In this document: positions 1-64,000 of the stretch, one piece after another
Layout: every line of letters starts with the position of its first letter
How positions within the stretch are numbered: the stretch's first letter is position 1
DNA from: Lingula anatina
Taxonomy: Eukaryota; Animalia; Brachiopoda
Length of the DNA stretch: 64,000 bases
Assembly: GCA_051362555.1 (NCBI GenBank)
Contig: CM120646.1
Coordinates: 14,198,001-14,262,000 of the forward strand
Reading direction: 5' to 3'
Position numbers and translations under genes: made by a program
The notes under the pieces: model-generated
The model's input: only the letters and a program-made list of their open reading frames with translations
Told to the model about the DNA's origin: nothing
The model's database searches: none

Positions 1-594
1 GCAAGTATTCTAGAAATGCCGGGGTGTTTTTATTTCATTTCCTGTTTTATTTCAACTTAATACACAAGAGAATGACACACACATAAATAATATATTACAG
101 TACATAAAGATGGTACAAAATAATCTTAGCAATATAATCTTATGACAAAATTAATTTGAAGGAAACCTTTTTCTTATAAAAATTAACTTCAGACATCTCA
201 TTTTTACATATCTGGTAGTCGGTACAGATGATGTTTGCGATTTATTTCGTTTGTACAACTGGGTTCATCGGTGTATCGACCAGTAAGCTTTTTTTTTTGT
301 ACTGTTTAGAATATCATCCAGGAATCAGATCCAGGCGGGATTTTTCAGAGCAAGTTCTGAATGTTTAAGGCACCTGTTGGATTGCCTCCAAGTTCGTGGT
401 CTCAACCGCTAGTGAGCAAAATTGATATCATTCTCAGCACCTTGTGCTGTTATGCATAAAAAGTTCCATAAATGAAATGTATTTGACAGTAAATTGGCAA
501 AAAAAAAAAAAAAAAATCTTCGTGAAGTTAAATCCTGATTTCGCTCCGGCTTTCGCCATCAATATTTTTCAGGTAAAATATCGGTCTGAAAATA

Positions 595-641
<47 letters not shown>
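595..641. repeat. (TAAA)n microsatellite
   Basis: Direct reading of tandem TAAA units. Confidence 0.95.
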
Positions 642-865
642 AGCATTAGACATTTTGTTGAACAGTGTTATATTGGTCACTTTCAAATGTGTCTAAATCC
701 GAAGTTATTTTTTAAAATATAATCATTTGTTTCATGTTTAGCGTCACAATAATGAAACGGTTCACAAATCGTTTCTTTCAAATAAGATCTACATATATTG
801 TATGAAATAGCTACAGGTGTACTAACCTGAAAAGTAGTCAACCGATAACTTCGGTATGATGATAT

Positions 866-3591
866 TTATGGGCACAATCGCCGGAACTCGTCCCTGAGAG
901 CGGTCCTAGACCTGCCAAATAAGCATCTATCTGGAGGAGAGACGACAGCTGTAAAAGAAATGAAATGATATATTGCCTGGTTTGCACACAAGAAAATGGA
1001 GGGGGGTGGGGGGGTATCGCAGCCCTGTACCATATATTTACAGAAATTGCAAGGCTCAGGAGATAATAACGGCAATAGGTACAATTCAGATAAACCAGTA
1101 CTTAAACATTTTTATCATCTTAAATATTTGAATTGGGAATTATAAGAAGCTTTACAGGACATATGATGTTGGGGATTTTTAAACGCGTGGAGAGTACTTT
1201 AAATTGACTGAGGATAAGATTTCTACACACCTGGTGTATTACAGGAATCAGGCCCTTCTGCAAAATGTTTCTTTTTGTCCACTAACGTTTCTGAGCTCTT
1301 CAGTTTATAACAGAAGCATGGGAACTTTTTCTTGTAGATCTCAAATTTGATGTTGAGTTTGTAGAACAGTTTGTTCCCATCTGGTCCTGGCTTGCCGTCA
1401 TCATACATAGAGTTGTATCTGTAACAAAACAAGTTATTGATTAGATATGATATTTATGTAAGGAACGTATTAAATTGACTTAAAGTAGAAAGGAAACATG
1501 ATAAATGAATGAAAAGCTATATAGACAAATAAATAAATAAATAATGATAATTTTAAAAAATGGGATAGTAGAACTGCTTTGAGTTTAAACTTAACTCTTC
1601 CAAACATTACCTATGTAAAATTTATCTTAACCTATGCGTAAATGTAGACATCATTGTTAATGAAATTTTGTACCTGTAGGGACGTGCGAAAGAAAATAAA
1701 CATGGACTCGTGAAATGGGCTTGCAGACCAAAGCAAGACTTCAGCAAATAAGTCAAATAAAAAGTAAACACAGTTATCCATTATAGGCTAATCATTCATC
1801 CTCATGATGAATTTGGGATCATAAAGCAATGTAAACGCACCTGTTTCGCTGTAATGGGTTGTTTCGTGGTTTAGTACAGTCGTATCTGAGGAGAAAATCG
1901 AACTTCAGTTTAGCTTTGGCTACGCGCAGTCCGATCACTCTGACTGCAGCAGAGGCGACCTCTGTGGTCGACTGCATCTTCAGTACGCCCTCAGTCTCTC
2001 TGTTGTCAATGGGTATCTCAATAGGCTTTAGTTTGATCTACAGATACAAAAATATGTTTATTGTTAATGATTGCTTTTTAAAATCTAAATCTAAATACAT
2101 AAAGACAGATTGAACGAAAATTTAATGATGCACAGACAATTTAAGTTCACGTAAGGTATTTGACTGTAGTCTATCTATTTGCCACGTAATTCTATAAAAT
2201 CCCTTATTTTTAATACAAAGCGTAAAGTCCGCAGAGAGATTTCTACGTTAAGATTTCTGACCACCAATCCTGAATGTTCCATTAGTGCATTATCCATCGA
2301 ATAGTTAACAACAGTGTCCGTATTTCGAACCTATTTGTAATTTTCACCCTTGACTAAAGTTGCACGGTTCCGGACAAATTGTACGAAGTATAAGAATAAT
2401 AATAATAATGATAATAATTATCTATATATTATAGTATCACCTTTTTCAAAAGCCACGACTTAACAATCATAATATCATATAGTATAAACCCCATTCTTAC
2501 TTTCAATAGTCTTGCAATGCCGCTTAGTCGAAAGTCGGCGTCCAGATCAATGCGGATCTTCCAAGGGTTCTTACAGAAGGTGAACTTTGCCCTCGGGTTT
2601 CTTACCAACCCCGAAGCTAACTGTGGAATGGCGCAGAAATCAGGACTCGCGCAACAATTCCCGGTACATCTAGTAGGCAAGCAGCTCAGAATCTGCATCA
2701 CTTGGTCCAGTGAGCCGAGGGCCTTGACGACGGCATCGGGGATGTTCCCCGTGCGCATTAGCCGTTCCACGCGCTGCCGAATTGCATTCACGTCGATCTC
2801 GCGCTTTTCTCGAACTGCTGAAATGAGAATCGATTTAACCTTTAAAAATAAATAAAACTTGTGCCTAGTGCCGTGACTGAGTATTTTTTTCGATCCTTGT
2901 GATATTGAAACAGTTTATTTCCATTATTTATCATTCAAATTTATTTCTTTATTTATTTTCTTTCTAACAGGAAGGTAATGAGGAATACGACTTATTTTTA
3001 GCGATGTCTTTTTTCAAGTAACTTTTAAGTCTTGATTGTGTTTTGTCAATATGAATAAAACAAATACAGACTGCCTAAACTTTGGGTTTATTGTAATTGC
3101 ACCTAACCTGACCCCTTATACCTCCAAAAATGTATCTTTCCAGCTGAGTCAAACACATACGCATTCTCCCGTTGTTGTTGTTTAAATTCTGAGTTGAGCC
3201 CTAAATGACCATCTATCTAGCTAGAGACATATCTGTGAATATCTGTAAAAAATCTATCACTCGCCCTGGTAGAGGGTATAAAAGAGACAACAGGTCGTAA
3301 GTAGCAACTTCTTCCTCACTTTGTTGATGGTAAAATCCTTTGTTCTTAAAGTCGAAAAATGCACTGCCATTTAAAATATATGCAGTTACGCTGTCTTCTT
3401 AATTGGAGAACAAAATGAATTTGAGGGAATTCAAGCATTCTATCTTTGATGTAATACCAACCCCACACCTTCTCAAAGGAATGGAATTCCAAACTTAAAA
3501 AGAAAATGAACATAAGCTTACCTAATTCTGATGCCGCGCTGATCGCAACTAAAGACGCAAGGCAAAGTAATATGCCACAGAAACGATCCAT
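866..3591 (-). CDS. Uncharacterised secreted cysteine-containing protein, ~284 aa, 5 exons (3591-3522, 2817-2501, 2037-1841, 1418-1231, 948-866)
   Basis: Signal peptide MDRFCGILLCLASLVAISA. All four introns are GT-AG with compatible phases (1,0,2,1), giving one open frame ending ...DEFRRLCP*. Furin-like REKR follows the signal peptide, and there are 12 Cys in the mature region. No family recognised. Confidence 0.85.
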
Positions 3592-3663
3592 CTTTTCTAC
3601 AGAGGTTTGTTGTCGTCTCTGCTGGACAACAGAAGAGAATAATGCGTTTATTGCCCCGCTCTT

Positions 3664-3671
3664 TATTTATA
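3664..3671 (-). promoter_or_regulatory. Candidate TATA box of the orphan secreted protein gene
   Basis: TATAAATA on the minus strand ~75 nt upstream of the ATG at 3591. Confidence 0.55.
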
Positions 3672-6415
3672 GTCTTCCCAATCCGGAAATATGCCAGGTG
3701 TAATAAATTTGAATTGTCCAACGGACAGGATGCAGCGCTTAGGTAGGGCTGTTAGGGTCCGGGTTTAGTGAGCCGCTAACGAGTTAGATCGGATTAAGTG
3801 TCTCAGAAACAAAAGCTCTGGTCTCGTCAACAGGTTGTTTTGTTGACCCTGAAGCCCTAGTTTTCGGCAACTTCCAGGATACGGTTATTGCGGACATAAG
3901 GAACGGCAGGACACTGTTAGTGTACATGTACCAAACACGAAAAAGAATAGTCATTCATAAGCTTAATTGCCACTTGGATATCAGATTTGTTCCTTATAAC
4001 GGCTAGCCAAAGGAAAGAAGGGGGAGGGGAGGGGTTATAAGGTGTCATTGGGAAGGTTTTTGATTGCCTTGTTTGTGTCTTTTTGAAAAACAAAAAGCGT
4101 GTTAGTCAACGTGAAATAAGAGAAATGACTGGTGCGTAAAAAAATGAACTTCTCTTACTCACTGTACACATCATTTAGACGGACCTAATATTTAAAAGCT
4201 TCTTTACCTGTCCTCTTTCAGTTACACCACAGCATTCTGGTCAGAATTTTCGTGAAATGGCTTATTATTTTTAATCACTCAGGGTCGTATATTGAAAAAA
4301 ATGGGGGGGGGGGGTGTCGGGAACCTCCCTATTGACCCCTGGCTTCATACTTAATTACTTTAAGTCACGTCCGACAAATTCAACTGACTCGGCGCATTCA
4401 GGATCAATTTTTACACTCAACGCAATCTGATAATGCAAGCTGACAAGTTGGTTACAAGTTTTCCCTCTACATCAATAATAATAATACAAATGTAGGTTAC
4501 AGCGACTATGCACTGTAAACACATGAAAAAAAAAACACTTCACTTTTATTCTTCTGCAAATTGTCCTGTCCCAATGTTTCTCCAACCCGACTCTACGGAT
4601 TGGTTCATGTGGATTATTAATCTAATATTAATCCTAAATTCAATCTTCGGATGAGGCAGGCTTTATACAGCGTACCCGATAAATATTACAGTACAAAATT
4701 TGTTGAAAGTATTAGGGAATAATGTGTAGGATTTTATAAGTATTACGAAGAATTCAATCCACTTAATCTACTTAAAACAAAAGTAAGTACCCCGTATTGT
4801 CCTGTAATGGAAATAATAAAAAATATTTATAGAAAGCTAAAAGTCGCAGAGAAGATTAACCAGGAAACACACAGCAAAAATGATATGAATCGACGTCCTG
4901 TTTCCTCATCTCGTTTCACATGTACCAGGGGTTACAACTACTTCGCCAGGTACTAGGTGGACCAGGCAGATAAATATCAAGTCAGATTTATGGAGGAACC
5001 GGGATAATTTTATGCGCCGTCCAGATTGGTCCATCTATCTCCGCACAACTACGACCAAAGAACGACTGACCACGCAAAAGAACATCACAAAATGCAGATG
5101 TACAATGTAACCACAATCGTCTCTGATAAAACATAGGGAGAACAAACATAGGGAGAACACTTGTCACCTTTGTTGAGAAAAAAATTTACGATTATCACAG
5201 GATCACTGACAGGTCAGTGTTTTGATAAAGGAGGTGTGAGTGTGTGTGTGTGTGTTTGGGGGGGGGGGGGGAGAAGGGGAACAAGGATTTTTTACCGAGG
5301 CGAATTTAAAACGACGGACAAGGTCAATTTGGCAGCTGTAGGGGATAGGGAAAGAAAAGTTGCTTGGTTTTGTCTCAGTTTGCTTGCTTTACTTCTTTTT
5401 TTTTCTCAGAAGCGAAGTGTGCGTGTGTGTGTGTGTGTGTGTGTATGTGGGGGGGAGGTTCACATAGCATAATGGACAGGTACGTGTACCCTGTATTGAC
5501 AGGTACTCCCTGACCACAGGATGCGCTAGCAGTCAGTTACAAAATTATTATAATTTAATCCTGAATGATATCTTAGAGACCTCTTATATCAAAGGGTAGG
5601 AGATGGGTCGTGCCGCGCAATATCTTACTCGCCAGCCCACAGTTTTACCGTAGTAACCTCACGAACGTGATCTTTGACCCATCATGACACGGTCCAAGTC
5701 GTGACACAAAGAGATGATGAATGCTGACGTCATCACCCCAAATTAGCGTGAGAAATACACCACCTGGATACATTCTAGAGACAGCTTAAGGATCAAGGAT
5801 GAACACCCTGGGTTTGGGAGATTAGAACAGAAATCGACTGATGCATACTGGTAGTTTTAGTCATCTCTAAAATAAATCGGGATGCTGCATTTGATATCGC
5901 TACCGGCAAATTTACTGGTTATAATTATTATTTTCATATTAAGATGAAAAACACTGATATATTATTAGTATTAAATAATATTATGGTATCAGCAGGACGT
6001 TATATTTGGGGTTGAAATGTTTTCACTTAGTTTGTGTAATTCTCAACACTCAGTAGTCCGTCCACGTTAAAGTAAATATATGCAATTTGTTGAAAAACAG
6101 AGAGAATTATGAGAACATTAAATGAGTAAATGAATAGATAAATAAATTATATATATGTGAGTCAATTATTCGATTTATAGATAAATGGATTGATAAATGC
6201 ATTATTATTTCGCCATGAATTGAAGAATGAATTAACCGCTTACCGAAAACTTTATTACCATGTGATAAATCGCACAAAATGAGAAGTCCAAATGACAAAT
6301 GACAATTGAAATGTGAAGTGTTCATCAATTTTAGGAAACATTAAAATGGAGATCTAAGAAATGCATGCTGTTCGGGAATTGCTCGAAACCGTGAAGCTGC
6401 TTCCAATCCACGGTT

Positions 6416-7946
6416 CTACAAGGCGGGCTCCGTGGGCTCAGCGGTAGGCTGGGGGCGAGGGCAGCGACGAGAAGGGCGCAGGGTAGGGTCGGCACATCTG
6501 GCTGTCATGAATGCGCATCTAGAATAAGACAAAAAGTCGCAAAGTTGTTAGAAAATGAACTCATGTCGATAATTATGACACTTTGAATGCTTTTTCAATA
6601 TCTATTTCCAGATGAAGTTTTTGTTTTTCCTTTTTTCGTATGCTTATTTTTTACTACTACCAAGTCACCACAATTTCTTCATTGGGTATTCATTTTAAAC
6701 AAAAGGTGGGAAAACAACGCAAAAGTGAACAAACATTTTAAAATCTCTCTCTTTACTTTGCAACACCAAAAGTCAAGCCAAGCCTTATATTTTTTTACAT
6801 TTTCATTTTTGATATCTTGTTCATCAACTACAAGGTTTATACTGTCCACTCACTTGCTGGTGTACACGTTGCCCTTCATGTCACAGATCCTGATATTGGC
6901 TTCGTTCATCTTATCTGGGCAACCCTCCTCCTTAATCTTCTGGCACACGTCCTCCAGGGATGGTTTGGTTGGGCGTGGCCCCCTGGTGGGCTTGGTCATG
7001 TTGCTGAACTGAGACAGGTCCCCCATGCAGTGTCTGATGTTTCTGTCCACGCGCAGGCTGGGGTTTTCACAGCGGGCGAGCATGAATTGGCACCTGCAAT
7101 ATTTACTCGCTGTATTAACATTTTTTTTTTTGCTTTTAATTTATGATAAACATAAACTCTTTAGTCACTACAGTGAAAATCAGTTAAGATAAAATACTGT
7201 AAATCACAAAATCCTTAAGAAGTGGTCTTTTAACCATATAAAAACAGAATCCCTGTAACGAGCCCCATAACTTTTCTTTTCACAGCTACGAGAAATGGCG
7301 TCACTTACTTGGAGGTGTACATTTGTTTGTCGGAGCCGCAGATTTTCAAAGTGTTCGCCTGGTTCACACTTTGGCATTTTTGGGCAATCATCTTACACCT
7401 CTCCTCAAGGGATGGTCGGGTGGGCTTTGGGGGTCTTGTCGGGAGCTCTTGGGCCAGGGCAACGCCTAACAGAGAGCAACAATACAATGTTACACATGTA
7501 ACTGGTATGGTATAATATTTCAATGTAAACTTACAGGGGTAGTGTATGTGGTATTATCGGGTAAAAACGGAATCCTGGAGTTCAGTTAAAAGTGTAAAAT
7601 AAGTAAATAGATAAAAAAAATAAATGAATAAAACAGAAAGAAGACGGTGGCTTCAGAACAATGTGAGTATTGTCGTCGTTAACGTATATACTGAAGGAGA
7701 TAACATGTATCTATTAAACAAAATTGAAAAAGAATCATTAAAATAAAAGAAATAAAAAAATTAAACACAATGAAAACGGTTGACTTTTTTTTTTTATCTA
7801 GGAGGATGTTTATAACCTTAGAAGTATATGAATATAAGTCACTCATTTCACAAATTTTGAATCTGCACTTCTCTGGTGAAAAACATGAAAATATATTGTT
7901 ATATAAACATACCTGCCAGGAAAAGAACTGCAATCAGGACCTTCAT
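6416..7946 (-). CDS. Secreted two-domain Kazal-type protease-inhibitor-like protein, ~177 aa, 4 exons (7946-7913, 7465-7309, 7093-6854, 6518-6416)
   Basis: Signal peptide MKVLIAVLFLAGVALA. Two 6-Cys repeats carry the Kazal signature (ICGSDKQMYTSKCQFMLARC; ICDMKGNVYTSKCAFMTARC), joined by Pro/Thr-rich linkers. GT-AG introns in phases 1,2,2. AATAAA on the minus strand at 6251-6256. Confidence 0.88.
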
Positions 7947-8013
7947 GTTTTTGGTTACGGCTTCACTGTAATAAATCTACATATAACAGCGATTTGTCTT
8001 TGGTCAAAGCGAA

Positions 8014-8021
8014 CTTATATA
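8014..8021 (-). promoter_or_regulatory. Candidate TATA box of the Kazal gene
   Basis: TATATAAG on the minus strand ~70 nt upstream of the ATG at 7946. Confidence 0.5.
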
Positions 8022-9184
8022 GGAGAACGGCCGGAAAAACACGCCAACGCTTCGCGAGATAATACATGCCGCCTGTTGCACAGATTAACCCACTCCTTTT
8101 CGTGCAGAACGTTCTCTGAAGGTCGTAGGAACGTGCGTGCGTTCTGCGTGATATACCACGAGCCTATACGTTAGTTGCGGAGTGTGCACGTATGTTGCTT
8201 ATATCATTTAAAAGCTTACGTGGGTCTATAAAGAAAGGATACCAAAAACTGCTTCACGTAAAGCAAGAGGCTTTTACAGAAAACAGCACCTGTGGCAAGC
8301 ATATAAAATCAGCCCAATAAAACAATACAAATCAGTTAAATCAATTTCACTAATTTGATAATAAACAAATGGAAATGTAAATAAAAAATGAGACTGCTAA
8401 AATGTAAAAAAATGTAATAATAAATAAATTGAATGATGTCAAAAAGAAAGGAAAAACACAACAGCGCTCCCTACTGGTGGCGACTTTGTGCATAGTGGCC
8501 AACCGTCATACCCAAGACACGACACTCTTAACTGTTTGTGCAGTGTGTGCGGGCTTATCTTATGTGTACATGTACTAATTCTGATATTTTAGTGTTCCAT
8601 GAAGTTCTTCTAAATTTTCTAACATTTATTTTCGTTTCCAAACGCAACTGTTAACAGCATGTAAAGAGTGCAAGTCAATTTATTAACAGTGGAACGTGCA
8701 CTGGTAGTCAGTAAAATACAGAATTAATTGTTGACCTGGAAAAGTCGGTGTGACCTAAAATCCGCCTGACGTTGAAGAAGATCGTCCCACGAGTTCTACA
8801 TATTGACCGATGGTTTGGTTGATAAATTGATTGGTTACGTGTTGGTAGGTTTATGCAATAGAATTAGGGAGTTACAGCTTAGGCTCGGGGAAGATGGCAT
8901 GTAGGCAGCGCATGCCTCTTACAACGGGTCACGGCCTACAGCCTGGGGTCTCTGATGACAAATTGTTCCACAAAATTACTTATTAAAATATATATTCTCA
9001 TGTGTAAAATAATTAATCTATTTATTAATGCATTATTTGTTGGTTTATTCGTCTATTTTCGCTTTTTATTTACTTCAACAAGTACGAACAGTACAGACAC
9101 TTCACTGTTTCGTGCATCTATGTAACTAGGTCCTTTGTTCGAAACGGACGGCTTCTTCATTTAGCCTTTTAGCCTTTGTGTCCG

Positions 9185-9226
9185 ACACACACACACACAC
9201 ACACACAGACGCGCACGCACACACAC

Positions 9227-9324
<98 letters not shown>

Positions 9325-9358
9325 GTGTATGTGTGCGTGTGTTTGTGTGTGAGAGAGA
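9185..9358. repeat. Compound microsatellite (CA)n-(GA)n-(TG)n
   Basis: Direct reading. Explains the spurious low-complexity ORFs 9169-9465 and 9178-9393. Confidence 0.95.
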
Positions 9359-9758
9359 TACAATGTACTTGGACTTTCTGTAGTCCCGTATGACTTCCTA
9401 CACAACGATCTGCCTAGTTTCAAGTTATCAGTTATCTCGGATGGGGCAAATTCACGTATACACATATTCCTCTGATCTACACTGCTTCAGTTTCACATTG
9501 GCTGAAAAGCATTATTTGCAAAAGCATTGATTGTGCTTGTTGAGATGAGAACAACTGCTGCAATTGACCATCTGCTAATGGATGTTGAATACAACCGTGG
9601 ACATACAGGAGACAACCCATAAACACGTACATATAGGGCCTTATATCAAGTCTATGTGCGTGTTTTCTAAGATTGTTCATTGACTGTAGGGACGCACGCA
9701 CACGCAAAGTTCATGTTTATTCTCGTATTCACTACAACAACACACAAAAAAGTCTTTT

Positions 9759-9972
9759 GGTGTATTCCCAGAGCTTTTAGGTCGATCTATCCCCGCGGGG
9801 AGTCTCACTAGATTACTGTCAGATAATCCGGCTTAAATGTCCGTCCCGCCTACTACAAGCTGTAAGGGGGTAATTAACTTTCGTGTCCGTTCGGCTGACA
9901 GCTATTTAGCGTGAACCCCCAGGGAGTTAGGTCGATATAAAGTAGATCGATCTAATCTCTGGAAATGGGGTC
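9759..9972. mobile_element. MITE-like non-autonomous DNA element, copy 1
   Basis: Subterminal inverted repeats (..TTCCCAGAGCTTTTAGGTCGATCTA / TAGATCGATCTAATCTCTGGAAA..). The core is homologous, in reverse orientation, to 22867-23092. Confidence 0.75.
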
Positions 9973-12244
9973 TTTGGGTTGGTCTGGACGGTGAATCCCC
10001 CCTCCAGGCACTCAATACATACTCACCTGCACAAGGGTAATGTATTTCGATCAGTTTTTTTTACGGCAAAAATTGTTTTGGGTGTCCGGCCTCACAGAAT
10101 TTTCGATTTATTTTTTTATGTTGAACATTTCTTTTTCTTTGATTCTAGTTAATTTTTGTGATAAAGAGAATAGTCATAAAGCTTTGACATTTTCCAATAC
10201 GATAGACAAATCAAGCGGTAAAACATGGGGAAATTGGCAGTCTATCTTGATTTCATATGCCATGTTGTTTTCGTGAAATTATAAATTCACTCACAAAAAG
10301 TAACCCTTTTAGGCAAAATAAAAGCAGCAAACCATTATTTACACACTGAGAAAAGCTGCCGTATTCCTGGCATATTCAAGAAATGCGAATATCCAGTGAA
10401 CTGTACGATGTGAAGGCACAATTCTTTCCCGTCTAATAGCATAGCAATGCGACAAATTACATCAGAAAACACAGCTTAATTGATTTAGTCGACGTGTGGC
10501 AAGGCCAGGAGAGTAATCAATTAAACCCTTTGTTAGGGCAGACAGACTGAAAAAAGAGAGAAAAAACTCGTTTGAAAAACCGCTGTAGGGATTTTCGGTT
10601 ATCAAACTCGTTTGTAATGTTATTGGCACACTGTCGTTCATGCTTCACAGAGTTCTATAACGTAACACTGTATTAATGTGAGTCACTGGCGTAAATGATA
10701 GAAATGCAGAAAGATATGCCGACAGAGAGAGAGAGAGAGAGAGAGAGCATGTGCGCGTACGTGACCGTACAAAACCCAAAGTTACGGAGATAAACTTTCG
10801 GAAACAAACGAATTTTGGTGAGAATCGTTTGCGTGTAAGCGGTAATTGACATTCCGAGAACAGGAAATTAACCCGTTGTTTTCATTGTGCTCAATAACGA
10901 ACCACAAGGTGGGCATTACACATACCATTGATACAGAACCTATGTTTTCGATGATAGTATCGGCTTTAATAATATAACCATCACACAATTATTTGCATAT
11001 GTAAAAAATATCCCCCACAAACTTATATTGATTATACACCATTTGAGGTACAGTAGGCGTTTAGCAGGAAAAATATTGTAGTTATGTTGAGTCAAATAAA
11101 ATGAGGTACATACATGTACAGTTTGTAGACATTGCAATTTAAATTAATGGATTATGATAACTTAAATAAACCTAAAAAGGGTACCCTGAGTGTCAGAGCA
11201 ACGTAAAAGCTAGCTTGTTAAATATACCTTGTGATGGAGTCGCTTTTACTAGTATTACGGTATTGCTGATATGGGTTATATATGAAATCAAGATCGAGCT
11301 GGCAATACCGGAATCTAGAACCTAGGGTAAAAAAGGGTATTTTACATGATATTTTATTAATGCGGTTTTGTGAATACGTTTTATATGGTTTTGGATATTC
11401 CTCCACCGACAATCAAGCGTATAAGATGTTTGCAGGAAAACGTTGATTGTTGGTCCCTTCTCGGAGGGAGAAACATCTGCTAAAATTAGTTTCAGTTTCT
11501 GTATGGAAATTCAATCAAATCATTAAAAGATCATTTTACACCAACATACAAAAAATGTCACCAAGTTTCAAAATATTATAACTGTTAAGTTTTTTTCTAT
11601 GCATTTTCTTGCGCAAACATCAATGGAAAATCCGCGCGATAAAATCCAGTCCTGCGCACGACACCTAAAATATCGATGTTTTGCATTATGCATTATATAT
11701 TTTCAACAATCCACAAAAAAGAAAAAACAACACAATGCTAGTAGACCACAAAATTTGTTTTAAGTTTGACACATAAAAACGTCTATCTTAATTCGAACTG
11801 ATCAATAGCTATAGAATAAATGCTTCAATAAAACGTAGCTGATTAAGAACATTAAAAAGAGACCGGTGTCGATAAACACCAGCTAATACATGGGTAGCCT
11901 CCTGCGCTAATACCAGTAAAACGTTTTCTACAGCTATAACACATGCACACTCACTCATCAAACACTTAATTCTAAAAACTAAAAATTTACAAAAAAAAAA
12001 AAAAAACAAAAAAAAAAAAAACAAAAAAAAAACAACAGTAAATGCAATCCATGAACTAACTGGACTTTGCTATTAAAATTCATACAGAATATTTTCACAG
12101 TAGATCTGGATAGAAGCCAAATGCTTCATTCAAATGATAAAATGAAATCTGCAGCTATTTTCAGTGGTCCTACATTTATATTCACTGACACATTCTGACG
12201 AACGTTTGAAAATACTGACAACGGTTTCATGGACATTCGTCCTT

Positions 12245-13537
12245 TTAGACACGACTTAAATTGGGACTTAGCCGACACGGACTTAATCTCGTTGACTCTG
12301 AAGCGTCTCCCAAGTTTAAATTATTTCTCGAGATGGCGGGGGAACGAGAGTGTGGCGTTATTATGTATCTACCTGTGCCTCCTTGAGACGAGTCATTATC
12401 ATTTTGTTGTCTGCATCGGAAACAATGTTTAGTCAGTTTTCCAAGCTCCCGTCTAAACCGATGTCCACTAACACAGTACAACAGAAAATTAACCGCATGA
12501 TTGGTATAGTTTAATATAAGTACAAATGCGTCAACTAGATCTGGGATCGGTTGGTATTTCTCTATGATAAGAACGACAAAGCTTGGGGTGGCGGTGATTA
12601 AAAACACAAAATTGACGGTCAATAACATATAGGTCATTGATCTTGTGGTCTCATGATTATTGACGTTAGCTCCCCCTTCCGTCGTGTCGCTGTATTTCTT
12701 GCCCGGCTGCTTATTACGCAAGCCGTTTTGGTGTATGACCGTTTTTTTTCTGAACTGGTCCGATTTTCGAAGGCTTCTCGATATGAAGAGATTCATAATT
12801 ATCATAGCCGTAAACGGCCCAGCTGCGTAGATACTGAGTGCGATCCAGGGCCAGGCCACCACCCAAAACTCCTTATGCTCCTCCAAAACGGTGCATTTCA
12901 GTTTTCCTGGGTAAATCTCCTCAACGCTCTGTGTGAAAAAGAGATGGACATTTTTGGCAATCATGATGGTCGTGCAGATGACCAGCGCCAGTTTGGCCCT
13001 ACCGACACTGCACCAGGTGACAGAACGGAAGGGAAATCGAATTGAGATAAATCTGCCCGTTGTTAAAGTCACCAGAAGCCAGGCGCCCAAGTCCTGACAG
13101 GTGTACAGGACAAAACGATGCGTCTTGCACATGGCGTCATGAAGTACCCGGATGTCAATGTCCCAGTATATTCTTATCAGATGTCGCGATAAGCCAAAGA
13201 TGAGTACTAAGGTGTCAACGACAGCAAGTGCCGCCAGGAGGTACCCCATCCACGTGTGGCGAACAAATGGCCGACGCATGACCAAGAAAGCAAGTATGTT
13301 CCCGATACATCCGAATATCAACAGTAGCAGGGGAATTATTCGCAGAATCCAATCTGCAACCTTTTTCTCCAAAGATGGATCTGTTGGATATGTTTGGGAT
13401 GTGTTGTCCGAAGAGTTATACAAGCTCGCCCCAGACATATATGTAGGCCTTAACATGTCTCCATATTCCCCAGTTACTGTAATATCAGTTGACCAATTCA
13501 CATTGGTTTCAGAAGTGAGATAATTGAAATTCGCCAT
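12245..13537 (-). CDS. Rhodopsin-class (class A) orphan GPCR, FMRFamide/peptide-receptor-like, 430 aa, single coding exon
   Basis: Seven hydrophobic segments. TM1 GCIGN, TM2 LAVVD, TM3 Cys and GRF at the DRY position, TM7 NHAVNFLLYC, helix 8 FRREL. N-terminal N-glycosylation sequons. Confidence 0.93.
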   Translation of the reverse strand: MANFNYLTSETNVNWSTDITVTGEYGDMLRPTYMSGASLYNSSDNTSQTYPTDPSLEKKVADWILRIIPLLLLIFGCIGNILAFLVMRRPFVRHTWMGYLLAALAVVDTLVLIFGLSRHLIRIYWDIDIRVLHDAMCKTHRFVLYTCQDLGAWLLVTLTTGRFISIRFPFRSVTWCSVGRAKLALVICTTIMIAKNVHLFFTQSVEEIYPGKLKCTVLEEHKEFWVVAWPWIALSIYAAGPFTAMIIMNLFISRSLRKSDQFRKKTVIHQNGLRNKQPGKKYSDTTEGGANVNNHETTRSMTYMLLTVNFVFLITATPSFVVLIIEKYQPIPDLVDAFVLILNYTNHAVNFLLYCVSGHRFRRELGKLTKHCFRCRQQNDNDSSQGGTGRYIITPHSRSPAISRNNLNLGDASESTRLSPCRLSPNLSRV

Positions 13538-15563
13538 ATTTATTCTGCGTATACGTCCCTTCAGTCTGCAGGCCTATGTACTTGTGAAAAAAAGTCCGTA
13601 CTCACACTGCGCTTTTACCAATTACTGCAGTTAAACACTTCGTTGGGGTTCTTCAAGTTAATAAATTTCAGCTGTGTAAATGACGACTTAAAAAGTAGAC
13701 ATAACACGAAGATGTAGTATTTTAAACATAAAACCTCACGCTCTATTATTCTTTCACCTATGACGCCAGATGTGTAACCGGTGATAATGCGCACCTATAT
13801 GGGCTTGCTGACTTTATACTGCCAACATTAATGCCATTAAAAAAGACTTAATGACAACGCACTCCAGTTTACTCCCCAATGGAATGTGCGTCACATGTGG
13901 TTTCAGAAACGTAACGTTATTCTCTTTCCTCTCGTAGTAGTTATAATCATTGGTTCACAGATACTGTTGATTTGTTAACTGTCTATTACGGTGTTTTCGC
14001 TCTGTATCTGCAATGTTCTTTCTTTTCTGGAATCAAACACGTAAGCTAAATTAAAAGCTCTCCGTGGTGAAGTCAACGTATCTTTCAAGTTAATTTGCAT
14101 GTACCCGTCTATAGTGTGACATATCGATCTACGTCATGTGCTCAGTTTTGTTTCGGGGCACATGCGTATCAAACCCCCAAATTAGTTAACTGAGCAATAT
14201 GCGAAATCAAGTTCTCCTTTCCAAACACCTGAAGGCAAAATAAGGTCTGTGTATCTAAAAGTTTTTCTACAGCAGCAAGTGAAACGTATGTGAAGGCGTT
14301 TTTCCCCTGATATAATGTTGTCTTTTAAGAAGCGTGTTTGCGAAATTCCACTCTCCTATTGCCTCAAGGAAAAACTATGGTGTGCTATTTCCCAGGGCAC
14401 TATCGTGATTAATTCAATGCCCACTTCAATTGCAATGGCTGGGCGGTTCCACTTGCTGGTTGCTACAGGCAAAATGCGCCCTCTTTTTCTTATCATGCAC
14501 CACTCTCTTGATGCTACAATAGCAAAATTGTAATGTACTTATGTCTCATAAACATATACCGTTCACTGCCAAGTACTGGATCCACCGAGGTTTTAAATGG
14601 AATGGTGCTGGCAATTACAGGTAAATCGAAAACCACTCTTCTGTGCTGAGATGCGACCAAATGTGTACCGTGTAAGTAGTGGCGTTGAAAAATCAATCGT
14701 AGGTTGGTTGCCCCAAAACGGAATGCACCAGGCAAAAGCGAATCAGCAAATGTTCTAACAGTTCCGCTTTGGCAACAAACAATGACACAACTGTTTCTCG
14801 TTTCTCCGCAGTCTGACTTTAAAATGAAACCCTGAATAGCAAAATTCAGTTTATAAGCACTTCGTTAAAAGTGCGGCATCTCAGCGTGAACTGTGTTCTT
14901 GACACGGCAATACCCACTTAGTCATCGAACGATGTGCAATTATATGCTTTATAAAACTCTCAATCCCATTTGCGGCAATGGAAACCGCGCGGCTGCCCAT
15001 TAATTTATTACCTTTGACGGTTTATGAATTAGACAAATAGAACGGCAACCGGCCATCGATATTAATAGGAAGTGTGCACTATCTTGTTGATTTGCGTCCC
15101 CAGTGGTAAAATGAATAAAGCAATATGGTGATTTTCTGAGAAACGCTGCAAGTGTCATTTGAAAAGAACCATCATGACAGCAACTGGGGTGTTCCGATGA
15201 GGTCAAATCCTTGCTATCAGCTCCACCAAAAAATACCGAAGGCAATAAATGCTTTGAATCTCGAGTGGTCAATATCGAATGGTCAAAGCCCGAATCTAGA
15301 TTGTCTTCCTTGGTTGAATTTGAGGTGAGATGCGGCTGGCTTATCTATAAGATATTGGCTTCTGTTAATAGTCCAAATGGCCCAAGGGTGAAAGACAGTG
15401 GTCTTGTGAAGTGCTGTATAGTTCTGGAAACTCCGTAAACAGAAACAAGCACCAGATGTACCTTTGATGAGAGATGCTGGAATCTGAAAGTAAACGATTT
15501 ATAAACCATCAGTAAAATGATAAGTCACAGAAAGGGGACATTGATATGTATTTTGTATATCAG

Positions 15564-15737
15564 GCTCCAGTATCAGAAAAAAAAACTTAAGTCAGTTTCT
15601 CCTGGCTTAGTTGACTAGGATTTTCATCAGGGTGCTGTTACACTGCTCCTGATAGGGTTAGGTGTGCCCATGTAACCTTGGTAATTAAATTCTTAGACAG
15701 GGAACCTGACTTAAGTTTTTTTTTGTGAAACCGGGTC
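15564..15737. mobile_element. Palindromic MITE, PIF/Harbinger-like
   Basis: Imperfect TIRs of ~45 bp (..CAGAAAAAAAAACTTAAGTCAG / CTGACTTAAGTTTTTTTTTGTG..). Flanked by CAG/CAG, or ATAT/ATAT if the ends are set 3 nt further out. Confidence 0.65.
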
Positions 15738-17228
15738 CAGATATTGTCAATGTATAACCACAATGAGATTTTTAAAAAACAGCGGAAACTGAAAGGGTGA
15801 TCAGCCATCTATACAGTATACTGGAAAAGGCAAAAACGTGCTCATAAAAAAAAAGAGTTTTCAGTGAGTTTTCAAGGAGCGAATTTAGGCTGTCACCATC
15901 ATTTCGCCGATGCTTCTTAGTTTTTCATCGGTGTATTGAATATTGGTTCCATAACCAACTTAACTGAAAGCTAAGAACCTATTATAAGATTTATCAAACA
16001 CTTAAGCTGTTCACGTAACAAAATTAAATGTGGCTGTCCTACTAAATCCTACTAAATGTTATAAAACGACGAATATCCACTTAGGTGGCGTGGATATGTT
16101 ACACAAATCGAATACTGTTAGGAATGCCATGGTTTTAGCGTTATGATGTTAGACCATGTTACTGGCTAAGCTCACGGTAAAAAAAGAACACGGTCGCCAT
16201 TGCGTGATCGCACAGGCCTCTTCTGCGTGCTAGTGATCTAAATGCAAAACCCCAATTCTTTAACTGAATAAACACGACAGTGAGTTCGTTCTCTTGAGAC
16301 ATTCGTGGTAATTAACCATCATACATACAACAAAAACCGATACAATGAGAATGTCAACATATTTGATTGTTTTCTTAGTTTTTCTGATAAGAGGACAGGG
16401 TTGGGTAAAACTCCACTCACAGGTTGGCCCAGTTATGAATTATGAACATAACTGTTTCTTGAGAAGCTAGGCACTGTTTTGATTCTTTTTTACTTTTATA
16501 AATTAACATGTTTGTATTCCATTAAGTGTTAGGGCATTAATGTCATTTGCCTGTCAATGAATACGCCATAAGTCGATTCACAGCACTGCGTTAAGTCTTG
16601 TGCAAATGGATATATTTAAAAATAGATGATAAACAGATGATAAACACATTTTCAACAAACATTAAGTGTTACCCTTTTTAAAGCCAGTTGCCATTAAAAT
16701 TAAGTTTTCAACTGCACTCTAGTCACAGTGATCAAACACTGGATGTACTGAAAAAAGAACAGAGTTCTGCACATGCCAAGACTGAACCAGAAGACCCTCA
16801 TAGTGTAAACAAACGCACCATGTGGAACTTACGCCTCCTGGACAGAAAATAAAAGCGATACTTAGAAGCGTTGTACCCAAGGAAACATAAGCAAGAAGTG
16901 TTCCATTTTTGGTTCCATTTCTAATAAATAAACGCCTCCTTTGGCCCCGTCGTGGATGTTCCTCCCTTTTTAGCCCTAATGCTATTTACTTATCACGCAA
17001 CTCTAGCGAGATACTATATATGCACTTATTGCGTGAACTTGTCAATTTCATTGAATTTATTTAACACATAACCTAACGGCAATGATTTAAACCCCTGGCA
17101 GTCAGCGCTAAAATAACACCCCAACCATGAGGTCAACCTTGCAGTGCCAGATACAAAAAGCGAACCCACAATGACATGCATCCAAGCGGAATGACAGATT
17201 CGTTCACCGACTCCTCCCAAACATCAAT

Positions 17229-17260
<32 letters not shown>

Positions 17261-18498
17261 AATTGTGGTCAACAGAAGAATGTGCTTTCAATACCCCAAA
17301 TTGCACTGTCTTCTAAAAAACAACGATGATATTAACCTGCACTGTCTGGGATTCATCCCTCATCTTAATATCCTGGTTGAACCAGTTGGCACTGTCTGTG
17401 TGAGAATGAGATCAACCCTCCCCAGAGATGCCGCCACCAAAGGTCATCGTACATCATTAAGCGGTCCATCAGCGAATAAGCCTGATTACTCCCCATGGAC
17501 GCCTCCCGTCCTGCGTAACTAGGCCTAATCGAAGCATTCTAGTGAAAGCCATAGGGGCGGACACATTGCTGGCATAATTACGCAGGTTCTCAGCAACGCT
17601 GAATTTACTCCTTACTTGCCGCCGTGCAGGGCTGTGTGCCTTTAATTTTTTCAGTTTTTTTAGCATGCCTCATTGCATTTGTTCTACAGTTATGACTAAA
17701 TAGCTAGCTAACTAGTTTGATCGATCGATACAATCAAACCTCACTCATACTGTAAATACATACTAGTAAAAACAGCACCGTTAGAGCAAGACCAACAAAA
17801 GCATAAAGCTACGTCACCGTAACATCCCATTAATGTTTGACGCAACTTACCGCTTTACTGCGCTTCATACAAGCCACTGCTCGACCCTTAGAAACGTTTC
17901 TTCCTCGTTCTGTTTGGGTTTCTATTCGAGAATAAGAATTCCTCCAGTGCTAAGCTGTTACAGACCAGCCTTTATTTAACAGCGAATTATGAATACTGAC
18001 CCAGGTCAGAAACAAATCGATCAATGTTTACGCTGGGCGAAATCAGGGTGTGAACATTCCGGTTTGTCATACTCTTGTTCTCATGTACACACGCTATAAA
18101 ATATGGGCTCAGTTTGTAACCGTGGTGTGTTCCCATCCTCCCGTTATGACTGTGCTTATTTATATGCCTGGTGTGTATTAAACAAAACTGTTAGTGTTTC
18201 AACGGCCTTGTTATAAACTTTAATAACCCGGAACTCTCACCTCACGCCTGCGTCCTTTCTGATTGAACTGGAAGCGTGTGTAGGTATCCGCCTCCTCTGC
18301 GGGATGCCAAATTATTTAATCCAATTAGGTCTGTCCGGATCAGGATCTCCGGTGAAGTCAACCGTTCACTTCCTCGTTCCCTCACACCCTCTGAAATCGT
18401 AAAAAAAATGGAGCTATGAGTAAAAAAAAAACAATAAATAATCAGCATCCGTTTGAGGACAAGTAAACGGTGGCTTATGCATTAGCTATATAGTTGAG

Positions 18499-19012
18499 CC
18501 AGAGTGACAGGTAGGTAGTCCTAGGAACGGAAGTACAGGTTAGGGTTAGATCAAGTACTGGGGTTAGTATATGGGACGAATGCCTCCTGTACAAAGTAAT
18601 GGTGAAACGGACTGCGGTTCCTAGCGGAATACCAAATTCCTCTCGCGCCGGTGAAACAGGAATGGGAGTCCGTTAGGAACCGCAGTCCGCTTCCCATGAC
18701 TTTGTATAGCTGACATTCGACCCATATACTAACCCCAACACCCCGACTACCCCTAACCTGTACTAATCATATGGTACCCCTAACCTGTACTAATCATATG
18801 GGAGTCCGGACTTCCATTCCTAGGACTTCCATTCCTGTTACACCAGTGTCATGTACCAGAAAGTCCCCCATGACAGAGTCCACTTCCCATTCATTTGCAC
18901 AGGTGAGCCTCGCCCTAGATTTTGATCTACTTAGGTCAAACTAACCCTAACCATAGTAACTATATGCAGGGCGGACTTTCTGTCACAAGGACCCTCAGGT
19001 TCGTGACACCGG
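18499..19012. mobile_element. Cluster of three abutting short DNA-transposon-like elements (A inverted 18499-18651, A 18648-18846, B 18843-19012)
   Basis: Each has short TIRs of the CCGGTGT(A/C)AC...GT(T/G)ACACC(A/G)G type and an internal CCCTAACC motif. Solo relatives occur at 30838-30993 (A) and 37474-37646 (B). Confidence 0.7.
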
Positions 19013-22000
19013 CACACTTTGACACGTCCCGACATGTAGTGACTGAAGGGTTTTTACTCGCTATAAAGAAGTCATTTTTGAGCGGAAGTGGATTAAATTG
19101 CCTTGTCGAACAAAGGAGTACGCTTAGGTGACTCTCTTACGTGATATAGTCAGATAATTAAATTGTTGAACTTTCAAAGTGTACCGGTACAGACTGCATC
19201 ACTAAAGTATATCGGTTGAGGTGAAAAAAGCCTTATATTATTGTGTCATGCAAATACCGAAAAAAAAGGGAGTGATGGAAAAATAAAAACATGCATGTGG
19301 TACGTATTCGCACGAGAAAGGCTAAGGTCACCATTTAAAGTGTAAGTTTCCTGAGGCACAATTGAAAGACCAGAAAACAAGGTAAGCTACCCTTTAGATA
19401 CCTTGTGAAACGCAACATACTTGCTTAACTTCCTAGCACTTTTGCTAAGACCGACTTTTGACTTAAGTCGTCTTTTGAAACAGGCCCATGGGTTTATTCA
19501 AATCGGCATGATACCATCTTTAAAAAAGCTCCCATTAAACGTATTATTCAACACGGTAAGCTTGGTTCAGACACATCGATTTACCAATAAGGCACATCGA
19601 TTGATGATCCTCATTGCGCAAATGATAACTGTATATTTCGTAATGTACACTCTATATACGTCCACTATAATTAATATTTAAAAGAGACAACACCAATGAT
19701 GTATTGACATTGCAATAAAGTGCAGTTTCATTACTTAGGCACATTAATAAATATATTAATAGAGGTCCAAAAGCAATTAGCTAAAGTAAATAATTAGATC
19801 TGGTGACTTTGACAAACCATATCAATTAACAAATATAACTAAAATCAATGTCATCGTAATCCGCTGGTAGTTCACAGATATGCTGACAGGATGCTTAGAT
19901 ATCAAGCTTGAGCCACGGGACTTGTCTGATTCCAGTTCTTTGGTAATCCAATAAACTGCTAGCTTAGGGATCTGGCAAAGGACTCACGTCTCTCTTAATC
20001 ATTTTACTGAGAAAAATCTTTTACCATTAAAGAGCCCCGTTCCAATTTTGACCGTGTTTCACGGCTTATTATTATTTTATTATTATTATTATTATTATTA
20101 AAAGGACGCCCATTCTTGTGAAAGTACTGATTAATAAAGCCCCTTCATTGGTAAGATGACCTCAGATGACACTGCAATTATTCCGTAAAAACTATAGTGC
20201 AGTTTGATTACCATCGGCAAGTTCATAATTATGATACTGGACAAACAACATGAGAATGTTATGATATTAGACCAATGTAAAATTCTCATTTCTGCGTGAT
20301 AGACTATAAATTTGTTTTAAAGCATTAGGTCCATGGTTCAAATTAACTTTCGGCTATAGTCATTAAGTCCGCCATTAGACCGCTTTTTATCGTTGATAGA
20401 ATAATACAGACGCAGAGAGGAATTTAGCTTAGTTTTCTTTCACCTGGCACTAAATGGTTTCGCATGACTTATAATCATTTTGCAAACACACATCAAATAA
20501 AACGAGCGGAACGCTATCCAGTGTTTTATAATTGAATTTGTATTCTTTGGAGGGTAATGGTACATGTATTAAAAACGGGCAGATTGGTGATCTGTCTGCT
20601 TTTTTTTTCTCAGCAGCACCCGGGAGGTTTCTTCGGTAGCAATCCAATTTAGGATTCTTGCATCAGGATAAAGCTGAGAATCCCCAAGTATTTTTTTTTC
20701 AGTTTAATTATACCACGGCACTAACGTGTTTTTGATCCGTATGCGTAATGCATCCCTAAGAATCCCTTACAACGACAAGTCACTTTAAAAGTCAAATTGG
20801 AAATCACACATCGTTCTTGCAATCCAAAAGACAGTTTCTCGGTATATGCCACCCAAAAGATCAAATCACACTTATAACATGACGGGATGACCGGACAGAC
20901 AAGTAGGTTTAGGTAAGACTTCAAAGACCGTGACCCTAAACCCGATTTGCACAGACCAATTCCTCTATAACGAAATTCATTTCTGTTGGGAAAACCAATA
21001 ATGCCAACGAATGGACATCAAGAAGACAGCAACCGAGCAAAGAATCTTGACGTGCGTCTTTCAGATCATTTGACTTTAATACCAATTCCAATGTATTATT
21101 CATAAAGCTTGTCATACCTTCTGATCTAATACAAAACTGTACACACTGATGTCCTCTTTTTGGCCTTAAGTTCACCGTGGAAACACAGAGCAAGTTGAAC
21201 AGATTTCACGTCAATATTATATAATTGAGTGCAAGTGAGCCAAGCGCGTGTGCAGTTTTACTTTCACGGTGTAAACGTTGTGGTTACTAGTCCATAAAAC
21301 AGATGATCCCTGACCCCAATTCAAACAAGCGCCATACCGATCAGAATTTTTAACCTTTAAGGTCAACCATATATCAAATATTCAAAAAAAAACTTTAACA
21401 ATCCTCTCACATATTGCCAATATTTATGCCAATTCTGAGCAACTGATGGCAAAACGTAGAGGGCACTAAATCCAGGCTGCTTCAAAAAAATGTGAATTTA
21501 AATAGTTTTTTAAAACAGCCATCCGATATCCTTAATGACGGTATAAGTCACAACAGTAATCATTTGTCACAGCATCCTCATGTATATTTGACTACATGAC
21601 CTTAACGCGGTGTTAAAAGATACACAATAGATTAAAAACTAACGCTGTTGTCCACGTAAAGTTCAATACATAATTAAACGAAATGTAAAGAACGAAAATG
21701 AAAATGAAAATGAAGAAAATGAAGAAGCATAGATATACCAACAGTGGACGCCGTCGTATCAGGACACGTCAAACAGCTTCTCTTTACTATGATTTTGATA
21801 GAAATATCAACGAAACCTGTGTCCAACTGAACAAGAGCGCAGGCGGCCAACGATTTGAATGTTGTATCGTACATTGAACCCGTTTCTGTGGCTGTTTACA
21901 AAGTGAAATGCAATTCAAATACCAACGTTGCCGTAAAATAGTGTGAAATGCATTAGCATCCAGTGGAGGTATTTTGAAATCTACAAATATATCCACAGGG

Positions 22001-22866
22001 TTGAATGCATAAATGAATAAAAGCAGACCTAGTGTAACCCAAGGGATACACTAACGTTTCATTGAAGATCCAGACATTTACTAAACACGGGGTATGAGGT
22101 AGAGTTCGGTTCGTAAACAGCTATGCACCAAGAGACAGAATTTGTTTTTTCACCAAAGGAAAATGTTGAGATCAGAGGACATGCACGGAAACTGCGCCCC
22201 CCTGTCCCCCCCCCCCACACCCCACCCCACGGATAAGTCTCCGCGTTATTCGTATCGCTGGTCAATCTTGCAATCGTCATTTGTAGCCTGGTTCAATACA
22301 AATTTACGTTATAAATTGGGGAGACCCTATGGTCCATAATCAGGAATGACTTTGCCAATAGATAAAAATCTCCGATATGGTCAGTAATGTTATCTACAGC
22401 CTCTTTCATTCTCTCTAATACGAACCAAATGCGTGTCGACTTCAGTGATAGTAGTTCTTTTTTCTTCTATCAACCAGTTTTTTTTTCAACTAAATACAAA
22501 GTTCTAATGCAATGTCACTACTGTAAAATGGGATTCGATCTACTAAGGTACAGAGTGAAGTGGACACATTCAACGGCTTAGTGAATACGCTAATGGACGC
22601 TGTCACAGTACTTGACGCTATCAAGGCTTACTTTCATCTTGGGAGTACCTCATCAGATCGATTTGCCACTGAACTCTTCAGAGGCAGATAGCGTGAGCAT
22701 TAGATAAAACTCTGTGATAGCCTAATGCTTGGCATCCATCCCTCGATAAAGCTGCATAGCACACATGAGGTTAAACTTGATTTGATCAAGTTAATGATAT
22801 AGATACCTAGATAAGGTTCAATTTGGTCAATTCTGGTGATGGGCCAACAAAAGAACAACTGACTAA

Positions 22867-23092
22867 GGGTGCTTTCCCAGAGATTTAGATCGATCTAGAG
22901 ATTAAGATTTAGATCGACCTAACTCCCTGGGGGTTCACTCTAAATTGCAGTCAGCCGAGCGGACACCATAGTTAATTACCCCCTTACAGCTTTTAGTCGG
23001 CGGGACAGACGCTTAAGCCGGCCAAGCTGACAGTAATCAAGTGAGACTCCCCACAGGGATAGATCGATCTAAAAATCTATGGAAATGGGGTG
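22867..23092. mobile_element. MITE-like non-autonomous DNA element, copy 2
   Basis: The core is the reverse complement of 9759-9972 (e.g. GTGAACCCCCAGGGAGTTAGGTCGAT, GGGGAGTCTCACT.GATTACTGTCAG). Confidence 0.75.
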
Positions 23093-26000
23093 AAAGAAAC
23101 ACTTGCGTTCGAAACATATACATAGTGGAGTAGGTTCTGATGGAATTTTTCAGGTCATATTCAAGCTTCGGTACATAACACAAATAGAAAAATTTGACAT
23201 ATCAGTTTATTGTCACCATTTCCTTTTTTATACCAGTGCATTGCTGATGCACGTGTATTTTATTCTATACTCTGGTGTATCAATATTGTATGCACGTAAT
23301 TAGTTTCTTTTTTTGACACATTTGAAGCACTGGGTACCAATTTATCCCACATATACATGATCGGCTATTCCTAATGGGTTTGCCAAATAACGAACTGCAA
23401 ACATTGCCGTGATTCTGAAGCAAATGGGTAACATTGCGTACCTGCGTACCTGGTATCTTTATCTGTGTATTTAACAGTCGAACTCCTGCCGTGCATTTAA
23501 CATAACCCTTTGTAAATGACAAGGAGAATCAATTTTTGACGAGTCGACATTATTATTTTTATATTTCTTGGCATTCATATCTAAAAATGTTGCTTTTTTT
23601 CTAATTTCATTTAAGTCATTGGAACGGTTGATTCTTCGTCATTGTAGTCCATCAAATCTCTTCCAAATAACTTGCATGGTTTGGAATTCATTTTCTATCC
23701 ATCACAATATGCATTAGTTACAGCAATTACGATCATACGTTGTGGCTAGTGACAAATGTAGCTCTTTTGTTTGTATAAGAATGCACAAATTTGCCATATC
23801 CGCAATCTGAATAAATCCAAACAATTAGACGTGGAACGTAAACGGTTCTTAATTTACCTAGATTGTGCTACTCGATTAGTATGCGTATCCTACTCACAGG
23901 AGAACCTGGTCGCTTAATTATAATCCCTTTGTCATAAAAGGAGGAAATATGAGATAGATGCAAGGTCAATTTCCGGCACATACGCGGAAAAAGTCTGATG
24001 AAGCTGTGCAGTTCTAAAATTACTTAACCATGTTAACAGATAAAAAAAGAATGGTGATTTCCAATAAGGATATTGAAGGAAAAATACCCATGTGAGATGT
24101 CTTGCAAACAGGCCAAACCTGAGACTAAAAATCCAAACATTAAATCTTAAAATACGAAAAAGATACGTTATTTATTTATAGTATAGCCAACATTCGACGT
24201 ACTGATGCGTTTTGCCGACATCATGATGCAACTCGATGAAAAGAAAAAACAGATATAATATCTCCTCTAGCAGAAATTAGTTTCACTTCTTGCACACATT
24301 TACCTTAGTTTCACGTTTTTAGACGGAGTAGGGTACATTTACCTCATAATGCAATTGACGCTTTGCTTATAAGATATCCTAATTAAATCTTCATCGTATG
24401 ATAAAAGGTGTTACTAGTGTAGTCCATCATAGCAGTTCAATATAAAGCATTTTTGGTTAAGGCACACGCTTCTTTAGGCACTATAAACAGCAGAAGCAGA
24501 TTTCGTACCTCGGAGAATTACCGATTATTTGAAATTATATCATTACAATTACCAGTAAGATAAGGATAGTGCAAGGGACCACCCGGAGATAATTTCACTT
24601 AACCTATCACCCCAAGGAGAAATGCAGTACCTTTGGGTTGAAAAACAACGATTACTTACCATAAAGCTACCTCAGTAATTCGTCTACCATATATAATATA
24701 CACTAGATGCTACTGTTTATATCGCGGAGATACAGTTATCATCACAAGTGTCTTAACATTTTCACCGTTAATGTACGAAAAGGAGCGTTCGTAAACACCC
24801 CGCAGCTTCCCAGATGTGGGCCAGGGTAGAGTTCCAAGATGTTTTGTGCGCGTTCACTAATCTTGGTAACATAGGTCCATCATATTTAGTACTACGTGAA
24901 GACTTATTGCAGTATTCCAACCAAACAAAGGCGGTTTTGGGCCGCGCTATCCAAGTCGCAAAAATCCTTCTTAACAATATAGATACACAGTGAGGTGGTT
25001 TCGTTTTTCTTCAGTCATTGCATTGCTTACGTCCTCCGAGGGGACGGGAAATGATATATTTCCCGGTATTTTCAGTCCTATCAAATACGTCTTTGGTTCG
25101 TTCAGAAAGTATCTTATTTTATGTATTTTTGCCATCACTTAGGTACAATATACGCCTTGCATATCTGACTGCAAAACAGAGGGGAACTATAACACGGCCG
25201 TGATGTTAGTATGTCAAAATTACATTAGATAATACAGTACATTAGAAAATAAATTGAAGTACATTAATACAGTGATGGATAATGTAAGAATTGGTTACTT
25301 TTTTTCTGCGTCACATAACTTCTTTGTAATGGAGCAGTGAAAATACACAGTGTAGCCTCAGATAATATAATTGGCTAAAACCTACCCCTGTGAGAAATCT
25401 CCATTCTGGCACGTCGTTTTCCCCAGATTAGTTAGTTCACACTTCCCCTGTTTTTACACCCCTTACTCGATGCTTATTTACAGGGGTGTGAAAAGCATCT
25501 AGCTTTTCGACACACTAAATCAAAAGTGATTAAAAGCCTAAAATCAATAGGGAATGAATAAGCTTGACATAATACACATGGACCTGAGGGTTTTTTTTTT
25601 TTTTTTTGACACTTTTAAGTCAACTATTTTATAAAGGCTATTGAGTACAATAATTCATTAATGATCAAGTGTCTCTCTGAATTTTATTTTTTTCATTAGG
25701 GAGGGGTGGGTTCACAGTGTTCATTTGCTTCTTTGTCTGGTTGCAATAATATAATACAAACAATAGAAAAATTCCCATCTTTATAATCAATACACTGCCT
25801 GCTGTATTGTTTGGAGCCCTAGCGGTCCTGACGGACGTCTGACAAATTAAATACGTTCTCTTTGGGTTTGGTACACAAACAGAGATAACTATACGGCAAG
25901 AACTGTATACCAGCCTCTTCGGATTGGACTGCCTTAATACTGTCATCTGTTTTGAAATAATGGAAAATACAGAGCAAGTTTTCATATTCAAATGTGGCAA

Positions 26001-27691
26001 TAAGACAATGTTATCCAATCATTACAAGGCCAAATCAACCCATTACCTTGAAACAAAATATCCAATATATCCGATACAGAGGACGAAATGATGAAGCACT
26101 AGTATATTCCCCCTTGTACAAAGCAAATATTGCAATGATAAACCATTGTTAGTCCTATTCACATTTTCAATATCGGTGTATATATCGATAAAAAAACATT
26201 AAAAGTGTAATCTTTGTAATGGCAGTAGACTGCGGATTTTTTTTAATGCACCGAATGGATGGATATTGTTATGTAAAGAGTGTTACGTCATTATTTCAGC
26301 CAGTGCCATATAGGCCTAACTATCATTACGACAAAAATTGCTTTGCACGATGCCTTTTGATTAGCTTATTTTTATATCCGTTCATTCATTCACAAATTCA
26401 TCACACATTCATTTATCCATTCATTAATTTACTGTATTTATCTAGATACGTAGTTTTTTTCTATCTGAAAAACTTACCTCTTTAGAAGTTAGACCAGTGT
26501 AAAAGATAGGGCAAGTCACCTTTTCCAGTGATCTCGAAAGAGCTCTACACTATGGTGTTCGATGGACGTACGTTAACAGAGTATTAAAATTGTGTTTGAT
26601 AAGATCCACTTATTAAATGAGTTTCGTTAGTTAATGTCACGACGACCCGTTGCATCGGTTAACTTTCGATGGCGACACCCGCACCATAACTTTCGTTACC
26701 GGACATGACAACAGCTTCACTGCCAGACAAAGCCCTATTGTATCGGATTCATCATTTGGAAACCAAAACGTAGAACGCATTCGATATACTGAACATTTTT
26801 ATATTATCACGTAATTTCCAATCTCGTGAAAGAGTAACGTCACTTCAGTTGAGAAGTTTGTTTTCTATGTACACTCAAGCCTCAGTAAAACGATCCTTGA
26901 AACTGATTTCAACCAAGTCTAACAGTCTGTAGGTGATTGCACAGACTCTCCGTCACGTTATAACATTTACATTTTTATTTCAAACAATGTTACAAACACG
27001 TCCTATAAATACGAAACATTGGTTCGAATGGCGTAAAAAGACACTAAATCGATGCAATTAGTGCCAGATTCTGGCGGCGGTTGCGGATTATTTCTTTTGC
27101 AAATAAAATCCACACACGACTTCGCTATGAATTTTGACATACATTAACGAGTACGGCCGGTGCTTTCTCAATGTCTGAAAAACCAGATGCTTTTATTGTC
27201 TTATGATAGTGTTTGCTTAAAAAATACGATGCAACTGCAGTGAGACCAGATAAGGATACGTAATACCTAGCATCGCGGTATATGCAGATAGTGTAATGGG
27301 ATTTGAACGAACAGAAGTGAAATAAAAGAAACTCTCCAGAAAGGCTGTTGACAGCAGGATCACTCTGGGAACCAGAACATAGAACAAATCTCGTTACTTC
27401 TTGTCTCTCAATATAGATCGGTTACCGACGTACCATACAGCCAAACGATTTAATTAAGCACTATGGGATGCAATGAGAACCTTAAGGATTTAGGGAAATG
27501 ATTTAATTGCGCGACTGTCTCCAATCATCAGTAATCGTCGGTCGGACATGTTTGCCTTTCAAATTATTTTTCACAAAACTAGATACGTCTGATAATTTTG
27601 GGTCACATTAAGATTAAAGCCTTTGTTTTTATTATAAAGAAAGCTGCGGGGGGCGTATTTTACAATGTCGCCAGAGTATGCTAGAGCCATA

Positions 27692-27865
27692 GGCCGCATC
27701 CAGAAGAGTGGACTTACTAGTCCTAGGGTCAAATATGGCCGACCCACTTAATTTTTCCCCACTGGATATCTATTCAGTCTCTATTAGCGGATTAGACGGC
27801 AAGAAATGTAGTGTGTCGCCATATTTGACCCTCGGACTAGTTAGTCCACTGTTCTGAATGCGGCC
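27692..27865. mobile_element. MITE with ~55-bp TIRs, PIF/Harbinger-like
   Basis: GGCCGCATCCAGAAGAGTGGACTTACTAGTCCTAGGGTCAAATATGGC matches the reverse complement of the right end. 3-bp flanking duplication ATA. Confidence 0.85.
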
Positions 27866-30837
27866 ATAGTGCTTTTGTTACTACCACATAACCAGATGCC
27901 AGACAGAACTCCAATTTGTTTTTAATACTGTTCTGGATGAAATAAATGCTGCGCAGTTAAGTCAGCTTTTTGTAGTGTTTTGCATACAACAAAGATACAG
28001 TTGCGCCTGAAAGACAGCCGATTCCAGCATTGAATTTGCTTTAGTTCTTCTCTCCTGATGCAAATACATATAGTATCGTGACAGGCGTATACGCCTCTTC
28101 TCATCAGAATGGTAACATATTAATTATGGATCGTATTAAAAACAATACCAGTGTATCAACAAACATTATCACAATGTTATCATTTGATGCCGTCAAAAAA
28201 ATCGATGTCTGTCCTTTTTTCTCTAATTAAACCGTTTTCTGTCGAAACCGAAATTTGACAAAAACAAATGAGTTTAATTCCCAAGGAGGGAAAATAAACA
28301 AACCCTAATATATCACTGTCTTTTGAATTAATAAAGTGCCTGTGTTTGCTGTAACCGTAACCTCATTAGAAGAGAAATCAACAGTGTCTGTTCCTTCTCA
28401 CGAATACCTAATTGCTTTCGTGGGTCATTCTGCTAATGCCTGATCGTAAGCTTCTTACCGGCTGAACATGCACTGACAGAACGTTTAAGTTTCTCGTTCT
28501 TTTTCAGTAAGGGTGTATCAGTTCAAATACCAGGCATATCTAGCTAGTAACTATCACGGGTACTAATGAAGAAAATTAACTTTTTTCGTTGCTGGATATA
28601 CTGAATTTTGTCTAATGGTTGCAAAACAAAAACATTTACTACCTGATCTGGTTTAAATATCGAAAGAGACAGCTATCGGTTTCTCTTCCTTAACCAACAA
28701 AAAATTACCCTGACAAATTGTCAAACCATCGAATAATCGGAGGCAATGTAATAACATTGTTTATTTTGTGTGAAAATGTAGGCAGGCCCGTAAAACAAAA
28801 AGTTACAGAAGGTTAGTCTACAGTGTATATGGTTGCACAATAGTGCGTGCGTCATGTTGTTGGAACGTTTTCGCAGACAGTGACTTCAGCTGAGTTATTT
28901 TCATTTTTCTTCAATTCCCAAGACTTCAGTAGGCTGGTGATGTCGCTGGGAGCAACAAAAATTGGAAGCTGTACAGCTTTTTTTGATTACGTCGAAACGC
29001 CTTGATATCCTAACTCTAAATGAAATGGTCTTACAGTCTAGTGCTCTAACTAAACTCCCATTTTGACGGGCATTTATCATTCAACTCCTGTTATCTGCAC
29101 AGTGCATTTAGAGAAAAACTGATGACTTCCAAGTAACGCGACGGCCCTGGCTACTTTTACCCTACATTGGTATCAGACGCAATGAGCAAACTGATCTAGA
29201 GGTGTTCATAGGCGGAAAAAGTGTCTGTCACATCTATGGTGAGACATTTATTTAAAAAAGGGGTGTTTTGATTTAGATTTTAGTACAGACCCCATAGGCT
29301 TCAAGGCTTACTGGAGAATCCTTCTTATCAGCAAGTTTTTACCATTGCCAATAACGCAAATGACCTTGAAACGACAAAGGCATGTTTGATAAAATAGGAG
29401 GGTTTCCAGTAATCTTTGAGAGTCAGGGCCTGCTTATTACCAGTCTGGAAAGTGACAACGTCTCTTGTTCTGGCACCTGTAGATATATGGCAGGTATGGG
29501 GATTGTATACAGGCACATAGAAAACCAGATATCATTGGCGCCAGTTGGCGATGCTCGCTTGCATAACAGGGAAGTAACTGCAAGAATGATGAACGGGACG
29601 CTCTCCTCCCTCCGACATTTTGTCAAAAATATCAGAGGCCGAGGCGAAAAATGATCAAGGCCCAAGGTTGTTAAAATTAAAATCCTTCCTGTTGTATGTA
29701 ATCTTCGGGCTTCCCACCTGTGTACTATCAGGATCGAGGGTTTTACACAATTTAACTTCCTTGCTCAGCTGACATTATCACCTTCTATTTCTACCCTTAT
29801 TAATCTAATTAAAATTGCATAGCAGGGTTTCGTTTTTCCTCATCGTCGCTAAAAGAAATCAATTTATATATATTGCTTGAAATTAAAACTTATACATAAG
29901 CTCGAATGCAGCAAAACCCGGAGAGCTTAAAGGAATACTGCTTATAAACATAGGCTACATAACTTTAAAAGCACCATGTATCACGCCCAATAAAATTAAT
30001 TCACTTGAATTAAACGATATTGTTTCTGTTTAACAATACCTATGATTTACACCCGTCGCCGGAAAATCTCTAAACTTAAAAGCTTTTTTTCTCCACAGAG
30101 GCTGTTTATTTGTTTTCCAATGATTGAAATTTGTGGTCAAAAATAAACAGGAAATATTATCGACAGACGCCGGCGGTGTATTGACTGCGTACAACAGAGC
30201 GCAATCTCCCTGCGAATATTGAAGCAATTTCGAACATCAAACCTATCTTCTCTCCCTGGTCCCATTAATTGGCTTTTCGGTAGAAAATGGACAGCATTCA
30301 CCAAGGGGATATATACCTCGTAGCCAAGGTGGATAAAATAAATCGCTGGTTATTTCAGTTAATTTAGGAGGTGATGTCCTTGTTATGAGACCTTTAATGA
30401 GGAAGAGGAACGCCTCGAGATTGTTCTGTATTTCACCCGTAGCGCGCATACACCTGTGTTTTTTTTTCTGGGATAATCCGGGAAAACCTTCACTGCGTGA
30501 CGTTAACGAGACTACAAAAACGCGTGAGTGTGACGTCACGCGGTGAGGTGGGGTTAACATTTTAACAAAAAGGATGAAACTCTATGAGTCTGAAATATGA
30601 AAGCGACACGGTGAATTTGCACTGTTGTGCAATAGACTGCAATTGCACAGAACTTTAGCCAAATCAACCAGAAAGATAGCCGTGGATGAATTTTGCCATT
30701 CTTTTTATCTTTGCCGCACTGCACTGCACTGTCTAGTCGGCGATTATTTCTTTTTTTTTCAAATTCAGCAAAATTACAGTTGCTGTTACATCATTCTTGA
30801 AGCTTTGAGATATTTCGGATGAATCTCATTGGCTATG

Positions 30838-30993
30838 TCGGTGTAACAGGAATGGTAGTCCACTAAGAACCGTAGTCAGTTCCCTAGTTTTGCTCAGGTG
30901 ACACTCATCCCATGTACTAACCCCAATACACCCACTAACCCTAACCTGTACTTATCATATGAGACCTGGACTTCAATCCCTAGGATTTCCATT
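30838..30993 (+). mobile_element. Solo, right-truncated copy of element family A
   Basis: Colinear similarity to 18648-18846 (CGGTGTAACAGGAATGG...ACTAACCCCAA...CCCTAACCTGTACT.ATCATATG...CCTAGGA.TTCCATT). Confidence 0.7.
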
Positions 30994-31404
30994 TAGCTGT
31001 CTCTCCGCTCAGGTTTCGAACAACTTTACAACCAATGAAATATCACCGAGGGCGTATACTTAATACACTTCAGTCAATATCCCTAGAAATCAATGGGAAA
31101 TTTTTGAAAATAATAGACTATTTAGAACGGGTTTTAAATATGATTACCCAAAGCACATGATTAGTTGCCTATACCAATTCAGTCAAAGTCGGAGGACAAA
31201 TTACGAAATGTGTACACTCTTTTGGATGTATTTGGAAAATAAATTCCGAGCGTATTGAAAGCTTTGACCAACGATAGAATTCAAGCTAATAACATTTCCA
31301 GGTGATGCTGTGAGAATGGCAGAATGCCAGCGCTAGGTGTCTCCGTTTCCTTCTCGTTTTGTTGTTTATTTAAAAAAAATGACAGTTATTCTATAAGCGT
31401 TTTA

Positions 31405-31479
31405 GGCTTCGTTCACATGGAAAGTCTATAGAATAGAAAATAGATTTTTAGAAAATAGACATTCCATATGAACGAAGCC
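31405..31479. mobile_element. 75-bp minimal MITE, PIF/Harbinger-like
   Basis: 25-bp TIRs GGCTTCGTTCACATGGAAAGTCTAT / ATAGACATTCCATATGAACGAAGCC with TTA target duplication on both sides. Confidence 0.8.
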
Positions 31480-34400
31480 TTAATGCCCCAAAGTCGTATG
31501 TCCTACGCGTATGAAAATCCTGAAGAGCGTCCTTTCTTTCCCAATTCTGACATAAACAATTATTTAAAAAAACTTCAAATGAAATTTTGTCTGCGTTCCT
31601 AATGTCGATATTTCTTTCTGAGCTCAATCTGTCAGACGGTAGTGTGAACGGGGCATCAAATCTAAACCAGTCGTGATTCGTTTAGAAAGTTGCTTAATCA
31701 GAAATTGTATATCAGAAATTGTGAAACCAAGTGCTAAGACGGGGCGAGCAACGAATCGTTAAAACATGTAGGAAAAAGTTTTATTGAGGAAAATTAGAAT
31801 TAGAGAGAAACTCCGGTAGAAAACATATTTAACACTCCCGTTTCAGTACACGGTGTTCAAGATTCTAGTTATCAATCTTCATAAGGTCGACAAACAGTAA
31901 ACCACTTAAGGTCAGTGCTGCATTTGACCCTTAAATCTGGCTATAAAAATAATTCATTTATGGTTTTCGCTAAAACGTTTTGACCATATGCCCTTCCTTC
32001 GCCGCATTACTTGGCTATAATGGCAGGGTTGAACTAGACCAAAACCTCTAGAAATAACGGAACAGATGGATGTAGCACGTTACTGTCCAAACATAATGTC
32101 TTCTAAACAAAAACAATCTGGACATTTCGGTAAACATGCAATAAAATGTGTTCCATGGTATTTATGTGCTTCATCCTATAATGAACAAGTCACTTAATGC
32201 CTAATATAATAATAATAAAAAACACTTCATAAGCTAATTTTATCAATGAATCACCAAATTATTCATCAAAGTGTGTTTTGAATGCTGGAGTGCAAAAACT
32301 GGTCCACTTTGATGATGCGCAAACTGTTTAGCAATGTGTTACCCCTGTTAGCGACAGCGCGGCTACAGAATTACACACACCGAGGTACGCATATCGTCTG
32401 TTTATCTCCTGCCATCATCAGGTTCGGGGGTTCTAACGGCCCGTACGACGGATAAACGCCGTGTTTTGGGATAGCGAATTATCTCGGTGCCCTGCTTCTC
32501 CCTTAATACTTTTCTATTATTATTATTATTTTTCTTGTCAATGACAGGCCGTGGCGTTATTGCATGTACTTGGACATGTTTAGCAGTACACAATTGCTGT
32601 GAAACGAGTGTGCGAAAATAAAATATCATTTTGAAAATAAGATAAGAACAGAAAGAAGAAAAAATAAATAACGATTACAATTTTTAAAATGGCATGTAAT
32701 GATTCGGCAAATAATATATGAAATCAAATTGTAATCGTTGATATTTCCTCATAATCAGATGATAAGATGTGGCACGTTGTAAGAGATACGAGTAAGTTAC
32801 ATAGCGCGTCTTTAAGTCTTCGACATGTGAAATATGACATTCTCAAGATGCTCTTCTTCAAGCAAAATGTACACCTACCAAATAACTTAATTTTGATGTA
32901 TATCTTGTCAATTCAATCTATTTTATAATAAAAGATAAAAGGAGAGAGAGAGAAAGAGTGACTTTATTGACTCACCGTATTCGAAGCTGTATTGACAGCT
33001 ACCAATCCTCTTTGATAGGTTCTTGGAGTAATCTTCACCTTGAGAAAAGTAGACTGGAACCAAAACAGAAGAAATATACATGCAATCCGAGAAGAACTAA
33101 TTGGCAATAACATTTAAGAACACGCACATTTAGAGTAGAAATACACACATCACCACACACGCACGTACTCGCACACTTACGGGTATATACTGAGTTCTCA
33201 TATACTTTACTTTGCCACGCAACCTTTTCCTAGTCTTCCCAATGTCGAACAGCTGGCTTCCTACAATATCAGTACACGCTGGCTTCTAGTGCTACTACAT
33301 CCGGGAATTGTACAAATATCGCTCCGTAGACCACAGCTTCATTAAAACCACTATTGCTCAATGGAGAAAGATGCCTTTGCTGGCATTCAAACGTATCACA
33401 GCAACGTACACATTCGTATTGGTTTAAAAATCTAGCCAATAAATATTCACGGTATTTTGATATGCGGTACGTGAAAACACCTGCATGAATCCATGTCAGT
33501 TTCTTTCATAATCTACCACCCTGAGTTTTAGTGATTTCTGGAAACTAATCGTCAATTTTTTGCACGTGCCGTGATAATCCAATTTAACTGTCATGCTTGA
33601 GCCTCGGGGTACAAATTACCAGCAGTACAAAGCTTAACGGACCCATTAGCTTGCGTAAGATTGTTATCACCTATGACTTACGAACCTAAACTGCACTTAA
33701 CCGTGTTCCAAGAAGATGATACTCTCCAATCAACCTTTAAACTATAGTCTACTTAATACTCAGTGGCACTAATGTGGTTCCACCCACTGGTGAGAAAGCG
33801 TTTGTTTTCCTTACTTATTAATGCTTTAATCATTAAAAGCTGCTAAAGATAAAAAAGATGTGTCCGTTCAGTTTTTTATGGGGCTGTACTTACAACAAGC
33901 AATAGCCCTAAAACACGCTCCCATGTTCTTGTGTAAATAAGGCAATATTTGTTGTGTCAACATTTTGTTTTTTATCAGTAAATTCTTAGAACGAAGGAAT
34001 TAAGCGATCCAATAAGGCATGCGTTTCTTTCAGACTCTTTTTGAAAGACTCACAGTGGCGATATTCGCTCTTTTTTTTTTTTGTACAATCTAAATATTGC
34101 CCTGGCTTGCTTCTTTCAAGCCGGAACTGACAGATAAACCTTTTTCGCGTAAAAATATATATATATAAAATTGCGTAGTTAGCTACATGTACGCCCGTTA
34201 CTGTGGTGATAAGGCTCTAACTGAATCACCCACTTCTCGGCTTCATTCCTGTTATAATTTACAAAAAGAGTTAACAAATAAATATTCCAAAGAGGGCGCG
34301 GTAATTTCATTGTAAATTGTTTTCGAGGGCATCCACCTCGATGTTAGCACATATACAAGTTACAGTCAATATAACTTGAAACGTTTTACGTCCTCTTCGT

Positions 34401-35281
34401 TAAAAACTAGTGCGAGAATAAAAGCGGTATAAGCGCTGTACAAAAAGTGTGCTGAAGTGTTGTTTGTCATAACTGCTTTCATCCCATTCTGTCGCTTTTC
34501 ACAGATGTTGTATTTCCGATATGACATGAAGAACATATCGTTTCCTGTTATTATCAAAGGCGAGCATCATTAATGGTTCTACAGATGTGACAATTGAGTT
34601 GTTCCAAACATCCTCTTTCGTCATCTATTACCACACTCTTTATTCTGCACGTGGGAGTAAACATCACACTTAAACTGCTTCAAGAAAAATAATAATAATA
34701 AAGAGATCTGTTTTTAAGAAGCTAAATACTACTAAAATTAACTGCAGTTCCCACATTTTAAGTCTGAAAATGGGTCAATTTTACTTCTTTAACTTAAATA
34801 ATATACAAAATAAGATTGAATAGAATAAAGCAAAAAATCAAGATAAATAAAATGATAATAATACCAATAATTATAAATGTGGTTTTTCACAAAGGTAGTG
34901 AACAAGGGTCCCTCTCACATTATTTCGATTTGCGGCTAATTAACTTTCCCCCATTTTTATGTTCAAAATTGGTCTATTCAACGTACCAGTAATATTATTT
35001 AAAAGCTGCTAACAATGCTTAACGTTGTTGGCAGATGGAGCACTGACATTGTTATCGAAAAGGTGGAACGAAGCCATAAATCAGGGGCGGATTATATTAA
35101 ATTACGAGTATTTACTTGCTGTCTTGTCTGGGTCACATTGATAACGAGGACAACGCATTGTCTATATTAAAACGATTTATCAAAAATTACTGTCATAAGA
35201 CAGAGAGCATCTAACTTTACTTTGGAAGTACACCAGTTTTCTTTGTCATCCAATGCTAAATTGTTCGTGAGAAATGTATGT

Positions 35282-35313
<32 letters not shown>

Positions 35314-36533
35314 GTGAATCAACAAACTAAGAGAAACTGAGCGGTGGATTGTGGTTGCTGTGCTGCATGACCGACAGAATGTTGCAGTTGACTCAAAAGT
35401 ATCAACCTGTGTTAGATTTTCAATTTTTTTTCTTCGTGTAAAGACAGCAATGAAATAACACAGGCATTGGCATAGATACTTTTCCCCGACACTTACCGTT
35501 TTATAACCAGGTCATCATCATATTACAGGTGCGTAAAAAGCAAAATTTAAGTGAGGGAGCTAGCTATTGTGGATTCCCCTAATCTTTCCTGTTTCCTGTG
35601 CTAATATATATATATGATTAAGCTGTTTGAAAAAATGAGCTCCCATGCAACCTCCCCCGTCGCTTATGTTCTACGGGGACATGGAACAAGTACTGTACTA
35701 ATGAACATTCTGTACTAAGACTAATAAATATGGTAATCTAGATTTAATCTTATTATCCATTCTCTTCAATACTATCTATAGGAGGTGCAGCCAATATAGG
35801 AAAACAATTATATAAAATATGATTAATCATTATTATTTTTGATTATTTATTATTACTCACTGATGAGAAGTCGGAATAGTCCTCCACAGTTTCAGATACA
35901 TTTTCAAACACCCCCACACACTTCGTTTTCTTTGTAAAATAAGTCTAGTTCTTATTACAGCTGCTCACCTAAATATTGCTGCAAGATTCGACGGCTATTT
36001 GTAGCCAATTTTCACAAGTGATAATTAGAAAACCAATGAAAAAACACTGCGTTGGTTAATCCTTATCCGAACAAAAAACGGAAAAGAGGTCATTTTCCAA
36101 TGGAAGTGGAAATCATTTTAGTTCGGAATCCTTCTATTTGTTATATATTTTATTTTTATAGCCTTTTCGCACCATTACCAGACATTGGACACATTTGAAT
36201 GTAACAAACTGGCTGAAATACTCCTACCTTATTTTCAAAAAACTGATTCATACTAGAAAATGGGCTTAAGGGTCAACACAGCGTCCACATTTTATTTTGA
36301 CTAATTGAACACGCCTCAATATATATCTTAATAAACGATACTTAGAGATCGTATCTCACAATGCTATAAAGCATTAAGGGAGATGTATTACGGTAAAATA
36401 TTGGCGCTACCGTTGGCGGCCCGGTTCACCAGACTGGTAATAACAAATGTTCCAAGGGCGAGCACCCACGCGCCGAGGTTAGATATGGCCTCATGAAGCC
36501 CTCTGACCTCGGACAACCACTTTTTACGCTCGC

Positions 36534-36570
<37 letters not shown>

Positions 36571-37473
36571 AGGTTTTCTATTCCTTTTTTGCCTCTGCAG
36601 GACATTTTCCGGGGGGGGGGGGGGGGGGGGGGGGGGGCTGTACAGGTGTGCTCCAATTACTCCATTTAAACCATTACATTTATTAAATAATTTATCGTGT
36701 TTTTAAAACAATTTTAAAACAATGTACTTGTACTTCTCGTCGTAATCCACACCGTACTGTACACTGACTGGTATTTAACAAGATCTTGAAGATTTTATGA
36801 TATATCTTGTAAATCGAATGACAAGTTGCACCTATTTCCTCTTCTTATCACAAGCAAGCAAACAACGACCTGGTGAATTGTACAAATAAAAAAAAGATCG
36901 TTCAAAACCAAAATTAAAATCGATTAAACCCAAATAAACTAATACATGCAATGCTATTGATATATCTGAATGATTTGTTTCTCTCGTTCAGTAACCATAA
37001 AACGCTCAAGCCAACCTACGGTGAAAAAAATACACGCCATACAAATAAGACAATCCGAATTATTTGCTGTTCACTTAAGGTGAATATTTTACAAGCCCAG
37101 CCCGTCATTTTGTGACCCTCCCCCAATATATGTGTCTCGTTCTTCACGCCTACGCAATAAACTAATCTCCCGTGAAAATCAATTCGAACCTGTGTTTGTG
37201 GTAACGGACGTGTATCTCAGGCGTAAACTGATATTCAGTTAATGTCACAGTCATTCAATAAATTTACCATGAGATACAGCAGTTTGAACAAGAAATTTAC
37301 TATTGTTCATGAAATACATGTCGTCTCGTTATACGGGGTATTTTACGGGCGACAGCATGGCATGAAATAATTGCATGTTTAAATAGGTGGCTTCTTTTAA
37401 ACCTGTCTGCTGAGATTGGATAAACTAAAACATATCTTCTTTGCTAGACAGATGTCATAGATACTGTAGTTCA

Positions 37474-37646
37474 ACGGCGTTATGTACCAGAGGGTCCCCC
37501 CGATGAAAGATCCTGTTCCCATTCATTTGTATATATAAGCCCCGGCCTGCATTTTGACCCACTAGCGTCAAGTTTACCCTAACCTGTATGAATCTAAGGG
37601 GAAGCGGTACCTCTGTTATGCGGACTGTCACTTTCTTTACGACAGG
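37474..37646 (+). mobile_element. Diverged copy of element family B
   Basis: Similarity to 18843-19012 (ATGTACCAGA..GTCCCCC...TTCCCATTCATTTG...ATTTTGA...ACCCTAACC). Confidence 0.6.
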
Positions 37647-38329
37647 GACCTAAAAAGCCTCCCTCCCTTTACTGCTATCCAGTTCCTAGTAGAAGTCAGT
37701 TGTGCTCTAAGTGAACATGTATTTATGTCTACTGTCTTTTACCATACATGCTCCTAAATGAGCATGTCCTAAATCTAGAATGATTCGACATACAAAACTG
37801 AATGACATGACGAACACCACGCATATTTGACTACACCTAGATCACATTCCTACACATAGTATATACGGAACTCCGTATCAGTTGCATTTTTTCGTAAAGT
37901 ACGATTATATAATTGGGCTGTTTGGCCCATAATTTGGGCCATGCTAATATCGGGTTTGCACGCAGAGGTATAGCCTACATGTACAGAATACATACCCCTT
38001 AAGGCTTCTACTAGACGTGCTCTCAATGCCCCAATCCTGTAACTGGCCGGGACGAAAACAACGAATGAATCGCATTTATTCGTATTTTAATTTAGTAAAA
38101 TTGGCAGAGTAGGATATTTCCGGAGCACGAGAAACATCTACTGTAGCTGTGGTTTGTCACATACCCATTGTGAAGAGAGACATTGGCTGATAAAGGCAGT
38201 ATTAATTTTAATTTTAGTTTTGGAGTCTTGTGACCATGGGCTTGTTTGGCAGCTCTCCCTTCTTCCCTTAGCCTGCCTCCCCCCCCCAAACGTCCATTCG
38301 TTTTCTAATCCCAAACTCTCTCTCCAGTC

Positions 38330-38330
<1 letters not shown>

Positions 38331-38379
<49 letters not shown>

Positions 38380-38421
38380 GACTCTTCCTCTCATCTGCTC
38401 TCTCTCCTCCTTTATACTCAG

Positions 38422-38473
<52 letters not shown>
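38331..38473. repeat. Two (CT)n microsatellite blocks
   Basis: Direct reading. Confidence 0.95.
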
Positions 38474-38475
<2 letters not shown>

Positions 38476-39257
38476 GAACATCGCTGTACACTGTACATAA
38501 TGGCTGTTCACATCATTCTTTCTTTCAAAACTATAATCCGCCTACCTGTAAACGACCCACTTTTTCATGACATCGTGGAGTAACATACCGCTTATAGCCT
38601 TGTTGACTTAACATGGAACATCTAACATGGAACACCTTAACCTTAACCTTAACCTCGCAGCGTTCCTTAAAATGATTTTAAAATGACATAGACCTACTAG
38701 TACACATTCACTGCACAAGCGTAGACATCTACCAGTACATAATGTACAAGTACTCACCTGAGGCTTTATCTACCAATGGGACTGTCAAAGCGACACATTC
38801 AAGTTACAAACTGGGGACTGACCGGTCTAATAATAGAAGGCCGTTTCCTGACGAGTCCCAATCCCTCTTCCTTTGTTTGAAAGCACAAGTTTTATACGTC
38901 ACACACACCATTCAAGTCCAGGTCGAACGAGAGGTTAAAAACTTTATGAATGCTTCCCAGTTTTATATCTATGAGGTACGTTGTACTAGTACACGGTGGG
39001 GAGACCACAATCATATGAATTATTAGTGGCGTGTGATATTAGAGCACTTAAATTAGTCATTAAAGCACACGGGCATGCAGAGACAAGCGCTGTATATGGT
39101 GTTAAATTAATAATGTTTCAAGGCTAATTAATGCAAAGGGACCAGGGGCCATTATTCAGATTATTAAATGTTGATGCAGGCTGAGAGGTGTTAATCTCTT
39201 AAATTAAGTTAATACGAAATGAATAATGCATTGGTAGGTCCAAGTGGAGGTATGGCT

Positions 39258-39290
<33 letters not shown>

Positions 39291-40008
39291 CCGCATCAGA
39301 TACGCTAACAAGCAATGACCTGCCTTATTATTTCAATATCAAGGTCGGTCTTAAGCGTCGTTAAATACGGTAATTATATGTACACAAAACGACATCTGTG
39401 CTTCTCACCTCACCATATTAATTCCCTGTAGCTGAATAAACGAATACTACGCATCCAGTCATAAAAGTCGTCTTAAATCTAGCACAAATAGTGCCGTGAT
39501 GTCCTCAACGGTCAAGCTAGTCGTCCCCCAAAGTTTATTTGAATGTCACACTGCACTGTCTATTATGGTAGAAGGTCCCACGTCTACCACAGTGACAAAG
39601 CTAAACACACCACGGTCGGAAATCACACTTCACTACACACTGAATCATATCAGTTCATCGCAGTAACTGTGTACGTTTCTCTGTCCTTATGTCAGCTTAG
39701 GCTTTAGTAAACTAGACAGGTCGCCCTATTCAGGGTATTACTGTTACCCTTAAGAGGGTGATAAATTAATGAGAAAACATATCAAGTGGCGTTTATATTG
39801 CAATGTTTCTTACCTTATCGGATTGCGGGGTCTGTTTTCTACCGCGTGCAAAGGGTGATTACTTAAGAGGCCTCTTTTAAGTGCCGGAGGACACATGCGT
39901 GACATGAGTGGTAGTTGTTATTATTATGAAATCGACATACGGTGTATGCATAAATGAAAAACGGCTGGGGTTTACATTGAGCAGTGACGACTGAGTGCAG
40001 AGTAAAGA

Positions 40009-40058
<50 letters not shown>

Positions 40059-41694
40059 TGGCGATCGAAGGTGTGTGCCTTGGGCGTTACTTCGTTTATT
40101 ACCGAAAGGCAACGCCCCTAAAAAGGGTCGCCAGTATGTGCATGTGTGTGTGTTTTTTATTAACCGTCTGATTTCTGTGTTGTGTCCAAACAGTTACTTT
40201 TTATAACACGGTTTGAAAATATAAAAATTCAAATAACACGTGTTTCGGGCTCCACTCTATGCGGTCATTATTTTGCCCCCACCCCAACACCTACCGGTAA
40301 AGTACACTGAGGATAATATGATGCAATCTCGGGATATTTAGTAATTCTTTCATATAAATAATAATGGGTTGAGAGTGGAGTGGGACACTTATCCTGCTTC
40401 CTCTTACAGTTGTTAGTTGTGTCAGTACTTCAAAACTCGTTTTTCTTGACGACTAAAAACAGATGTGAACGTCCGTGGTATGTTTTGACATTTACACGAA
40501 CTTGTTTTTAACATCTTAAAGGCATTCGCCGTACATGTACTTACAGTACCCTCTACCAGGACCACAGATTGATTTTTCTCTGGATATTCACAGATAATGA
40601 CCCTGGTTAAATTGACCGTTCTTCTCTGCACTGTCGCGTCAGAGAAAAATTCCACATATATGTAATATATACTATGCGGCCCGGGTAGAGGATATGCTTA
40701 CAGCACTATAATTTGATCATGGGCATCAGGACTTGAGAAGGAAAAATAACTTGTATCAAATGATTAATTATTTCCTTTAATTTCCGAATTCATTAAAACT
40801 ACATATTTATAATCATTGTACATGTAGTCTCTCGTATCTTTGCTACTTTGATTATAATGCGAGAAAAGTTGTATTCAAGTCTAAAAAATGGAATACTCAG
40901 ATCTAATGATGGAAGTTAAAAGCTACATTTTTAAAGCCACTTTGCATGTATACTGGAGAAACATTGAATAAACGAATATGAATGTTAATTTAAAAAAATA
41001 TTGATCTGAACAGATTATACAGCACAAGACAGTGCTTTCCCACAGTGACAGGGTAAGCCTTTAACGGCTCAGCTAAGCTAGCGAAAAACAAACTAGTCCT
41101 ATTTATTATTGAGATTGCTATAATCGGCTTAAATTGGGTAAAACATGAGCGACATACCCAACACCGATTGAGCGTTTTAATAAGATGCAGTGACACATCT
41201 CCTCGTGAAGACCTCGTTTTCAGCTATCTACATACTCCTAAGTGATTATACAACTAAGCATTTTAAAAATTTTTCTGTTCAATTCTACATGTATGTGTAC
41301 AACGGTGATTGTCGAAAAAATAATGTCTTTTCTTTTTCTGATACCTGGTTTTATCAATTCGACACATTTGCGTTTATGCGTATTTTTAAATTTTGCGTTT
41401 ACAGAATTTTTCCCATTTGTGAAGTACTTTTCAAATTCACATATTTCTGTGCATGGGTCACGAACAAGCGGAAAAGCATATTATGCAAGTTTATTCTGTA
41501 ACATGTTCGATTACAAATTTACGCAATTGGCTATCACTGTAGGTCGTAAAAATATTTTACCGTGGTTAAGTAGGCCCCAAACAAGATAAGCACAGACAAC
41601 GTTTGGACTTCGTTCGAATGGCCAGTCAATCTTGCATAGATGTTGAGTCGATTAGAAAAACCTTGCTATCCAGTGTCTGGATTCAAAGCTCAGT

Positions 41695-43140
41695 TCAGAA
41701 ACGCGTTTCTGCAGTGACAGCATTTTCCTGATTTCTCTCACGTCCGTTTTCATTTCTTGTAGCAGCTGGGTCTGGGATAACTTGCGACTGACTAATACTC
41801 CCACGGCTGCTTCCAAAATTCGATTCGAACCTCCCGCGGCCGGCATTACGTCTGAGCATTCGAAGGAATTCGTTTCGGAATCTCCTTCCGCTAACACAGT
41901 AGAGTAAGAAGTTAATCGTGTGGTTCGAATAGTTGAGCATCAAAACGATCGTCGAAGTTAATCGCTGTGTTGCTTTCTGGCGTGAACTGTTAATGTGTTG
42001 GTATGGTTCTATGATAAGGTTGATAAAACTCGGCGTCGCCAAGATCAAAAAAATAATGGTCACAACAAATAACATCACTGTGATGGATCTAGATGCGAAA
42101 GCATGCTGGTTACTGTTAACGCCCCTCTTTTGTCTCACTATGTTGGAACCATGACGAGATAGTCTTTCTGTCTCACGATTTTGTTCATGGGCTGTCGAGT
42201 TATGTGTCGCTGAGTTGTGGTCATCTGCTTTGTTGTCCATTTGGGTTGGTCTTGAATGGCGCCTAAAATGTCCCCTTCTAGGCGACTCAACAATCCTTGC
42301 AGGTTGCGATCCTGAAGTTGTATCATCTGTCACTTCCAGTGGGTGATTGTTGTTATTGAAGGAATTTACACTAAGGGGCGAAGTGGATGGGGGATCATTA
42401 TTGTTTTGGTAATAGGCCGAATTGCGAGTAGAGCGAAGTTGGAATCGCGTCGATCTCCGCAGTGAACGAACAATCAATATATTTAGAACAATCATGACAG
42501 CGAACGGGCCGGCGGCGTACACACAAAAAGTTATCCACGGGTAGATAAACTTCCAAAAATTATGATGGTCGGAATCGCAATAATGGTTGCAATGGCGTTC
42601 ACCCGTTAATGCGTTAACGTTTATGTCAACGGTAAACAGCACGTGTGCGTTCTTAGCAAAAACGCATCCGACGATCACCGCTAACGCAATTCGAGCTCTT
42701 TTGGTTGAGCACAGTCTGTAGGATTGTAAAATATGGCATGTTGAAATGTACCGCCCTACTGTTAATCCAACGAGCAGCCAAGTTGACATATCCAGGAAGA
42801 AGTACAAAGTAAACCGATGTAGTTTACACACAGCAGCATGCGCTTCTCGTATATCGAAATTACCATACACTCTGATCATGTGACGAGATAGTCCCAGCCA
42901 AAGTGCAAAGGTGTCGGTCACGGCTAACGCTCGTAAAAAGAAACCTATCCACGTCCTCCGCATGAAGGGGCGTCGTAAAACCAGATAAGACATGATGTTG
43001 CCAAGTGTGCCGATTATCAGCAAAATCGGTGGCACAGTCTTGTTAAGCCACGTACTTATCTGATACTGCAGCTCCTCTGTGGCATCAAAAGTCGCATTGT
43101 TTTGCCAAAGATAGCATTCAGCGATATCACTTGAGTTCAT
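41695..43140 (-). CDS. Rhodopsin-class orphan GPCR, 481 aa, single coding exon, paralogue of 12245-13537
   Basis: TM1 GTLGN, shared RRPFxRxTW loop, TM2 LAVTD, CKLHRF, GRY at the DRY position, YAAGPF in TM5, TM7 NHTINFLLYCVSG. Long Asn/His/Ser-rich third intracellular loop. Probable 5'UTR splice acceptor at 43204. Confidence 0.93.
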   Translation of the reverse strand: MNSSDIAECYLWQNNATFDATEELQYQISTWLNKTVPPILLIIGTLGNIMSYLVLRRPFMRRTWIGFFLRALAVTDTFALWLGLSRHMIRVYGNFDIREAHAAVCKLHRFTLYFFLDMSTWLLVGLTVGRYISTCHILQSYRLCSTKRARIALAVIVGCVFAKNAHVLFTVDINVNALTGERHCNHYCDSDHHNFWKFIYPWITFCVYAAGPFAVMIVLNILIVRSLRRSTRFQLRSTRNSAYYQNNNDPPSTSPLSVNSFNNNNHPLEVTDDTTSGSQPARIVESPRRGHFRRHSRPTQMDNKADDHNSATHNSTAHEQNRETERLSRHGSNIVRQKRGVNSNQHAFASRSITVMLFVVTIIFLILATPSFINLIIEPYQHINSSRQKATQRLTSTIVLMLNYSNHTINFLLYCVSGRRFRNEFLRMLRRNAGRGRFESNFGSSRGSISQSQVIPDPAATRNENGRERNQENAVTAETRF

Positions 43141-43278
43141 TGCGAGAACCTGTCTTCATTAACTTTTTCACACTTTTTTCCAGGATCCTTAATGTTCTTT
43201 GAACTGGAAAAAAGAAAATATGATGTAATTTATGTGACCGAAAAAGAACGTGTCAGTACTGCCAAATAGAAGAGAACT

Positions 43279-43579
43279 CAGGGGCGGATCCAGGATTATT
43301 TGAAGAGGGGGGGGGGGGGGGGGGGGGGCGCAGATGCACAGCAGACCCTTCTCTGCCCCCCCCCCCCCCCCCTCCACACACACACACACACTTGGGGTGA
43401 GGTTCAGGACCCGCTGAAGGGCCCCGGAAATTTTGGTATTTTAGAGAGCAAACGGTGGCATTTGGTACGGTTTAAAACTATAATTTGGTAGTAAAAATTC
43501 TAATTTTAAGAGGAGACCAGAAATCGAGGGGGGGGGGGGGGGTCAGGACCCCCCTGACCCCCCTCTAAATCCACCACTG
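43279..43579. mobile_element. Non-autonomous DNA transposon (CAGGGGCGGATCCAG type)
   Basis: TIRs CAGGGGCGGATCCAG / CTAAATCCACCACTG, internal G/C runs, 5-bp flanking duplication GAACT. Confidence 0.8.
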
Positions 43580-45599
43580 GAACTAACATTTAATTATCTC
43601 GATTTCCATCACAGATTTAAAGACGCGCTGGCCCAAATAAAACATTGATAGACTTATGACAATAAAGATAACAAAATGCAATGTACACATATAGGCAGAT
43701 TTATAAAGACAGTCTACAGCCACCTACCACTGAAATATAGCGTTTATGCAAATCCAGTTGGGCAGACTATCCCTAAAAGGATGGAGAAGACACGTGCTTA
43801 ATTAATATACTTATTGGTTCACATTCCACCTTTACTGAACATATCCGAAAAACAAAAACTCACGTATAGTACTGGATGTGCGAAACTGTGTTAATATCCA
43901 AGACAACTGAACAGGTAGCCAGCCTACATGTAACGTCAAACCTCGTGTACTTCTTTCCGTGGGCTTCTACACACAAACACTATTTAACTCACCTGTTGCA
44001 CAAGATCGCTGGCGTTGCTCCGACTCCTCGCGTAGACTTATGTACTTCTCCTCCTACCAAGTTACGCCGTCTAATACATCTTGCTGATAAGGCTTTTTAT
44101 CACCCTTAAAAAAACGAGTAAAAAATCGAGCATCCGGCTCTTAGCAGTCCCCTCTGTATAAGCATTGGTTATAAATCATATGAGGGGACCATGTAGCTTG
44201 TTTGCATTGCTGATTCACGCGATCACGGTACCAGGTAAGGTGTCATTATTCTTGAGCTTTCAAAACCTTATCTAATCAGTTTTTGTATTAGTTTACTAAG
44301 CATAAAGTCTTCTATGAAAGAAACAAAAGAATGTCCTAACTTCTTCCTGGTTGGGCTTTGTACCTCGGGTCGAAGAGGACTCGCAACTTGCAAAACATGT
44401 ACCCGTATTTTTCTGCGTGGATTATAATTAGTGTTTTAACATTTGTAAGACAAGACATGTAGCGCATTTAGACAAAAAAGCACGTCGAGGATGACAGGAG
44501 TTGTCACGTGGCCTAAGGGATATCTTGTACCTTGTTGGGACCAGGTTTTGGTTGCTAAAACATGATATCGAGTTGAAAGAGCTTAGAGTTGACGTTCCGC
44601 GTTACATTGTCTCCATGATAAAAAAATTCCATGTTAACTTTTCACTACTTTTGAAGCCCTTATCTTATAAAATGTTTGGGTTGATGTTGATAATGTTATA
44701 TAAGCGGGCATTTTTTGTGGGTATAATAATGATAAAGTTTTATTGCATCCAGGGAAATCTAATTAATTCTACTTATTCTATGACGCTTCTACACATTCAA
44801 GGTCTCTATCTTATGCATGCTGTATCGAGTTACGATCTGTTTGTGATTAAATATTATTAATTACGTTTTGTATTGTTACTTACATGTATGTTTATGCTGA
44901 AAATGACCATTTTAATATTAAAGAAAGAATATTTTCAACCTAAAATGGTGTGAACCGAGGGCGAAAAACTCCGGCGTTTGCAATTTACTTCCAACTATCA
45001 ATAATGTTATCTAATCCCAACAGAAGATTTTGTTATTAGAAAAATTATTTCCATGTTTTAAGTACGGCAACACTACAGATTTCACGACTTTCATTTTTGA
45101 CCACCTGATAACTATCTTTAATTCCCAATACATTATACGAATATATTTCCAGGTACAAATGCTTGTAACGTGCTGCCACCGAGCGAGCGGGACTGTAACT
45201 ATAATATATATGCACTTAGGGAAGGGCATTCAACACCTGATTCTGACAGCCAGGAGTATCCTATGTTGGCAAACTTTCAAAACTGCAAATGACAAGAGAA
45301 ATTAGTCAAACTATATATCTTTACGGAAAGGAAATGAATTGCTAAGTGTTTTTTTTAACTTGTAGTGATATATAATAATTTTTATGTTCGTGATATTAAG
45401 TTTTCGTATTTCCTTGTAGCGGTACGAAGCGCGTTTTGAATAACGATTAAGCATTACCATATGTGCTCTTATTTTTATCCTCATTACTCTCTCTCTCTCT
45501 CTCTCTCTCTCTACTTAACATTTGAGATTCATAATCCGACTCTTTAAATTTGAACTAGATGAAGGATCGAGAGGGAATTACAGCACGTGCGTTGCCCCC

Positions 45600-45630
<31 letters not shown>

Positions 45631-46062
45631 ACACACTTAGGCTTGAAGTGCCCCTTTCTGCAGTAAGAACCGATTCCTGACAAGACACCCATTCCGGTCC
45701 CCATTTAAATTTAACACGGTTGCCTGTCGTTCAAGACGGTGGTGATGTAGATATGAAGAGCTCAACTTTTCAAAGCCATTAAATTGTTGAATTTACCTCT
45801 GATATCGTGACAAAGCTTGTTGTATATCCAAAAATAGGCAAAACGAGAAATATACCGTCACAAAACTACTAATTCACATCATCAGCATTTTAAAGAAATT
45901 AAATATTATACAGTGTATATATTTGAAGGCACCGCATTCCGGCAGTCATTGTTGCAACCTGGTTTTCAAAACATTCCACAATCATTTTGATTTATCGTTA
46001 ATTCCTGGATATTTGTACACGACAAGTACAGCAGATGTGAAGATTTGTATCTCAGGCATGTT

Positions 46063-46069
46063 TATAAAA
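46063..46069 (+). promoter_or_regulatory. Candidate TATA box of the defensin-like peptide gene
   Basis: TATAAAA ~90 nt upstream of the ATG at 46158. Confidence 0.55.
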
Positions 46070-46157
46070 GAAAACTAAAGGACAATGTGCGTGTAAAAGT
46101 ACCGTGGCGACGGTTAAGGACACTGCGCTTGCACTTCGTCGCATTTGCCATTGGAAC

Positions 46158-47038
46158 ATGTTACGAACCTTTACTTTAGTTGTTCTGCTTTTATTGCTTA
46201 CTGCCGTGATGTCAGGTAAAAAGTATGGTAATTTCGCTTAGAAACTAATCAAGTTGGAACTTAAAAATGCTAACGTAAACTTTAAGAACGAGAAAAACTG
46301 TTTTACGAACGATTTGTGTTGCCAGTCTTACATGTAGTAGGTAAAATGAAACGGTATCTATTTTACCTTTTACAGTATCTCACGCCTGTGATGACGGCTG
46401 GTGCAGTAAGTATATAACGCCACTTAAATTAAAAATTTTAAAATTTAAATTTTTAAATTGAAGTTGGGGGAACATTCTAGATTTTCAAAGCAACAAACTG
46501 TAATCTTTTAGCTGTTTTCTCAATTTTCCAGCAAATGATACTAGATTGAGAGATGATAAAATAATAATAAACAAACTAAAAACAAAAGAAAGAGAGAGAG
46601 AGGAGAGAAAGACGATGAGATGGATCAAATTGTTCCGTTCAGATGCAATTTTGCAATCTGTAAAAGACGTAGGCCTACATGTAACTGTGGGTGTAGCCTG
46701 ACATTCTGTTTCATTTCACGTGGACATAAAGTTGATAAACCTCTTCGATAATAATGGTGCCTACTACACATTGACTGAACCTGAGTCTTTTGCAACCTAC
46801 TTTTAAGACCGGATTTCTTTGTTTTTGTGTTATTATATAGCTTCGTTTATACTACACACAAACTTCATCCTGACATCAACTGTCCATTAACATATTTTCC
46901 TGTGCTGTATTTCCAGGTGCATGCAATTCTCAAGGTGGTCATTGTAGAAGTTCACGATGTCCGGTATGGCAAATAACAGTCGCACAGCTTGGATCTTGTT
47001 GGTGCTGTAAAAATCGATCAATTAGAGTTGGAGGTTGA
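46158..47038 (+). CDS. Secreted 8-Cys beta-defensin-like peptide, 69-aa precursor, 3 coding exons (46158-46215, 46376-46405, 46917-47038)
   Basis: Spliced product MLRTFTLVVLLLLLTAVMSVSHA-CDDGWCSACNSQGGHCRSSRCPVWQITVAQLGSCWCCKNRSIRVGG*. Two phase-1 GT-AG introns, probable 3'UTR intron 47065-47260, AATAAA at 47369-47374. Not present in the ORF track. Confidence 0.82.
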
Positions 47039-49250
47039 TGTGAAATTAAATGAAATTAAAGCAGGTGAGATAGAGAGAGAGAGAGAGAGAGAGAGTAATG
47101 TTTTAATGATCTCTTTGACGCCAATCTACAGTCACTTTACAGTCACGTACAACACCGCGACTTTGTGCTCAAATTTATTTTTCATCAGCCCTCTAGTTAT
47201 GATATAGCGATGAGCATTTCTAACTAGGATTTATTTATATTAATTTGTTTTCTGTTTCAGGCTTCAACTGAACTCTTCACACTTGACGTCTAAACAGCGT
47301 GACGATGTTGCCATTCATGTGTTTTGGTCTATATTCCAGCATTTGGAAATGTGTGAAGGTTTAGTGAAAATAAACGAAACGCCTGCCATCAAATTTGGTG
47401 TTATTGCGTTTGCCAGTATTCTACATTTATGTCGGGAGGATTTTTTTTATCTTTGTCCTTGATATCGTGTTGAACTCTCATTTCTCATTTTTAAATTAAA
47501 TAAACATGTTGTTATGACCAAATAAGGTTACACTTACAAAAACTTTGAAAATAATTTCCTTACTACTTAAGTTAATTTTTCTTTGTCTCTCCTTAAGAGT
47601 TGCTTTGCATTGCTAACACTTTCTTCAAGAGCGAGTCTTTTTCATATTCATTTCCCTTTTTCTTTCTTGTTTTACCTTTTGTATGAAATAGATTTATTTT
47701 GACCCATGGTTTAACTAAGCAGTCGCTAGCAGAACATGAGCATGAAGTAGATCCGAAGTCAAAATTGCACCCCACTCCGTATACTCCAAATGTGGGGTGA
47801 ATGCATCAAAAACATTTTTACTTAGCTTCCTATGGCATTATATTGACTAAATCGATATCGTTATCATGCAGCGCCTCTGATTTTGTGGTTTATTTTTTTA
47901 GCAAACTAAATCCACGTTGCAGCCGGGACTTTTGACACATACACCAGTACGGGCAATGTTTTGGACTAGCATTGCCGCAAAACTTCCCTATTATCTAATT
48001 AAATGCTACAGTAAGCTTGCGGGCACGGCATTAAGCGAACATGGCATTAAGAGTAGTAATGCGAAGGTTGCGACGCATTATGCAGTCATTGTTCAGTGTA
48101 AGTATCCATCTATACTGGGTATTTCTGTTAACTAAACCCTAAATCGTTTGTTATATTGATTTTTGGGGCGGATATCTGTTCTCCCCTCTGTTGCCAAGGC
48201 CACAAATACATCCGGTTGAGCAGCAACGGTCCATGATAAGTCTCCTGATACAGTTTCACGACCACAACGTTTTTCACCAAAGGTAAGTACATATAGTTCA
48301 TTCATTTGACTTTCATACGCATATCCAAGTAGGGTCATAGACTGAGAAAATGGTCGGAGGCAAGGTACTCCTCTTCATGAATGCTGACTGATATTAATTC
48401 TAAAAGATATTTCTGAAGTTCTGTGAGGAAGATATAGGATAAAATGTCAAAAAGGTTCCCCCCAAAAGTTTTTCCCAAATTGTCTTGGGTTCCATCCCCA
48501 CCCTAGATCCCCACCCCTAAAACCTACAGGGGGACATTGCACGTATGTACTCTCCGTCTCTCTCGCAAAGGAGACAGAAGAACAGTTTTTTCGTTACAAA
48601 GCATTTTGGCAGCATAATCAAAACAGCATAATCAAAACAATTTTAAGCTTACAGTACGCAGCCAAAGCTGTTTCTCAGAAAAAATAGATTTAAATGGAAT
48701 ATGAATCAAAGTTTTTATCTCTTATACAGTGTAGGACTAAATATTATGTTCTTTGTACTGCTTGATATGTTTTATGTATTGTAGTTTAATTGTGTAGCCA
48801 ATATAGACGTTGCGTCAAAAATTATCCTTTATTAAAAATGCTGTTGCGTCAATCCAGCGTCTATATAAACATATTTTTTTAAACAGCACTGTTTTTATGC
48901 ATCAACCAATACGCACTCACAGAAATCCAATAAATAACTTCATCTGGCATGTGAATTCAAGTTGCTGCGAAATTGCACACATAATAGAAATATTGTATAT
49001 TTCCGAGAGTAAACGGACTTCGACCTTTTGTGATACGTTGAGTAACAATAGATTCCGCGTGGTCAAAAGCATGAGGATAGATTTTTCTGCATATCGACAA
49101 AAATAGCATCGTGGGGGATGAGGAATTATATTACACGCGAGGCTTTAAATGAATGTAATGGATACGTGACAAAGGATCTTTAAAGGCTCTCTGTCGAAGA
49201 ATAAAGAAAGTGCATTTAAAGACGGACATGATTTTAAAACTTGTCTACTT

Positions 49251-49281
<31 letters not shown>

Positions 49282-49808
49282 GGGGGGGGGGGGGCAAAAT
49301 GAGAAAAAAAGAGAAGCTGTGATGTCTTATTTACTCCACGTAGTGCCAAATGACGTTTTTATAATCAGCTATATTTTATCAATGTCATTGAATTCTTATT
49401 AGTGTATGATTGGTACATTCATGCTGTTGACAAACGTACATTTTCGATGTAAGAAACCATTACTTGCATCCATAAACATTTTTGTTCGTGTCGGTCACGT
49501 AATAATAGATAATGGAAATGCGTTTACTTTAACCATCGATTTTCTCCTGGTAAACTTTACTTCCACTATAGCCCTTTGATGTAAATGAAAGTGGATTTTG
49601 AATACACACAACTACAGGGCATTTAGATTATGTGATAAAAGACACTTGGTAACTAGCATTATTGATGTAAATGTTGTCGTAAAGTGATGGCTACTGGTCT
49701 TGCATTGGGAAAATTGTCGAAGATAAAAAAATCCATTCACGGATAAAGAGATTATCGTGAATGAATGTAGCAGAATTTTTACATTTAATCTATTCATTTT
49801 GCAGCAAC

Positions 49809-51074
49809 ATGTCACGTAAGGAGAAACAGCAATCTACGCAAGACGAAGGAGCGATGATAAAATGCGAACAACTGGAAGAAATAATCCCAAAAGTACCGAT
49901 ATTGCGTCTTCCTGCCAAAACACACATTTCCAATGTCATTTTATCCTCCAATCCATGGGAAAGGCGAGAATTGGAGAAAAAATTACAGCATATGTGCACT
50001 GAACGCTTTCGGAAAATCCACGCGCTCCAATGGCATCAAAGGAAGTTCTTTTTGACGAAGTACTTTGAAGAGACTAATAATATTGGACGTCTACAGAAAG
50101 CTTTATGCGACAATATTCAACCTGCCAGCTCTCCAATAAAGTCTCAACTCCGATTTTCCGCCACAAAACGCGACTTAACATTTGTTTCTGACCCTGGCGT
50201 TAATATATTTTGTGGTCAAGTTGGTCACGCTGAACAACCGCTCCAAAGGAACCAAAATGTCAGTGCTGTTGCTTCTGGAACACAACAAACGCTCCCCATT
50301 GGTAATGGCGTAGGGAAGAAACCCCAACATTTCACGGAGTCGCTAAATTCGCACACGGGAAGTACATGCGGGAGTGTTTGTGAGGCACCAAGAGCTATGG
50401 TCATGGCTAAAGACGAGCTCGGAGATGCCAGGGAAAGCAATGGTAATGACGGCATGCTCTGTCTCATGGAACGAAGTCAGGAACCTTTTTCTAAGGACAC
50501 TATCAGTGACTTGACACCCACAGACCAAATTATACATGCCAAACCGCATGCAAACAACTTACAAGTTGACGCCAACGCGTATGACATGTCCCTTCCTCCA
50601 TTGATTGCTCAACCACATCGCTCTCTCACCACAGTTGACATTGCCACCAATACTGAAACTCAACCAGCGGCTCCGAACCGACAGCTAACTCTGCCTGCAC
50701 TACGCCTTACTCCTCCACAGCACCAAGGAGAGAGACCGGTTACTCAGGAAAACAAAACTCTTGGGAACTTAGACGGCCATAAGCCTAACTCCAACCGTGG
50801 GGGACAATTATACACGCGCACCAATGTGTTAAAAGATTTGGTGAGGACGTTGCCGTTTTCTATGCAAGCCAAGGCAGAGGAATTGTCTAGCAGGCGGTTA
50901 AAGGAGAAGAAGATGAAACTTTTAGATAGGGCAAAGATGCTCTCTAGAAGGAGCCTGTTCGAAGATCCAAGATGGCGGCGTTTACATGACACATTGCAGG
51001 AACTGAACGGGAGTAAGGACGATGACGTGATGAGTACAGCGTCTGAGAATGACACATCACTGAGCTGTGATTGA
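49809..51074 (+). CDS. Uncharacterised intracellular protein (~421 aa) with predicted helical N- and C-terminal segments and a disordered middle
   Basis: 1.3-kb ORF in AT-rich DNA. A polypyrimidine tract and CAG acceptor at 49804 precede ATG 49809, making it a better start than 49761. Motifs SNPWERRELEKKL and LFEDPRWRRL. No signal peptide. Confidence 0.7.
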   Translation: MSRKEKQQSTQDEGAMIKCEQLEEIIPKVPILRLPAKTHISNVILSSNPWERRELEKKLQHMCTERFRKIHALQWHQRKFFLTKYFEETNNIGRLQKALCDNIQPASSPIKSQLRFSATKRDLTFVSDPGVNIFCGQVGHAEQPLQRNQNVSAVASGTQQTLPIGNGVGKKPQHFTESLNSHTGSTCGSVCEAPRAMVMAKDELGDARESNGNDGMLCLMERSQEPFSKDTISDLTPTDQIIHAKPHANNLQVDANAYDMSLPPLIAQPHRSLTTVDIATNTETQPAAPNRQLTLPALRLTPPQHQGERPVTQENKTLGNLDGHKPNSNRGGQLYTRTNVLKDLVRTLPFSMQAKAEELSSRRLKEKKMKLLDRAKMLSRRSLFEDPRWRRLHDTLQELNGSKDDDVMSTASENDTSLSCD

Positions 51075-51482
51075 ATTGGCTGCACAGTGACAAATTATAT
51101 CCTCTGATGTCATTGTGGTCTCGTTTATCATCATGTGCCTGTTGGCAGTTTGAGTATGTCACCCAGAACTTCTTGAAATTCAGGGAGGTTTAAAGGTTTA
51201 AACTAAACTTGTGCTCGAAATGGAGCATATTTTAGATGGTTTGACCTGACGATGTTAGGGTTCGAACTTTAGGTCTTCACCTCAATGTCGCAAAGAGAAA
51301 CCCCGTAACACACGATAAACTTGGAAATTATAATCCGTGCCTCCTTTCTCTCTACTTGCCTCCTTAAAAGCTTCTTTTCCCGTCCGTCTTTTAAATACAC
51401 AGGATGATGGAATAGCCATGCAACTTGAATTTACAGGACTTGTAAGAGCGTTGATTAAAAAATCAAACAGCTTAATAAGATT

Positions 51483-51689
51483 GATAATAATCATGATAAC
51501 TGATTATAAGTATTAGGAACACTGTCAGAATATCTGGCATAATGTAGCATAACATGACATAACATGGCTTTGAAACACTAAGACGATAATAATCATGATA
51601 ACTGATTATAAGTATTAGGAACACTGTCAGAATATCTGGCATAATGTAGCATAACATGACATAACATGGCTTTGAAACACTAAGACGAT
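51483..51689. repeat. Perfect 102-bp tandem duplication
   Basis: 51483-51584 is repeated at 51585-51686, with GAT microhomology at the junctions. Confidence 0.92.
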
Positions 51690-53558
51690 TAGGTGGAATT
51701 TATTGGAAAAGCCGAGTTTATTTCTGCGGCTCTAACAACATGCAAATCATGAACATAAAATAATTTTGAAAACGTGTAAACCGTATCTATGTATTGCATT
51801 ATGCTCTGAATTTAGACCCGTGTATATTGGAGCCAAGTGTACAAAAACCATACGCACGACCTATTAATTTTCAATTATAATCAAGAACAATTAAATACGA
51901 GAATTCCAACTGAAGTACCTAATATTATATTATATGTGCGTTTCTCGTGTCACTACAAATAGACATGCATCAATAATTTTCATCGATTACGTGACAATCT
52001 CACAGAAACCAGCGCATGATGTTTGCTTTATTACGGACATATGCTCTAATCCATTTTGAATAATCTGAATAATTGTTCAGCTTACTCTATATAGATCGAT
52101 GGCGTGTATGTTTCAAACACCTAGTTTTTGTTAGTTTGTTGAGTACAATTCATTAATAAAGGCAAGACTCAAAAGCACCATTTTCATGTTGCATTCGTTA
52201 TGGGTTGTCAAACCGACGACTGAGAACGGTTCAGTAGTGTCGTGATTGACATTCGTTTTGTCATCATTGTCATTCCAAACATTATTCCCCACGGAGGACA
52301 TGTCAAAGTCATGTCTGGGCATCTTGCGTAATATTATACAGCTCAGATGTTGCTGATAATGGTGGATTGCTTGGATAAACGACGAAGCAAACATTCTGTC
52401 AATGCGGTGTCGTAGTTGTGAAATTCACAGCTAAAACATTTCAAATTTTAGTCAAGTCATAGTCATGACTGTATTTCATCTAAGGTTTAACTCCGATATA
52501 CAGGGTCTACCAACACTTTCCTGAACGAAAAGCAACCATTCCTTTCGTCTTATTCAGCAAGATTAAGATTTAGCGTTTTTGGTATATCGGAATTTTTAGA
52601 GTCTATGTCAAACGGTTACATGTGTAATCATTGTCCACTACTTAATGGAACTCACAAAGAAAACCATTCTCATGAAGACCGTCGAAATAAGACGGTAGAT
52701 TGATAAAGTAACGTGTATTACATACGGTTATGACGCGGCATGCAACGGATAGCCATTGCCCTACAACGTATGCAAACTGTAATTTGCAGTGCTGCGGCAC
52801 TCGTCACTAAATGAAATAAAAATGTAAGAAACGTCTACTGTTCTGACAGAAAGGGAAGGACTTACACTTTTCAAATATAAAAAATCGTTTTTAGAAACTT
52901 CTGGGAGGGAAACTGACTTCCGTTTCCAGCAGCGTACGGCCCTGCTAAGTACTGATGCCGTACTTTTAACTATCTTAAATACCAGTTTTATGATGGTCTA
53001 TAGGTACTAGTAGTTGATGCTTGCCCTGTTTAAGCTTGACATTTATAACGGTAAACACAATTAAGCACAATTACCAATCGGTTGTTATCAAAACCTCCGG
53101 CGTTTTATTGTTTTTTATTCATAATATATTTCTTCATTTATTTTTTGCGTGGTCAAAACCCGCCCATCAAATAAAACGTCTTTCGATAACTCTATCAAAG
53201 AGTTTAAACATCTTCTGTCCTTAAGAGAAAACGGTTCTAATTTGAAATTCGCAAAATTGTGGAATCATACCTATGATGCAATTTCTTGGTTATAGTGTCT
53301 TTCCAGAACTAACTTTAACCCATTTAGTATTCACAGAAAAGAAATTACCAGTAACTCTTCTTCTCGGTAAACTACGCTATGCTATAAAAGCCTCAGAAAA
53401 AGACTCGAACACAGGTCATAAGCTTTCTGTAGAATAATTTTAATTATGAAAGCCCGTGATAAGCATCCTGTCCTTAGGCGCATTGTCTTTCTTTAGAGGG
53501 TCAGGGGTGTGGAGATTTGCGAGTAGCGATCTCATGGTTGGTTCAACAAGCGCTCCTT

Positions 53559-55952
53559 TCAGCAGTTGGCCTGTTTGTCATAATTCACGAATGCGTCGTT
53601 GAAATTAGGCAAGTGTCTCTTAAAGCACCGGAAGGCGGCAGCGTCGCACTCGCAGACTTGCGAACGGCACGAGCCTGCCCACCAGTAGTATTCAGGGGGC
53701 TCTGAATGAAAAGAAAAACAGGATGTACAGTTTTATAGATGGAAGGACGGCGAAACAGACAGACAGACAGACAGAGATAAATAGATACATGTAGTGCGAC
53801 TGAAAGCTGTGAATACGTCATGAATACACGACCATTCATCGGGCCATTTACGACCAATTTATAACGATTTATAACAATTGTACTGAAAATTTGAACATTG
53901 GACTAAATTAATATAGATGACTTGAAGTTAATAAGATTCTATCAACACTTACTGCAGTAGGGATCGTGGCATTTGTCGTATCGATATGGCACCAGATAGG
54001 GCGACTGTGCCCAGGCACAAATACCATTAAGGTCTATGTTTGCGAAACATTCGTCGTGTTTCTGACAGCATCTATTGTGGAAATATGAAAATATTCAAAG
54101 AAGTATAACGGGACACGGATTATTGTGCTTCCAAGGCTAATGCTTCTGATATCTTGTACATTTTTCACCTTTGATTTGAGCAATTTAACACTGGACGTCA
54201 AGTCTACGTATTAATCTTTATTGTTAAAAGTTTGACCATCGATTTTGTTTGCATATAGATGTTTTCTAACATATAATAACACGAAAAGCAATGATCACTC
54301 CCCCCCCCCACACACACACTCATACGTGCGCACACACGTACGCACACGCACATACAAACCTGCCCAAAACCGCGTTACCAATAAACATACTCACTCGTCT
54401 ATTCCGTCCACCGGATCCCCGGATCCTCCTACTCCGCAGTGACAACCATAACCACCTGGAAATCTGAGAGGGTTTTTCTCTTTGAGACACTGGGAAAGTA
54501 GGCGGTGCTTGAACACAGTGGCCGGGACCTCCTCCTCGGAGGTAATGGTGGGCGGGACTCCTGGGATAACTGAAATAGGACCATTTATATATCCCTCAAA
54601 CATTGAAATCTGTGGGATAGGATAACGAATAATCCTCACATATTAAAAACCTGAGCAGTAAGATAAGGATCTAAATAGGATTGTTAATATTCCTCACAAA
54701 GTGATATCTGTCGGATAGGATAACGAATATTCCTCACATATTAAAACCTGAGCAGTAGGATAAGGATCGAAATAGGATTGTTAATATTCCTCACACATTG
54801 ATATCTGTCGGATAGGATAAGGAAATAGGACTCTATATATTTCTTACACATAAATGTCTGAAGAATAAGATTCGAATGTAGGGCTGGCTATTCATATTCC
54901 TCACTCATTGATTTCTGTGGCATGGGATAAGGAAATAGCGTTATTGCCTTTACATGGGCCTCTAGATCAATAATAAAACTCATTCGCACTTTTATAGCAA
55001 AACATTTAGTAGATCATTGTGCACATCTTATCAATTGATTTAGAGAAGAACTTCAATATCGATCACCCCACTATACATTTGGTAATATTTCACCGACAAC
55101 GACTTACAGACGTCAATTGCGAAGTATAGCCTCTGACGGTCCGGGATAGCTTCCAAAGAACACCACTTGTTCATTCGATATTGGGGTGTGGTGGCGTCGT
55201 ACATTCCTTTGAGGTTTGTCCAGCAGCTTCCGTCGGGCGCGACGCTGAACGCTGTAAACCCAGCAGCATGTGCACCTCTTACGCATGCGTCAAGGTGTAG
55301 CGACATATTGGAGTAAAATGGAATGGAGACGTTGTAGGCGTAAAATGGAGCGTAACGAGAGAAAAACTGCCGCTGAGGATCGTTCCAGCATCCCAGTCTT
55401 CGGTGGTGTAGTATGATAGCTGGAATGATGATGTTAGACGTAATTAGATTTAGTAAGATCAAATTAGACTTGATCAATAGTAGGCCTGCGTATGGATATG
55501 AAATGTTATGGGAAATTTAGAATGCATACAAAGAGAGAGGAGGCGCAATGAAAACTGATTTGTGACGCATTTTATTTTACAAATTATGGAGTTTACATGA
55601 TACTTACTAAACCTAATTGGTTATTTTTTTCAAAATACGATTCATCCATATACCCAAATATCACCCCACTGCTTTTAATGTTCAAAAACGATCAAAGAAA
55701 TGGCCACAATCATATCCATTTAAGGCAATACGCGCCAGGACCGTATTAAGAAGTTAAAAAAAAAAAAAAAAGCAGGATGGCACCTAGACAGTCCGTGTCT
55801 CTCCTCCAGTCGCAGACGCCAAGCATAGGGTTATAGCGTGTGTCGTCATGGCACGCTTGTTCATAGCCCCTTCCATACTGACAGTGGACAAACTGGTCAC
55901 ACTTTGTAGGGTGGGTATTTAGCTGCAAACCTGGAGAGCATATTCTGTCTGA

Positions 55953-56014
<62 letters not shown>

Positions 56015-57862
56015 ATGTGTATCATGGTTATATGATATATCATTGCTGCTATGAACACACGGACAAAGAAGTGAAAAGAAAGGTTTCAATAAAAAAAAAA
56101 AAAAAAAATTGCAGTTCGCTCAAAGAGTTCTGGCCACCAGTGTGGAAGTCTATGCACAATGTACGATCCGCAATCAAACAGCCGTGCTCAGACTACTTTT
56201 TGACTCATAAAACAAAAAGTGTTCAACTTAATTATGTCTTATTCCTTTAACAAGTTACAGTATTGTGGTATCTTTCATTTGTATGGTTTAAAGAGAATAT
56301 ACACAGGAATTGTCAAAGATTAAAAGGAAGTCCTACATTATCCAAATATCAACCTTTAGATTACTGATTTTGTTTTAATTGAGCAATTGCCACTCTTCGT
56401 TGTGGACAAGAAAAATTGTATTGATGATAAGCAAAATGAATAAACACAGAGCCAAACAACCAACCAAATAAATACATAAATAAAGGAAAATACAGCCAAC
56501 AAACACATAAAGGTACTCTGTATAGGGTTTACCGACAAAAATTAAATTTCTTCGAGAAACAGCAATTTAATCCTTTTCAGGCATTATTGCTCGACCCAGC
56601 CCTGCACTTGGATTCGAAACTTTATTCCATTTTTAATTTAATAATTTAATCCAAAATGAATGGTCATTAATTGAGAGCGCCATGTCTTCATGTGCATTTC
56701 AGAAGAAACTATCGACGTCAGATACTTTTCGTGAGGGGATTTATAGCTTTTTTAAAAAGTCTGAATTCAGTTATATTAGCAGCTTTGCAGGATATGTACA
56801 TTTAAAACAACCTGACTTTGGAAAATTTTCAAACGCGTGCAGTATACCTCTAACGACTGTCTGTTAACATTAACGGTCTGAGCACGTGATTCATGTACAC
56901 GTTACACTCATTACACCGCTCTGCACATTTATCATGTGGACGTGCAGCCGTGCATGCGGTTTTATTGTGCGTGTAGAGCACGAGTATCAAGACCCGGTGA
57001 AACGCGTGTGAAAGGGCGCTCCTGTGACAAACACAGTGAAAACAGTACAACAAAGTCAAATTATGAATTTAAATAAGATATTTAGACTTGAATTCGAATT
57101 ACTACTTATGCCAACTTCTAGTGCGTTTCGGTGTTCCCTACCTACACTTAATATGACAATTATTTCACAAAATATAAAATACAAACACACAGGGTATCCA
57201 ATTAATGACACACACTTGCTAAAACGGAACTTAATGCGATGTCTTAATCACATTTTAATGGCTATCAAAACCAATTAACACGCTTTCATGTGTAGACCGG
57301 CGTATTCGCCGGTCATATTAAACAAGATCTCCAAAGAAAAATAAAAATAAAAGAGCAATTTAGGAAAAAAGGCTAAACATATATGAATTATAGAAAGGGA
57401 AATGACTAAGCGCCCAATTTTATAACAAGAAGGTTATATTTTACACGAAAAGTTGATATGATTTCGTCCATATGTTGTAAAATCGGCATCACTATGGATT
57501 AGGCATCTCTTATTTCTTTTTTTTTGCATATTACAAATCATGCCTTTGCGGTGTTTTTGGAAGTTTAACTCCTATCAGCAGAATTTTCGTTTCTTCCATG
57601 TCGCTACATCAGCATGTTATTTTTTCTTTAAAACAGTTTGGCAAATCGCTCCGATAAATCCCACGACTTTTAAATGTAATTTAACAGCGTAATCCACCTC
57701 TTGTTTTTAAAAAAGTTCTTTACTGATATATCATAATATATATAACTTTTCTGAATATTTTAAAAATCACTTACTCAGTTGAAGCTGTGATAATGTAAGG
57801 ATACCTGGGACCAGAAGACAAATGAGTATCGAAGCCACAAACGGTAACTTATCAGAAAACAT
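53559..57862 (-). CDS. Modular secretory phospholipase A2 (gene A): signal peptide + CBM14 chitin-binding + WSC-like + sPLA2, ~333 aa, 6 exons (57862-57775, 55948-55784, 55419-55108, 54569-54395, 54071-53953, 53701-53559)
   Basis: Ca-loop YGCHCGVGGSG, active-site CCQKHDECF, and CECD (Asp99 equivalent). CBM14 6-Cys pattern CSPG...HPTKCDQFVHC...QACHDDTRYNPMLGVCDW...C. WSC-like LGCWND...C...GFTAFSV..DGSCW. Intron phases 1,1,1,2,1 are all compatible. Confidence 0.88.
54562..54938. repeat. Degenerate intronic minisatellite, ~97-98-bp period with ~45-55-bp subunits
   Basis: TCTGT(G/C)GGATAGGATAA recurs at 54609, 54707 and 54804. Confidence 0.85.
55953..56012. repeat. (AAT)n microsatellite
   Basis: Direct reading. 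Abuts the splice acceptor of the CBM14 exon. Confidence 0.95.
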
Positions 57863-60639
57863 ATCCGATGACGGCCTCAGGTAAAAATCGACGACCCAAA
57901 CAGCGTAGATTTCTCAGTTGCAAAATGTTCCTTTAATATGTATTACTTCATGTGTATAATATAAACCTCGACGACAGGCAGCCGTAAGCACATATGTTCT
58001 GTCATATATTGCACTTCTTTAAAAGACAAACTGCATTTCCACCTTATAAAATTCAAACATAATTAATCTTGGTGTAATTTCTTATTTAAATCACCCACAT
58101 GAAAAAAATGTCCATATTCATGACTTAATTAACACGTGTACAGCCTCGATCCCAGAGCTGCCATCTTGACTACACTTTATATACTTTCTTAAGCCATTGG
58201 TCTAGCATAATTAGATTTTAAAAATCTTATTTGATAAGATGTAATAACTTTTCCCGTGCAACTAACAACCTCACTGAAAAGGTATTATTACAAATAGACA
58301 ATTACGCCTGCTTTCTTTCTCTAAACAACTGCTACCCCTCTAAGGAGAGTACACGAACCAAAATCCATTTAGTTGTAAAGTTTTACACCTCAATTTAATT
58401 ATTGTAATTTGTGGTGTAGCAAAAGGAAGACATGTTAATAACACACCACGATTCTGCCGTGATATGAATATCAATATTGTGAAAGCACATCGGATTTGAA
58501 CCGGGAGAGGTTTAATGTTCACTGTGGCCAGAGAGGTAAATCAAGAGGCGAATAGATGTTTACGCTTTTAAAGGTATACTAACCGCGTTTGAAAATGACA
58601 CGAAGTCACGTTTAATATGTCTAAATAATCTGCCAACAAGCTTATTTGTCCTATCCAAACCTTACAAACGATAAAAACCCAAAACCTGGTTGAACATGTA
58701 AAATTAATTGTTTTAATTATAAGTATTATACAACGTCGAAGTACAGGGGCGGGTAGAGCAATAGTTCGTGAGTAGAAGTCAACCGAAAAATTCGATTTGG
58801 AGGGAAAATTCCGGATAGGATACCTTTAACTTCACTCCACAAAGTAGAGAGTCCCATGGCGCGCCTTATAAGAGATACGCCAGGTGCACACACGATTAAG
58901 GTGGCATAAATGGCAACAATATAGGCCCCTTCTGTTGATACCCGCGAATAGCGAGGGGATGGGACTGAAACCATCATTTCAATTCGCACCCCTATTTACA
59001 AGAAAATATGAAACATAGAAATAAACCGCAAAAACTAGGCTTATGTCATATTGTTATGTTGAAAGATGCTGCGAAATCTTCCCACACGAACCCCGCATCC
59101 AAACCTCAGATTAATGACAGGCACATTTTTCGGAACGCTCACTTTTATCCTTGGATTTTTATTTTTATTTTTTTATTTTTTTATTTTTTTTGCAAACTAA
59201 AGATTTCACTTCCAGCACTCCACACCAAGTTTAAACATCGCAAACGTTCCTGTACAAAGTAAGGAGAAAAGCCGTTTTGATTCCTTAATCGTCTGCCATA
59301 AAAACAGGGATGGTGCTATGTACGATGTAGAACTAACCATGTGCTGTGGTTCAACGCATGCATTGTCCTGAAAAACCACTTCGCGAGGTGAGTGGTTACG
59401 GGTCACACACATGACAGGCCAAATTGCACATTGCCCATTGAAAGCCATTTGCACATTTGAAAGTCATTCGCACTTCCGGACTATAACATTGCGAGAGCAC
59501 ACGACAAAAGGGCATTGACTTTTTAAATTCAGCACTGCTACAATCTTTTTTTAAAGTTCTAGTTATATCAGCTTATCAAACGACGGATTATGAGAATAAC
59601 AATGATAAATAATTAAATTCTTAAATAGATCACGAAGACTTCATATTGAGTTGATCGTTGCGGTCACAGAATAGTAATGAAGATTCAAGTTCTGTATAGA
59701 ATGCATCAAGGCTGTGATTGGTCATGTGTCTTTCATTATCTTTTTTTTGTATTTTTCCTATTATCATTATTTGTACAACATATCTCTGTACTACACGAAA
59801 TGTGGTTTGTTTTCTCAGTTCTCAAACACGAGGACAACTGTGGGTTACGCTCTATTCGCAAAACCAGCTACACATCATCGTTATGTCATTTACGACTTTA
59901 TTGCGTATTTATATACATTGCGCATCGGAAATAACGCCATTATTTGCCTAAGTATAGTCGTTTGCGTTTATTAGACAACAGCAGAAAAGGCATCTGTGGT
60001 AAAGACACACGAAACATTTAAGTGCGTGTTTAGGTGATTCGAGAAACAGGTAGGTCTACTAGGGGGGCGTAAATAGAAATTTAACGTTTATGGGCGATGA
60101 AAAGCTTTTAAAGGCGTGCGTTAGGCTCGGGTGTAAAGTTATGAAATTCACGTTAAGCACAGTGTTTTCATTTTAATTTACTCGGAGGCTTACCAAGGTG
60201 GTTTTCTGATCAAACAAACAAAAAATGATTTTGGATTTGATCAATACTGAGTCACCCCCAGAATGCTATCGTTGTGAAGCAAAGAAAATTTTCATCAACC
60301 AAATTTTCAATCGGCTATAAGTCTGTAATAAGAAATAAAAAGTACAAAGGCCCATATATATTCCAACGATTATGTTGGAATGCATAAGCGACATGATTGA
60401 TATCATAACAACTTGTACATAACAAACGTAAATTGAAGTGAACATTTCAGAAAACGTATATAAATAAATATGACAAGGTAAGTGCTTTCCAATAGCATGT
60501 AAAACAATATAAACATTCACTGTCACAAAAAGTCATTTGAACAATAACTTGGTGCAATTTCAAAATCCGAGCGACACAACTACCACAATTAGCTACGACT
60601 CTCGTAGTTTCAAATAAGCATACAGTGCCATTCGTTGAC

Positions 60640-63401
60640 TCAGTGGCATTTTCTTTTGTCGTAGTTGACGTATTTGGCGTTGAAGGTCCCCCTCTGGTCT
60701 TGAAAACACTGGGCTGCTATCATGTCACACTTACAGATCTGGTAGCGACACCGCCCGTATAGCCAGTACCACGACGGAAGTCCTAGAACAGTGTGATATA
60801 AAAGGGAAAAATACCATTTATACTTAATGATGTTGCTTTTGAGCACCCACGTTGTTTCCTTATTGTTATCAATTAAATTCTGGTTCCTCAAGCACTTTAG
60901 CTATGGGTGAGCGGCTTCGGTAAGATATTTTGCACGCCAAATGTTTTAATGGTATAAATGGTCGTTGAAAATATTTAGAGGCGGACCACGACTATTAAAT
61001 AGGACTTAATCTTCACGAAGTCGGTAAGCCATAATCTTCTTCACACTCATTTGATGAAATTTTAGAGCAACATTAAGTAAAAAATATTTTTGGACATTTT
61101 ACAGGATATATAGGTCTACATAAAAAAATTTTTAAGTAACGGAGAGGGGTTTAATCGTGGAAAAATAATTAAATAGACATGATAAAGAAATGATAAAGAG
61201 ATCTTATATAACAAAATAAGTTTTCTTACGGCAGGCTGGCGTCATATTATTTCCCTTGCATCCACTGTAAGAGTAAGGAAGAAGATAGACAGTTAACCTC
61301 CAGTTACACTGCCCAGTTCTTGTCAACATCTCGTAACACTCATCGTGAATCTTACAGCACCTGTGAGGAAAAAAAAAACAATTAAATTAGTCATTGAGTC
61401 GTTCATGTACTTATCCCTTATGCATGCTATCCTTGATTCCTCTCAAGTACACGTAGGTTTCCTAAGATAAAATTTAGTTTATAATAACCTACTGGGACAT
61501 TTTATTAAAAAAATACTCTATTGATAGAGACTGTTTAGTTATCTTTCCTCACAATGCAAGGCACCGGTAACTTTTTCACCATAATTCCAAATCAAATCTG
61601 ACTTTCTCTTACTCTCTCTCCTCACACAGACAAGCACACACGCACGTGCATAAGGACACACACACGCAAACGCGAGTACGCACATTCACTTACTCGTCTG
61701 TGGGGTCGACTACTGCCCCGTGGCCACCAAGACCGCAGTGGCAACCATAACCATAATACTTCAGGGGATCCATGCCGGTCACACAGCCAACTAACGTACT
61801 GAACTCTGCCACGGATTCCAAAGGGTGATGCCCTGAAATATTCGATAGACCTTAAAAAAGACTGCCTAAATGAACCACTCGAATTGTACGTCTCTTTTAT
61901 GCGTGGAACTTTCCCTTCAAATTTACTTCACACAAAAAAAAAAAATAAATAAAAAATAAATAAATAAATAAATAAATAAAAAAGCCAGGAAAGCGGGAAT
62001 CTGGATATTAATGGCTTCTGATATCAAAAGAAGAACTGAGTGGCTTTTACCGTAGACACAACATTTATGATCATAAAACAACTACATATATCTAACAAAA
62101 TAAAGACGAAAATTGGGCAGTGTCACCTTGGGTTGAACCTGAAATAGTTAGAGCATCGTAACCGCAATTTCTACGGTCTTTAAGATATTTAAACTTCTTT
62201 AACCAAAAATGTTACTGTACACGCCCGTGATAATTTGGGTTTGGTAAAAGGGGGCAGTTACCAAATGAACCAAGATGCGTATTGTCGTGCTGTTAGCATA
62301 AATTTAATGCAATCAAGAATCACCTCAGTAAAATTCAGGGACCAAGGTAGGGAGGAGCGAACTCGACCCCCTCCCCCTCTCCCCCCCCCCCCCCCTTCGT
62401 GATACTGCCTCCGTCAGCAATTGTAATTCTTAAAATAATTTTCACCTTTGTCTACACGAAAAAGTCTAACTTGACCTTTTCTAGGCATGTCATTTTTACA
62501 GTGACTTGGCTGGTTTTGGGGGCTCTGCTCCACTGCCGTCTCCAGCTCCACGTCCGAGCTCAACGGCCCCCAGCAGTAGTTGTGCCTATCGATCCCGAAG
62601 TACCGGTGGCGTACCTTCAAGGCCTTGTGGGTACATCGGCGTAATGCGTAGGAGGCGTCTTGAAAGCGGTGGCGCGCGGGGTCACTTATATAGGTCAAGG
62701 TCGTGTCGTTTTCGTCACGCGCTGCTAATAAAGCTTTAAGGTCGATCTTAACTTCGTCTAGCTTTGCTGACAGCATTTTATTGGCATCGTCTATGCACCC
62801 AAGGTCCAGGACTGAGTGTCTGTGGAATTCTGAATAAGGAAGAGCATATCACTTTTTGGGTATTTATATTCTTATATTAAGTTGTACGACAGCGTCTTTT
62901 ATATTTAGAATTAATAAATAATGTTTTTTTCCTCAAAATTGGTATGCTCCGTTTATTACAGATATATTGTATTCATCCAAGGGGTAGTAATCTTATAAAG
63001 AAATTATAATTATTAACAAATTATTGGATAGAAGCGTATGAGGAAAACATCGAGAAAAAAACATAGACTCTGGCCGCGACTAAGAGAAACCCTAAAATTA
63101 CCCCCATACGGGTGCAAATAGTAGGTACACATTCATTCAACTTCAGTCTCCTTCAGCTTCTGTGATTTAACAGTAATAATTTTGGTTGTCATAAAAGCGA
63201 GGTCGAAACAAAGCAGCCAGTATAAACTGTTTGAATCAAAATTAAAACAAAAACGTGGTAGTATATAATGCATTAAATGTTAAACAAACATGCATTTAAA
63301 CAAAATGTACCTTTGATTTCGTCACTGATTTCAGCCGTAGCTGCAAATACCACGACGCAGAGAATGGTCAAACTCAAACTTTCCCCCAAACACCATGCCA
63401 T
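60640..63401 (-). CDS. Modular secretory phospholipase A2 (gene B): signal peptide + WSC-like + sPLA2, ~295 aa, 5 coding exons (63401-63311, 62829-62446, 61832-61694, 61360-61230, 60782-60640)
   Basis: Signal peptide MAWCLGESLSLTILCVVVFAATA. WSC-like LGCIDD...CTHKALKVRHRYFGIDRHNYCW. Ca-loop YGCHCGLGGHG, CCKIHDECY, CKCD, and 14 Cys in the PLA2 domain. Same intron positions as gene A. Confidence 0.9.
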
Positions 63402-64000
63402 GGCTGGAGTTTCGCCAAATTACGACGTGCCCCAACAAGTGAAGCAACGGACGCAAAAACGGCAAGCCCTGATGAAAAAATGAAAGGTCTCTGTCGAATC
63501 ACCCCTTCGACGCTGCGGTCGGTGGTACGTGACACACGGACACAACGCAGGTGACACTGCAGTGGTGACACGGATGGGCGTGGCAGTCTACTCAGCACAG
63601 AGAGTGACACGTGACAACTGTCTGAAGACTTGGCGTCGTTTTGTTTGTGATAACTGTTCATCTTTATCGAATGTAACACGTCCTCTGTGGCCTATTTTGC
63701 CATGTATTGCACATATACATGAAGAGTATTTGGATACTTTAATCACGGCATAACTTTAATTTTTTTCAGCCAAAAAGCATAATTTGCATAATTTGCGTTG
63801 CCGTTCATCATGACAGCAGGCTATGTTTAATATATTTATAACCCTTCGTAGTTCCAAAAAGTTAAGTCCTCTGAAATGCAACGGGACGTGTGGCCAAAGA
63901 AAAACTTTTTTGTTTGTTTTTTTTATGAAATCTCACTTTATATTTAGTAAATGTGCCGAATATTAATATTGCTCTCTCTATTGGCTGTTATAGAAACCGC

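What the first reader, a model, noticed from the sequence alone, without database searches (positions are those of the whole stretch)
53559..57862. Chitin-binding (CBM14) + WSC-like + phospholipase A2 fusion: candidate glycan-targeted secreted lipase
Seen: six phase-compatible exons join a signal peptide, a 6-Cys peritrophin-A/CBM14 module, a WSC-like module and an sPLA2 that retains His48/Asp49, Asp99 and the Ca2+ loop. Known: conventional group I/II/V/X sPLA2s are small single-domain enzymes, CBM14 binds chitin, and WSC domains are carbohydrate-binding modules. Inference: the enzyme is tethered to chitin/glycan surfaces (fungal walls, arthropod prey cuticle, or the animal's own peritrophic or other chitinous matrix) and hydrolyses adjacent membranes. 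I do not know a described protein with this architecture.
Basis: partly seen in the sequence, partly recalled or inferred. Interest (0 to 1): 0.88.

Follow-up and report, generated by a model that had tools for sequence, protein, structure and literature searches.

The report
Lectin-headed secreted phospholipase of a brachiopod
A lamp-shell (brachiopod) gene splices a chitin-binding-type module and a WSC-fold module onto a secreted-type phospholipase A2, a combination not found in our searches, which likely anchors a membrane-digesting enzyme to chitin in the animal's gut.

Summary
The gene is real. Six minus-strand exons give a 333-residue protein; RNA reads show four of the five junctions, including CBM14 exon to WSC-like exon to PLA2 exons. 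Exons 2-6 are identical in protein to an uncharacterised Lingula anatina record. CBM14 and PLA2 pass Pfam cut-offs. The middle exon has no Pfam WSC hit, but its relatives, a profile built without it and a fold search all point to a divergent WSC/PAN fold. The PLA2 keeps His48/Asp49/Asp99, the Ca loop and a group-I-type cysteine set; Tyr52 is Phe. All 14 RNA differences tested are synonymous. New here: a tandem paralog just upstream has signal peptide + WSC-like + PLA2 without CBM14 and a different expression pattern, so CBM14 is a phase 1-1 plug-in exon. Chitin or glycan binding, activity and tissue are untested; the CBM14 keeps the key Trp but not the Pro/Leu pocket. Best reading: a chitin-tethered digestive PLA2. 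No description was found in 10 literature searches; the protein searches were too insensitive to prove rarity. New variant of a known kind.

The parts
57775..57862 (-). Exon 1: start codon and signal-peptide-like leader (aa 1-29); donor GTAAGT, phase 1
   Evidence: best 11-residue hydropathy 3.19; rest of the protein at most 0.93 over 19 residues; RNA depth in X4; junction to exon 2 not seen directly; 3 residues differ from public model P0001
55784..55948 (-). Exon 2: peritrophin-A / CBM14 module, 6 Cys (aa 33, 46, 52, 62, 75, 83), Trp77; symmetric phase 1-1 exon
   Evidence: Pfam CBM_14 38.5 bits vs cut-off 22.1; PDB matches to chitinase CBMs, EHEP, tachycitin; joined to exon 3 in RNA
55108..55419 (-). 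Exon 3: divergent 4-Cys WSC/PAN-fold module (aa 86-188; Cys 95, 130, 150, 171; two N-glycosylation sequons); symmetric phase 1-1 exon
   Evidence: no Pfam WSC hit; relatives P0003/P0004 carry Pfam WSC; profile scores; model pLDDT 72.3; best fold matches are WSC domains; 12 of 12 RNA differences synonymous
54395..54569 (-). Exon 4: acidic Pro/Thr/Glu linker (aa 189-204), PLA2 N-terminal helix and Ca2+-binding loop YGCHCGVGG
   Evidence: Pfam Phospholip_A2_1 E 5.2e-06; joints 54569/55108 and 54071/54395
53953..54071 (-). Exon 5: PLA2 catalytic helix CCQKHDECF (His48/Asp49; Phe at the Tyr52 place) and a loop of near pancreatic-loop length
53559..53701 (-). Exon 6 (coding part): CECD helix with Asp99 equivalent (Asp306), C-terminal Cys, stop; 3' UTR depth continues below 53559
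60640..63401 (-). Tandem paralog, 5 exons (63401-63311, 62829-62446, 61832-61694, 61360-61230, 60782-60640), about 295 aa: signal-like leader + WSC-like module + intact PLA2, no CBM14
   Evidence: 4 of 4 junctions in RNA; phases 1,1,2,1; Pfam PLA2; WSC-like profile top-two hit; no CBM14 match at this locus

Best explanation
This is a spliced, transcribed brachiopod gene for a likely secreted, likely Ca2+-dependent group-I-type phospholipase A2 carrying an N-terminal CBM14 module and a predicted WSC-fold module, which likely hold the enzyme on chitin-rich gut matrix or food particles so that it would digest phospholipids there. Shown: exon structure, splicing, domain order, catalytic residues, purifying selection and a CBM14-less tandem paralog. 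Inferred: secretion (hydrophobic leader, no SignalP run), activity, chitin or glycan binding, and gut expression. Origin (inferred): a WSC-like exon was first joined to a group-I-type PLA2 gene, the gene duplicated in tandem, and one copy gained (or the other lost) a phase 1-1 CBM14 exon.
For: Splicing and expression. Pfam CBM_14 and Phospholip_A2_1 above cut-off. His252/Asp253/Asp306 and Ca loop align with human group IIA and group I structures. 14 of 14 RNA differences tested in coding exons are synonymous, 12 of 12 in the WSC-like exon, where 22% (all changes) or 33% (transitions) would be expected; p about 1e-8 to 1.5e-6. In Lingula the PA21B-like family is among the 20 most expanded (12 copies) and is marked highly expressed in digestive cecum (PMC4595640 Suppl. 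Table 14). Chitin synthases are highly expressed in gut and digestive caecum, suggesting a peritrophic matrix (PMC4595640, passages). Precedent for CBM14 tethering on gut chitin: Ciona VCBP-C (PMC6109156, passages). The PLA2 domain is near neutral (pI 6.55; 14 K/R vs 15 D/E), unlike the cationic bactericidal group IIA enzyme (recalled).
Against: Tissue of this gene is unknown: the runs are coded, and the digestive-cecum label is for the family, not shown for this gene. CBM14 lacks the Pro451 and Leu454 equivalents (His63, Thr66), 2 of 3 high-impact residues in chitotriosidase, and some CBM14 folds do not bind chitin. The WSC-like module has half the cysteines of Kremen1's WSC, and its fold matches are middling (best Z 7.3; none at E <= 0.001 by Foldseek). 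Tyr52 is replaced by Phe. Group I/II PLA2s normally need a free N-terminus for full interfacial activity (recalled); here it is blocked by the fused modules, and the linker holds no Lys/Arg.
Confidence: 0.5

Rival explanations
1. A glycan-guided antimicrobial effector: CBM14 holds it on the chitinous gut barrier or on fungal walls, the WSC-like module recognises beta-glucan-type microbial glycans, and the PLA2 damages the microbe's membrane.
For: Fungal WSC proteins bind beta-glucan (PMC9252488, passages). VCBP-C tethers bacteria to chitin through a CBM14. The Ca loop YGCHCGVGG matches human group IIA. The two tandem copies are expressed differently.
Against: The PLA2 domain is not cationic; the disulfide set is group-I (digestive) type; no infection or tissue data; animal WSC in Kremen1 binds protein.
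Confidence: 0.2
2. The N-terminal modules are not glycan tethers: they act as a pro-region removed on activation, or bind proteins or dietary polyphenols that would otherwise inhibit the enzyme.
For: EHEP, a three-CBM14 gut protein of Aplysia, binds polyphenol and not chitin and is among the PDB matches of exon 2. The WSC/PAN fold is often a protein-binding fold. Two of three high-impact chitin residues are changed. A blocked N-terminus is unusual for group I (recalled).
Against: Trp77 matches the key chitin-stacking Trp465 (14 residues after the Pro place in both), and the best PDB matches are chitinase CBMs. There is no basic residue in the linker for trypsin-type release.
Confidence: 0.2
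3. A shell or chaetal matrix protein that binds the chitin scaffold and remodels phospholipid membranes during apatite deposition.
For: The Lingula shell is an apatite-chitin composite with CBM14-bearing matrix proteins (PMC13425148 section 8). Two other PLA2 gene models (09129, 240 aa; 09130, 128 aa) were each found by one peptide in the 2015 shell proteome. PLA2-like shell proteins occur in Nautilus and Lottia (PMC8700984, passages).
Against: Neither 2015 shell PLA2 matches this protein (333 aa, pI 6.6) or the paralog (295 aa) in length, neither lists CBM14, and neither is marked mantle-enriched. This gene's accessions are absent from the held supplement of the 2026 shell proteome (its Tables S2/S5/S6 may not be in that file). 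The family is marked digestive cecum, not mantle.
Confidence: 0.1

Closest known systems
Group I (IB pancreatic-type) secreted phospholipase A2, Pfam PF00068
   Same: His48/Asp49/Asp99, Ca2+ loop, 14 Cys with Cys at or next to the Cys11 and Cys77 places, no Cys50, no C-terminal extension; the loop after Cys61 is one residue shorter than in 1p7o and four longer than in 3vc0 and human IIA.
   Different: Two folded N-terminal modules and an acidic linker replace the short propeptide; Phe at the Tyr52 place; the N-terminal helix pattern is shifted.
Human group IIA sPLA2 (1ayp/1n29)
   Same: Best PDB sequence match (E 7.5e-15) and the same YGCHCGVGG loop.
   Different: No Cys50, no C-terminal extension, not cationic (pI 6.55), multidomain.
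CBM14-bearing gut proteins: GH18-CBM14 chitinases, VCBP-C of Ciona, EHEP of Aplysia
   Same: 6-Cys peritrophin-A module on a secreted protein.
   Different: The partner is a phospholipase, not a chitinase, Ig domain or further CBM14; the Pro/Leu pocket is changed.
WSC domain (yeast Wsc1 7pz2, Fusarium glyoxal oxidase 9n3u, Kremen1 5fws) and the invertebrate 4-Cys WSC-like repeats (Styela clava P0003)
   Same: Fold matches Z 7.3, 7.2 and 5.8; pattern GC-x-x-D ... C-x3-A ... G-x-CW ... C shared with the repeats.
   Different: No Pfam WSC hit on the exon itself, 4 Cys instead of 8, 13-17% identity to solved WSC domains; none of the relatives examined carries a PLA2 or CBM14.
Public record XP_013405515.1 / XP_013395277.1 / UniProt A0A1S3IAI9 (Lingula anatina, 'uncharacterized protein' / 'Phospholipase A2')
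   Same: Identical in exons 2-6; precomputed Pfam already lists PF00068 + PF01607.
   Different: Three residues differ in exon 1; the WSC-like module is not annotated there; no study found.

Membership tests
Secreted PLA2, group I/II fold (PF00068) | His48-Asp49 motif and Asp99 | tested here: met
   His252, Asp253, Asp306 align with solved enzymes
Secreted PLA2, group I/II fold (PF00068) | Ca2+-binding loop Y-G-C-x-C-G-x-G-G | tested here: met
   YGCHCGVGG at 229-237
Secreted PLA2, group I/II fold (PF00068) | Profile score above curated cut-off | tested here: met
   73.3 vs 32.1 bits
Secreted PLA2, group I/II fold (PF00068) | Tyr52 and Tyr73 of the catalytic network (numbering recalled) | tested here: inconclusive
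   Tyr73 place kept (Tyr276); Tyr52 place is Phe256, where the aligned structures have Tyr. Recalled: this change is tolerated in bovine pancreatic PLA2.
Secreted PLA2, group I/II fold (PF00068) | Ca2+-dependent sn-2 hydrolysis | not testable with these tools
   needs an assay
Group I sPLA2 | Cys11-Cys77 pair, no Cys50, no C-terminal extension (definition recalled) | tested here: met
   14 Cys; Cys216 and Cys281 lie at or one residue from the Cys11/Cys77 places of 1p7o and 3vc0; HDEC instead of HDCC. Pairing inferred from position, not modelled.
Group IB sPLA2 | Five-residue pancreatic loop and short propeptide | tested here: inconclusive
   loop one residue shorter than 1p7o, four longer than 3vc0 (definition PMC13320979, passages); no short propeptide, folded modules instead; no tree built
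Group II sPLA2 | Cys50 paired with a C-terminal extension (definition recalled) | tested here: not met
   Glu at the Cys50 place
CBM14 / peritrophin-A (PF01607) | Six-Cys spacing and profile score above cut-off | tested here: met
   C-x12-C-x5-C-x9-C-x12-C-x7-C; 38.5 vs 22.1 bits
CBM14 / peritrophin-A (PF01607) | Chitin-binding residues as in chitotriosidase (Trp465, Pro451, Leu454) | tested here: inconclusive
   Trp kept (Trp77); His63 and Thr66 at the Pro and Leu places, mapped by spacing; binding residues are not conserved across CBM14s
CBM14 / peritrophin-A (PF01607) | Binds chitin | not testable with these tools
   needs a pull-down
WSC domain (PF01822) | Pfam profile hit / eight-Cys pattern | tested here: not met
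   no WSC hit at E <= 1; 4 Cys vs four disulfides in Kremen1 WSC
WSC/PAN fold (works-like level) | Antiparallel five-strand sheet with one helix; similarity to WSC-bearing proteins | tested here: met
   model pLDDT 72.3 with five strands and one helix; ranks 1, 2, 4, 5 of 48,161 chains are WSC domains, Z 5.8-7.3; a profile without window rows ranks both window modules first of 1629 segments
WSC/PAN fold (works-like level) | Binds beta-glucan or another glycan | not testable with these tools
   needs a glycan array

The most novel reading that the evidence does not exclude
Lingula has built a small family of lectin-headed group-I phospholipases by exon shuffling (WSC-like + PLA2, and CBM14 + WSC-like + PLA2), in which swappable glycan-reading heads aim one lipolytic domain at different surfaces, making this a chitin-anchored, glycan-targeted membrane-attacking effector of the invertebrate gut barrier and a group-I sPLA2 that works with a blocked N-terminus.
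Probability: 0.2. Interest if true: 0.75.

Novelty: new variant of a known kind. Interest (0 to 1): 0.5.

Why it matters
Group I/II secreted PLA2s are known as small single-domain enzymes that find membranes through their own surface charge and a free N-terminus (recalled). A transcribed, selected group-I-type enzyme with two folded modules in front offers a direct test of whether this fold can be aimed by lectin-type heads and can work with its N-terminus blocked. The tandem paralog without CBM14 is a natural control. It also gives a handle on the proposed but unproven chitinous gut matrix of brachiopods and a first context for the widespread, unstudied 4-Cys WSC-like module of marine invertebrates. 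The mechanism (exon shuffling of CBM14) is ordinary, and the CBM14 + PLA2 pair is already visible in a public automatic annotation.

Tried and rejected
No whole genome is held, so the family could not be counted or a tree built. Protein searches for the same architecture returned only P0001: 1 of 34 candidates (exon 3, longer proteins), 1 of 593 (whole protein), 1 of 5 (PLA2 region). These found no other PLA2 at all, not even the neighbouring paralog, so they say little about rarity. The HMMER scan of 1.84 billion representatives with exon 3 gave 4 hits: itself, P0003 and P0004 (WSC-like repeats), and P0002, rejected as a 20-residue chance match in an unrelated repeat protein. The Atlas gave no usable feature hit for the whole protein, and none of 8 structure rows combined PLA2 with CBM14 or WSC. 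Single-sequence folding of the whole protein failed (pLDDT 32.2) and was not used. Direct BLASTP of the two WSC-like exons showed no similarity (E 23); their kinship rests on profiles. The A3 profile found nothing in the PDB by sequence. Foldseek gave no match at E <= 0.001. The weak DUF5354 hit on exon 3 (E 0.079) was not pursued. An alternative exon 1 donor at 57805 is disfavoured by the weaker donor and by P0001 but not excluded by reads. No RNA depth lies in bin 56921-57337, so no extra exon there. The display of one alignment printed nothing. Earlier findings of the scan: nothing relevant. No complex prediction was run, as no binding partner is claimed.
Full report
Observation. The minus strand between 57862 and 53559 holds six exons (57862-57775, 55948-55784, 55419-55108, 54569-54395, 54071-53953, 53701-53559) with AG acceptors, GT donors and compatible phases (1,1,1,2,1), 1002 nt in all, 333 residues plus stop. 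A database protein, P0001, named by its sources as an uncharacterised Lingula anatina protein (XP_013405515.1, XP_013395277.1, UniProt A0A1S3IAI9), is 333 aa, identical to the window in exons 2-6 and different at 3 residues of exon 1. The window is therefore most likely Lingula anatina, another allele or copy. No genome is held.

Splicing. In run X4, reads join 54569/55108 (28 reads), 54071/54395 (57) and 53701/53953 (25). The two upstream junctions were not listed in that call, which dropped 2 joints at simple repeats; both ends of exon 2 abut repeats. I therefore laid reads on 54700-55744, which holds exon 3 but not exon 2. The loose ends past exon 3 were the same 30 letters in 13 reads of X4, 3 of X5 and 4 of X9, agreement 1.0, and they map to 55786, the end of the CBM14 exon. 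X6 laid nothing. The exon 1/2 junction was not seen directly and rests on depth over exon 1 and on P0001. Introns have close to no depth, apart from a few reads at 56584-56615 that run on into unrelated sequence.

Selection. All 12 differences listed within exon 3, and the 2 further ones in coding exons among the rows shown (63 rows there were not shown), are synonymous: 14 of 14. In exon 3, 22% of all single changes and 33% of transitions are synonymous, so 12 of 12 has a chance of about 1e-8 to 1.5e-6. The unannotated middle module is under purifying selection.

Domains. Exon 2 scores 38.5 bits on Pfam CBM_14 (cut-off 22.1), has six Cys and matches chitinase CBMs, EHEP and tachycitin in the PDB (7 matches at E <= 1). 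By spacing, Trp77 corresponds to chitotriosidase Trp465, while the Pro451 and Leu454 places hold His and Thr; these three were the high-impact residues in an alanine scan (PMC5459812, passages). EHEP and Der p 23 have this fold without binding chitin (PMC10619976, passages). Chitin binding is thus plausible, not assured. The PLA2 domain scores 73.3 bits (cut-off 32.1) and matches 149 PDB sequences at E <= 0.001. His252, Asp253, Asp306 and the Ca loop are intact; the Tyr52 place is Phe. Its 14 Cys follow the group I pattern (Cys near the 11 and 77 places, no Cys50, no extension), with a loop close to pancreatic-loop length (loop definition from PMC13320979, passages; residue numbering recalled). 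The domain is near neutral (pI 6.55).

The middle module. Exon 3 has no Pfam WSC hit, so it is not filed as a PF01822 member. It does look like one in four ways. (i) The Atlas feature search gave clusters with WSC in 17-21% of members at score 0.92-0.93. (ii) Two of its three non-self HMMER hits, P0003 (Styela clava) and P0004, pass the Pfam WSC cut-off; the third is a chance match. (iii) A profile from 15 repeats of these two scores exon 3 at 28.4 bits against at most 9.8 for 500 shuffles (partly circular). A profile from 9 repeats in 6 of the 10 metagenome loci, built without window rows, ranks the paralog's module (20.1 bits) and exon 3 (16.0 bits) first and second of 1629 six-frame segments of the window, the next being 7.4. 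Eight of these 9 repeats hit Pfam WSC, all below the cut-off. (iv) A model from an 11-row alignment (pLDDT 72.3, pTM 0.66) has yeast Wsc1 and Kremen1 at the top by Foldseek, though none at E <= 0.001, and WSC domains at ranks 1, 2, 4 and 5 of 48,161 chains by VIA-align (Z 7.3, 7.2, 5.8, 5.8), with PAN/apple domains around them. These Z values are middling, but the agreement across methods supports a divergent 4-Cys WSC/PAN fold. Fungal WSC proteins bind beta-glucan (PMC9252488, passages); in Kremen1 the domain binds protein and has four disulfides (PMC5014086, passages). Its ligand here is unknown.

Surroundings. About 2.8 kb upstream on the same strand lies a second gene (63401-60640) with a hydrophobic leader, a WSC-like exon and three PLA2 exons with intact His/Asp/Tyr/Asp, about 295 aa, intron phases 1,1,2,1. 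Its four junctions are in RNA. It has no CBM14: exon 2 matches nowhere else in the window. The CBM14 exon is a symmetric phase 1-1 unit, so it can be added or removed without a frameshift; gain or loss cannot be told without a tree. The two genes are expressed differently: in X1 the paralog has depth of about 9-57 and the target 0; in X4 the target has 6-36 and the paralog at most 5. Tissues are unknown.

How it likely works. The leader likely directs secretion (hydropathy only). The PLA2 would hydrolyse phospholipids with Ca2+, and the CBM14 would retain the enzyme on chitin. Published context favours the gut: Lingula has 21 PF00068 genes against 1-5 in three molluscs (PMC4595640 Suppl. Table 6), its PA21B-like family (12 copies) is marked highly expressed in digestive cecum (Suppl. 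Table 14), and chitin synthases are high in gut and caecum (passages). Whether this gene is among the 12 is not shown. Ciona VCBP-C is a precedent for a CBM14 holding an effector on gut chitin (PMC6109156, passages). I put a chitin-tethered digestive enzyme at 0.5, an antimicrobial effector at 0.2, non-glycan or pro-region roles of the modules at 0.2 and a shell-matrix role at 0.1. Two other PLA2 models appear by single peptides in the 2015 shell proteome, but they differ in length and list no CBM14; this gene's accessions are not in the held supplement of the 2026 shell proteome (PMC13425148; section 8 read, supplement searched), whose supplementary tables may be in a file I could not see.

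Novelty. Ten literature searches were run; those aimed at the architecture gave 0 papers (PLA2 + chitin-binding domain + domain architecture + invertebrate), 0 (PLA2 + peritrophin-A + fused), 13 (PLA2 + WSC domain; listing seen, two read by passages), 22 (PLA2 + Lingula; one listed, one read by passages) and 51 (20 listed, listing only). None seen describes this protein. Most subscription journals are not in the library, including surveys of invertebrate sPLA2 domains that I recall but could not read. Protein searches returned no second example but were insensitive. The CBM14 + PLA2 pair is already in the automatic annotation of P0001; the WSC-like module, the paralog comparison and the RNA proof are the additions. 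Verdict: a real, apparently undescribed domain arrangement of a well-known enzyme family, made by ordinary exon shuffling; function untested. New variant of a known kind, interest 0.5.

Noticed in passing
window 60640-63401 (-): Tandem paralog: leader + WSC-like + PLA2 without CBM14, keeps Tyr52; expressed strongly in X1 where the target gene is silent. It did not appear in any protein search.
   Followed up: yes
window 63176-64000 (+): In X4, reads of the opposite orientation (depth about 3.8) cover the 5' end of the paralog and beyond, suggesting a head-to-head or antisense transcript.
   Followed up: no
window 12245-13573 (-) and 41695-43155 (-): Two single-exon rhodopsin-family GPCR frames, 7tm_1 76.5 and 84.8 bits.
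   Followed up: partly
window 49761-51074 (+): 437-residue open frame with no Pfam hit at E <= 0.05.
   Followed up: partly
window about 3346-3666 (-) and 6850-7140 (-): A signal-peptide-like stretch and, separately, a Cys-rich 96-residue frame without Pfam hit; possibly exons of small secreted proteins, not necessarily the same gene.
   Followed up: partly
P0001: The identical protein is filed under two Lingula loci (LOC106170266, LOC106162517), either a recent duplicate or an uncollapsed haplotype.
   Followed up: no
L001-L003, L004, L005, L007: Metagenome contigs encode the same 4-6-Cys WSC-like module in tandem pairs behind an acidic leader, after EGF-like repeats, or before EGF-like and vWA-like parts (by eye), showing a mobile, little-described module.
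   Followed up: partly
window 56584-56615: A few reads in X1 and X4 match only this short intron stretch and run on into unrelated sequence, likely a dispersed repeat.
   Followed up: no
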